From Nitrospirales bacterium (lineage in GTDB: Bacteria; Nitrospirota; Nitrospiria; Nitrospirales; UBA8639), in assembly GCA_963555755.3 (NCBI GenBank), contig OY820905.2:3072001-3136000 (forward strand): a DNA stretch of 64,000 nt, read 5' to 3'. Each line of letters begins with the position of its first letter. Position 1 is the first letter of the stretch. Under the pieces are notes generated by a model. It made no database searches and was not told the DNA's origin. It saw only the letters and a program-made list of their open reading frames with translations. Below, one piece after another: positions 1 through 64,000 of this stretch. A program made the position numbers and the translations under genes.

Positions 1-513
1 TAATCGTTGACCAGGTTGAATCTGGCTACGGCGCAACGTCCGATAGCCAATAATTCCCGCACACAGAAGCGGCGCGGCTTCTTCGTCCGTGAAGATAGCA
101 GGAATGGGATAGGCAAAACGCTCAGACACTAGCGCATATTCCGCAAACCCGCCATGAACATGGTAGCCGGAAAATGTCGCCTTTCCGCAAAGATTCTCTC
201 GACCGCTCTGACAAAACTCACAAGTTCCACATGTTTGTTGTAGCCAAGCAACGCCGACGCGATCGCCTTCTTTGACGGTCGTCACACCTTCCCCAATGTG
301 ATCCACGACGCCGACAGTTTGATGCCCCGGAATAATCGGTCGAGTAGAAGCCGGCAACTCCCCTTCCACCACATGCAAATCCGTCCGGCAAATACCACAC
401 ACGTGAACTTTGACACGAACCTGCCTGGGCCCGGGTTCGGGCACCTGCAATTCAAGGAGCTGCAACGGAGCCGTGCTGATGTCGGCATCATGGTCAAGAA
501 GCATTGCTTTCAT
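1..513 (-). CDS. Zinc-dependent alcohol dehydrogenase family protein (N-terminal part; runs off window)
   Basis: Manual translation from ATG at 513: MKAMLLDHDADISTAPLQL...CGICRTDLHVVEGEL...GDRVGVAW...CGTCEFCQSGRENLC...APLLCAGIIGY. Catalytic and structural Zn motifs are present. Not in the ORF track because it has no stop in the window. Confidence 0.9.
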   Translation of the reverse strand, partial: MKAMLLDHDADISTAPLQLLELQVPEPGPRQVRVKVHVCGICRTDLHVVEGELPASTRPIIPGHQTVGVVDHIGEGVTTVKEGDRVGVAWLQQTCGTCEFCQSGRENLCGKATFSGYHVHGGFAEYALVSERFAYPIPAIFTDEEAAPLLCAGIIGYRTLRRSQIQPGQRL

Positions 514-585
514 GAGAGGGACCCTTCCTGCAGTATCAAAATTTTATCTCCCAAACCGAAGACGCATCGAATATAATACAGATTC

Positions 586-810
586 ATGAAACTTCAAAAA
601 CAATATACGGCTTTAAAAAAGATGTCCAAGGAAGAGGACAACTTTGTTGACGCTACACCGGCTGAACGAGTGTCCATGATAGGGGACCTGACCGCGGAAC
701 TATGGAGCCTGAGCGATCCCCAAGGTGTTGAACGAAGATTACAAAGAAATGTTGCAAAGCTTATCCGTCCCAAAAAGGACCATGGCGGAAAGACAAACTT
801 AATGGCATAG
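586..810 (+). CDS. Small hypothetical protein (74 aa)
   Basis: ORF with the pattern TPAERVSMIGDLTAELW...ERRLQR, similar to small proteins that often precede nucleotidyltransferases; no such partner here. Confidence 0.55.
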   Translation: MKLQKQYTALKKMSKEEDNFVDATPAERVSMIGDLTAELWSLSDPQGVERRLQRNVAKLIRPKKDHGGKTNLMA

Positions 811-826
811 AGGCTATGTATTTATT

Positions 827-862
827 CCCTCGCCCCTGAGGGGAGAGGGGAGGGTGAGGGGT
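827..862. repeat. REP-like palindrome
   Basis: ccctcgcccctgaggggagaggggagggtgagggg, a common intergenic REP-type sequence. Confidence 0.6.
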
Positions 863-883
863 TCTTTTCCATTCAAATTTCTA

Positions 884-913
884 TTGACATCCCCTGAGAA
901 AGAGGCCTAAAAT
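884..913 (+). promoter_or_regulatory. Sigma70-type promoter for the downstream structured RNA
   Basis: TTGACA (884-889), 18 bp spacer, TAAAAT (908-913); predicted start ~920. Confidence 0.7.
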
Positions 914-919
914 TTCCCC

Positions 920-1290
920 TAGGCGAACGTAGAAATACCACGCACCGGGAGGAGCACACGGAAAGGCTCTCCGGTATAACCAAGAGGGGTCAGACATGGA
1001 AGACCTCAGCCCACCGAAAAACTAAGGCCCGCAGCCAACCATCGGTTGATATCGCAAAGCGGGCTTTCAGCGTTGCCGTCCAGGCACCTTCCGAAATAAC
1101 GACTGTGCTCGTCAGCACAATGGTTCAATGGACCAACAAACGTATCGGAAAGGCACCTGAATCTAAAAAGGAAAGGACGGAAAGGGCTTGAACAACAGTC
1201 CACCTTTCGGCAACCAAGCCAAATATAAAACGCAATTCGGCCAGCGGGTCAAAACGACAATTTTAGAAGTACACGCGCCCCAAGCGCGAA
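920..1290 (+). ncRNA. Large structured non-coding RNA; candidate circularly permuted raiA-motif-like RNA
   Basis: No credible ORF. At least 10 nested helices, several with G-U pairs on the + strand. Flanked by a promoter and a terminator hairpin. Motifs AGGCGA, GGGGUCA..AAGACC, GCCAG..CAAAACGA, UUAGAAGUA. Confidence 0.7.
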
Positions 1291-1294
1291 CCCC

Positions 1295-1338
1295 CCACGG
1301 GCCCCCTTTCAAAAAGAAAGCGGGCCCGTGGTCGTTTT
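1295..1338 (+). terminator. Probable intrinsic terminator
   Basis: CCACGGGCCC-CCTTTC-aaaaa-GAAAG-C-GGGCCCGTGG hairpin followed by tcgtttt. Confidence 0.6.
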
Positions 1339-1749
1339 AGAGAAAAAACTTTTCCTAAGAAAATCCGCCCGCCTTTTCAATACTATTTTCACTGCCAAAT
1401 CTACTCCAACCTCTGTGGCTAACCTCGATTTTTCAACGGTTTTAGCTTAAGCTTTTAAGGGGGTCAAAAAGAAATGTTTAAAAAGGAATAGATTTTTCTC
1501 CTGTGGCTATTCCTTGGGAGCAGCTTGATTATGCTTCTGACGCTCTTCTTTTTTTATTTCGACTTTTTTTAGAAATGTAGGTTGGGCAATATCTACCTCC
1601 AATCTCCCTGGTGATCCAAGGAGACATGAATAGGGAGTACCTCTGTTGATGATGTGCTTACAAACTTTCGTCATGGAGGCGGGGCTGATTTGGGGCCAGA
1701 TCTTTTGTTGAAAGGTTTGTGGAAATAAGAATATCAAAAGTTTATCTTA

Positions 1750-2070
1750 CCCCGCGTTGGGCGCAGCGGAGCCACAGTCCCGAATCGACTTTTTTGGCGA
1801 AGGCTGTTTGAGCGGAGCGAGTTCCTGAGCCATGTGATTCGGGGCGGAGGCGGAGGCACCCGGAGGAGAAGAGACAAGAATCTCCGCCAGCAGCGTTCTC
1901 GTTGCTTGTAACCCTCAACGTACTAAATGTACGCCTCGGATTACTCGCTGCCTGCGGCCTTGCTGGCGAAGATTCTTGACTCTTCTCTGGAGGGCTGCGC
2001 ACAGGCAAAAATGGTTTTGGACACTTTTGCCGAAACAAAAGTGTCTCGTCGCGCGGGGACGAAACCCCGC
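1750..2070 (+). repeat. Dispersed repeat family A, copy 1 (contains a nested MITE at 1866-1987)
   Basis: Shares ggctgtttgagcggagcgagttcc...tggttttgg-cttttgccgaaacaaaag...gaaaccccgc with copies at 13029, 14623 and 59186/60001. Confidence 0.85.
1866..1987. mobile_element. MITE nested in repeat A1
   Basis: TIR gagaagagacaagaatct / agattcttgactcttctc; imperfect 5-bp duplication cggag/tggag; absent from the other A copies. Confidence 0.75.
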
Positions 2071-2083
2071 AAAGATAAAAATT

Positions 2084-2881
2084 ATGCCAAGCCACTTCAC
2101 CAGCATAGGATTTCCCGCTGAGTCGGTAGAAGAAATTGAAGCGTTAGCGTTGAAAGTTATTGCCGATACAAGGACTTTCAATTGTCCCAAGGGACGTTAT
2201 CTTCGTTGGGCCAGTGGAGAAGGTGCGGAATTGTGGCTTCAGATGGATGAGGCCTATAACCTGATTGGGGTCACACCGTTTTTTCAGAAAAAATCCGTGA
2301 TGAATGTGAGCATAACACGTGTGTTTCATCGTGAAGACGACACCGTTCTTGAGGGCGGGATTCGGGGATGGGTGAATCCCAAACATCACAATCCACAGAT
2401 AGGCGCGTTCGAGTTTGTGTGTGATGTGGTGGATATCGGACGTTATCCAAACTTGGACGTGCCGTTGATCAGTCCCATACGTCTGTCTGCGTTTGCCTAC
2501 AATTTGGATGTCTTCTCCTCACTAGAAGCGTTTCATGCTTCGGAGACCGGCCAGGGAAAACCCAATCCGGAATCGTTCGTCCAGTCGGGATTGACGAAAA
2601 TGGGTGAAAGAACCTCTCTTCTGCCGGAATCGTACGCGGATATTTCCGGGCGTGTGGTCGAGACGGCGATACTTCGAAATTCTCACGCGAACCAGGAGTA
2701 TTATTGGGTCCTCGTTCGGACGGATGGCGGGATAATCGATGTGGTGTGTGACCCCACCCTTGTTGCCGAACCCATCACGTCGGGCGACATCGTTTCAGGA
2801 TATTTTTGGTTGTGCGGGGAAATCCTGAAACCCCAAGTCCAACAGAAAAAGAGTCTGAAGGAGCTGTTCTTTGGACGATAG
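2084..2881 (+). CDS. Hypothetical protein
   Basis: Long ORF. Start placed at MPSHFTSIGF because the upstream extension lies within repeat A1. Confidence 0.75.
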   Translation: MPSHFTSIGFPAESVEEIEALALKVIADTRTFNCPKGRYLRWASGEGAELWLQMDEAYNLIGVTPFFQKKSVMNVSITRVFHREDDTVLEGGIRGWVNPKHHNPQIGAFEFVCDVVDIGRYPNLDVPLISPIRLSAFAYNLDVFSSLEAFHASETGQGKPNPESFVQSGLTKMGERTSLLPESYADISGRVVETAILRNSHANQEYYWVLVRTDGGIIDVVCDPTLVAEPITSGDIVSGYFWLCGEILKPQVQQKKSLKELFFGR

Positions 2882-2891
2882 CATCACAAGC

Positions 2892-3085
2892 TCGTGGTTC
2901 CTGAAAAAGTCTTTTGTCAGAAGATTGGCATGTGGAGGTGAAGCGAGCCGGCTCCTCGCTCCATCCTCGGAAAGAGAAAACGCAGCAAAAAAAACTCTCA
3001 GGTGCCTGAGAATGGCCCGTAAGTTTTGGCCTACGCCACAGAGGAGGGCATTGAGCTTATCGCCTGCCGCACCCTTTGGAATGGG
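2892..3085 (-). pseudogene. IS5-family transposase C-terminal remnant with right end
   Basis: Translation KGAAGDKLNALLCGVGQNLRAILRHLR matches typical IS5-family C-termini; end-like sequence tttttcaggaaccacga. Confidence 0.65.
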
Positions 3086-3102
3086 GTCAGGTATTAACTT
3101 AA

Positions 3103-3243
3103 GGACACCTCTACAAACCAGGCATTTTTTGTGAGGGCAAGGAAGCCGCGCGCGGAAAACCGGAGTGTATGGGCGAATCCATGAGGATGTGAGCACGCGG
3201 CTGACGCCGCCATCACAGAAAAGGACGGTTTTTAGAGGTGCCC
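3103..3243. mobile_element. MITE family C, copy 1
   Basis: TIR ggacacctctacaaacc / ggtttttagaggtgccc flanked by TTAA on both sides; near-identical inverted copy at 9054-9194. Confidence 0.85.
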
Positions 3244-3307
3244 TTAACCCCTTTTCCTAACGCTGGTGGGCAATAGGAAGGGCTGACTAGGTTCCCGGCC
3301 TTTGCAC

Positions 3308-4195
3308 TTAATTCTTCCAAGTGAAGCCGGAGGCGCTGGCTAATTCACGGGGTTTCTGGAGGCCGGTGAGGCGCTGGTCATCGATGATCCACGTTGGGTA
3401 GCTCTTGATGTTATTGGAGGCACAGGGGGCGGTGAGGGGGCTGCCGCGCCCTCCTGAGCTGCATTCGACATAGGGCAGCCGCTTCGCTGATGACTTAAAA
3501 AGCTCTTTCTGTTCCTGGCAGCGGGGACACCAGTACGCGCCATAGAATTTGGCCCCGGTGTCTGCCATGTGGATGGCCAGCGCTCGAAGCTGGGGGTCCT
3601 CAGGTCCGGCTGACGCATCAAACACTCCGCTATAGTGCATGTGCAGCGCGCCTATGATCAGCACGGCTACTATCGTTGCTTCCTTTACCGACGTCATCCA
3701 ATTGAGAGGTTGCTTGACAAGGGTGAGGATCATGATGGTGGTCATGATGGCGAACGACGCGAGGCAGTAAGGACAGGTCGCCTCGATTTCAATCATGGAA
3801 ATAATGGTCAGATAGGCACTGATAGCGAAGCCGCAGAACGCGACGAAAATCAATGGTGTCCAGCTGCCAGGCTTCCTTCGTGCACGCCAAACCAGTCCTG
3901 CAATCACGACATAGGTGAGACAACCCCAGAGAGCCATAGGAAAACCAAGGAAAGTCGCCCAGCGACTGCTTTGCACGAGGTCGCAACCGGAGCCCTCGCT
4001 GCAGAAGGCCGGGTGCGTCTCGAACGAGGCTGCGTAGGTGAGGTACGTCGTCAACAGGATTCCAGCCACTGCAAGCGCGAGTACCGCGATATGAATTGGT
4101 GACATTCCCTTCGGCTCACGGGTTGGTGTGGTACCCGACGTGCTTTGAGTTCCGTCCGTACTCGCCGCTTTTTCACGTTTAGAGCGTTTTCCCAT
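3308..4195 (-). CDS. Vitamin K epoxide reductase (VKOR) family protein fused to a thioredoxin-like domain
   Basis: FCSEGSGCDLVQSSRWA, TM helices, CPYC, then FYGAYWCPRC...YPTW. Confidence 0.92.
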   Translation of the reverse strand: MGKRSKREKAASTDGTQSTSGTTPTREPKGMSPIHIAVLALAVAGILLTTYLTYAASFETHPAFCSEGSGCDLVQSSRWATFLGFPMALWGCLTYVVIAGLVWRARRKPGSWTPLIFVAFCGFAISAYLTIISMIEIEATCPYCLASFAIMTTIMILTLVKQPLNWMTSVKEATIVAVLIIGALHMHYSGVFDASAGPEDPQLRALAIHMADTGAKFYGAYWCPRCQEQKELFKSSAKRLPYVECSSGGRGSPLTAPCASNNIKSYPTWIIDDQRLTGLQKPRELASASGFTWKN

Positions 4196-4246
4196 TGTCG
4201 ATCCCCTATTGAGTCACAATTTTTGTAAGCCGTCTTGCGCTGGGAA

Positions 4247-4771
4247 TTATTTGTGTGCCGGTACCGTTTGGAATTGTTTCAAATGTTCCGAAAGCATTTC
4301 AGCAACTTTTCCAAGATCAAAGGGCCATGCATAGGTCAACGTTACATCAGGATGTTTCTGGCGAAGCTCCGCCATTTCCTGTGGGATTTCAAATTCTGAA
4401 TGAGATCCACCTGGGGTGAACATGGTGGACACCACGGTAATATCTATCGCGCCATCCGCGATGTGTTGTTCAATCGCTTCACTGAGGGTCGGGGTACAGA
4501 ACTCGTTATAGGCGGTTGAGAAATGTGTGCTATCTAACAAAGATTTTAAGTGGGTGGCTAATGAATCAAGTCCAGCTTGATACGGTTCGGTTTCGGGCGT
4601 TCGCGGCCAGTGCCGGATTTTCTGGTCAAGCTCATGTTCCTCTTTGGACATCGGTACCCCGGCAGCTTTTCGTTGTGACTCCAAACGTTTGAGTTTGGTC
4701 ACAAGATCCCCAGGGTAATCTTTGGGTATACCACCATGGCCGATTAAAATGACTGCGCGTGTTGTTCCCAT
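4247..4771 (-). CDS. CbiX/SirB-type sirohydrochlorin chelatase
   Basis: LIGHGG, AYNEFCTPTL, PGGSHSEFEIP, YAWPF. Confidence 0.8.
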   Translation of the reverse strand: MGTTRAVILIGHGGIPKDYPGDLVTKLKRLESQRKAAGVPMSKEEHELDQKIRHWPRTPETEPYQAGLDSLATHLKSLLDSTHFSTAYNEFCTPTLSEAIEQHIADGAIDITVVSTMFTPGGSHSEFEIPQEMAELRQKHPDVTLTYAWPFDLGKVAEMLSEHLKQFQTVPAHK

Positions 4772-4918
4772 TGTTCCCACTCCTATCTCTAAGCCCAAAG
4801 TTTCCCCTCACACGCATGATGTACCTGAAAGTGTTTCTCCTGCTCAAACATGGACTGTTGAATATTTCCCGTCAATAGCCAATAAAGGTTTCAGCTGAGC
4901 TACGCATCGCCAATGGGA

Positions 4919-5083
4919 GGGAATGTTCAAAACGTCCGTTGTCTGACCCGCCCAACCCAAGCGCGCCAAGACGCGCCCTTCCACGGGCAAGGCCGCAGCC
5001 CTTTTGACGCGCGGAGCGTACTCATAGTACGTGAGCACGGCAAAAGGGCGAGAACGCCGCTGGCGACTTTTTTCAACATTCCC
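4919..5083. mobile_element. MITE family B copy
   Basis: TIR gggaatgttcaaaa / ttttcaacattccc; core gcaaggccgc...ggagcgtac..gtacgtgagc...aacgccgctgg. Confidence 0.85.
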
Positions 5084-6065
5084 AAACATGATTGCGCAGC
5101 AACAATTCTTTGGGGTGAGGATTCAGATAGGTTTGATCCTGTAAATATGGAATGTCAAAGATCTTAACATAGTGCCGAATCAACGTGATGGGGACACTCA
5201 GTGGCACAAGGCCCTGGTGATAATCGTGAATCACTTCATGTAATTCGACGCGGGCAATTTCATTCAATTGCCTCTTAAGAAGACCAGCCAAATGTTGGAG
5301 CACGTTCCTGTGCTTCCGAACTGTGGTTTTGACGGCTAAGGCTTTCATAAATAATTGACCGTACAATGTAGCCAATCTCCGAGGGGTACATGGTTGAGCG
5401 TTGGCCAATAATTGACCAAGTTTATGGAAATGGTGTCGGCTGTGGGCCAATAAGAGATATTTTTGGGAAGTATGAAATGAAACGAGTGCCTGTTTGGAGA
5501 GCCGTCCGTTCATGGTATGGGACTGCCACCGATGATAGCCAAATACTCGCTCGATAAAATTTTCCCGAAGGCGTTCGTCCTGAAGGCGGTCTTCTTCCTC
5601 AATAGGAACCAACGGGAACATATGTTGAAACGCGTTAGCGAAGATTCCCTTCCCGTTCCCTATACCCTGTCCTTCGCGGGCATACACTTGTACTCGCTGT
5701 GCCCCGCAGCTAGGAGAATTTTTTTTAAACACATATCCGGAAAGGTTCAAAGATTGTAAATCTTGTAACCGTGTTTTGGCATAACGACGCATGACATTGG
5801 TGTTATCGTTGCCAGAACGAATCGTGATCAAACGTGGTTCAGCCAGATCATCGACTAAGCGCATCGACTCTCTTGGTGTGCCGAATCCCGCTTCGACTTC
5901 GGGGCAAACCGGAACCCACTCCACGTGCTTCCCGAGAATATCCACGAGAAATTGGTCACGTTTATGGCCCCCATCGTATCGAACGGGTTCACCCAGTAGG
6001 CATCGACTAATGCCGAGACGAAGAGGTTGTGATTCTCTTAAAATATGTGGGGAGTGTCTGGTCAT
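5073..6065 (-). CDS. DUF523/DUF1722 (YbbK-YbgA, 2-thiouracil desulfurase family) protein
   Basis: GISRCLLGEPVRYDGGHK, VCPEVEAGFGTPRE, KKNSPSCG, C-terminal YLNPHPKELLLRNHV. Confidence 0.92.
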   Translation of the reverse strand: MTRHSPHILRESQPLRLGISRCLLGEPVRYDGGHKRDQFLVDILGKHVEWVPVCPEVEAGFGTPRESMRLVDDLAEPRLITIRSGNDNTNVMRRYAKTRLQDLQSLNLSGYVFKKNSPSCGAQRVQVYAREGQGIGNGKGIFANAFQHMFPLVPIEEEDRLQDERLRENFIERVFGYHRWQSHTMNGRLSKQALVSFHTSQKYLLLAHSRHHFHKLGQLLANAQPCTPRRLATLYGQLFMKALAVKTTVRKHRNVLQHLAGLLKRQLNEIARVELHEVIHDYHQGLVPLSVPITLIRHYVKIFDIPYLQDQTYLNPHPKELLLRNHVWEC

Positions 6066-6088
6066 TGGTACAACAAAAATGTGAGTCC

Positions 6089-6568
6089 TTAGATTTGTTT
6101 TTCTTCGGCGAGCATTTGTTCGCTCACACGGATAATCCTTACCGCTCTGACATCAGAAAAGGTTTTGACCTGCAGGGTGACGGATTTTCCGATCTCACCG
6201 CGAATCATGGCCACTACCTCCCGGTACGTTTTCCCCTTGATGGACTGGCCATCAACCGCCAGAATTTCCTGCCCATGCATGAGCCCCGCCTTGACTGCCG
6301 GCCCCATGGGATGGGTGGCCCGGATAAATAGGCCGGCAGGATCACCAACGCGTTTGGCAGTGAGATGGAGCGCGACACCAATGATACCTGGCGGGGGTCT
6401 CATGGGGTCTGACCTATCCCCGTGGGGATTTCCCTGATTTGGGTAACCACCCTGGGCATGACTCATTACCGGTGCTAACAGGAGCATCCCGAGGAGGGCT
6501 CCTGCTAGTATCCAATTCTCGAAGGTTAGAAGGTTCTGAGTGGTTGGTGACGTCCCCGGTGTTTTCAT
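6089..6568 (-). CDS. Exported PDZ-domain protein
   Basis: N-terminal hydrophobic segment; GIIGVAL...GPAVKAGL..GQEILAVDGQSI...IRGEIGKSVTL. Confidence 0.8.
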   Translation of the reverse strand: MKTPGTSPTTQNLLTFENWILAGALLGMLLLAPVMSHAQGGYPNQGNPHGDRSDPMRPPPGIIGVALHLTAKRVGDPAGLFIRATHPMGPAVKAGLMHGQEILAVDGQSIKGKTYREVVAMIRGEIGKSVTLQVKTFSDVRAVRIIRVSEQMLAEEKQI

Positions 6569-6591
6569 CCTTTTCTCCTAACAATTGGTAA

Positions 6592-8040
6592 CTACTCAGG
6601 TGTGATGATCTTTGTAGTGAATTGTGCAGGCATAAAGGGGTGGCCGATCATGGCTTGTGAAATGGCTTGCAGCATGTTGCCGCCCTGCTTTCTCGCGGTA
6701 GAAAGGTAGCTTCGTATGCGGGCGAACTGCCTCGCGCCTTGAAGCGTTCGAAAACACCCGGATATTTTGAGGCGGAGCTTGATCATGCGGATATCCTGTT
6801 CTGCCAGATTATTAGTGAAGGGAACCTGTCTGTCATGGAGGAACGCGAGCACGGAGGCTTCATGCTCGCCAAGACGGGTGAGGAGATTTTGGGCCTTGGT
6901 CTTTTTGGGCCGGCCTCGTGACTTTTTCTGTGGCGGTGCCGGAAGGGGGTTGGCCTGCCATCCGAGGGTGAGAAGATCCCTGTATTGTTTCAGCCAGGGG
7001 GTTTTCTGTTCTTCCGTTAACTGTGCGAGTTGCTTGCTGACAAACACGTTCATCGTCAGCAACAGGTCAAACATGTGTTTGGCCCATGGTTGTTCGTGCT
7101 GCTCGAACAGGCACGTGAGTTCCCGCAAATGATGGGCGTTACAGAGGCCGTGGGCACAGTCATAGGAGAGATAGGGTTTCCAGAAATCGTGGATCAGGCG
7201 GCCAGCAAAATCCGGGAGGATCTGGAACTGCTCGATCGCCTCTCTTCCCCGTTTGGCGTGCACACCGTAAAAGGTCAACGTGGCCGTGCTGGCACTGTGG
7301 AGCCAGTGGAGCGTCCCGGCCGTGCGGACGCCGCTTTCATCGGCATGGAGGATGGGACTCTTGCCGAGCGCTTCTTTGACCGCAGTCTCGAACGGCGCGA
7401 GGTGCTCATAACTTCGGCGGGAGGCCTCGTCAATGGTGGCGTCGCTGACCGAGGCGCCATACAGATCAGCCATCATCTGGCTGACACGGCGTAAGGGGAT
7501 CAACTGTTGGTTCTGGAGGTAGACCAGGAGGCTGCGAAATCTGGGACCGTACTGTGCCGGCGCAGGCAGGTCATCAGGAAATGACGCCGTGACCGAGCGG
7601 CCGCATTGGGGGCAGGTTTTGATTGCTCCCCGATATTCGGTGACGTCGAGTTTTGGCTCCGGCAGTTCAAAGAGCTGCCGGCGTTCATAGCCGGTGACCG
7701 TCTCGTTGGTGAGGTCGGCATGGCAGGAACAGGAGTGAACAGGCAGGTGGACCAGGTGGTCTGGGGTTTCCACCTGTTTTAACGTCTGGCCGGCATGTCC
7801 CTGTTGGCCGCCCGGCTTTTTCCCGGAAGGTATGCGCAGGCTCTTGGTTCGGGGCTTGGCCGGTCCATCGGACGAGGGCGGTTTGCTGCTGTTGCGACTG
7901 TGTTGGTCGAGCCGCTGTGCCAGTTCGGTGACATGCGTGGTCAGCGCCTGCCCCTGTTCCTGCAGCGCCAGGATCAGTTCGACGAGCGCCTCGGGGTTGC
8001 TCTTGGCCAGGATGAGGAGTGCGTCGCGGGTGAAGGTCAT
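6592..8040 (-). CDS. IS66-family transposase (TnpC-like)
   Basis: NSSKPPSSD, KPGGQQGHAG, Zn finger CPQCG, LHADESG, LCNAHHLREL, FTNNLAEQDIR. Confidence 0.95.
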   Translation of the reverse strand: MTFTRDALLILAKSNPEALVELILALQEQGQALTTHVTELAQRLDQHSRNSSKPPSSDGPAKPRTKSLRIPSGKKPGGQQGHAGQTLKQVETPDHLVHLPVHSCSCHADLTNETVTGYERRQLFELPEPKLDVTEYRGAIKTCPQCGRSVTASFPDDLPAPAQYGPRFRSLLVYLQNQQLIPLRRVSQMMADLYGASVSDATIDEASRRSYEHLAPFETAVKEALGKSPILHADESGVRTAGTLHWLHSASTATLTFYGVHAKRGREAIEQFQILPDFAGRLIHDFWKPYLSYDCAHGLCNAHHLRELTCLFEQHEQPWAKHMFDLLLTMNVFVSKQLAQLTEEQKTPWLKQYRDLLTLGWQANPLPAPPQKKSRGRPKKTKAQNLLTRLGEHEASVLAFLHDRQVPFTNNLAEQDIRMIKLRLKISGCFRTLQGARQFARIRSYLSTARKQGGNMLQAISQAMIGHPFMPAQFTTKIITPE

Positions 8041-8924
8041 GGCTTGCTCCGGCAGAGGGCCTGTCGGAAGTGGCGGATGAGGGGATAGAGATAAATTGCC
8101 TTCACCGGCACGCGCAGAGCCTTGTCACGGTCCTGCCGGGACCGGCCTTTGGTCTGCCCGACATAGAGCCAGTTCGCGGCCTGATAGCAGATACCTTTGA
8201 AGCGGTCTCGCTCCACAAAGGTCTCCACCAAGTGGACGGGATGGCCGTATTTCTCGATCCAGTCCTGCCGGAGACGTCTCATGACCCGGCCCAGGAGATG
8301 GCTGGCCAGATGCGGCACACGCACCCAGGGCAGGATGAGAAAGCGGGTATTGTTGGTCATGAAGTTGAGGTTGGCGGCTCGGGTGTCCGGCTCCCAGCCG
8401 ATAAAGGTGTCGCGCGGGGTGGTTTTCCAGGCGGCGGAACCGAAGAGGAGGCAGGCCAGATCCTGCCCGGAGCGATCCCGCACCAGGTACTTGAGATGTT
8501 CACCGACCGTTCGGGTGAACCCGAGGTAGTGATGGTGGCTCAGGTAATATCCCACACAACTGGCTTCGTAGGAATGTGAGGTTGGAATATGAATGGACAG
8601 GGGCGTCAGGGTCTTGAGAGCTGCGTCGATGTGCGGGGCTTCGGGAGGCATAAACCCCTTTCGGAAAGGGGGGAAGATGTTGCGTCGAGAGGCGACACGA
8701 ATCGGGGGCAGCTTCAGGAGCCCGCGATGTTCGAGTTTGTCGATCATGCTGCGGGCGGCAAAGGTTTTCAGTTGTCCGGACGGGGTCTGCCAGCCCCAGT
8801 GCCGACAAATATGCTGGGTTATTTTATGGCGGCTCCAGTCAGGGTGCCGGCAAACCAGATGGCGTAACCAGCACAGATCAGATTGGGGGAGGCGACGACC
8901 TTGACATGTAATCGCTTCATTCAT
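8037..8924 (-). CDS. DUF4338 (Druantia DruA-like) domain protein
   Basis: HHYLG, RDTFIGW, NNTRFLILPWVRVPHLAS, VETFVE..RFKGICYQAANWLYVGQTKG; its stop overlaps the transposase start (ATGA). Confidence 0.85.
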   Translation of the reverse strand: MNEAITCQGRRLPQSDLCWLRHLVCRHPDWSRHKITQHICRHWGWQTPSGQLKTFAARSMIDKLEHRGLLKLPPIRVASRRNIFPPFRKGFMPPEAPHIDAALKTLTPLSIHIPTSHSYEASCVGYYLSHHHYLGFTRTVGEHLKYLVRDRSGQDLACLLFGSAAWKTTPRDTFIGWEPDTRAANLNFMTNNTRFLILPWVRVPHLASHLLGRVMRRLRQDWIEKYGHPVHLVETFVERDRFKGICYQAANWLYVGQTKGRSRQDRDKALRVPVKAIYLYPLIRHFRQALCRSKP

Positions 8925-9053
8925 GGCCCCGATTATGCCATGGGTGGAGCCGTTAGTCCAGAAAAAAATCAGGCTATAGAAAATTGACCTGAGTAGTTAC
9001 AACAATTGAAGGTGTTGGGACATGAAGGCTCAATGGAAAATTTTTTGAATTAT

Positions 9054-9194
9054 GGGTACCTCTAAAAACCGTCCTTTTCCGTGATGGCGGCATCAGGCGC
9101 GTGCTCACATCCTCATGTATTCGCCCATACACTCCGGTTTTCCGCGCACAGCTTCCTTGCCCTCTCAAAAAATGCCGGGTTTTTAGAGGTGCCC
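9054..9194. mobile_element. MITE family C, copy 2
   Basis: Inverted near-copy of 3103-3243; abuts the stop codon of the radical SAM gene. Confidence 0.85.
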
Positions 9195-10061
9195 TTATTC
9201 AATAGAGGTATTGAATCCTTCTCGGCTGACTCCGACGCGGTCGGCGTCGCAAAAAACATTTTTGAAAATGCCTACGATTTCGTAAAACTTTTCCAAGGTC
9301 GTCCATTCCGCAAAGCCTGTGTTATCTAATAATTGCGGCAACGTGGTGCGTTGGGTGCGTTTCCCTTCAGGGCTTCCATCGCCAAGTAAATAATGATCCA
9401 GGATAACGCGATGGCTACTGGCTTCTAAATCTTTGGCAAATTGCCAGGGATCATGGAGCGGTAGCAAGGGACTCACTGTTGCGACGGTGTGGAGCCCTGC
9501 GGCTCGTAAGGTCTGAAGGGCGTGCATGCGGGACTCTGGGGAGTACGCGTGGCGCGGAAAGGGTTGAGGCAATGCCGACCGGTCTGTCTCAATGGTGATG
9601 TGGATGCGTAACTGGCAACGTCCATGGAGTTTTTGCAACACTGGAAGATCGTCGATGACCAACGGCGTGTGTGTTTGGATGACCAGCAAGTCCGGTGGCC
9701 GCGTAATCATTTCTTCCAAGAGGTGTCGTGTTCGGCGCGTTGTGCGTTCTTGCGGGGGATAGGGTTCCGTGACACTCGACATAAAAATTTTAATGGGTTT
9801 TGTCTTGCCAGATCTGGGATATTTCAACCGATCGTATTGCATACGATAGGCTTCAACGACGCCCTCTTTGACATCTAAAAAGCTCCCCCACTCCCGTCCT
9901 TGTAAGTGATACGGATTCCATTGTGCATAGCAGTACAACCCGCAAAGCGTATTCCCAAGCGCGCACCCACGGTACAGATTAATCGTGTGGGTAAAGCCTT
10001 TGCCCAGGAATCCGCCTGTGGGATTGAGAATCGTTCGGCAGGGGATGTCTTGGACCTTCAT
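9195..10061 (-). CDS. Radical SAM protein, SplB/Rv2578c-like DNA-repair family
   Basis: INLYRGCALGNTLCGLYCYA, IFMSSVTEPYPPQER, ITIETD. Confidence 0.8.
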   Translation of the reverse strand: MKVQDIPCRTILNPTGGFLGKGFTHTINLYRGCALGNTLCGLYCYAQWNPYHLQGREWGSFLDVKEGVVEAYRMQYDRLKYPRSGKTKPIKIFMSSVTEPYPPQERTTRRTRHLLEEMITRPPDLLVIQTHTPLVIDDLPVLQKLHGRCQLRIHITIETDRSALPQPFPRHAYSPESRMHALQTLRAAGLHTVATVSPLLPLHDPWQFAKDLEASSHRVILDHYLLGDGSPEGKRTQRTTLPQLLDNTGFAEWTTLEKFYEIVGIFKNVFCDADRVGVSREGFNTSIE

Positions 10062-10199
10062 GATCGGTCAGAGCCTGGTGTACACCAGTAGGTGCGTGGG
10101 TCGATTATTGTAAAACGGCTGCGAGGAGGTATCCCAAACTCCTTAATAGAGAGTACCATATTTACAGAGAAGAAAACGTAGTTCCCAAAGGAGACGCAC

Positions 10200-10697
10200 A
10201 TGAGAATGGCGATGTTTTTGAGTGTCTGGATTCTGTTCGCTCCGGTTCCGTGGTTGTTAGCCGAAGTTGAGCAACCCTCTCAGCATGAGGACGATCATCG
10301 CAGGGTAGAGGCAGCATGTTCTAAGAATCTGGTGCATCTTCAGGATGAAATGGAAATGCTGTTGAAATCGGTGTATGTCAAACAATTTCGAGAAACCATT
10401 CGCCGCTCGTTGACCGCCTCAATTCCAGAAGCGGTCAGCCGAATCGATGGACTCAAGGCCGAGATTGAATCCCTGCGACGAGAAATCCAATATCAGGTTC
10501 GCGTAGAAAAAAGCGCGGAATTTATTGTTCGGGATGTGTCGAAGAATCCTAATGGCCCTTTGACGCCCTGCAGGCGAACGGAAAAAGGCGGGTATTGCGA
10601 GACCCTTGAACGGTATTACATAGCCAAAGCTGCGAATCTGGCTAATCGAGGGTTTCTCCAAGCGCTCGAGTGTTATCACAAAAAAGGAAGCTATTGA
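10200..10697 (+). CDS. Exported hypothetical protein
   Basis: RBS GGAG, signal-peptide-like N-terminus, four Cys. Confidence 0.7.
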   Translation: MRMAMFLSVWILFAPVPWLLAEVEQPSQHEDDHRRVEAACSKNLVHLQDEMEMLLKSVYVKQFRETIRRSLTASIPEAVSRIDGLKAEIESLRREIQYQVRVEKSAEFIVRDVSKNPNGPLTPCRRTEKGGYCETLERYYIAKAANLANRGFLQALECYHKKGSY

Positions 10698-11050
10698 GAG
10701 GCCCAATCTGTTATCGGAAAATTTTGAATTGGTCAACAGTTCTATCAGGGTTTTTCCCTATTTCTTGACACCCCTCTGCTGCGAGTGCCATTGTACTGTC
10801 CTGCTCAGAACACTGGGCGGGAGTGGACTTCCGTATGAGAGGCTGCTTCCTTATCCCTTTGGTGCTGGCCGCGAACTAGGGGAACAGTATGGCCAAGGCA
10901 TTATCTGTTTCATCATGGAATAATTGAACTCTTCGGGGCAATGGAAAAAAATTGAGAAAAGCCCCAAAAGGCGCTTGCCCCCCATCCCAAGTTTTTTGAA
11001 AAACTACGAAGCCGACATCATGGCTATCGTATGAGGTACGAAGTAAAGTC

Positions 11051-12430
11051 GTGGTTCGATCGATTCGATATAAATCTTGGATAGGATTATGCCTCCACAT
11101 GCTGTTGGCGTTGACCTGTCTCTCGCTGATTCCCTCCCAGGCCTTTGCGATTTCTCAAGCAACCCTCTCAGCACAAAAATCTTCTAAGCCCCAGACTTTT
11201 AGGAGTTTCGAAACCCTCCAACCTGCCGAGGCCAAGGACCTCTTGCCGGCCGACCTTCTCAAAAACGATTATCACGAAGTGGGTAGTGGCGCCACGCCGG
11301 ATGGGTGGTGGTATCGGTATACGATTCAGTCGCCATTTGGTGCCTTCAAGGCTTGGGGCGAAGACATGCTCCGCATTCGAGTGCATGAAGTGCGGGCGTT
11401 GGTGAAGATGGAGCAAGACATGAGTCAACCCGCGGCGTTTGGGTATGGTGTGCTCGACACGGTCATCAGTCCGTTTAAATTTCTTTGGGGGCTCATCACG
11501 GAACCCATGGAAACGTTAACCGGAGTACCGGAGGGTATAAAGCGAGTGGGCTCGCGCATAGGAGAAATGGTGACGGGGGAGCGTGGGAAATTGGAAGATG
11601 GTGAAGGCCAGGAACTGGTCGGATATGGAGGTGTAAAACGAACGGTGGCATCATTGGTGGGCGTGAACGTGTATACCTCGAATCCCGTGCTACAAGAGCA
11701 ACTCGATAGCATTGCCGCTGCGGGATATTCCGGGGGCGTGGGTTCCCGCATTGCCTTGATTCCAGTGAGCGGGCCAATTGGCCTGGCCCTGACGACCACC
11801 TCATTCAGCCGAGCCATGAACGAAATGTTGCTTGAATATTCACCAGAGGATTTGCGGAAAATCAATCGTGAGATTCTTGAACGCATCGGCGTACGGAAAG
11901 ACGTGCGCGATGCGTTTCTCGCCCATCCCTGGTACTCACCGCGACATGAAACGATCTTGGTCCATGCGCTTGACGAAATGAAAGGCGTGGATGATCGAAG
12001 TTTGGTTCTCCAACTGGCGATGAGCGCGGATTCAGAAGAAGAGGCTTTGTTTGCACAGCGTTTCGTAGAAATGTTTGCGAGTTACCATCAAACCGTGGTG
12101 CCACTTGGGGAATTCATTCTTATCGACGAACATGTGTTGGTGGGGTATACCACGGATCAAGCATTAGTCGCTGTATTGCCACTTCCACGCGTAGCATGGA
12201 CTGGGGAGCTGGCCGAAGCCACGGATGCGGTGGTGAATTGGACCTCATCGGCGCACCCCATTCGGCGTGTGGAGTTGTGGATGTCAGGCCAACCCACCAC
12301 GCGTGCCCATGATGAATTGGAGAAACGCGGGGTCATGATTTTCGAAAAGAAGCGGAGTCGCCTTCTGCCTCCAGTCATTCCCGAACCCTTGCCAATGGTA
12401 AAAAAGCTGGGCGACTCAATGCCTTCATGA
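11051..12430 (+). CDS. Exported hypothetical protein
   Basis: 459-aa ORF with a signal peptide ending SQAFA; start uncertain. Confidence 0.8.
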   Translation: MVRSIRYKSWIGLCLHMLLALTCLSLIPSQAFAISQATLSAQKSSKPQTFRSFETLQPAEAKDLLPADLLKNDYHEVGSGATPDGWWYRYTIQSPFGAFKAWGEDMLRIRVHEVRALVKMEQDMSQPAAFGYGVLDTVISPFKFLWGLITEPMETLTGVPEGIKRVGSRIGEMVTGERGKLEDGEGQELVGYGGVKRTVASLVGVNVYTSNPVLQEQLDSIAAAGYSGGVGSRIALIPVSGPIGLALTTTSFSRAMNEMLLEYSPEDLRKINREILERIGVRKDVRDAFLAHPWYSPRHETILVHALDEMKGVDDRSLVLQLAMSADSEEEALFAQRFVEMFASYHQTVVPLGEFILIDEHVLVGYTTDQALVAVLPLPRVAWTGELAEATDAVVNWTSSAHPIRRVELWMSGQPTTRAHDELEKRGVMIFEKKRSRLLPPVIPEPLPMVKKLGDSMPS

Positions 12431-12572
12431 CTGACTGTGAACTAGAAATGATGCATGAAGAAAATGCAGGAGTGCTGAACGGGGAAACTCCCAGTCATTT
12501 CTGAAGAGAGAGGGCGGGGGATGCAGACGTTTGCAAAAAGTGATGTATGGAGTTGTATCGTGAAGGGCAACG

Positions 12573-13025
12573 TTGCACTTAAATCATTATAAAGAAGGAA
12601 GCGTCCCTTCACCCTGTACTGTCTCCAAAGGAGCGAGGGGGTTCAGAGGGCCCATTCTGTTAGCCATTCTCATCCTGCCGTGTTTGTGGAGCTCTACTCA
12701 TGCCCGTGATTTGGTTCAGCCCATGTTGTCCATTGAAGGTATGACCCAAGACCAACAACGGGTCTATCTCGATGGATTGGCGGATGGCTTTCAAATCATT
12801 AACGCCAAACTCCAGCGGCAGGGTCAGCAGCCGCTCTATTGCATTCCGGAAAAAGTTGTTGTCCTCGGGCGAGACTTATTGGAGTTTGCTACAGAAGATC
12901 TCCAAGGTCCCCAAGAGGATATCACCATCGCGGTCTCAGGCCTGCTCGGGCTTATCGAGCGCTATCCCTGCTCCAAGAAAAACGATCAACAATCACCTCC
13001 CGCAAAAAAACCTTCCTCAAGATAA
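12573..13025 (+). CDS. Exported hypothetical protein, weak Rap1a/Tai-like pattern
   Basis: Signal peptide; YLDGLADG...LYCIPE...RYPC; start uncertain. Confidence 0.55.
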   Translation: MHLNHYKEGSVPSPCTVSKGARGFRGPILLAILILPCLWSSTHARDLVQPMLSIEGMTQDQQRVYLDGLADGFQIINAKLQRQGQQPLYCIPEKVVVLGRDLLEFATEDLQGPQEDITIAVSGLLGLIERYPCSKKNDQQSPPAKKPSSR

Positions 13026-13028
13026 GTA

Positions 13029-13268
13029 GCAGGGTTTCGCCCCCGCGCGACGAGGCCCTTTTGTTTCGGCAAAAGGGACCAAAACCATTTCCGCCCGTGC
13101 GCGTCCCTGCGGGTGAACTCCGCCCCGGCACCGAATTATATGGCTGCGCAACTCGCTCCGAGGTGCAAAGCCACCTCTCCGCTCAAACAATGCTCGCCGA
13201 ATAGTCGAATTCGGTACTAGCCTTCGCCAAGAGACCGATTCAGGCCGGAGGCTCCGCCGCGCTCAACG
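13029..13268 (-). repeat. Dispersed repeat family A, copy 2
   Basis: Reverse-orientation match: cttttgtttcggcaaaagggaccaaaaccat...aactcgctcc...ctccgctcaaaca. Confidence 0.85.
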
Positions 13269-13586
13269 CTAACTATCTTTTCTATTGAGATATTTAATAG
13301 AAGAGTGGGGATGAAGTAAAAGTTCTCAAAGAGAAGGAAGAGCTATTTGTGTTTCAACACGAAAAACACAATCTCTCACTAGAGGTTGCGCCGTTTATGA
13401 TTTTTGGTGGGGATTTTGAGAAGAACCAGACGTACCTCTGGAACCCTGTTGAGTTCTTTCCTCTTTAACTAATTTTTCATAAACCCGACCAAAAACTTTG
13501 TTTGCCTGGTTTATTTGTCCTTGTTTTTTTTCAGAGTCCATAAAGGTTTCCTCCCTTTATTTGTTACAGGATGACCTACTAAAGTA

Positions 13587-14462
13587 CTATTTATCATCAT
13601 TATCGGTAAATAGGTAGATAAACGTATGGAGAACAATAAAGATTAATCCGGCCTGCTCTTTCAAAAGGTTAACAATCAATTCTTCGGCTTTTAAGAAAAG
13701 ACCTGGTTTTTGAGCATCAAGACAAAGACATCCAACGATATATCCATCCTCATAATCTTGGCAGTAAATAGGAACAGTAATTATCGTTCCGTATTTGTCT
13801 CTCCATTGCGGGTCGGAGTTCATATATTCTTTAGAATCAGCCGATTTATAAAGATTATGATTTATATAGTGGGGACGAAGTGATACTTCTTTGCTAGCAA
13901 TATAGGTGAATTCTGTGTTTTCACTGATAAGTCCAGAGGAGAACTCAACACTTTCAGGTCTTCCTTGTCGCGCATCTGAGTTTCGACACAGGGTGTAAAA
14001 TGACTCCTCTACTCTTCTTACTTTAATAGAAACTACGACTTCATCCTGAACAATCAGCCAAATCACGTCTCGAAAATTATCCAACATTTGCCGTAATACA
14101 TTTTGCAGTTCTTTTTCTTCTCTGCCTTCAGGTGCTTCAAAGAGCTTGATATAAGAGTTCGCAGCCCGAGCACCCATTTGTTCAAAAACGTTTGGATCTT
14201 TTAAGAGCCTTCTTTCGGTCCCTCGCTGTAAAACCAAGCTGAAAAGTATACCGGTGAGACTTACAAAAATAGCAAGAAGGCTTGATAAAATAAGAATCGA
14301 CGTTTCCGAAGAGTTGTCTGAAGTAAAAAAAGAAAAGCCAAAAAGGGAGAGGGCAATAATGCTTGCAATAAAGCCTACAGCAGGAACAAGTCCACGGAAG
14401 GATTCCGGCAAAACTGTATAAAAAAACTTATATCCCCAAACACTTAAATTTCCTCTTACCAT
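13587..14462 (-). CDS. AT-rich membrane protein with a possible C-terminal GAF-like domain
   Basis: Two N-terminal TM segments; YGTIITVPIY...IVGCLCLDA; visibly lower GC than its neighbours. Confidence 0.7.
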   Translation of the reverse strand: MVRGNLSVWGYKFFYTVLPESFRGLVPAVGFIASIIALSLFGFSFFTSDNSSETSILILSSLLAIFVSLTGILFSLVLQRGTERRLLKDPNVFEQMGARAANSYIKLFEAPEGREEKELQNVLRQMLDNFRDVIWLIVQDEVVVSIKVRRVEESFYTLCRNSDARQGRPESVEFSSGLISENTEFTYIASKEVSLRPHYINHNLYKSADSKEYMNSDPQWRDKYGTIITVPIYCQDYEDGYIVGCLCLDAQKPGLFLKAEELIVNLLKEQAGLIFIVLHTFIYLFTDNDDK

Positions 14463-14622
14463 CTATGACCTTTGCCCAATAGGTGCATCGCTTTAGATAT
14501 AATAGTGTACTTCATTGGGTTCAAACATATCTAATGATTTTTTTAGGGACATTGTGAGAAAAACGTCCCTTACGGTAGATGTTAGGGAAGTTTTGTAAAA
14601 TCAATTGCTATGAATTTTTCCT

Positions 14623-14822
14623 TTCCTCCGCCTTCGGGCGCGGCTTTGCCGCGGAATCAAATTCGACCATTCTGGTGAGGGCTGTTTGAGCGGAGCGAGT
14701 TCCCGAGCCATATAATTTGGTTTCGTGGCAAAGCCTACCCGTAGGGGCCGCGCCCGGGCGAGAATGGTTTTGGTCCCTTTTGCCGAAACAAAAGGGACTC
14801 GTCGGCGGGGGCGAAACCCCGC
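14623..14822 (+). repeat. Dispersed repeat family A, copy 3
   Basis: gggctgtttgagcggagcgagttcccgagcc...tggttttggtcccttttgccgaaacaaaaggg...gaaaccccgc. Confidence 0.85.
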
Positions 14823-14829
14823 ATAAAGG

Positions 14830-15459
14830 TTAAGAGAATTCCTTCCAATTCGCATAAGGCTTTATTTTATATATCTCCTCAATGGAATTGCCCAACCCCA
14901 CTCCTTGCTCCTCAAACAATTTAGCAGTACGCCAGAGCGGAAGCCCGACAATGGTCGGATAATCCCCCTCAATCTTTTCAATGAGCTTGGCCCCTTGGCC
15001 TTGAATCGAATACCCCCCAGCCTTGCCTAAGCTTTCTTCTGTGTTCAAATAATTTCCCAGTTCCACTTCGTCAAACGGTTTGATCCAAACGTGGGCGGTT
15101 TCCACTAGTGCCACTAAAAGATCCGCTGCTTTTTGAATCAATGCCAAGCCTGTGTGCACTTGATGGCAACGGCCTCGGAGTTGGCGCAACATGATTTCGG
15201 CTTCCTTAATATTTTCCGGTTTGCCCAGCAAGGTGCCACCTATTTCGATGAGGGTATCGCTTCCAAGGACCAGATGGTGTGGGTGTTGAATGGCAATGGA
15301 CTCGGCCTTGTCTATGGAAAATTGTTTGGCTTGCTCAGACGGGGTTAAATGCGGCGAAAGGATTTCTTCGCAAGTCGGCGGAATAATATCAAAAGAAATT
15401 CCGAGCAACGCAAGCAATTCGCGGCGGCGAGGTGAGGTGGAGGCTAGGATGATCTTCAC
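14830..15459 (-). CDS. maf: Maf family nucleoside triphosphate pyrophosphatase
   Basis: IILASTSPRRRELL, GSDT, LGKP, KAGGYSIQG, GLP. Confidence 0.95.
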   Translation of the reverse strand: MKIILASTSPRRRELLALLGISFDIIPPTCEEILSPHLTPSEQAKQFSIDKAESIAIQHPHHLVLGSDTLIEIGGTLLGKPENIKEAEIMLRQLRGRCHQVHTGLALIQKAADLLVALVETAHVWIKPFDEVELGNYLNTEESLGKAGGYSIQGQGAKLIEKIEGDYPTIVGLPLWRTAKLFEEQGVGLGNSIEEIYKIKPYANWKEFS

Positions 15460-15472
15460 GAAAATTTAGACG

Positions 15473-15821
15473 AGGACCTGAGAGAAAATACCTTGGACAA
15501 TATCGCGCCAAGATTTGGGTCGGATTTGGACGGACCGATTGAGAAGAACGCGAAGCATAGCACAGCTATGTTGAGGGTTTTTCGATTGAGGCCCGTTCAA
15601 CCTAGAAACAGCAGTTGGGCGCAAAAAAGCCGTGTAAGACATTGGGGTGCATGGTGAAATACAAAAAGTCGTGGTCACCTCGGTGGTGATAAGACATTTT
15701 TGTATTTTGCCAGGTGCGCCAAGAGCTTGCGCGGACTTTTGTGATCCAACTGCTGTTTCTAGGTTCCAAGATGGCCCGAAGATTGGATGCGAGATGTCCA
15801 AGGTATTTTCTCTCAGGTCCT
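15473..15821. mobile_element. MITE family E with a nested family D MITE
   Basis: Long TIR aggacctgagagaaaataccttggaca / tgtccaaggtattttctctcaggtcct. Confidence 0.8.
15599..15765. mobile_element. MITE family D, copy 1
   Basis: TIR aacctagaaacagcagttgg / ccaactgctgtttctaggtt; inverted copy at 48726-48892 and a lone end at 19979. Confidence 0.85.
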
Positions 15822-16959
15822 AAGACGATGCGCTCACAGCTTCTGCTTCAGTGAGAACGTGTTGGGACATATATTCTTCGACCAAGCCCTTCACGTCTTG
15901 GGCATTGTTTGTTTTTACCATATTGGCGCGCATGGCGGCAGCATGGGGGAATCCACTGCAATACCATCCGAGGTGTTTCCGCATGCGGGGAAACCGTGGC
16001 GCATCATTGAAGGATTCAAACAGGGTCGCATGGTCGATCATCATCTGAAAACGTGTTTCCAGTGAAACCGATGCCTCGGGAAGTGACGGTGGATTGGGGT
16101 TGTGGGTGGCGTGTCGAATGAGCTCCTTTCCTTGAAAAATCCACGGATTTCCTTGCGCCGCGCGTCCAATGAGAATCCCATCGACCCCGCTGGCTTGAAT
16201 CCGGCTCACGGCTTCATTGCGTGAACGAATGTCGCCGTTGCCTAACACTAGAATGCCACGGGATTTGATGTGTTGTGCGGCGCTGGCGATGGTTTCCCAG
16301 TCCGCTTCTCCCCGATACATTTGTGCCAAAGTTCGCCCGTGAATCGAGATGACTTCCGGTTGGCCTTGAGCCAGGCAATCACTCCATTCGTTGATGACCA
16401 CCGAGTCATAGCCGAGCCGGGTCTTGACCGTGAGAGGGAGCAGCGCACGTGGTGGCTGGTCTTTTTCAAGCCAACGATCTGCGTTTCTTTCTTCGGCCTG
16501 TTCGATCGCAGCCTTTTTCAATCCTAGATCTGCAAGTGTTTGTCCATTGGCCCAATCAGTCAGTCCTTGTTTGGCCGAGGCCATGATCTCCAAGGCCAAT
16601 TCAGGAGTGCGAATCAGACCGGCCCCGCTTCCCGAGGAAGCCACGTTTTTTGACGGGCACCCCATGTTGATATCCATTCCATCAAAGCCTAATTCCCCAA
16701 TCACATGCGCGGCTTTGTAAAATAATGCAGGATCTTTTCCGTACAATTGCGCTACGATGGGGCGTTCGCATTCGGAGTAGCGTAGGGGTTCCCAGCCCAT
16801 TCGGCCCCCATGACAAATGTCGTGAACATTGGTGAACTCGGTAAAGGTCACATCGGGTTGGCCGTGGGTGGCCATAATATGGCGGAAGGTCACGTCGGTG
16901 ACCCCATCCATGGGGGAAAGGCCCACAATGGGACAAGGTAATGATTGCCAAAAACTCAT
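15820..16959 (-). CDS. dusB: tRNA-dihydrouridine synthase
   Basis: LSPMDGVTD, DINMGCP, VKTRLG, IHGRT, GNGDI, GRAAQGNPWIF, RKHLGWY. Confidence 0.9.
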   Translation of the reverse strand: MSFWQSLPCPIVGLSPMDGVTDVTFRHIMATHGQPDVTFTEFTNVHDICHGGRMGWEPLRYSECERPIVAQLYGKDPALFYKAAHVIGELGFDGMDINMGCPSKNVASSGSGAGLIRTPELALEIMASAKQGLTDWANGQTLADLGLKKAAIEQAEERNADRWLEKDQPPRALLPLTVKTRLGYDSVVINEWSDCLAQGQPEVISIHGRTLAQMYRGEADWETIASAAQHIKSRGILVLGNGDIRSRNEAVSRIQASGVDGILIGRAAQGNPWIFQGKELIRHATHNPNPPSLPEASVSLETRFQMMIDHATLFESFNDAPRFPRMRKHLGWYCSGFPHAAAMRANMVKTNNAQDVKGLVEEYMSQHVLTEAEAVSASS

Positions 16960-17148
16960 AGGAGGTAGGGTTTTACAATGCTCATGTTACTATGTGTGGG
17001 TTGCGAAATAGTTGATTTCATCCTTAAGAAAACCGAAAAGAACAATGGCAGGCCCTGCCATCTTTCTACTGAACAAAATAGTATGGTTGGTATCCAATTG
17101 TCCAGCTTGATTGTCGTTATGAAAAAGTCTTAGCCGAGAACTGACCAG

Positions 17149-18261
17149 ATGATGAAACACCTTGAAGAGCCTTTTGATGAGACCATTTCCGCAGGTACCC
17201 CTTCGAAGGATCAATCCGAAGATTCTGCAGGTCTGCTTGCCAAACTTGAAACCCTCTTATCAGGCCCACCGTCTGATTTGCGAACTGTGCTCATCCGAGA
17301 AATGCTGGCCGGGATCGTGAAATTTCATGAGCATTCCATCGATGTATTAGATATTAAGATCGTCAATCGGGCTTTGAAGGAATTGCGGTATGCGTTTCAG
17401 GTCTTTCAGCCCTATGAACATTGTTTGAAAGTTAGCATTTATGGTTCAGCCAGAACACCTTCCGATCATCCAGATTTTCAATTGGCTGCTCGATTCGGTC
17501 GGCTTCTTAGTCAGCAGGGTTTTATGGTCATCACGGGAGCAGGGCCGGGGATTATGGAGGCTGGGCACCAAGGTGCTGGGAAAGACATGAGTTTTGGCGT
17601 CAATATCATGTTGCCTTATGAGCAATCCGCCAATGCGACGATTGCCGATGATCCGAAACTTATCCACTTGAAATACTTTTTTACCCGAAAACTGTTGTTT
17701 GTTCGTGAGGCGCAAGCTGCCGCGTTTTTTCCTGGCGGATTGGGCACCATGGATGAGGCCTTTGAGATTCTGACTCTCATTCAAACCGGAAAAGCGAATC
17801 TTGTTCCCATTGTGTGTCTTCAGGCCCAAGGGTCGGATTATTGGGATCGATGGATGGACTTTGTGGCAGGCCAACTTCTGCCACGAGGACTGATTTCTGA
17901 ATCAGACTTAAGCCTGTTTAAGATTTTTGATCACGAAGAACCGGCGGTGCAGGAGATCCAAGACTTTTATCGAAACTTTCATTCGTTCAAGTTTGTCCGC
18001 GAGCTATTGGTCGTCAGAATTCGGCAGCCGCTTACTCCCCTTCAACTAGCCGATGTACAGTCAAATTTTCAGGATCTCTGCGTGGACGGTTCATTCTCTA
18101 CCGTCCAGGCCTTTCCTCAAGAACAAGATGAAACAGAGGCCCTGCATCTACCCCGCCTGGCGTTTCATTACCATCGACGGAATGCTGGTCGTCTTCGTCA
18201 ATTTATTAACTGGTTGAATGGATTACAGAAAGAATCCTCTCCCGCAAGGGATGAAGGCTGA
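17149..18261 (+). CDS. LOG family (TIGR00730-like) nucleotide phosphoribohydrolase
   Basis: VSIYGSAR, TGAGPGIMEA, FFTRKLLFV, PGGLGTMDE. Confidence 0.9.
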   Translation: MMKHLEEPFDETISAGTPSKDQSEDSAGLLAKLETLLSGPPSDLRTVLIREMLAGIVKFHEHSIDVLDIKIVNRALKELRYAFQVFQPYEHCLKVSIYGSARTPSDHPDFQLAARFGRLLSQQGFMVITGAGPGIMEAGHQGAGKDMSFGVNIMLPYEQSANATIADDPKLIHLKYFFTRKLLFVREAQAAAFFPGGLGTMDEAFEILTLIQTGKANLVPIVCLQAQGSDYWDRWMDFVAGQLLPRGLISESDLSLFKIFDHEEPAVQEIQDFYRNFHSFKFVRELLVVRIRQPLTPLQLADVQSNFQDLCVDGSFSTVQAFPQEQDETEALHLPRLAFHYHRRNAGRLRQFINWLNGLQKESSPARDEG

Positions 18262-18336
18262 TAAGGGTCAGGTAGCACAAACCTGGTTTTAGGAATTCGA
18301 GAGTCCTGGCCCTTTGTCCAAAGGGGCAATCATGAT

Positions 18337-19218
18337 ATGGTATCGGGTTCCATGAATGATAGAGCCCAAAACCAAATGTCTGTTTCCCCAAAATCAGAGC
18401 CAAATGTTGTGTTGTACCATGCTGATTGCATGGATGGGTTTGGCGCGGCTTGGGCCCTATGGAAGCGCTATCCTACAGCCGAGTATATTCCTGTCAAGCA
18501 TGGTCAAGTACCGCCTTCAGGTCTGGATGGCCAGCATGTGATAATGGCTGATTTTAGCTATGCGCGAGAGGTCATTGAACAGATCAACCAGGTGGCAGCG
18601 AGCTTTCAAATCCTGGATCACCATGTCACCGCCCAAGCCGCGTTGGCTGGGCTTCCCTATGCCTATTTTGACATGAAGAAAAGCGGCGCGGTGTTGGCAT
18701 GGGAGTGGGCGCATCAGGAGCCGGTCCCGTGGCTGCTGCAATACATCCAAGACAAAGATCTCTGGGAATGGCGATTATCACAGAGCCGTGAAATCAGTGC
18801 AGCTTTAGCCTCCTACCCCTTTGATTTTTCAGTATGGGATAGTTTGGATCAGAAGGTGCTGGAGATTGAAGGACGAGCCATCCTGCGGTTGGAAGGCACA
18901 CTGATCGCCAAAATGGTGGAAGAAGCGGCCTTGGTTTCCTTTCAAGGAGAAACGATTCCTGCTGTCTATAGTCCGGTCATGACCAGCCAAATTGGGGAGC
19001 GATTGTGCCAAGGATTTCCATTTTGCATTATTTGGCATCAGCAAGACGGGCGACGATACTTTAGCTTGCGTTCGCGGTCTGGAACGACGGATGTTTCTGC
19101 CATTGCGGCCAAATTTGGAGGTGGCGGACATATCCATGCTGCGGGGTTTTCCCTTCCGCTTTTATCGTCCACCGATCAGCTGCTTGACCCAGTTAAAAAT
19201 TATTTCGCGGCAGAATAG
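18337..19218 (+). CDS. DHH/DHHA1 family phosphoesterase
   Basis: YHADCMDG, LDHH, SLRS...GGGGHIHAAG; start uncertain. Confidence 0.9.
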   Translation: MVSGSMNDRAQNQMSVSPKSEPNVVLYHADCMDGFGAAWALWKRYPTAEYIPVKHGQVPPSGLDGQHVIMADFSYAREVIEQINQVAASFQILDHHVTAQAALAGLPYAYFDMKKSGAVLAWEWAHQEPVPWLLQYIQDKDLWEWRLSQSREISAALASYPFDFSVWDSLDQKVLEIEGRAILRLEGTLIAKMVEEAALVSFQGETIPAVYSPVMTSQIGERLCQGFPFCIIWHQQDGRRYFSLRSRSGTTDVSAIAAKFGGGGHIHAAGFSLPLLSSTDQLLDPVKNYFAAE

Positions 19219-19258
19219 CCTTCATCTCGGCCAATCCTTTTATAAAACTTCCTGGCCT

Positions 19259-34675: not shown

Positions 34676-36298
34676 ATGTCTGATTCACCCCAACCACCAT
34701 CATCCGTAAATCAGCCATCCGAGGACCATCGCTCCATTGCCGGAGCAGCGGGTCTCATCGGTGCGGCAACTTTTAGCAGCCGCATCCTCGGCCTTATCCG
34801 TGACATCATTCTGGCTCGTCTGTTAGGGGCCTCAGCTTCGGCGGACGCTTTTTTTGTGGCCTATCGCGTTCCCAATTTGCTGCGAGAGTTACTTGCGGAA
34901 GGCTCGATGTCCTCGGCCTTCATTCCGGTGTTTACCGAATACCACACCCTACGCACCAAACGAGAGACGTGGGAATTAGCCAGTGCCGCATTTACCACAC
35001 TGCTCTCCATCGTCACGCTGATTACGCTAATCGGGGTTGTCGTGGCGCCGACGATTGTCTGGCTCCTGGCGCCGGGTTTCCACGATGAGCCAACGCAATT
35101 GGAGATGACGACCATCCTCACGCAAGTCATGTTCCCGTATCTCATTTTTATCAGCTTGGCGGCGTTGACCATGGGGATGCTGAATTCGCTTCGAGCCTTT
35201 GCAGCCCCCGCGCTCGCTCCGGTGTTTTTTAATATCTGTGTGATCGCGGCGGCATTGTTCCTTGCTCCGTTGCTGGATGAGCCGGTGATTGGCGTGGCTA
35301 TTGGGGTTGTGGTCGGTGGGCTCGCGCAGTTTGTGATGCAACTACCTAGTGTGCACAAACGTGGTTTTCTATTTCAATGGCGCTTTGATCTGGGCCATCC
35401 GGGAGTTCGACGGATTGGGTGGCTCATCGTACCTTCGTTGTTGGGCACGTCCGTCACCCAGATCAATATTACAGTGAATACGATTCTGGCATCGTATTTT
35501 GAGGGAGGGCCAACGTACTTATTTTACGGCATGCGGCTCATCCAATTTCCTCTGGGAATTTTTGGGGTCGCTCTGGCCACGGCAATTCTCCCCACACTTT
35601 CCGCCCAAGCGGCCAAAGGATCGATGGATGAACTTCGGCAAACCGTAGGGTTTGGGTTGCGGATGATTTCGTTTATTATCCTTCCCGCCATGGCGGGGCT
35701 TATTTTACTGCGGGTTCCCATCGTCCATCTCTTCTTTGAACATGGGGCGTTTACGGCGGCGGATACGGCAGGGACTGCGGTCGCGCTTCTTGGGTATGCG
35801 GTAGGGTTGTGGGCGTTTGCCGGTATGCGGATTATCGTCGCGGCTTTCTACTCGATGCAGGATACTAAGACCCCGGCCATTGCGGCAGTCACGGCGATGT
35901 TCATCAATATTTTATTGGCACTGTGGCTCATGGGTCCGCTCGAATATGCGGGATTAGCCTTAGCCACGGCACTCTCGGCCATGGTGAACATCACGATTCT
36001 CGTCTCCGTGCTTACCTCCCGCTTGGGAGGCATTGATTGGTGGCACTTTGGGCAATCATTCGGACGTGCCTTAATTGCGACCATTCCCGTGGTGGTGGCC
36101 TGTCTGTGGATTGCCAATTTGGCGGTGTGGCAGCGGGAAGACGAGTGGATCGCGAAAAGTATCATGCTCGTGGTAGGGATTGGGTTAAGTGTGACCGGAT
36201 ACGTGGGAACGCATGCCCTGTATCAATCTCAAGAACTTGATGTATTGTGGCAACTGGTTCAAACGAAAGTCCTACGCAGGAAATCCTCGGCAACATAA
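34676..36298 (+). CDS. murJ: Lipid II flippase
   Basis: SRILGLIRD, PNLLRELLAEGSMSSAFIP, RLIQFPLGIFG, FYSMQDTKTP. Confidence 0.96.
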   Translation: MSDSPQPPSSVNQPSEDHRSIAGAAGLIGAATFSSRILGLIRDIILARLLGASASADAFFVAYRVPNLLRELLAEGSMSSAFIPVFTEYHTLRTKRETWELASAAFTTLLSIVTLITLIGVVVAPTIVWLLAPGFHDEPTQLEMTTILTQVMFPYLIFISLAALTMGMLNSLRAFAAPALAPVFFNICVIAAALFLAPLLDEPVIGVAIGVVVGGLAQFVMQLPSVHKRGFLFQWRFDLGHPGVRRIGWLIVPSLLGTSVTQINITVNTILASYFEGGPTYLFYGMRLIQFPLGIFGVALATAILPTLSAQAAKGSMDELRQTVGFGLRMISFIILPAMAGLILLRVPIVHLFFEHGAFTAADTAGTAVALLGYAVGLWAFAGMRIIVAAFYSMQDTKTPAIAAVTAMFINILLALWLMGPLEYAGLALATALSAMVNITILVSVLTSRLGGIDWWHFGQSFGRALIATIPVVVACLWIANLAVWQREDEWIAKSIMLVVGIGLSVTGYVGTHALYQSQELDVLWQLVQTKVLRRKSSAT

Positions 36299-36330
36299 TT
36301 TTTGCACGTGGTGGGACGAGGTAACACTTC

Positions 36331-36795
36331 ATGAAGGCTGTGATTCAACGAGTCACTTCAGCTTCAGTGGAAGTTGATCACCAAATGATTGGACAAATCG
36401 ATGAGGGTTTGCTAGTCCTTATCGGGGCCGCAAAAGGCGATACCTCTGTAGATGTCGACTACCTGGTTGAGAAAATTCCGAACCTTCGAATTTTTCCCGA
36501 TGACGAAGGGAAAATGAATCGATCCTTGATGGACATGGGCGGCCAGCTTCTTCTTGTCTCGCAGTTTACCTTGTTGGGGGACATGCATCGTGGCAAGCGT
36601 CCGGGTTTTGATCAGGCGGCTCATCCAGACCAGGCCAGGCAATTGTATGACTCTGCCATTGCCAAATTTCGAGAAAAAGGGGTGCCGATTCAAACAGGCC
36701 AGTTTGGCTCGAACATGTTGGTTTCATTGAAGAATAATGGGCCAGTGACCTTTATTCTTGATAGTCGAAAAGGAGGCTCTGGTAAAATAGATTAA
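36331..36795 (+). CDS. dtd: D-aminoacyl-tRNA deacylase
   Basis: MKAVIQRV, SQFTL, NNGPVT. Confidence 0.97.
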   Translation: MKAVIQRVTSASVEVDHQMIGQIDEGLLVLIGAAKGDTSVDVDYLVEKIPNLRIFPDDEGKMNRSLMDMGGQLLLVSQFTLLGDMHRGKRPGFDQAAHPDQARQLYDSAIAKFREKGVPIQTGQFGSNMLVSLKNNGPVTFILDSRKGGSGKID

Positions 36796-36888
36796 GGAAC
36801 GTTTTACCCACTTCCGATAAGGGGACTTAGAAACAGCTCGAGACTCTTTTTGGGCTACCTGGTGAATGGTTCAGTTGGAGGGAAGATT

Positions 36889-37455
36889 ATGGAAGCGACG
36901 GTTCCTCAACATCATCCACTCAGACAATTGTTCGGCGCCCTTACCGAGCGCAATTTTACGGAAACCTTAGGGTGGCCTGATTTCAATGTCACCGCCTACA
37001 TCTCAAATCTTCTCGTTGAATTCGCCCACATTGACCGGTTACACAGCATTCAAAACCAGAAGGGGCAAACCGTCGAAACCGTCGTCGAACTCCTCTATGA
37101 ATCTGAAGCTCACGGGGACAGCGACTCCTCAGAGCGGGAATGCGAAATCCACCGACATATTGGCGACTTCACGCTCTTTATTGCCGGGTTATTTCCGGAA
37201 TACCTCCGTTACTTGAAATCCAGCGGGATGATTTACCACAACGATCATCTGGTGGACTATATGAAAGCCGGGAAACGCTCGTACAGCATCGTGGCTGCCT
37301 TTCAGCAGGGTGAGTTCAAAGAACAGCCAGCCTTATTTCAAAAACTCTCTTCCAACTTTGAGCTGTGCGTCACAGGTCTGGGGTTTGTTCGTGAAGATCT
37401 GAACCGCATGGGCCATCCACCGTACCAACAAGCCAAAGACATTTTGCTGCATTAA
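36889..37455 (+). CDS. Conserved hypothetical protein
   Basis: HRHIGDFTLFIAGLFPE...GKRSY pattern; RBS GGAGGG. Confidence 0.8.
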   Translation: MEATVPQHHPLRQLFGALTERNFTETLGWPDFNVTAYISNLLVEFAHIDRLHSIQNQKGQTVETVVELLYESEAHGDSDSSERECEIHRHIGDFTLFIAGLFPEYLRYLKSSGMIYHNDHLVDYMKAGKRSYSIVAAFQQGEFKEQPALFQKLSSNFELCVTGLGFVREDLNRMGHPPYQQAKDILLH

Positions 37456-37481
37456 AGCCGTGCCTCGCGCTCGCCCTCTCA

Positions 37482-37650
37482 GGGAATGTTGAAAAAAGCC
37501 GCCAGCGGCGTTCTCGCCCTTTTGCCGTGCTCACGTACGAAGCGTACGCTCCGCGCGCCAAAAGGATCGCGGCCTTTCCTTCGATAAACTCAGGACAGGG
37601 CTGGATAGACCCTTCGGCTAGACTCAGGGCATGTTTTTTTGAACATTCCC
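37482..37650. mobile_element. MITE family B copy with two nested REP-like units
   Basis: gggaatgttgaaaaa...tttttgaacattccc; inserts cttcgataaactcaggacagg and ccttcggctagactcagggc. Confidence 0.8.
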
Positions 37651-37686
37651 TCCAACTGATGAGGTTCCGCTCATCCTGAGCATTAA

Positions 37687-38613
37687 ATGGCTATTAGAGT
37701 GAAATATTCAACCGCCCCTCTCACAGTGCTCGTTCATGGTGGAGCCGGCGGCAAAAAACCCACTGCGGCCCAACGGTCTTGTCTCACTGAATCCCTCATC
37801 TCCGGCATGCACATTCTGAAAACCGGAGGCCCTTCTATCGATGCCATTGAGGTGATGATCCGTCTGATGGAAGGTTCTGGCTTGTTCAATGCTGGGATCG
37901 GTTCGCGTCTGCAGCGCGATGGCAGAAAACGTATGGATGCGGGTCTCATGGAAGGTGCACACCTCAAGGCTGGGGCGATAGCCAGTATCGAGGGAATCCG
38001 ACACCCTATCTCAGCGGCCCGCCTTGTCATGGAACACACCGAGCATGTTCTGTTGGTTGGTCATCACGCCACTCGCTTTGCTCGCCACTTTAAGGTTGAA
38101 AAAGACCGTTTGGGTTCTTCATCCCATCGTCAGAGGATAGCTTCATTAAGCCGAGAAAAAGAACGTTCGAAGACGCTCAAACTTTTTCGAGCCTTGACCC
38201 AATACGAAACTGTTGGGGCGGTGGTATTAGATAGCAAAGGAATAATCGCTGCAGGAACATCAACAGGAGGCTATTCCATGATGCTCCCAGGCCGAGTCGG
38301 AGACTCCCCTTTGATCGGGTGCGGGGTCTATGCTGACAATACTTGCGGAGGAGTCTCAATGACGGGCAAAGGTGAATCCATCATAAAATTGGCCTTAGCG
38401 AAACATATTTTGATGGATATGAAGCAGGGAAACAGTCCGCGTGTGGCAACACGAAAAGCCTTGCGCGAACTCGTTCTACGGATTCAGGGCGAGGCGGGCG
38501 CGCTAGTCCTTGCTCCGGATGGACGATTCTCAATTCAGCACACCACTCGGTGGATGAGCGCCGGATTTTGGAATGGCCGAGGGAAGCCCACTGTCGCTGA
38601 CAAGTTCTCCTAG
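37687..38613 (+). CDS. iaaA: Isoaspartyl peptidase/L-asparaginase (Ntn hydrolase)
   Basis: HGGAG, FNAG, MDA, ETVGAV, TSTGG, GRVGDSP. Confidence 0.92.
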   Translation: MAIRVKYSTAPLTVLVHGGAGGKKPTAAQRSCLTESLISGMHILKTGGPSIDAIEVMIRLMEGSGLFNAGIGSRLQRDGRKRMDAGLMEGAHLKAGAIASIEGIRHPISAARLVMEHTEHVLLVGHHATRFARHFKVEKDRLGSSSHRQRIASLSREKERSKTLKLFRALTQYETVGAVVLDSKGIIAAGTSTGGYSMMLPGRVGDSPLIGCGVYADNTCGGVSMTGKGESIIKLALAKHILMDMKQGNSPRVATRKALRELVLRIQGEAGALVLAPDGRFSIQHTTRWMSAGFWNGRGKPTVADKFS

Positions 38614-38737
38614 CCGAATGTTCAAAAAGGTCTGTCCAGCAAGGCCGCAGGGTTGTTGGCGAGCGGAGCGTACACCAGTACGTGAGCACGACAACAACCC
38701 GAGAACGCTGCTGGCAGCCTTTTTCAACATTCGGCTA
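38611..38737. mobile_element. MITE family B copy between convergent genes
   Basis: tagccgaatgttcaaaaagg...ttttcaacattcggcta; its termini carry the stop codons of both flanking genes. Confidence 0.85.
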
Positions 38738-39334
38738 GGGCATGACATCGAGCTCGCTTAACACCTCCTCCAAGTGTCCATCGACTTTCACCCTGTGAAA
38801 GATATCATCAATCTTTCCGTTCTCATCAATGATAAACGTCGTCCGCTCAATGCCCATGAACTTCCTGCCGTAGAGGGATTTTTCCTTCCACACCCCGTAG
38901 GCCTGGAGCATCTTCTTGCTTTCATCACTGATCAAGGGAAAGTTGAGGTTAAATTTTTTGGCAAATTTCTTGTGGGACTCCACGGAATCTCCGCTCACGC
39001 CGATCACCTCGGCACGAATGCCATGGATTTCATCAATCCCATCCCGGAAGGCACAGGACTCTTTCGTGCACCCTGGGGTATCGTCTTTGGGATAAAAATA
39101 CAGGACGACTTTTTTCCCTTTGTAATCCGATAGACTCACGATTTTTCCATCTTGATTCGGTAGCGAAAAAGCCGGTGCCTTTTGGCCGTTCTTCAACTGC
39201 ACGGTTGAAGCTGGCGGTGCAGACTTAGCGGCTTTCGCTGGCTTCGCCACCTTCTTTGTCGTCGTCGCGTTCTTTTTTGTGCTTCCACTTGTCGTCGTTT
39301 TCGAATTGGTTTTGCTCTTTGCCGTATTGGCCAT
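38735..39334 (-). CDS. bcp: Peroxiredoxin Bcp/PrxQ with a K/T/A-rich N-terminal extension
   Basis: YFYPKDDTPGCTKESC, RTTFIID, KVDGH. Confidence 0.93.
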   Translation of the reverse strand: MANTAKSKTNSKTTTSGSTKKNATTTKKVAKPAKAAKSAPPASTVQLKNGQKAPAFSLPNQDGKIVSLSDYKGKKVVLYFYPKDDTPGCTKESCAFRDGIDEIHGIRAEVIGVSGDSVESHKKFAKKFNLNFPLISDESKKMLQAYGVWKEKSLYGRKFMGIERTTFIIDENGKIDDIFHRVKVDGHLEEVLSELDVMP

Positions 39335-39500
39335 GGGTTGCCCCTCCTTGGTTATTCACTCCCCAATATTATTCTTGGGGACTTGCAAGGCGTTCCCTTT
39401 CACCATACAAGGATTTTTTTTCAGCAAGAATCCTCGGAAATAGTATGATATACCGGGTGCCAAATCCAAGCATCTCATTTTGAAAAAAGATTGGACAAGA

Positions 39501-40658
39501 ATGAAGATCGTAGTTGATGAAAATATTCCCTTTGGGAAAGAAGCATTTTCCACACTGGGAACGGTCATGGTTCTGCCTGGGCGCCAGATTACCTCGGAAT
39601 GTCTTCAGGATGCGACAGCCCTCATTGTTCGTTCGATCACGCGGGTCAATAAAGTCTTGCTGGCTGAGACTGGCATCCGGTTTGTGGGTACTGCCACGAG
39701 TGGAATTGATCATATTAATCAGGCCTACCTGACTCAACGAAACATTGGTTTTGCCGATGCTGCCGGAAGCAATGCCAATTCAGTCGCAGAGTATGTGCTG
39801 ACTGCCTTGGTCACTGTGGCCTCTCGATTCAAGATTTCGTTGGGGGGAAAATCATTAGGGATTGTTGGTGTTGGTCGAATTGGACGTCTTGTCGCGAAGA
39901 AGGCTCAGGCCCTAGGCATGAGGGTCATTCTTCATGACCCTCCCCTTGCACGAGAAACTGGTGACCCCTGCTACCAATCGCTTGACGAGGTATTGCAGGC
40001 GGATTGTGTAACTCTCCATGTCCCCCTTATTCAAGAGGGAATTGATACGACCATCCATTTGATCGGGGAGGAACAACTAGCTCACATGTCGCCCTCTTCT
40101 GTGTTGATCAATACTTCGCGTGGAGAAGTCGTGGACAATCTTGCCCTTCTCAAGTCTATTGAACAGAATGAACTCCGAGGCGCAGTTCTGGATGTGTGGG
40201 AAGGCGAGCCATCCATCAATTGGGAACTAGCCAATCGTGTGACCATTGCCACACCTCACATCGCTGGCTATTCCTTCGACGGAAAAGTCAATGGCACCAT
40301 AATGATTTACCAAGCCGCTTGTCGCTATTTTGGGGTTGCTCCTATCTGGCAGGCTCCAGTCGATTACTCTCAGCCCTCAGACTCGGTGAATTCAATCGAT
40401 GCCCACGACCAGGAACTACAAGCCCTTGTCTTTCAATTAGCCACCCGGCTCTACGATCTTCAGGGTGACGATGCCCGTATGCGATCCTTGTTAACTCTAC
40501 CTTCTTCAGAACGCCCTGCGGGCTTTGACCAACTTCGCAAGGATTACCCCACACGTCGAGAGTTTTTCGCTTCACCGGTGGGTCTTCAACAGGCATCCCC
40601 TACCTTAGTTTCGGGATTGGCAGACCTTGGCTTTTCAATTTATCATGTTGAAAAATAA
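39501..40658 (+). CDS. pdxB: Erythronate-4-phosphate dehydrogenase
   Basis: MKIVVDENIP, VRSIT, GSNANSVAEY, LHVPL, DVWEGEP, TPHIAGYS. Confidence 0.93.
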   Translation: MKIVVDENIPFGKEAFSTLGTVMVLPGRQITSECLQDATALIVRSITRVNKVLLAETGIRFVGTATSGIDHINQAYLTQRNIGFADAAGSNANSVAEYVLTALVTVASRFKISLGGKSLGIVGVGRIGRLVAKKAQALGMRVILHDPPLARETGDPCYQSLDEVLQADCVTLHVPLIQEGIDTTIHLIGEEQLAHMSPSSVLINTSRGEVVDNLALLKSIEQNELRGAVLDVWEGEPSINWELANRVTIATPHIAGYSFDGKVNGTIMIYQAACRYFGVAPIWQAPVDYSQPSDSVNSIDAHDQELQALVFQLATRLYDLQGDDARMRSLLTLPSSERPAGFDQLRKDYPTRREFFASPVGLQQASPTLVSGLADLGFSIYHVEK

Positions 40659-40727
40659 ATGAAATTTAATATTATCTTGACAGAATGACACATCATGATA
40701 TAGATTAACGTAATTCCGATCGGGTTT

Positions 40728-41195
40728 ATGTTAATTAAAATGATCAGGGTACCTTTAAAAATCACGTATGGAATTTTGGTGGCGCTAGATCTGGCGTTGC
40801 GGTATGACACGGCCCCGGTTCAGGCCAAGGTGATTGCCAAACGGCAATCGATCCCTATTCGTTTTATTGAGCAGGTCTTACAGACCTTAAGGCAAGGCGG
40901 GGTCGTTGATAGCGTGCGGGGGGCCCAAGGCGGGTATTCTTTGAAAACGGCTCCTTCCGACCTCTCGTTGGCCGATATCGTTGAAGCCATGAATGGCTCA
41001 TTGGAAACAGATGTACGACAAATTCCTACCAACGGTCAGTTAAAACGTCCTATACATCATGAAGCCTTATTATCTACAATATGGGACCGCGTTCGCCAAG
41101 CGGAGCTGGACGTGTTGAATTCGGTCACCTTGGAAACCCTGACAAAGCAATACACGCAGTTGGAACAAGAACAGGTTCCCATGTACCACATTTGA
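40728..41195 (+). CDS. Rrf2 family regulator (CymR-like, no Fe-S Cys)
   Basis: HTH plus SVRGAQGGYSL, C-terminal MYHI; first gene of the cys operon. Confidence 0.9.
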   Translation: MLIKMIRVPLKITYGILVALDLALRYDTAPVQAKVIAKRQSIPIRFIEQVLQTLRQGGVVDSVRGAQGGYSLKTAPSDLSLADIVEAMNGSLETDVRQIPTNGQLKRPIHHEALLSTIWDRVRQAELDVLNSVTLETLTKQYTQLEQEQVPMYHI

Positions 41196-41299
41196 ATGGT
41201 TGAGTAATTATTTATGGGATATAACAGACCATTCAGGTCAAATTTATCAGTTATCGTGAGCACGTTGATTTCATTACAGACTTTTTTCGGAGGCGCATC

Positions 41300-43774
41300 A
41301 TGAACACGGGCCGGTTATCCACAATTCCCGAGATCCAGACCATTCCCATTCCTCAGGATATTCAAGAGGAGATTGAGACGTTTGAAGATGAAGTCACGCG
41401 TTTGCAATCTGGTGAAACCCCCATGGATCTCTTCAAGCCGTTTCGCCTGCAATACGGCATCTATGGGCAACGTCAGCCTGATGTGCAAATGATTCGCATT
41501 AAAATCCCGTTTGGTGGGATGACCGCCAATCAACTCCGTCGAATCGCGGAATTGACGGACATCTATGCGACAGGCGTGGCTCATGTCACGACGCGCCAAG
41601 ACATTCAACTCCACTACGTTCCGCTAAGCGATGTCAGCACGATCATGCGAAAGTTAGCCGAAGTCGATGTGACCACGAGGGAAGCCTGTGCCAATACCGT
41701 GCGAAACGTGACAGCTTGCCACTTGGCTGGTGTGTGCCAAGGTGAAGTCTTCGATGTGACGCCCTACGCGAAGACCATCGCGTATCACTTGCTACGAAAT
41801 CCGTTAACGCAAACTCTGCCACGGAAATTTAAAATTGCCTTATCAGGGTGCCGACATGATTGTGCCATGACGCCCATCCACGATGTCGGTCTGTTGGCCG
41901 CAAAAGCCGAAGACGGAACTATTGGGTTCAGGATGGTTGTGGGTGGTGGTTTGGGCGCCGCACCTCGGATCGCACATCTGCTTCGTGAATTCGTACCGGT
42001 GGACGACCTCATTCCCTCGATCGAAGCCGTGATTAAAGTCTTCGATAACCTCGGCAACAGGAAAAACCGTAGCAAAGCTCGGATGAAGTTTGTGATTGAA
42101 AAGTTAGGCTTTGAGAAATTTCGTGGTCGCTGGGAAGAAGCGTATGAAACGCTTTTTGGAAAAGCACCAACACACCAACCTATTAAATTGCTCGACCACC
42201 TGGACCCGGCGCCCCTCATCATGCCCACGAAAAACGGAGCAAACGGCAATGGCAGCAACGGCGGAGGCACGACCTCGGAAACACCCTTTGCCATGTGGCG
42301 GCGAACGAATGTGGTGAAACAGCGGCAAGAAGGATTTGCGGCGGCGGTGCTCAGGCTCCCCTCGGGGGATATTACCGCCGATCAAATGCTGACTGTCGCT
42401 GACCTGGCTGAAAAATATTCTAATGGCAACATCCGGACCACCATCGGGCAAAATTTGATCATTCGATGGATTTCGGATGGGCAATTAGAAGCGTTGCACC
42501 AAGAACTGGAGGCTCATGGATTGGGCCAACCCGGTGCCAATAAGACCGAAGATATTGTTGCGTGCCCGGGAACCGACACTTGTAGTTTGGGCATTACATC
42601 TTCCAAAGGCCTGGCCCGTGCTTTGGCCGATATCTTTCCTCCCGGCCAAGTCCCTGAGGATTTAAAAGGCACGACGATTCAAATCAGTGGCTGTCATAAT
42701 TCCTGTGCCCAACATCATATCGCCACCATCGGGCTACATGGGGTAGGGAAACGCATCGGCGAACATATTGCACCCGTGTACGAACTTCACCTGGGTGGAC
42801 AGATCAATGGCACCGCGCAGATCGGACAAATGACCGTGAAACTTCCGGCCAAGAATGTGCCAGCCGCCTTGTCCCATATTATTGAGATCTATCGACGAGA
42901 CCGGCAAGAAGGGGAAAGCCTCTTGGCCTTCATCAAGCGAACCGGAAAACCCAAGTTGAAAGAAGCATTGATTCCGTATTCCATTTTGCCTCCCTATGAG
43001 GAAGACCCATCATACTATATGGATTGGGAAGCGGATCAGGAATTTTCCGTGGAAGACCTCGGGCCGGGCGAATGTGCGGGAGGCGCGGTCGAGATGATCG
43101 ACAATCGCATCTTGGAAGCCGAGCAAGAACTCTACCAAGCTCGACTGTTAGCCGAGAAACATCAGTTCGCCATGGCCATTAATAAAGCGTATCGCGCCGT
43201 GGTTGCAGGCGCCAAAGCCTTGCTGGTGACCGAAGGCATTGATCCCAATACTGATGCCGATACCTTAGCGGAATTTGACCAGTTTGCTGCTGGGAAAAAC
43301 GAGCTCATTCCCGAGGCGTATCGAAATATTTCCGGCAAGGCTGGTGACCTGGGCACCAAGGATAGTTCCGCTGATTTTACCCAAGAGAAATTGGCGTTTG
43401 CGAAAGGATTCGTGGATGTCTGCCGTCAACTGACAGAGCAAATTGGGCAGGACCTGAAATTGGGACTTGGAGAAGTTTCTGAAGAAACCCAACCTGCCAC
43501 CGAATCAGAAGCTGCAGTCCCGAGCGAACCGGCTGAAGACGTGACGGTGTTAGATCTTCGTGGGGTCATGTGCCCACTGAATTATGTCAAAACCAAATTG
43601 AAACTCGAAATGATGGATGATGGCGAACGGCTAGAAGTGTGGCTCGACGCTGGAGATCCAATCAAGAATGTGCCCATGAGCTTGCGAAACGACGGACATA
43701 AAGTGCTGGCGGAAAATCCGCTGGAAGCCGATCAACAACATTTTAAAGTGTTAGTCGAAAAGGTGGAAGCCTAA
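41300..43774 (+). CDS. sir: Assimilatory sulfite/nitrite reductase hemoprotein fused to HEPN-like and TusA domains
   Basis: GIYGQRQ, HVTTRQDIQ, LPRKFKIA, CPGTDTC...SGCHNSC; C-terminal LDLRGVMCPLNYVK. Confidence 0.9.
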   Translation: MNTGRLSTIPEIQTIPIPQDIQEEIETFEDEVTRLQSGETPMDLFKPFRLQYGIYGQRQPDVQMIRIKIPFGGMTANQLRRIAELTDIYATGVAHVTTRQDIQLHYVPLSDVSTIMRKLAEVDVTTREACANTVRNVTACHLAGVCQGEVFDVTPYAKTIAYHLLRNPLTQTLPRKFKIALSGCRHDCAMTPIHDVGLLAAKAEDGTIGFRMVVGGGLGAAPRIAHLLREFVPVDDLIPSIEAVIKVFDNLGNRKNRSKARMKFVIEKLGFEKFRGRWEEAYETLFGKAPTHQPIKLLDHLDPAPLIMPTKNGANGNGSNGGGTTSETPFAMWRRTNVVKQRQEGFAAAVLRLPSGDITADQMLTVADLAEKYSNGNIRTTIGQNLIIRWISDGQLEALHQELEAHGLGQPGANKTEDIVACPGTDTCSLGITSSKGLARALADIFPPGQVPEDLKGTTIQISGCHNSCAQHHIATIGLHGVGKRIGEHIAPVYELHLGGQINGTAQIGQMTVKLPAKNVPAALSHIIEIYRRDRQEGESLLAFIKRTGKPKLKEALIPYSILPPYEEDPSYYMDWEADQEFSVEDLGPGECAGGAVEMIDNRILEAEQELYQARLLAEKHQFAMAINKAYRAVVAGAKALLVTEGIDPNTDADTLAEFDQFAAGKNELIPEAYRNISGKAGDLGTKDSSADFTQEKLAFAKGFVDVCRQLTEQIGQDLKLGLGEVSEETQPATESEAAVPSEPAEDVTVLDLRGVMCPLNYVKTKLKLEMMDDGERLEVWLDAGDPIKNVPMSLRNDGHKVLAENPLEADQQHFKVLVEKVEA

Positions 43775-43792
43775 GGGTTCGCACAAGAATAA

Positions 43793-43911
43793 CTTCCCCT
43801 GTTTGGGTGCTGAGACGCCTGTCTAGCAAGGCGCGAGGACTGCGCACACTCCTTATGGAAAGGACGAGCAACGCCGCCAGACGGGATGGATCGACGCCCA
43901 AACAGGGGAAG
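43793..43911. mobile_element. MITE-like element inside the cys operon
   Basis: TIR cttcccctgtttggg / cccaaacaggggaag; core gcaaggcgc...gcaacgccgcc. Confidence 0.7.
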
Positions 43912-43958
43912 GTATTCCCTGAGTCGAAGGATACGGAAGGAGAGTGAGAAAGAGCGTT

Positions 43959-44675
43959 ATGAGTGAATCACTACGGACCCAACCCTCCATTGACGAATTA
44001 CAAAAATTAAGCCAACGACTGGAAGGCCAGTCGCCACAGGACGTACTCGGATATGCGTTAGAGCAATACTTTCCGAGCATCGTGCTAGCTTGTAGCTTTG
44101 GCCCGGAAGATATGGTGCTGTGGGACATGATGTACCAGATCAATCCCAAAGCCTCTCTCTTTTATCTCGACACGGATTTTCTGTTTAAGGAAACACACGA
44201 TGTCCGGGACCGCATGATCGCCAAGTATCTTCTGGCACCGAACCAATTGATCGAAATGAAGCCTGAATTCACTCCGGAACAACAAGCCGAGAAGTTTGGT
44301 GATCGGCTCTGGCTTCAACAACCGGATCAGTGCTGCAAAATGAGAAAAATAGAACCCCTCACGCGCGTGTTAAAAAATTATACGGCGTGGGTAACGGGTA
44401 TTCGCCGCGACCAAGCTCCGACTCGTGCGAATGCGGGCCTTGTGGAATGGGATGGGAAATTTGAACTCGTCAAATTCAATCCACTGGCTACATGGACCAA
44501 CGAGGATGTCTGGGCGTACATCAAAGCGAATGATGTGCCCTACAATGTTCTTCACGATCAAGACTACCCCAGCATTGGGTGCACGCATTGTACCGCGCCT
44601 GTCCGTTCGGGTGAAGATCCGCGGTCCGGTCGCTGGCAGAATTCTGAAAAGACCGAGTGCGGTCTCCACAAATAG
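43959..44675 (+). CDS. cysH: APS/PAPS reductase
   Basis: SFGPED, CCKMRKIEPL, SIGCTHCT, ECGLH; the CC...CxxC pattern indicates an Fe-S APS-reductase type. Confidence 0.95.
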   Translation: MSESLRTQPSIDELQKLSQRLEGQSPQDVLGYALEQYFPSIVLACSFGPEDMVLWDMMYQINPKASLFYLDTDFLFKETHDVRDRMIAKYLLAPNQLIEMKPEFTPEQQAEKFGDRLWLQQPDQCCKMRKIEPLTRVLKNYTAWVTGIRRDQAPTRANAGLVEWDGKFELVKFNPLATWTNEDVWAYIKANDVPYNVLHDQDYPSIGCTHCTAPVRSGEDPRSGRWQNSEKTECGLHK

Positions 44676-44747
44676 CTGACACGTATTCATCACGCGATAT
44701 TTTTTCATCAGCTCAATCAATAGAGATGTGAGAGCTGCGACTACACG

Positions 44748-45830
44748 ATGCAACACCTAATCACAAAAATTGGAAAAGGCCAACGGGGCGTTCGAGACCT
44801 GACGTGGGATGAGTCGAAAGAGGCCATTCAGTTGATGATGGAAGGGAAAGTTACCGGTCATCAAGTGGGTGCATTTCTCATGGCCATGCGGATTAAATTG
44901 GAAGGCGTTCCCGAGCTCGCCGCGTTTACTGCCGCGACTCGATCCTACGTTGCTCCCCTTAGCATACCAGGCGACCCGACCGTGGTGGATGTTCCGGCCT
45001 ATGGAGAAAAGCACAACACGATTCATATCTGCCTCGCCGCCGCCTTTATCGCCGCTGCTGCCGGAGCAAAAATTTGCTTGCATAGCATCGGAAACCCCAC
45101 TGCATCCTCCGACCTTACACGGGTACTCGCCGAGCTAAGAATTCCGAACAATTTACAGGGGGAAGGTTTAACCCTGGTGCTCAAGGATTTCGGATTTGCT
45201 TACCTAGACTTGTCACTTTATCATCCGCCGTTGGTTCGCTTTCTTGAATTACGTGAGGAGCTTGGTGCGCAAAATCTCTTCCATCAAGTTGCGCGCCTGT
45301 TAAATCCCACGCGGGCACAGTCCCAAGTCATCGGGGTGGCCCATCCTCCGTATTTAGAGAAAATTCCCGAAGCGGTCTCCATGCTAGGCGGGGATCGCCT
45401 TGTAGTGTTCCAAGGAGTCGAGGGTTTTCCTGAGCTTTCAATCTCCACCCCGGCCCTTATGCGAGAGCTTCGAGATGATCGAGTCGTGCCCGTGCATTTG
45501 AAACCACAAGATGTTCGGTTGCCGTTGGGATCATTTCAAAATATGGCGATTCCACAACCCTCCTCCTCCATTTCGCTTCCCACGCAGGAAGCATTGATCA
45601 TCGCCAAAGTGTTAAATAATGAAATCACGGACTCCCTTAGGGATTGGACCCTCTACAATGCTGCGTTGCTACTGTATGCCGCAGGGCAAGCACCATCCAT
45701 AGCGGCCAGCGTTCCCCTTGCCCAACAAACCCTTGAGTCGGGTGTCGCCGCGAAAAAGCTTAAGGAACTGTCCACCGTATCATCCTCACCAACCACAACA
45801 ACTCCTGAGAAAAAGGTCGTCCACGCGTGA
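44748..45830 (+). CDS. Anthranilate phosphoribosyltransferase-like (YbiB/TrpD2) protein
   Basis: [40 protein letters not shown]; lacks the TrpD GTGGD motif. Confidence 0.8.
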
Positions 45831-46624
45831 GACATATTCGCCAACTCGAAGATCAAAGTGTGTATATTCTTCGGGAAGCCTATAAACACTTCGATAACTT
45901 GGGCATGCTGTGGTCCATGGGCAAAGACTCCACGGTCTTGCTTTGGCTGGCGCGAAAAGCATTTTTTGGGCAAGTGCCCTTTCCTCTCCTGCACGTGGAC
46001 ACCAGTTATAAGATTCCAGCCATGATTGAATACCGCGATCGCCTGGCACGCGAATGGCGACTCAACCTGGTTGTAGGGCAAAACACACAAGCCTTAGCCG
46101 ACGGCATGAATCATGAACGAGGCCGAGTGGAATGTTGCACCGCCCTCAAAACCAATGGACTCAAGATGTTATTGGAAGAGAAGGGATACACGGGGATTAT
46201 CTTGGGTGTCCGCGCTGATGAAGAAAGCACTCGCGCCAAAGAACGGTACTTCTCCCCACGCGATAAAAACAATGATTGGGATTTTCGAGATCAGCCTCCC
46301 GAGCTGTGGGACCAATTTAAAACATCCTTTCCTCCTGGCACACATATTCGAATTCACCCGCTTTTGGATTGGACGGAAATTAATATTTGGGAATACATTA
46401 AACTCGAAAACATTCCCTTCATGGACCTCTATTTAGATAAAGGTGCTGGCGTTCGGTATCGAAGTTTAGGCTGCGCCCCTTGCACCATGCCAATTCAATC
46501 GACGGCCACCACCGTGGATGAAATTATCGAAGAATTGCGCGCCACCAACGTGGCTGAACGATCCGGTCGCGCTCAAGACGAAGGCCGAGGAATGGAGTTA
46601 CTGCGCAAAGATGGCTACATGTAA
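45827..46624 (+). CDS. cysD: Sulfate adenylyltransferase subunit 2
   Basis: [31 protein letters not shown]. Confidence 0.95.
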
Positions 46625-48482
46625 GACCGAACCTCAAGGCACCCCCCAAGATACAAACGAAATCCGGGATCGCATGGATATTGTGATCGTCGGACATGTG
46701 GACCACGGGAAATCGACTCTCCTTGGACGGTTGTATGCGGACACGGGCACGTTGTCGGAAGGTAAGGTAGAAAAAATTCAAGCCATCTGTAAACAGCAAG
46801 GCAAAGAATTTGAATACGCATTTTTGTTTGACGCGTTTTTAGAAGAACAGCAACAAGGCATTACCATTGACACTGCTCGCACGTTTTTCCAATGGGCTGG
46901 ACGTCAATACATCATCATTGACGCACCGGGACACAAAGAATTCCTGAAAAACATGATATCCGGCGCCGCGCGAGCCGAAGCCGCCTTACTTCTCATTGAC
47001 GCCCTCGAAGGCGTGAGGGAGCAATCCAAACGGCATGGCTTATTGCTGTCGATGTTGGGCGTCAAACAAGTCACGGTCGTGGTGAACAAAATGGACCTCG
47101 TCGGGTACCGGCAGGATACGTTTGATGGCATTGAAAAGGAATATCGAGAATTTCTTGCACAACTCAATGTTACACCTCAGTTTGTGATCCCAGCCAGCGC
47201 CAAACTCGGCGATAATATCGCCAAGCCTAGCCCGAACTTGTCGTGGTATACCGGGCCGACGGTGCTGGATTCCCTGGCCAAGTTTTCCTCGGAATCTGAA
47301 AAGGAAGAACAACCCCTGCGGTTTCCGATCCAAGACGTGTACAAATTCGATGCCCGTCGGATCTTAGCGGGACGCATCACATCCGGACGCGTTAAAGTGG
47401 GCGATCGTTTGATTTGCTCGCCATCGAATAAAACCGCTGTGGTGCAGAGTGTGGAAGCATTCAATATTGAACCGCCACCCACGCAAGCCTGGGCGGGGCA
47501 ATCCGTGGGTGTCACCCTGGATGAGCAAATTTTTGTGGAGCGTGGTGAGGTCCTCAGTCACGAGGATTCCCTTCCCTTGGTCTCAACCTCCTTTCGAGCG
47601 AATCTTTTTTGGCTCGGGCGACGTCCCCTCGAAATGAACAAACCCTATCTTGTTCGGTTAGGCACTCGCGAAGTGGAATGTCACGTGGTGGCGATTCATC
47701 GCATCGTGGATGCCAATGATCTCTCGCTGGATAACCAAGACACCAACACCGCGGTTCAACGAAACGAGGTGGCTGATATCACCCTCCAATCCAAAGCTCC
47801 TCTGGCTTTCGATTTGTACAATCATTTTGAAAGCACGGGACGTTTTGTTTTGGTGGATGACTATGATGTGGCAGGAGGCGGCATCATTACCGAGATGGTA
47901 GAAGATCGGGAAGAAACGTTGCGGGTTGAGGCACGGCAACGTGATTTTGCTTGGGTCCAAGGGGACGTCAGCTTGGCCGATCGTTCCCAACATTATGGCC
48001 ATCGCGCGGCGTTGGTTCTCTTGGTGGGACCGGACACGACCAGTAAAACCTTCTTGGCCAAAAAGCTCGAATCGGTGTTGGTGGCCGAAGGGCGACATGC
48101 CTATATGTTGGATGCGGAAAACCTGCGCCGTGGACTCGACGCGGATTTACCCGAAGAGGAAGCGTTGGAAATTGTTCGCCGATATGGCGAAGTTGCTAGG
48201 CTGCTGGTCGATACGGGATTGTTGGTGATTTCGACCACGAATTCTTTTCAACTTCCAGCCGATCAAGTCACCGAAGCCATTCGCACCTTGGTCCATCCTG
48301 CACATGTCCTCACCGTATACATGAGCAAGAATACCGGTACCCCCTCAATCCAGACTGATCTTTCCTTTGCCGGTCCTGAAGACTTTACGGCCACGGCCCA
48401 CGACATTCTTGAAGCTCTCAAACAAAAGGGCATTCTGGCCGAGGCGATTGGCAATCAACCCGGCTTTCAATTCTCGATTTAA
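46611..48482 (+). CDS. cysN: Sulfate adenylyltransferase subunit 1 with a degenerate APS-kinase-like C-terminal domain
   Basis: [24 protein letters not shown]-terminal [14 protein letters not shown]. Confidence 0.9.
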
Positions 48483-48562
48483 CCTCCCAGCTTTTTTTCT
48501 GCCCCCCACCATAAGAGCATCTTGATTCCTAGCGTTATGTTGTAAAAAACCTTGTACAAGAT

Positions 48563-48685
48563 CCGTTCGTCCTGAGTCTGTCGAAGGACAAGACGGTTGA
48601 ATAGGGTTCCTTCATGCCCTTCGATACACTCAGGAGAGCGTTCGACCGTCTGTCCTGAGCGAAGTCGAAGGGCTCAACACGAACG
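48563..48685. repeat. REP cluster (CTTCGA-n-CTCAGG family)
   Basis: tcctgagtctgtcgaagga, cccttcgatacactcagga, tcctgagcgaagtcgaaggg. Confidence 0.75.
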
Positions 48686-48725
48686 AAAGGTGAAAGGATT
48701 TGTGTCACACAACACTATGTGCTTG

Positions 48726-48892
48726 AACCTAGAAATGGCAGTTGGATCACAAAAGTCCGCGCAAGCTCTTGGCGCACCTAGCAAAATAAAAAAATGTCTT
48801 ATCACCACCAAGGTGACTACGACTTTTTTTATTTCACCAGGCACACCAATAGCTTACACGGCTTTTTTGCGCCCAACTGCCGTTTCTAGGTT
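48726..48892. mobile_element. MITE family D, copy 2
   Basis: Inverted near-copy of 15599-15765; supplies the gdx stop codon. Confidence 0.85.
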
Positions 48893-49203
48893 GAGGACAA
48901 CTTCAGGCCAACGATTCCAATCACAATCACAAAGATAAAAAACAAGCGCGCCAAGTCTCTGGGTTCGTTAAACAATATAATGCCCATTATAGCCACACCC
49001 ACGGCCCCAATTCCGGTCCAGACTGCATAAGCCGTTCCAATTGGTATGTCCCGCAAGGCCAACGCCAAACACACCATACTCACGCTTATCGCCGCCACCG
49101 TGCCCACGCTTGGCCACAACCGCGAAAACCCATCCGTATATTTGAGCCCCGTGGCCCACACAATTTCCAAACCACCGGCCACCAATAAATATACCCACGC
49201 CAT
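48886..49203 (-). CDS. sugE: SMR family exporter Gdx/SugE
   Basis: [47 protein letters not shown]. Confidence 0.93.
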
Positions 49204-49380
49204 ATCAACCTCCTTTGCCTGTCGGATCCTACCCCAAATGGCTCTTTGTAGCACGGCGGAGATGTTTAAGGAACGTCTGTTCTGCCCCGATCAGAGATTA
49301 CGGGGTAACAGCCCTGGCGCGTGACCGAAAGTTAGGATATAGTAGGGATAGGAAAACGGTGAAGCATAATATCAAACAAT

Positions 49381-49733
49381 GGGGGTGACTGGCTTCGACG
49401 GGGAACAAGAGGTCAACGGTGCGTGTCGAGCTCTCGGAGTCTCGTAAAACCTTCGGGAAACATATAATTGCCAACGAACCATTGGCTCTCGCAGCTTAAT
49501 TGACTGCGACGTCTCTCCATTCTCTGTCTGCGGGCATGGAAGAGGCGCTACTTTAGCAGGCTGGTCCAATGCTGGTGCTCCAGCGGCTGCGGATGAGACC
49601 TTTCTGGGCTAGCGAACGCTCTAAGCCGGTCAGTGGGCGTGGGCGGACGCGAATTTTAAAACATTGACTACACACGTAGGACCATTGTGCTGAATGTCTT
49701 CGGACGCGGGTTCAAATCCCGCCACCTCCACCA
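49381..49733 (+). ncRNA. ssrA: tmRNA, tag peptide (A)ANEPLALAA
   Basis: GGGGGTGA...TTCGAC 5' end, tag ORF 49470-49499, T arm GGTTCAAATCC, 3' end CACCTCCACCA. Confidence 0.97.
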
Positions 49734-49775
49734 ATACATTGTCCTAGGATGTCCAATAAAGGACAATGACCAACG

Positions 49776-49803
49776 AAAAAGCCGCTTATATAGCGGCTTT
49801 TTT
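49776..49803 (+). terminator. Terminator after ssrA
   Basis: AAAAAGCCGCT-tatat-AGCGGCTTTTT. Confidence 0.75.
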
Positions 49804-50064
49804 GTTTTTAATCCTCCGGCAAAGGTTCATCAAATCCATTGACATCTGGGGGCAGCATTGGGTCCTGATCGGTTATGAAAAAAACGAGTCAGGAGAGGCT
49901 ACACGGCGGGGGCAACATTGGAGGAAACAGTGAAACTTTCCAATGAAAACATCTTTTAACATCCGATAGTTAACAGACTTTTTGGTAGTCGCCACCCCAT
50001 AACAAGGCCCTTGGACTCCGACCAGTCCGAGGGCTTTGTGTTGAGGCTTCCCATATATCTTTTA

Positions 50065-50819
50065 GGGCATTGGTAATGTAATAGATATTCAAGTTCGCCG
50101 TTCCACTTTGCCATCAGGAGCAGGACCGAATACCGCAACCTCCTTTCGCTTTTGCTATAACACTTCGTGCTCCCGCGAAAGCGGGCCAGAAAGTGGCGGA
50201 ACACACTATTGTAGCCTTCGACGGTGAAGGTTTCCGATTTCGACTGGATGTGGTACTCCGGGGGCACAAAGTGCTCATACGGTTCCCAGTAGTCTGTCAT
50301 GACTTGGGCAAGCAGCGGACTCTTCATGGCATCCCACAAGTGTTCCCCAGTTACGACCCCTCGGGTGCCAGTGACAACATGGAGGAAGCGTTTCCCAAGT
50401 CGATCAACAGCAATCCAGCTCCAGCAATAGTTTTTTTATGCCCCACATAGCTATGCAGCTCATCGAGTTCGACAATCTGGGCGGAGGGGCGCTTGATCTG
50501 AGCCACCTCTTTCCCCAAGGCGTGGATCCATTGGTAGATCGCCACATGCCTAAACCCTAAAATCCGACCAATCGACCGAAAGCCCGGGCCTTCCAAGTAC
50601 AGAGTCACGGCCAGGCGGCGTTGGGCTGAGGTGGAAGTATCGGACTTGTGGGAAACCGTGTACAGATACTGGCATTCTTTGCACTTATAGCGCTGGCGGC
50701 CGATAAGGATTCCACTTTTGACTCGGGCAGCACTGGAACATCGCGGACAATTCAACATAGGCATCTCCCCCAAAAATAAGGAAAGGAGCGTACCAAATAT
50801 CTATCAAATTAACGATACC
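50065..50819 (-). mobile_element. IS1-family element with a two-ORF, frameshift-type transposase (50351-50773 and ~50067-50440)
   Basis: CPRCSS...GRQRYKCKEC, VELDELHSYVGHKK, TDYWEPY, VEGYNSVFRHFLARF; A7C slippery site; end-like GGGCATTGGTAAT and TTAACGATACC. Confidence 0.85.
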
Positions 50820-50888
50820 TCATTATTATTGGCTCTTGACACGTTCTTCAACATTCACGTGTCTGGTCAAATATTGCCGGGCAACCCG

Positions 50889-51640
50889 TTCAGCCCTTGG
50901 ATCGAACACGGTCCAAGGGCTTCTATATTGACCAGACCTGAGCCAAAACCTTCAGAAATTAAAACGATTCACCGATAAAGATAGATTATGCCTTCCCATT
51001 TAACTAAGGTTGCTTCAGTTTATTGAATCCCAAGGGTTTTGAGCTGCTGGTCAGGATTTTCAACAAACTCTGGAAGGTACTCATTGGAGTCTCACGGCGG
51101 TTATAGCGAAAGACAAACTCATCAAGATAGTGTTGCAGGTATTTTGAATCCACTCCATGGTGAATCCCGTTCAGCCAGGTCTGCAGATTGCCGAACGCTC
51201 TATGGATGTGTGGAGCGTGCTTCCCAGCACTTGCTGGGTCACCCTGGGTCCGTCTCAGGTGTTCGTATCCTGCCAAGGCTTTTGCCGAGTATCCCTTCCA
51301 ACCATCGGACTTGATCTTACTGCCCTCAGCGACATGGCTATTGAGGAATGCTTTGATCTCGTTCTCTCCAGCGTCTTGAAGAATCGCTAATCGTAAACGC
51401 CCTGCTTTCTCTCGAAAGTGATCCCCTTGTGTGTACGTGACAATTTCTACGGCTCCGGCTATTAACGTCTTGGTTTTCGCTTTCGCGACGCCACGGCCCG
51501 TTTTGCCTTTTACCGGTCCACCGATATGGGTTTCATCGGCTTCAACTGTTCCTGCGAGCCGTTCACGGTTCTGTCGTACCATTCCTCGTCGCAATCTGTG
51601 GAGCAAATACCAGGCGCTTGATACTGAGTTGACGCTGCAA
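50889..51640. repeat. Tandem duplicate of 51641-~52406, including a truncated IS1595 transposase (51004-51606)
   Basis: Near-identical direct repeat offset by 752 bp, with 3-bp and 11-bp deletions. Confidence 0.9.
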
Positions 51641-51741
51641 TTCAGCCCTTGGATCGAACACGGTCCAAGGGCTTCTATATTGACCAGACCTGAGCCAAAA
51701 CCTTCAGAAATTAAAACGATTCACCTTAGATAAAGATAGAT

Positions 51742-52753
51742 TATGCCTTCCCATTTAACTAAGGTTGCTTCAGTTTATTGAATCCCAAGGGTTTTGAGCT
51801 GCTGGTCAGGATTTTCAACAAACTCTGGAAGGTACTCATTGGAGTCTCACGGCGGTTATAGCGAAAGACAAACTCATCAAGATAGTGTTGCAGGTATTTT
51901 GAATCCACTCCATGGTGAATCCCGTTCAGCCAGGTCTGCAGATTGCCGAACGCTCTATGGATGTGTGGAGCGTGCTTCCCAGCACTTGCTGGGTCACCCT
52001 GGGTCCGTCTCAGGTGTTCGTATCCTGCCAAGGCTTTTGCCGAGTATCCCTTCCAACCATCGGACTTGATCTTACTGCCCTCAGCGACATGGCTATTGAG
52101 GAATGCTTTGATCTCGTTCTCTCCAGCGTCTTGAAGAATCGCTAATCGTAAACGCCCTGCTTTCTCTCGAAAGTGATCCCCTTGTGTGTACGTGACAATT
52201 TCTACGGCTCCGGCTATTAACGTCTTGGTTTTCGCTTTCGCGACGCCACGGCCCGTTTTGCCTTTTACCGGTCCACCGATATGGGTTTCATCGGCTTCAA
52301 CTGTTCCTGCGAGCCGTTCACGGTTCTGTCGTACCATTCCTCGTCGCAATCTGTGGAGCAAATACCAGGCGCTATCCACCTTCTTGATACTGAGTTGACG
52401 CTGCAATTGCACAGCACTGATGCCAGGTGTGTGCGTGGAGACGAAATAGGCAGCCCAAAACCAAAGCCGTAGCGGCAAGTGCGATCTATGCATCACTGTG
52501 CCGCTTAGCGGTGATGTCTGTCTATGACACGACGAACACTCAAACCGGAAATATTTTTTGAGCCACCAACCACCGCGATGACCGCAAGCTGGACACATAA
52601 ACCCGTCTGGCCACCGAATCGCCCGCAAGTACTCGAAGCACGCTTCTTCGGTGTGGAACCTAACAGAAAAATCCAAGATATCAGCAGCATACCCTGTGTC
52701 CATAGTCCAGCAGACTAGTCTAGGGACTAACCTTAGTCAAATGGGAAGGCATA
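51742..52753 (-). mobile_element. IS1595-family insertion sequence (1012 bp)
   Basis: TIR TATGCCTTCCCATTT(A/G)ACTAAGGTT; 8-bp TSD AGATAGAT. Confidence 0.92.
51759..52703 (-). CDS. IS1595-family transposase
   Basis: RWPDGFMCPAC, VEADETHIGG, SDGWKGY, YLDEFVFRYNRR. Confidence 0.95.
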   Translation of the reverse strand: MDTGYAADILDFSVRFHTEEACFEYLRAIRWPDGFMCPACGHRGGWWLKKYFRFECSSCHRQTSPLSGTVMHRSHLPLRLWFWAAYFVSTHTPGISAVQLQRQLSIKKVDSAWYLLHRLRRGMVRQNRERLAGTVEADETHIGGPVKGKTGRGVAKAKTKTLIAGAVEIVTYTQGDHFREKAGRLRLAILQDAGENEIKAFLNSHVAEGSKIKSDGWKGYSAKALAGYEHLRRTQGDPASAGKHAPHIHRAFGNLQTWLNGIHHGVDSKYLQHYLDEFVFRYNRRETPMSTFQSLLKILTSSSKPLGFNKLKQP

Positions 52754-52807
52754 AGATAGATAATAGAGGGAAAGTTTTGGAGGCCTTTAGATTAGGAGGT
52801 CATCTCC

Positions 52808-53293
52808 ATGAAAACGAAATCCCTTTTCTCCAACATGGTCATGACGATAGGGGGCGCAGTCGCGCTACTCACTTTTCTCCCCTCCGATTCCTGGGCTTGC
52901 CACGATTATCCCAACCCCATCGCATTCCAACATCCTCTCTCAAATGAATCAGATCTGCTCCCCAATGGCATGATGGCCATTGTGTATCAGCATGAACAAG
53001 GCGAACAGGTGATTCATGTCACAGTCCATCGCATTCATATGGTCATGGCCGGATATCACCCACACCTACCGGAACGACAAGACCCAAAATATATTGTGTT
53101 GCAAACCGACGGCACGCTCAGCTCCATGACCTACGTCATCATTGCGAATGCCTTGTATTATGGAACTGGACGGGACTCGCTTGGATTCCCCACCAAAACC
53201 TGGATCGACTCGAAGGAAGACGGGCTCAATGGAAACGAGCGAGCCACTTTTCAAACGGCAAAACTCCAAGAAAAAATGGCCTCAGTCCGCTAA
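52808..53293 (+). CDS. Exported hypothetical protein
   Basis: RBS AGGAGG, signal peptide ending SWA, C-terminal WIDSKEDGLNGNE. Confidence 0.75.
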   Translation: MKTKSLFSNMVMTIGGAVALLTFLPSDSWACHDYPNPIAFQHPLSNESDLLPNGMMAIVYQHEQGEQVIHVTVHRIHMVMAGYHPHLPERQDPKYIVLQTDGTLSSMTYVIIANALYYGTGRDSLGFPTKTWIDSKEDGLNGNERATFQTAKLQEKMASVR

Positions 53294-53397
53294 AACGTTT
53301 CGGACTCGGAATCTTCTTTAGTGGGAGTGCCGAATAATTCAATAAAATTATCTTGGTTTGGGACGACTGACTCACATTTTTATTTGTCTGAAGGAAA

Positions 53398-53518
53398 GGG
53401 GCTGTTCAAAAAGGCCCGTCCAGCAAGGCCGCAGGGGCTTTGACGCGCGGAGCGTACGGTAGTACGTGAGCACGACAAAGACCCGAGAACGCCGCTGGCG
53501 GACTTTTTCAACAGCCCC
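53398..53518. mobile_element. MITE family B copy
   Basis: ggggctgttcaaaaagg...ctttttcaacagcccc; abuts the stop of the receiver gene. Confidence 0.85.
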
Positions 53519-53911
53519 TTAATCAAATACCAACGTGCACTTCTCTCGTAAATGGTGAGGGTCGATCGGCTTGAGCATGTAATCGGTCGCGCCTTCTTCT
53601 ACCGCCCGGACTAGCCCCATCACATTTTCCTGGATGGACAACGCAATAATCGGAACGTTGGGGTGTATTTTCCTGAGATATCTGAGCATCGACACCCCAT
53701 CATTGCCCGACATTTCCAGATTTAAAAGAATCCCTTTGATACATGAGGCCTTGAAGAAGTCGTTTCGTTGAAGGCCTTCCCGGCACGTGGCCACGTCAAA
53801 TTCCATCTGTCTGAGATACTCTGTGACGGATATTAGAAGGTCCTGATTTTCACTGACAATCAGAATCCCTTTCCCATTCATATTCGACTCCTTACTATTC
53901 CAATCCGGCAT
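53519..53911 (-). CDS. Single-domain response regulator receiver (atypical)
   Basis: ILIVSEN, ILLNLEM..DG, PIIALS, GATDYMLKPID. Confidence 0.8.
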   Translation of the reverse strand: MPDWNSKESNMNGKGILIVSENQDLLISVTEYLRQMEFDVATCREGLQRNDFFKASCIKGILLNLEMSGNDGVSMLRYLRKIHPNVPIIALSIQENVMGLVRAVEEGATDYMLKPIDPHHLREKCTLVFD

Positions 53912-54125
53912 AGCGAGCTCACCCCTTAAAAGATAAACGCACGAAGGAGTATTTGGTTGACAGGGAAAGAAATAATATAGAGTTTAAGGCTAGTTACAGG
54001 AGGAAAGGGACTTTTAAAAAGGCTTGCCCTCGCAGAGGCAAGGTCCCCCTTTGGAAAAGGGGGTGGGGGGGGATTTTCAAATCAATTGGTCCTTTGAATC
54101 CTCCGATGGCTTGGGAGGGGATGAA

Positions 54126-54484
54126 TTAACTCTTTATCATTTCGAGCCGGGTATCAAATTCATGGTCACACGACAGACAACGAATGCAGTCAGACTCGAC
54201 CGTGGGTTCATCATCCCGGATGCCCATCCCGCCACAATCGGGACACCGGGCTAAGTAAAGCGCCTCGTCTTTGAGATTTTCAAACCGCGTGCCCCGTAAA
54301 ATAAATAGGCTCGCCCTCTAGCAGCCAAGGCTGGCCCGCCTTGTCCACAACAGGAAGTGAAATATAATGATGGTTGGCATAGTCCTGGAGCTCTTCATAC
54401 ATCTCAAACCCGTCCTTAATGAACTTCCCGGTCTTCGCCTCATAAGATAGCGAAAACTTTCACGATCACTTTCGTCAGCCCCAT
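54126..54484 (-). pseudogene. Frameshifted small Zn-ribbon protein gene
   Basis: RBS GGAGG and ATG. Segments LSYEAKTGKF..LPVVDKAGQPWLLEGEP / RCPDCGGMGIR / CIRCLSCDHEFDTRLEM lie in different frames. Confidence 0.55.
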
Positions 54485-54696
54485 GTGACACCTCCTTGTT
54501 TAAAGGGTAGTCCCATCTGACAGGGGATGTAGGTTTCCAAGTATGCCATAAGGTGCCGATCCAGAAGCAAGAGATTTGTGCATCAGGTTTTTGGAAGTCT
54601 ATAATTCACTCCAGAGGAAAATCTCTACCTCCCCTTGCCCCTCCTTACAAAGGAGGGGAATTTTTGGGTTGTTAAGAATTCCATAAGGAGGACTGT

Positions 54697-55035
54697 ATGA
54701 GTCTTGCTGATAATCAATGTGTGCCGTGTCGGGGTGGGGTGCCGCCGGTTGAGCCGGCGAAGGCGCAGGAATTACTTGGGCAGTTGGAGAAAGGGTGGGC
54801 GCTGAATCCAGAAGGCCACCTTGAACGGGCCTACGAATTCAAGAATTTTGCTGAGGCTCTCGACTTTGTGAACAAAGTCGGGGCAATTGCGGAAGACCAA
54901 GGCCATCATCCTGATCTGTTCTTGGCCTGGGGCAAGTGCAAGGTGGAAATTTGGACGCATAAGATTCAAGGCCTGACCGAGAGCGATTTCTTTTTCGCGG
55001 CCAAAGCAGATCGGGTGTTCGCTAGCAATGCCTGA
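54697..55035 (+). CDS. phhB: Pterin-4-alpha-carbinolamine dehydratase
   Basis: CVPCRGG, AEDQGHHPD, IWTHKIQGLTESDF. Confidence 0.92.
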   Translation: MSLADNQCVPCRGGVPPVEPAKAQELLGQLEKGWALNPEGHLERAYEFKNFAEALDFVNKVGAIAEDQGHHPDLFLAWGKCKVEIWTHKIQGLTESDFFFAAKADRVFASNA

Positions 55036-56950
55036 TTCGCTCATTACGATCGACCCGTCTTCTCAAACCAGTGCATCTCTGGCTGAGGAATTGCCATGGG
55101 TTGATCCCGGTGGGAAGCCGCAAATCGCGCTGCCGTTTGGGTATTCCAAGTTTCCGTCCATTCAGCTTGGCACGCTGTCGCGTGTGTTAAAAAATCAGAG
55201 CATCGGGTCCAAGGGCTATCATTTCAATTTGCTCTTTGCGCAACGCATTGGACTTCAGCTTTACGAAGTACTGTGTGAAAAGCGTGGGATGATCGGGGAG
55301 TGGCTCTTTTCCTCGATCCTCTTTCGAGACAACCCTAAGCATGCTCAATACCCCGATGTTTTTAAACCGGTGCTTGAAAGTACCGCTCGTGAAGCTGGTT
55401 GCTCAACTGGCTACCTCGAAGAGGTCGCGCACAAAATTGCGCCGCAATTTCGCATCGAAATCATGACCTCGTACGATTGGAATCAATACAGAGTTGTGGG
55501 GTTCACCTCGACGTTCGATCAAAACGTGGCCAGTCTCACCATGGCCAAGCTGATCAAAGATTTGTACCCCAATGTTCGCATCGTGTTTGGGGGCGCCAAC
55601 TTCGACGGCGAGATGGGCTTGGAACATTTTCGGGCGTTTCCGTGGATCGATTATGTGGTGGTCGGCGAGGGGGAGGAAGTCTTCCCGACTCTGGCGAAAA
55701 AGATTCTTCGGGAAGAGGAAAACCATTTCCCTCCAGGGGTTGCCTATCGAAAAGAGGGTCAGATTCAATTTCAACCCAACACGAAACTCTTTTCCAATTT
55801 TACTGAAGTTGGCCCGCCTGATTATGACGATTACTTTGAGATGGTGAAGGAGCTGGAAGGACAGGGGTCAACCGGGCTCAATCGTATCTTGCTTTATGAA
55901 GGCTCGCGTGGATGTTGGTGGGGAGAGAAGCATCATTGCACCTTCTGCGGATTGAATGCGCAGTCCATGCAGTTTCGGGCCAAGTCTTCGGAGCAAGTGG
56001 CTCAAGAAATGGATGTGCTCTCCAGCCGGTATGACACCACGCGTTTCCGTTTAGTCGATAACATCATCGATTTAAAATACATCGACCAACTCTTTGGTAA
56101 ATTTGCTGCCGGTCACTATGACCTTGATATATTCATGGAGACCACGGCCAACTTAACCAAACAGCAGATTCAAACCCTGGCCCACGGCGGAGTGAAGTGC
56201 ATGCAACCGGGCATTGAAAGTCTAAGTGCGGCACAACTCAAGGAAATGGATAAGGGTGTCAGCCCGCTCCGAAATATTCAGTGCCTCAAGTGGAGCCGGT
56301 ATTACAACCTAGATGTGAACTGGAATATCCTGCTCGGCTTTCCTCAGGAAACCAATGACGATTACCAACTCCAGATCGATCTCATCCCTTCTATTCTTCA
56401 CCTACAACCACCTGAAGGCACGGGTAAACTGTGGCTCGAACGATTCAGCCCCTATTTCATGCGGCCTGAAGACTATGGTGTGCGGATTACCGGTCCCGGG
56501 ACCGCCTATGAATATGTGTATGATTCACGAAAGGTCGATCTCAGTAAGATCGCCTACGATTTTGAATATGAGATTGATTGGAAGGTAGACCCTGCTCTCT
56601 ATGAACAATTGATCAACCTCGTGCAGGAATGGCGGGCTCGGTATTTCTCAGAGAATCGCCCGTTCTTGTTCTATGCCAAAGCCATGAGTTATGTGACCGT
56701 CTACGATGGCCGCACCCATCAACCGACGAGCGAACGGTTTGACTGGCCATTGTCGTTGATTATTGAGGGTTGCAATGAAACTCCCAAAACGTTGGACCAA
56801 ATCCGTCGGGCTGCCACCACATCGCCTTCCCACCAGGATTCGGCCCCGTCCATTGATACCGTCGTATCAACCCTTGTGACCAAGCGACTCTTGGTGGAAG
56901 ACAAGGGTCGCTATTTCACGCTAGCGCTCCCCGCCAATCCAAACCTTTAA
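55028..56950 (+). CDS. B12-binding radical SAM, RiPP-maturation C-methyltransferase type
   Basis: PSIQLGTL, VGFTSTFDQN, GGANFDG, GEGE, SRGCWWGEKHHCTFCGLN, QPGIESL. Confidence 0.85.
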   Translation: MPDSLITIDPSSQTSASLAEELPWVDPGGKPQIALPFGYSKFPSIQLGTLSRVLKNQSIGSKGYHFNLLFAQRIGLQLYEVLCEKRGMIGEWLFSSILFRDNPKHAQYPDVFKPVLESTAREAGCSTGYLEEVAHKIAPQFRIEIMTSYDWNQYRVVGFTSTFDQNVASLTMAKLIKDLYPNVRIVFGGANFDGEMGLEHFRAFPWIDYVVVGEGEEVFPTLAKKILREEENHFPPGVAYRKEGQIQFQPNTKLFSNFTEVGPPDYDDYFEMVKELEGQGSTGLNRILLYEGSRGCWWGEKHHCTFCGLNAQSMQFRAKSSEQVAQEMDVLSSRYDTTRFRLVDNIIDLKYIDQLFGKFAAGHYDLDIFMETTANLTKQQIQTLAHGGVKCMQPGIESLSAAQLKEMDKGVSPLRNIQCLKWSRYYNLDVNWNILLGFPQETNDDYQLQIDLIPSILHLQPPEGTGKLWLERFSPYFMRPEDYGVRITGPGTAYEYVYDSRKVDLSKIAYDFEYEIDWKVDPALYEQLINLVQEWRARYFSENRPFLFYAKAMSYVTVYDGRTHQPTSERFDWPLSLIIEGCNETPKTLDQIRRAATTSPSHQDSAPSIDTVVSTLVTKRLLVEDKGRYFTLALPANPNL

Positions 56951-57055
56951 CAGAATTCACCTGACCGAGATTCTGCTTTCTACAAGAACTAGACATTCCT
57001 GTGCAACTCGCGTACATGATGAAGCGTGAGGCCGTTCTTAATTCTTTAAGCTAGG

Positions 57056-57820
57056 TTGCACTCAAGGATGAGGCGTTTCCTTCAACTGACCCTTCTTTTC
57101 CTTTTGACTTGCCTTCTTACCACCCCGTTGAACTCCTGGGCCGATAACCATCTGACATATCAAAACCGAGGGTCCTACTACGAAGGGATCAAGCCTAAAC
57201 CTGTCTCTGGCTACGACATTGAACTCATTTCGGTTCTTGCCGACTATCGTGAATCGACGACCTCGTTCCCCGAGGAACTCAAGATTCAGTTTTATCTTCC
57301 TGAGGACACGGATGTCCATATCACCGTACGGGAATTGGACTATCGGAGGTTTTATTGGCTGGACAAGGTGGCGCATGCGGCATCATGGTCGAAGGGGTTT
57401 GGCAATACCTTTACGTGGGCAACGGGTCCTGTCCTTCAAGACCTTGATGACAGCATGAATATGTATGACTTGGGTGTGCTCACGTGCCTTGGGCAATCTA
57501 CACCTGCGAGTATCGAGCACATTGCCCCGACGATTTTTTACCATACATCTCCACCTGCGACCGTGACTGGGTATTGGTTTACACTCAAACCCAATAGTCG
57601 CGCCTTGGTGAAGTGTGCGGTCTATCCCAAAGAAGCGGATGAGGGGATTTGGTTTCGCGCCTTTCGCCGAAAACCGGCCGGGCAGCCATTCTCGGTGAAA
57701 TGGGATGCCTCCGAAGCTCCGGAAGGTTCGTATTTTTTTCTGGTGACAGGCTACTTCCTGGACAGCAATCAACCAATAAATCAAACCATCCATTTCTATC
57801 AGAAGCCCTCGGCGCCATGA
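57056..57820 (+). CDS. Exported hypothetical protein
   Basis: Signal peptide ending SWA; YQNRGSYYEGIK; start uncertain. Confidence 0.75.
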   Translation: MHSRMRRFLQLTLLFLLTCLLTTPLNSWADNHLTYQNRGSYYEGIKPKPVSGYDIELISVLADYRESTTSFPEELKIQFYLPEDTDVHITVRELDYRRFYWLDKVAHAASWSKGFGNTFTWATGPVLQDLDDSMNMYDLGVLTCLGQSTPASIEHIAPTIFYHTSPPATVTGYWFTLKPNSRALVKCAVYPKEADEGIWFRAFRRKPAGQPFSVKWDASEAPEGSYFFLVTGYFLDSNQPINQTIHFYQKPSAP

Positions 57821-58920
57821 GCAGCCAAGAGAATTCAGAAAAACGGTCGTCCAAGAAACCGTTGACACTATGGATAACCTCGGGAAGTGTCATGATTGGC
57901 GGCGTGCTCGTGATGGCGCTGGCCCTGATGTACTATCCTACCCCAACACATATTTCCTTGGAAGCCGCCGTCAGCCGTGCAGAAATGACGTTGGGCACTT
58001 TTCCAACCCAACAAATTTTGAATCCCCTTGAAATCGAGACGATTTCGTTCGGGCAGTTTTCCAAGATCGAGTTCCATCCTTCCTCGTTATACGTCGCGGA
58101 CCCCAACCAATATCATATGGAGACCGATTCCTTTTCCCCCACAGCCTGGCAACCGCTCACGATGTTTGGATATGTGCGGATTTCACCCAAAACGCAGGAA
58201 AATTTGGTCACGATACAGCCTGAGAAGCGAAGCAGAAAGATTCTGGGAATCTTGGATCCCATCCATGTCCGTGAGGAATCCAATGTTATTTTTGAAGTGG
58301 ATGAACATGATCCCCAAACCGTGACGATGAAGATTTCGGGATCCGAGACCTGAGTGTTTTTTACTCCCACTCAGCCATTCGAAATCATTGCGGATGAAAC
58401 GAACGTGGACGGCATCAAAGATTTTCCTTTTCCGGATGAACCCTCCCTCACCTTTCGCCCTGAACTCCCTGAGCACCGGTCAAAAATAGAAATTCGAGGG
58501 ACAGACCAACACCTCATCTTGATACTCAAGGTATCCCTTTCTTCTGGGAATCAAATATTTTCAGAACATCCTATCACCATAAAAACCCTCGACCTTTCCC
58601 GTCAGGATGCATCAGGGAATCGAGTCACGGCGTTGGTGACACCGGGGGTGTTGCGGTATCCCGACTTTCCCGATCTGTCAGCTCACACCATCCCGGTAAC
58701 CGAGTATGTCAGTATTGAACCAAAGAAGGTGATGACCATCAAACGTATGACACTCTTGACGGACAAATCCGGGTTCATGTTGTTACTCGATGGCACAGCC
58801 AAACACATTCGATCAGGATCGGCTGAATTCCCCCTGGACCATCGTCTCTCGAAATTCGACGAATTGTTGAACAATGCCAAGGTGAAATTACTCTTTGGGT
58901 TGTGGAAGGATCTAAAATGA
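57817..58920 (+). pseudogene. Membrane-anchored hypothetical protein interrupted by an in-frame TGA (58351-58353)
   Basis: ATGA coupling to the upstream gene; the same frame stays open after the TGA up to 58920. Confidence 0.65.
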
Positions 58921-59185
58921 TAATTGGTTCGACAACCCTTATATAATCCCCTGGAGTACTTTGTGGTAACGTTCTGTTCTTTATTCATGATCATGCATCC
59001 CTGACGTTTGCTGGGGCGAGGAGCAAAGGAGCCAGGACAAACCGTCCCCCCAGGGCAAGGAACGGCAATCAACGTTCAATAGGAAGTCGATCCTGTGAGG
59101 TCCCATATAAGGCCAAAGAGTCGTTCGCGCGCCGTGGGAGGGCTTCGAGAAAGGAGAAGCTCATGGGACGGTATTACCTGGGCGT

Positions 59186-60058
59186 TCATGCCTTGGGCTC
59201 GGCGGAGCTGGAGTACCGAATCGCCTTTTTGGCGAGGGCTGTTTGAGCGGAGAGGTGGCTTTGCACCTCGGAGCGAGTTCCCGAGCCATCTATTCGGTGC
59301 GGAGGCGGAGGGACCCGTAGGGACGCGCACGGGCAAAACAATCGACATAGGTAGGCGGTCACCCGCTTTCCCTGTCACACCACCGTACGTACGGGTCCGT
59401 ATACGGCGGTTTGGTGGGTTAAGCGATTGGCCACCAGGAGAGACTTCTCTCAACTGGTCACCCCTCGCCGGGCTTTCAACTGGGCGGTTCGCCGCGAGCG
59501 ATTCGACACTTCCTCGTCAGTCCTTAGGGCTTCACCCCTATCCTCTGTCGGGAAGGCCAGGGTTAACTGGTTATTCAGCCGCTTGTCGCTCGTGAGTTCC
59601 GCTGCCTACATACCACTCCGCACCGTTCAGGCCTTCGTCCCTGCCGGGACTACTATGCCCTCTGCTGACTCCTCTCACCCGGTCAAGATAGATCACTCCA
59701 TCCTCAGTCTTGGTGCCAAGACAGACGAGAGGTCTCCCGAGGTAAGCTCAACCGCCTTCAGCGCACGACCGCCAGATTTACACCCAATGCCCTTGATGGA
59801 TATGGACTTCGTGAAAACCAGCTCACTCGTCCGACACTGACTGCCTCGTATCTGGTTCTTGTTCATCGGCCCGCGCCTTTGCTCTACGCTTCCTTCAGAC
59901 CCCGCCTCACGACGACGCCCTTGCGCTTCGCTATGACTTCACCTCCATCAGGTTGTCAAAGGGACTTGCACCCTCAAGCTGTTGAACATGCTCGGCACAC
60001 TGGTTTTGGGCACTTTTGCCGAAACAAAAGTGCCTCGTCTGCAGGGGCGAAACCCTGC
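59186..60058 (+). repeat. Dispersed repeat family A, copy 4, split by a group II intron (59186-59340 plus 60001-60058)
   Basis: The halves rejoin as gggcaaaaca|tggttttgggcacttttgccgaaacaaaagtgcc. Confidence 0.85.
59341..60000 (-). mobile_element. ORF-less group IIC intron (660 nt)
   Basis: 5' GTGTGCCGAGCATG; DV AACCGCCGTATACGGACCCGTACGTACGGTGGTGTG; DVI and 3' end ...CCTATGTCGAT; no RT ORF. Confidence 0.9.
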
Positions 60059-60173
60059 ATATAAATCCAAACCTGGATTCCCGATTAAAAATGTCGGGAA
60101 TGACCGATGGGGGGCTGATAGGCAGTTTACTTTGGTCTCGACTCTTAGATTACAAACGCTTTTGTCGCCTTCC

Positions 60174-60203
60174 TTGACACTATTTTCCCCCACTCCCTAG
60201 AAT
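60174..60203 (+). promoter_or_regulatory. Probable promoter of the trmFO operon
   Basis: TTGACA-18 bp-TAGAAT. Confidence 0.6.
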
Positions 60204-60240
60204 GCCTCTCTTGCCTATTTTCAGGGAGAATTGACGATTA

Positions 60241-61557
60241 ATGCGCGATGATGTGGTCATAATTGGTGGCGGGCTGGCGGGGTCGGAGGCGGCTTGGCAG
60301 GCGGCGGAGCGTGGGGCGAAGGTCACGCTTTATGAGATGCGACCAAAGAAAGAGACGGCGGCACACAAGACGAGCAATTTGGCTGAGATTGTGTGTTCGA
60401 ATTCTTTGGGATCCGCTGACCCGATTAGCGCACCTGGCATCTTGAAAGAAGAGATGCGGCTGTTGAACTCACTGGTCATGCGAGTGGCTGAATTGGCTCG
60501 AGTGCCGGCTGGCGCCGCGCTGGCGGTTGATCGCGATATCTTTGCACAAGAAATTACGAGAACGTTGGAATCGCATCCGAATATTCGGATCATTCGTGAA
60601 GAGATTCGAGAGATTCCGACTGATGCTCTTTGCATCGTGGCCACGGGGCCTTTGACGTCGGAAAGTTTGGCGCAGGCTTTGACCGAGTTGACGCATAAAA
60701 AGAACCTGGCCTTCTTTGATGCCATTTCCCCAATCATCGATGCGGAATCCATTGATATGGACAAGGCCTTTCGTGCCTCACGCTATGATAAGGGCGGCGC
60801 GGATTATGTGAATTGTCCGATGGATGAAGCCACGTATACGGCCTTTTACGATGCGTTAATGGCGGGAGAAAAAGTCGAATCCAAGGACTTTGAGAAAGTC
60901 CCGTACTTCGAAGGGTGCATCCCGATTGAAGTCATGGCAGAACGCGGGAAGCAGACCTTAACCTTTGGTCCGATGAAACCCGTGGGGCTGGTTGATCCGC
61001 GCACTGGCACACGACCGCATGCGGTGCTGCAATTGCGTGCGGAAAATCGGTACGGTTCGTGTTATAACATGGTGGGGTTTCAAACCAAGTTAAAGTATCC
61101 TGAGCAGCAGCGGGTGTTTCGCATGATCCCCGGTCTTGAGCGGGCCGAGTTTCTGCGGTTTGGGAGTGTGCATCGAAATACGTTTGTGAATTCTCCTGAG
61201 CTCTTGCGGAATACCCTGCAGTTGAAAATGCGAGGGACAACCTTTTTGGCGGGATGTATTATTGGGGTTGAGGGATATACTGAATCCGCGGCAAGCGGAG
61301 GTTTGGCTGGAATCAATGCCGCTCGTGCGTTGGCTGATTTACCCTTGATCACTCCTCCGTTGGCTACGGCACATGGGGCGTTGATCAATTATATTACCAC
61401 GAGTGATGCTCGGTATTTCCAGCCAATGAATACCAACTTTGGAATCTTTCCGCCGCTTCCCACGAAGATTCGCGACAAGGAACAGAAACGGCGCTTGATT
61501 CACCAACGTGCGATGGATGAGTTTCAAGCATGGAAGACGCAATTCGCGCTTTCCTAA
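60241..61557 (+). CDS. trmFO: tRNA (uracil-54)-methyltransferase TrmFO
   Basis: IGGGLAGSEAAWQ, AEIVCSNS, FGPMKPVGL, GFQTKL, HRNTF, GVEGY. Confidence 0.97.
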   Translation: MRDDVVIIGGGLAGSEAAWQAAERGAKVTLYEMRPKKETAAHKTSNLAEIVCSNSLGSADPISAPGILKEEMRLLNSLVMRVAELARVPAGAALAVDRDIFAQEITRTLESHPNIRIIREEIREIPTDALCIVATGPLTSESLAQALTELTHKKNLAFFDAISPIIDAESIDMDKAFRASRYDKGGADYVNCPMDEATYTAFYDALMAGEKVESKDFEKVPYFEGCIPIEVMAERGKQTLTFGPMKPVGLVDPRTGTRPHAVLQLRAENRYGSCYNMVGFQTKLKYPEQQRVFRMIPGLERAEFLRFGSVHRNTFVNSPELLRNTLQLKMRGTTFLAGCIIGVEGYTESAASGGLAGINAARALADLPLITPPLATAHGALINYITTSDARYFQPMNTNFGIFPPLPTKIRDKEQKRRLIHQRAMDEFQAWKTQFALS

Positions 61558-62513
61558 CGCATCTGGATTTTGAGCGGGGTGCTTCCCGCGAAACCCTTCG
61601 CAGTTACCAGTCGGACCTTCGACAGTTTGTCGCGTTTTTGCGAGGCGTCCATGGGGAAACCGTTCCGGGCCCTGGAGATATTGACCCGACGACGATTCGC
61701 CAGTTTTTAATTTGGTTAGCTGAGAGGCAGGATAAAAAAACATCGCAAGCCCGAAAGCTGGCCTGCCTCAAAAGTTTTTTTAAGTTTTTGAATCAACGAG
61801 AACTGATTGCCACAAATCCGGCGGCACTCATTCGATCGCCCCGGGTTGGTCAGCATCTGCCGCGCGTGCTGTCAAAAGACGACGCGGAGCGGTTGATGGA
61901 GTCGCCGGACGAAAAGGCCGGTGCTAAAACAGCGAGGGACCGGGCCATCTTGGAGACGTTGTATTCCACCGGTGCGCGAGTCAGTGAATTGGTTGGCATG
62001 AATTGGGGGGATGTGAATCTTGATGATGGCATGGTGCGGCTTCGTGGAAAAGGCAAAAAGGAGCGACTCGTGCCGATCGGGCAAGTGGCCATTGACGCGA
62101 TTCACGATTATGTGGCATTAGGTTCGGCCAAATTATCCGTGGACAAGACTGCTGAGGAATCGATGGGGGCGGGATCCCAGGCGTTTCCTGAAGACCGTCC
62201 GGTTTTTCAAAATAATCGAAAGGGCCGGTTGTCGGTCAGAAGTGTGGAACGGATGGTGCAACAATATGCTGGGCAGCTTCAGGTCGGGAATGTGACGCCG
62301 CACACGTTGCGGCATTCGTTTGCCACCCACTTGCTCGATGAAGGTGCCGACCTTCGCGTGATCCAGGAACTCCTTGGGCATGCTTCATTGGGAACCACGC
62401 AGAAATATACACATCTGGCCATGGATCGTCTGATGGAAGTGTACGACCAGGCGCATCCCCGAGCGGGAAACACGCCTCAGGTCCCCAAGACCAACAAAGG
62501 AAAGAAAGCATGA
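61530..62513 (+). CDS. xerC: Tyrosine recombinase XerC
   Basis: [50 protein letters not shown]. Confidence 0.92.
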
Positions 62514-63046
62514 AAATACGATCAACCACAATCCTCTCGGTCCGGCGAAATGGAGCCGTGACCATGGGCTCCGATGGCCAAGTCACCGTGGGCACCACGG
62601 TGATGAAAGCCAATGCCCGCAAGGTCCGGCGTCTGTATCATGACAAAATCCTGGCCGGATTTGCTGGAGCCACGGCGGATGCGTTTACCTTATTTGAAAA
62701 GTTCGACGTGAAGCTGGAAGAATACCGAGGGAATCTGACGCGGGCGGCCGTGGAGTTAGCGAAAGATTGGCGAACGGATCGGGTGCTGCGTCGCCTGGAA
62801 GCGTTGCTGGCTGTCTCGGATGGCACGCAATCCTTTATCCTGTCCGGGACGGGCGATGTGATTGAACCCGAAGATGGCATTTTGGCCATTGGTTCTGGCG
62901 GGCCCTATGCCTTAGCGGCGGCTCGAGCCTTAATAGCCAATACGGAGTTAAATTCGAAGACCATTGTGCTGGAATCCATGAACATTGCCGGAGGCATTGA
63001 TATTTACACGAATCGGGAAATCGTTATTGAAGAGTTGCACGTATGA
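62510..63046 (+). CDS. hslV: ATP-dependent protease subunit HslV
   Basis: [26 protein letters not shown]. Confidence 0.97.
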
Positions 63047-64000
63047 TGAAAAAAACAGAAACCCCTACTCAGCCTGTGAAATTAGATGACATGACTCCGC
63101 GACAAATCGTCGAAGAGTTGGATCGTTATGTGATTGGTCAGAGCGACGCCAAACGGATGGTCGCGATTGCGTTGCGAAACCGGTGGCGCCGGCAACAATT
63201 GGATCCTGAACTTCGAGAAGAAATTTACCCTAAAAATATCATCATGATCGGGCCAACAGGGGTGGGTAAAACAGAAATCTCGCGACGCATTGCGAAGCTC
63301 GCGGATGCGCCCTTCATAAAAGTCGAAGCGTCCAAGTTCACGGAAGTGGGCTATGTTGGTCGAGATGTCGAATCCATCATCCGCGATCTGACGGAACAAT
63401 CTGTGAACATGGTCAAAAGCTCTTCGCTGGAGCGAGTGGAACGCAAGGCCGAAGATTTGGCGGAAGAACGTGTATTGGATTTATTGTTGCCCTCGAGCAA
63501 GCCACGGACCACTGGTTTCCAGGATGATGGCGAGGAGTCGAATGGTAAAGAAGCCATGGAGCCAGTAGATTCTACTCGGCAGAAACTGCGCAAGCAGTTA
63601 CGCGAAGGGACTCTGGATAAACGAACCGTGGAAATCGAAGTCAAGGAACGCGGTCTACCGGTCGGCATTATTTCGAATATTGGTGGCATGGAAGACATCG
63701 AAAATAATCTTCGGGAAATGTTGGGTGGCATGATGCCGGGCAAGAGGAAAAACCGGATCATGAAAATTCCCGAGGCGTTGAAATATTTTACCCAAGAGGA
63801 AGCACAAAAGCTTCTCGATATGGATGAAATCACTCGTGAGGCCGTCGATCGTGTGGAAGAGTCAGGCATCGTGTTTCTTGATGAAATCGATAAAATCGCG
63901 GGTAAGGAAAAAAATATGGGACCCGATGTTTCACGCGAAGGCGTGCAGCGAGACTTACTGCCAATCGTCGAGGGCTCGACCATTCATACGAAGTACGGCC
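63043..64000 (+). CDS. hslU: ATP-dependent protease ATPase subunit HslU (partial)
   Basis: Manual translation [17 protein letters not shown]...GPTGVGKTE...VFLDEIDK...EGVQRDLLP; runs off the window. Confidence 0.96.

Follow-up and report, generated by a model that had tools for sequence, protein, structure and literature searches.

A group IIC intron family, largely devoid of reading frames, behind the hairpin of a dispersed Nitrospirales repeat and probably mobilised in trans

The question raised by this locus is how a group II intron that encodes no protein came to lie at a precise position inside a dispersed chromosomal repeat, and by what agency it and its kin were spread. Bacterial ORF-less group II introns have been described as uncommon and as having, with few exceptions, a related IEP alongside them, and the targets of IIC introns are given as terminators or attC sites, at least in the sections of the review literature cited here (PMC4424553). 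The window, i.e. the whole stretch of 64,000 nucleotides that was analysed, belongs to the 4.62-Mb genome of a Nitrospirales bacterium (the source genome, G000), and the original prediction for it was that of a non-autonomous intron with a multicopy repeat as its renewable target and an RT supplied in trans.

The ORF-less group IIC intron, recognised by its ends, by Rfam and by an alignment fold, comprises six domains and 660 nt (59341..60000, minus strand). Its termini, GTGTG at the 5' end and AT at the 3' end, are those of group II introns (GUGYG/AY), and the minus-strand element of 660 nt that had been read from the window, with intact ends and a CGC triad in its domain V/VI region, was recovered exactly at 60000..59341. 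Three Rfam families match within it, namely group-II-D1D4-3, D1D4-1 and Intron_gpII (RF02001, RF01998 and RF00029; 134, 54 and 42 bits, respectively), and these cover domains I-IV as well as V-VI. Class C, or IIC, is marked by a short domain V with a CGC triad, and the window intron has a 32-nt domain V with CGC. All domains being on the minus strand, domain I (59737..59995; Rfam and consensus fold) bears the EBS1 loop GCUGGUUU (59815..59822), within which EBS1 reads UGGU at 59820-59817; domain II (59667..59736; consensus fold and covariation) forms two arms with compensatory changes; domain III (59629..59660) is placed by Rfam and consensus fold; domain IV (59413..59625) is a long covarying arm that overlaps the start of a remnant ORF (ACG at 59593); domain V (59379..59410) is again placed by Rfam and consensus fold; and domain VI (59343..59377; consensus fold) has a bulged A eight bases before the 3' end. 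As class C requires, an EBS2 arm is absent from the consensus fold of the ORF-less copies.

The single-sequence fold of the window intron gives a z of only -1.96, and the fold of an alignment was used in its place. The alignment consists of 17 ORF-less copies, five from the source genome and 12 from metagenome loci, and folds into the six canonical domains with 198 pairs, of whose cells 98.2% are paired (34-43% in slid controls); 68 of the 198 pairs show double changes, where shuffles give 14.5 (0/500) and slid controls 6-12, comparisons that flatter the fold, the structure having been derived from the same alignment and the rows being kin. Domains I-III, whose ability to fold had been at issue, do so with covariation. 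The window copy carries a private G-to-A change just before domain V, where 16 of the 17 rows have G, a point against the explanation favoured below.

No RT reading frame is present inside the 660 nt. About 1.2 kb of the RT gene is absent at a deletion junction in domain IV (59433..59458, minus strand), closed by an ACCAG/CTGGT stem that is already found in the parent intron described below. The stretch QLTLAF....RGEA had been taken for a decayed trace of a protein's N-terminus; it is present, but it is not just decayed, for it corresponds to the first ~47 codons of the parent ORF and matches residues 2-27 of the intact parent protein at 92% identity. In the 17 aligned copies, the start of this remnant ORF folds as a conserved, covarying domain IV arm, and the arm retains compensatory changes among the ORF-less rows. 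The long arm of the window intron is likely the IEP-binding DIVa.

Upstream on the intron strand, the 5' exon (60001..60063, minus) is the left part of the repeat, here called repeat A, and includes a small terminal hairpin, the target hairpin and a spacer. The target hairpin (60009..60034, minus) has an 11-bp stem and a TTCG loop and ends 8 nt before the insertion, and the intervening spacer CAAAACCA (60001-60008, minus; 8 nt) ends in the IBS1 ACCA (60001..60004, minus), to which EBS1 UGGU is complementary; hairpin and spacer are those originally described. The 3' exon (59190..59340, minus) is the rest of repeat A, its first base being T at the IBS3 position. When the exons are joined in silico, a dispersed repeat of ~200 nt is restored, and the insertion lies exactly within it, as had been claimed, along with three empty copies that indeed lie in the window at 1754..2073 (minus; longer than the ~200-nt consensus), 13027..13218 (plus) and 14631..14827 (minus). 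The hairpin pattern has three matches in the window (two empty copies and the intron's own exon), with 0.00 by chance in 100 shuffles. The target hairpin was rejected as an intrinsic terminator, as it has no T run and is not terminator-like on either strand.

Across the source genome, repeat A gives 136 HMM hits, 105 of which cover the site; among the 88 of these that were parsed (17 were left unparsed), 80 end in AAAACCA and six are occupied, and T follows at the IBS3 position in 74 of 82 empty sites. A crude scan for hairpins, with a rough coding mask and a recovery of 5/6 occupied 5' junctions, found 99 non-coding hairpin+ACCA/T sites outside repeat A, only three of them with AAACCA, and 55 empty non-coding hairpin+AAACCA/T sites inside it, so that the repeat supplies most of the good safe sites. 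The pattern of hairpin plus AAAACCA is present, with 1 to 96 hits each, in 23 of the 61 genomes that were searched, all from the family of the window, and the intron was matched in 8 of the 61. Searches of Rfam returned nothing meaningful for repeat A, its flanks show no clear TIR or TSD, and none of the 17 Y1_Tnp matches in the source genome is clearly flanked by it. Copies of repeat A persist at orthologous positions across genomes, with flanks 68-95% alike; the view of the repeat as a renewable target holds as to the multicopy target, the same base being used in all copies of the source genome, and its renewal is at most conceivable.

Several further features of repeat A were observed. It is sometimes reduced to the left hairpin alone (C1:2773022, 2198302, 2433451 and 3763745 in the source genome, and locus L144 in genome G002), and at least one such solo hairpin sits where a relative carries the whole repeat; the remainder of the repeat seems to come and go as one module. 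It also houses a DDE element and small palindromes. The 2.58-kb element L258, which encodes a DruA + DDE_Tnp_1 protein, is present at C1:1962171-1964770 of the source genome and in 11 further copies, 99.8-100% alike, and of these 12, seven are inside repeat A or abut it, four at the same central palindrome; the repeat is a landing site common to the intron and this element. An empty element resembling repeat A in an assembly titled Rhodanobacteraceae (L184:2150-2270, minus) hints that the repeat family extends beyond Nitrospirales.

A BLAST search of the source genome with inspection of flanks recovered five full intron copies, 93.5-97.3% alike, together with two stubs, a 3' one and a 5' one of 45 nt. 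All five full copies and both stubs are at the same base of repeat A and not at unrelated sites, contrary to a one-off relic, and none interrupts a recognised gene. Two copies depart from the rest: at C1:1014762 the EBS1 is AUGG and does not stand in register with the insertion site, and the copy at C1:3779209 has parent-type patches, yet also the shared deletion junction. Since the copies are mosaic in this way, recombination also shapes them. Five of the seven copies are in one replication orientation against a background of 36/86, a strand bias that is not significant. At the window locus, five genomes of the same genus have only degenerate left ends of repeat A or a contig end, and the window copy therefore has no clean empty site.

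The source genome is unusually rich in introns, with nested and tandem arrangements, and holds other structures of note. Beside a 679-nt copy, an otherwise empty repeat A has eight extra bases at the insertion site (C1:~3780422-3780429) that resemble the intron 3' end and are possibly the scar of an imprecise intron loss. A class C-like intron with EBS1 GCCA and a frameshifted ORF, 44% identical to the protein of the parent L056 (L259; C1:3614223-3616205), lies behind a hairpin that belongs to another repeat, present in ~20 copies; repeat A in antisense orientation forms the intron's 3' flank, and so the locus looks rearranged. Another family is represented by two group II introns of ~800 nt without an ORF (C1:~317625-318455 and ~491207-492008), both apparently within transposase-like genes.

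Metagenomes were scanned with the intron's 5' motif, which yielded 77 matches at 76 loci, 47 following repeat A and 30 not, many of them being contig ends or duplicates from a single data set. One locus, L056, is an intact parent of 1,888 nt with repeat A for both exons and the same repeat site, and is the RT-encoding full-length relative that had been looked for. Its ORF of 459 aa, with YADD, is a group II RT/maturase (TIGR04416, 399 bits) in which no endonuclease domain was found, and the GsI-IIC RT of class C is its best PDB match, over residues 48-456 (E 2e-137); it is L056, not the window copy, that encodes the cognate class C IEP. The four IEPs from repeat sites group together in a single clade (100/100), and the relatives around it lie behind hairpins that are terminator-like or of other kinds. 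A second deletion junction occurs within the repeat clade (L098, L108), and ORF-less forms of sister lineages have junctions of their own (L037, L061); the domain IV arm is kept in all of these. Close relatives are also found behind unrelated hairpins (L060, L067, L106 and L233), and the targeting of repeat A is a preference, not an absolute rule. Sister introns at L013, L020, L030, L132 and L060 lie behind other hairpins with matching EBS1, and these hairpins presumably resemble IS200/IS605-type ends.

The source genome has 35 RT matches, in eight clusters, and 35 domain V/VI matches. Among the RT matches there is no intact cognate IEP, the best being 44% identical to the parent protein and frameshifted, and the resident RTs were rejected as the cognate helper, none exceeding that identity; cross-mobilisation by resident non-cognate RTs is conceivable. 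The last 162 nt of L056 recur with 99.4% identity in the 3' stub (C1:1016805-1016644), a parent remnant that adjoins an IS256-family (PF00872) transposase. To judge from this arrangement, a helper intron was once resident in the source genome and was then destroyed. With the parent cut by the IS256-family element, the five copies have probably been left stranded, and mobilisation in trans in this genome is likely past.

Other genomes supply what the source genome has lost. A junction scan with one genome per species found 83 stretches, and among the 80 listed, 58 are in 10 assemblies titled Nitrospirales, Nitrospirota, Nitrospiria or Nitrospiraceae, one is in an assembly titled Alphaproteobacteria, and 21 were dropped as chance (intron alignment <=25 nt; 0 group II matches among the 19 checked in Rfam). 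The ORF-less family is common to at least 10 Nitrospirales/Nitrospirota assemblies, and its deletion junction is shared across genomes. The related Nitrospirales genome G431 has 41 intron starts at 34 sites, 32 of these at the canonical base and two behind another hairpin, the one checked being antisense within repeat A. At least 31 of its copies are ORF-less and 660 nt long, against three with a 415-aa open RT frame, and several are stacked in tandem; it is here that the predicted supply of an RT in trans is best seen, whereas the corresponding gene of the source genome is destroyed. The frame opens only from the second ATG, a position equal to the GsI-IIC N-terminus, with no obvious ribosome-binding site before it. 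The 24 ORF-less first copies, 94-100% alike, form a clade of their own (98 SH-like) apart from the three IEP copies, and identical introns occur in different exon contexts. Over 89 repeat pattern hits, with the origin taken from the skew of 20 sampled stretches, filled repeats are 27/49 in the leading-strand orientation vs 4/40 in the other (Fisher p 6.5e-6; p 0.044 with the worst origin placement, as late as 4.5 Mb). The tandem stacks and the replication-orientation bias argue for retrohoming in trans rather than gene conversion. Genome G432 has 15 intron starts, mostly ORF-less, and six sites that are filled in relatives are empty repeats in the source genome (L046, L078, L065, L066, L070 and L062).

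The pairing between intron and target varies in concert. Besides UGGU-ACCA, the combinations AUGG-CCAT and CUGG-CCAG occur, both inserting one base further, and sister lineages have UAGA-TCTA and AACG-CGTT; some rows have a one-base EBS1/IBS1 mismatch. From the EBS1 loop GC-UGGU-UU, the pairing could possibly stretch over AAACCA for 6-7 bp. The IBS1 of IIC-attC introns, by comparison, is TTGT.

Contigs of four RNA runs cover parts of the intron, and contigs cannot show splicing. Ligated exons of the window locus had no joint matches in these contigs, and the intron-skipping joints present were rejected as splicing, having other letters and deriving from empty repeat copies. Four runs of DNA or unrecorded kind contained no empty allele of the locus. 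The intron is antisense to and upstream of trmFO (60241..61557, plus), a neighbour that is read away from it and has a sigma-70-like site nearby (60174-60203, plus); no promoter co-oriented with the intron was found. Elsewhere the window holds an rRNA operon (20184-25427), a tmRNA (49381-49733) and, at 50889-52703, a duplicated 300-385-nt segment with a transposase-like ORF.

Taken as a whole, the family is probably best explained by a class C intron that lost an inner portion of its RT gene and has spread as a non-autonomous retroelement by means of a co-resident parent's maturase/RT, retrohoming behind the hairpin of the repeat. The parent's IEP would bind the retained domain IV arm of the 660-nt mini-intron and splice it, and the spliced RNA would be reverse-spliced into single-stranded DNA at replication forks. 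Recognition of the target would be by shape for the hairpin and by base pairing for ACCA/T, as in the E. rectale IIC structure, and repeat A would be favoured because it supplies most of the non-coding hairpin+AAACCA/T sites. The IS256-family element that cut the parent has likely left the source-genome copies stranded. It is, on the other hand, unlikely that full-length introns homed and that the ORF-less copies, never mobile themselves, arose later in place by recombination or gene conversion with a deleted copy already there. The mosaic source-genome copies lend this some weight, above all the one at C1:3779209, which is 96.4% identical to the parent over the first 576 nt and has a parent-type 18-nt insertion although it also has the shared junction; however, the separate clade of ORF-less first copies in G431, identical ORF-less pairs at different sites, ORF-less copies stacked together in tandem and the compensatory changes in the domain IV arm of ORF-less rows all speak for copies that moved as such.

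Passive spread, by gene conversion between repeat copies or by a repeat that transposes with the intron aboard, is very unlikely. Repeat A does have ~100 copies in the source genome, its pattern hits vary between 0 and 96 per genome within the family, and Y1 transposase matches are present, but the exons of occupied sites retain their own variants, repeats that are filled in one genome have empty orthologues in another, and introns stand in tandem or behind unrelated hairpins with matching IBS1; the bias of filled over empty repeats with replication orientation in G431 largely refutes it. It is scarcely credible that the mini-intron serves the host as a domesticated RNA, a regulatory ribozyme for instance, and is retained on that account, even with a structure conserved across Nitrospirales and with contigs of one RNA library, though possibly DNA, covering the intron, as positions differ between genomes, copy number runs from none found to >30, EBS1 tracks the target and no source-genome copy interrupts a recognised gene. 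Beyond retrohoming in trans, we lean slightly towards a broader proposal, namely that the clade has specialised on a dispersed Nitrospirales repeat, as IIC-attC introns have on attC, by a retuned and lengthened EBS1 pairing, and that its ORF-less derivatives may be SINE-like hyperparasites that outnumber their helper ~10:1, have arisen more than once with nothing but the maturase-binding arm retained, and can leave a genome stranded with RT-less ribozymes.

Each part of this picture has its counterpart among known systems, as far as the portions of the papers cited here describe them. In the E. rectale IIC structure, D4a is the high-affinity maturase site and the target consists of a DNA stem of 9-12 bp followed by a spacer, an IBS1 of 4 nt and an IBS3 of 1 nt (PMC10190682); the window target is built alike, with an 11-bp stem, an 8-nt spacer ending in ACCA, and then T. 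Terminator-homing IIC introns (B.h.I1, O.i.I1 and GsI-IIC) likewise combine a IIC ribozyme, an En-minus class C IEP and a target of stem, spacer and IBS1/IBS3, but the present target is one conserved hairpin of a dispersed repeat without a T run, EBS1 has been retuned to fit ACCA, the pairing possibly extending to 6-7 bp, and most copies are ORF-less. Class C introns are reported to be biased to the lagging-strand template (PMC8919778, citing Robart 2007), and the orientation bias in G431 is that same bias. They are described as hidden behind terminators in PMC7306698, the relevant passages of which make no mention of repeats. IIC-attC introns (PMC4424553, PMC3001079) are similarly a class C sub-lineage specialised on multicopy non-terminator hairpins; unlike theirs, the target here is a chromosomal dispersed repeat with IBS1 ACCA, and no integron context was seen.

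The closest parallel to the ORF-less state is in Thermosynechococcus elongatus, where 17 ORF-less IIB1 introns are driven in trans (PMC2882425; also PMC8643678 and PMC2504315). Both systems have one deletion (DIVb in T. elongatus), N- and C-terminal ORF remnants, a driver IEP in trans (a probable one in the present family), ORF-less copies in excess of ORF-containing ones, and EBS divergence that opens new sites; the T. elongatus introns are IIB1/CL, confined to one genome and experimentally tested, whereas the repeat A family is IIC, is spread over at least 10 assemblies, is tied to one repeat and is known from sequence alone (PMC2882425, in the portions cited). A shared ORF deletion, a retained DIVa, several sites and a fit of EBS to IBS, the hallmarks of the T. 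elongatus type, are all found in the present family, with the C1:1014762 copy as the exception, and a related intact IEP is present in the same genome in G431 (the 415-aa frame, three copies), the source genome having a remnant only. IS elements that target REP sequences also use a multicopy extragenic palindrome as a landing site, but they are DNA transposons and the repeat A intron is a retroelement (PMC1525189, as far as cited). The literature consulted contained no description of repeat A or of a repeat-homing ORF-less IIC family; precedents are possible in Mohr 2018 (GsI-IIC), Simon 2008, and Leon and Roy 2009.

Since each ingredient has a precedent, the finding extends rather than overturns the known picture. 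Repeat A would be a third, non-terminator multicopy target favoured by a IIC lineage, and in one genome a protein-less form has reached >30 copies, oriented with the kind of bias that retrohoming should produce. A natural test set, made up of a single IEP, a ribozyme of 660 nt, variants of EBS1 and orthologous sites both filled and empty, bears on shape versus base pairing in IIC targeting and on the action of IIC maturases in trans; if the proposal is true, the natural EBS1 variants with their one-base shift of insertion make both targeting and trans-mobilisation directly testable. The proliferation of a protein-less intron is also the step that has been invoked for the origin of spliceosomal introns.
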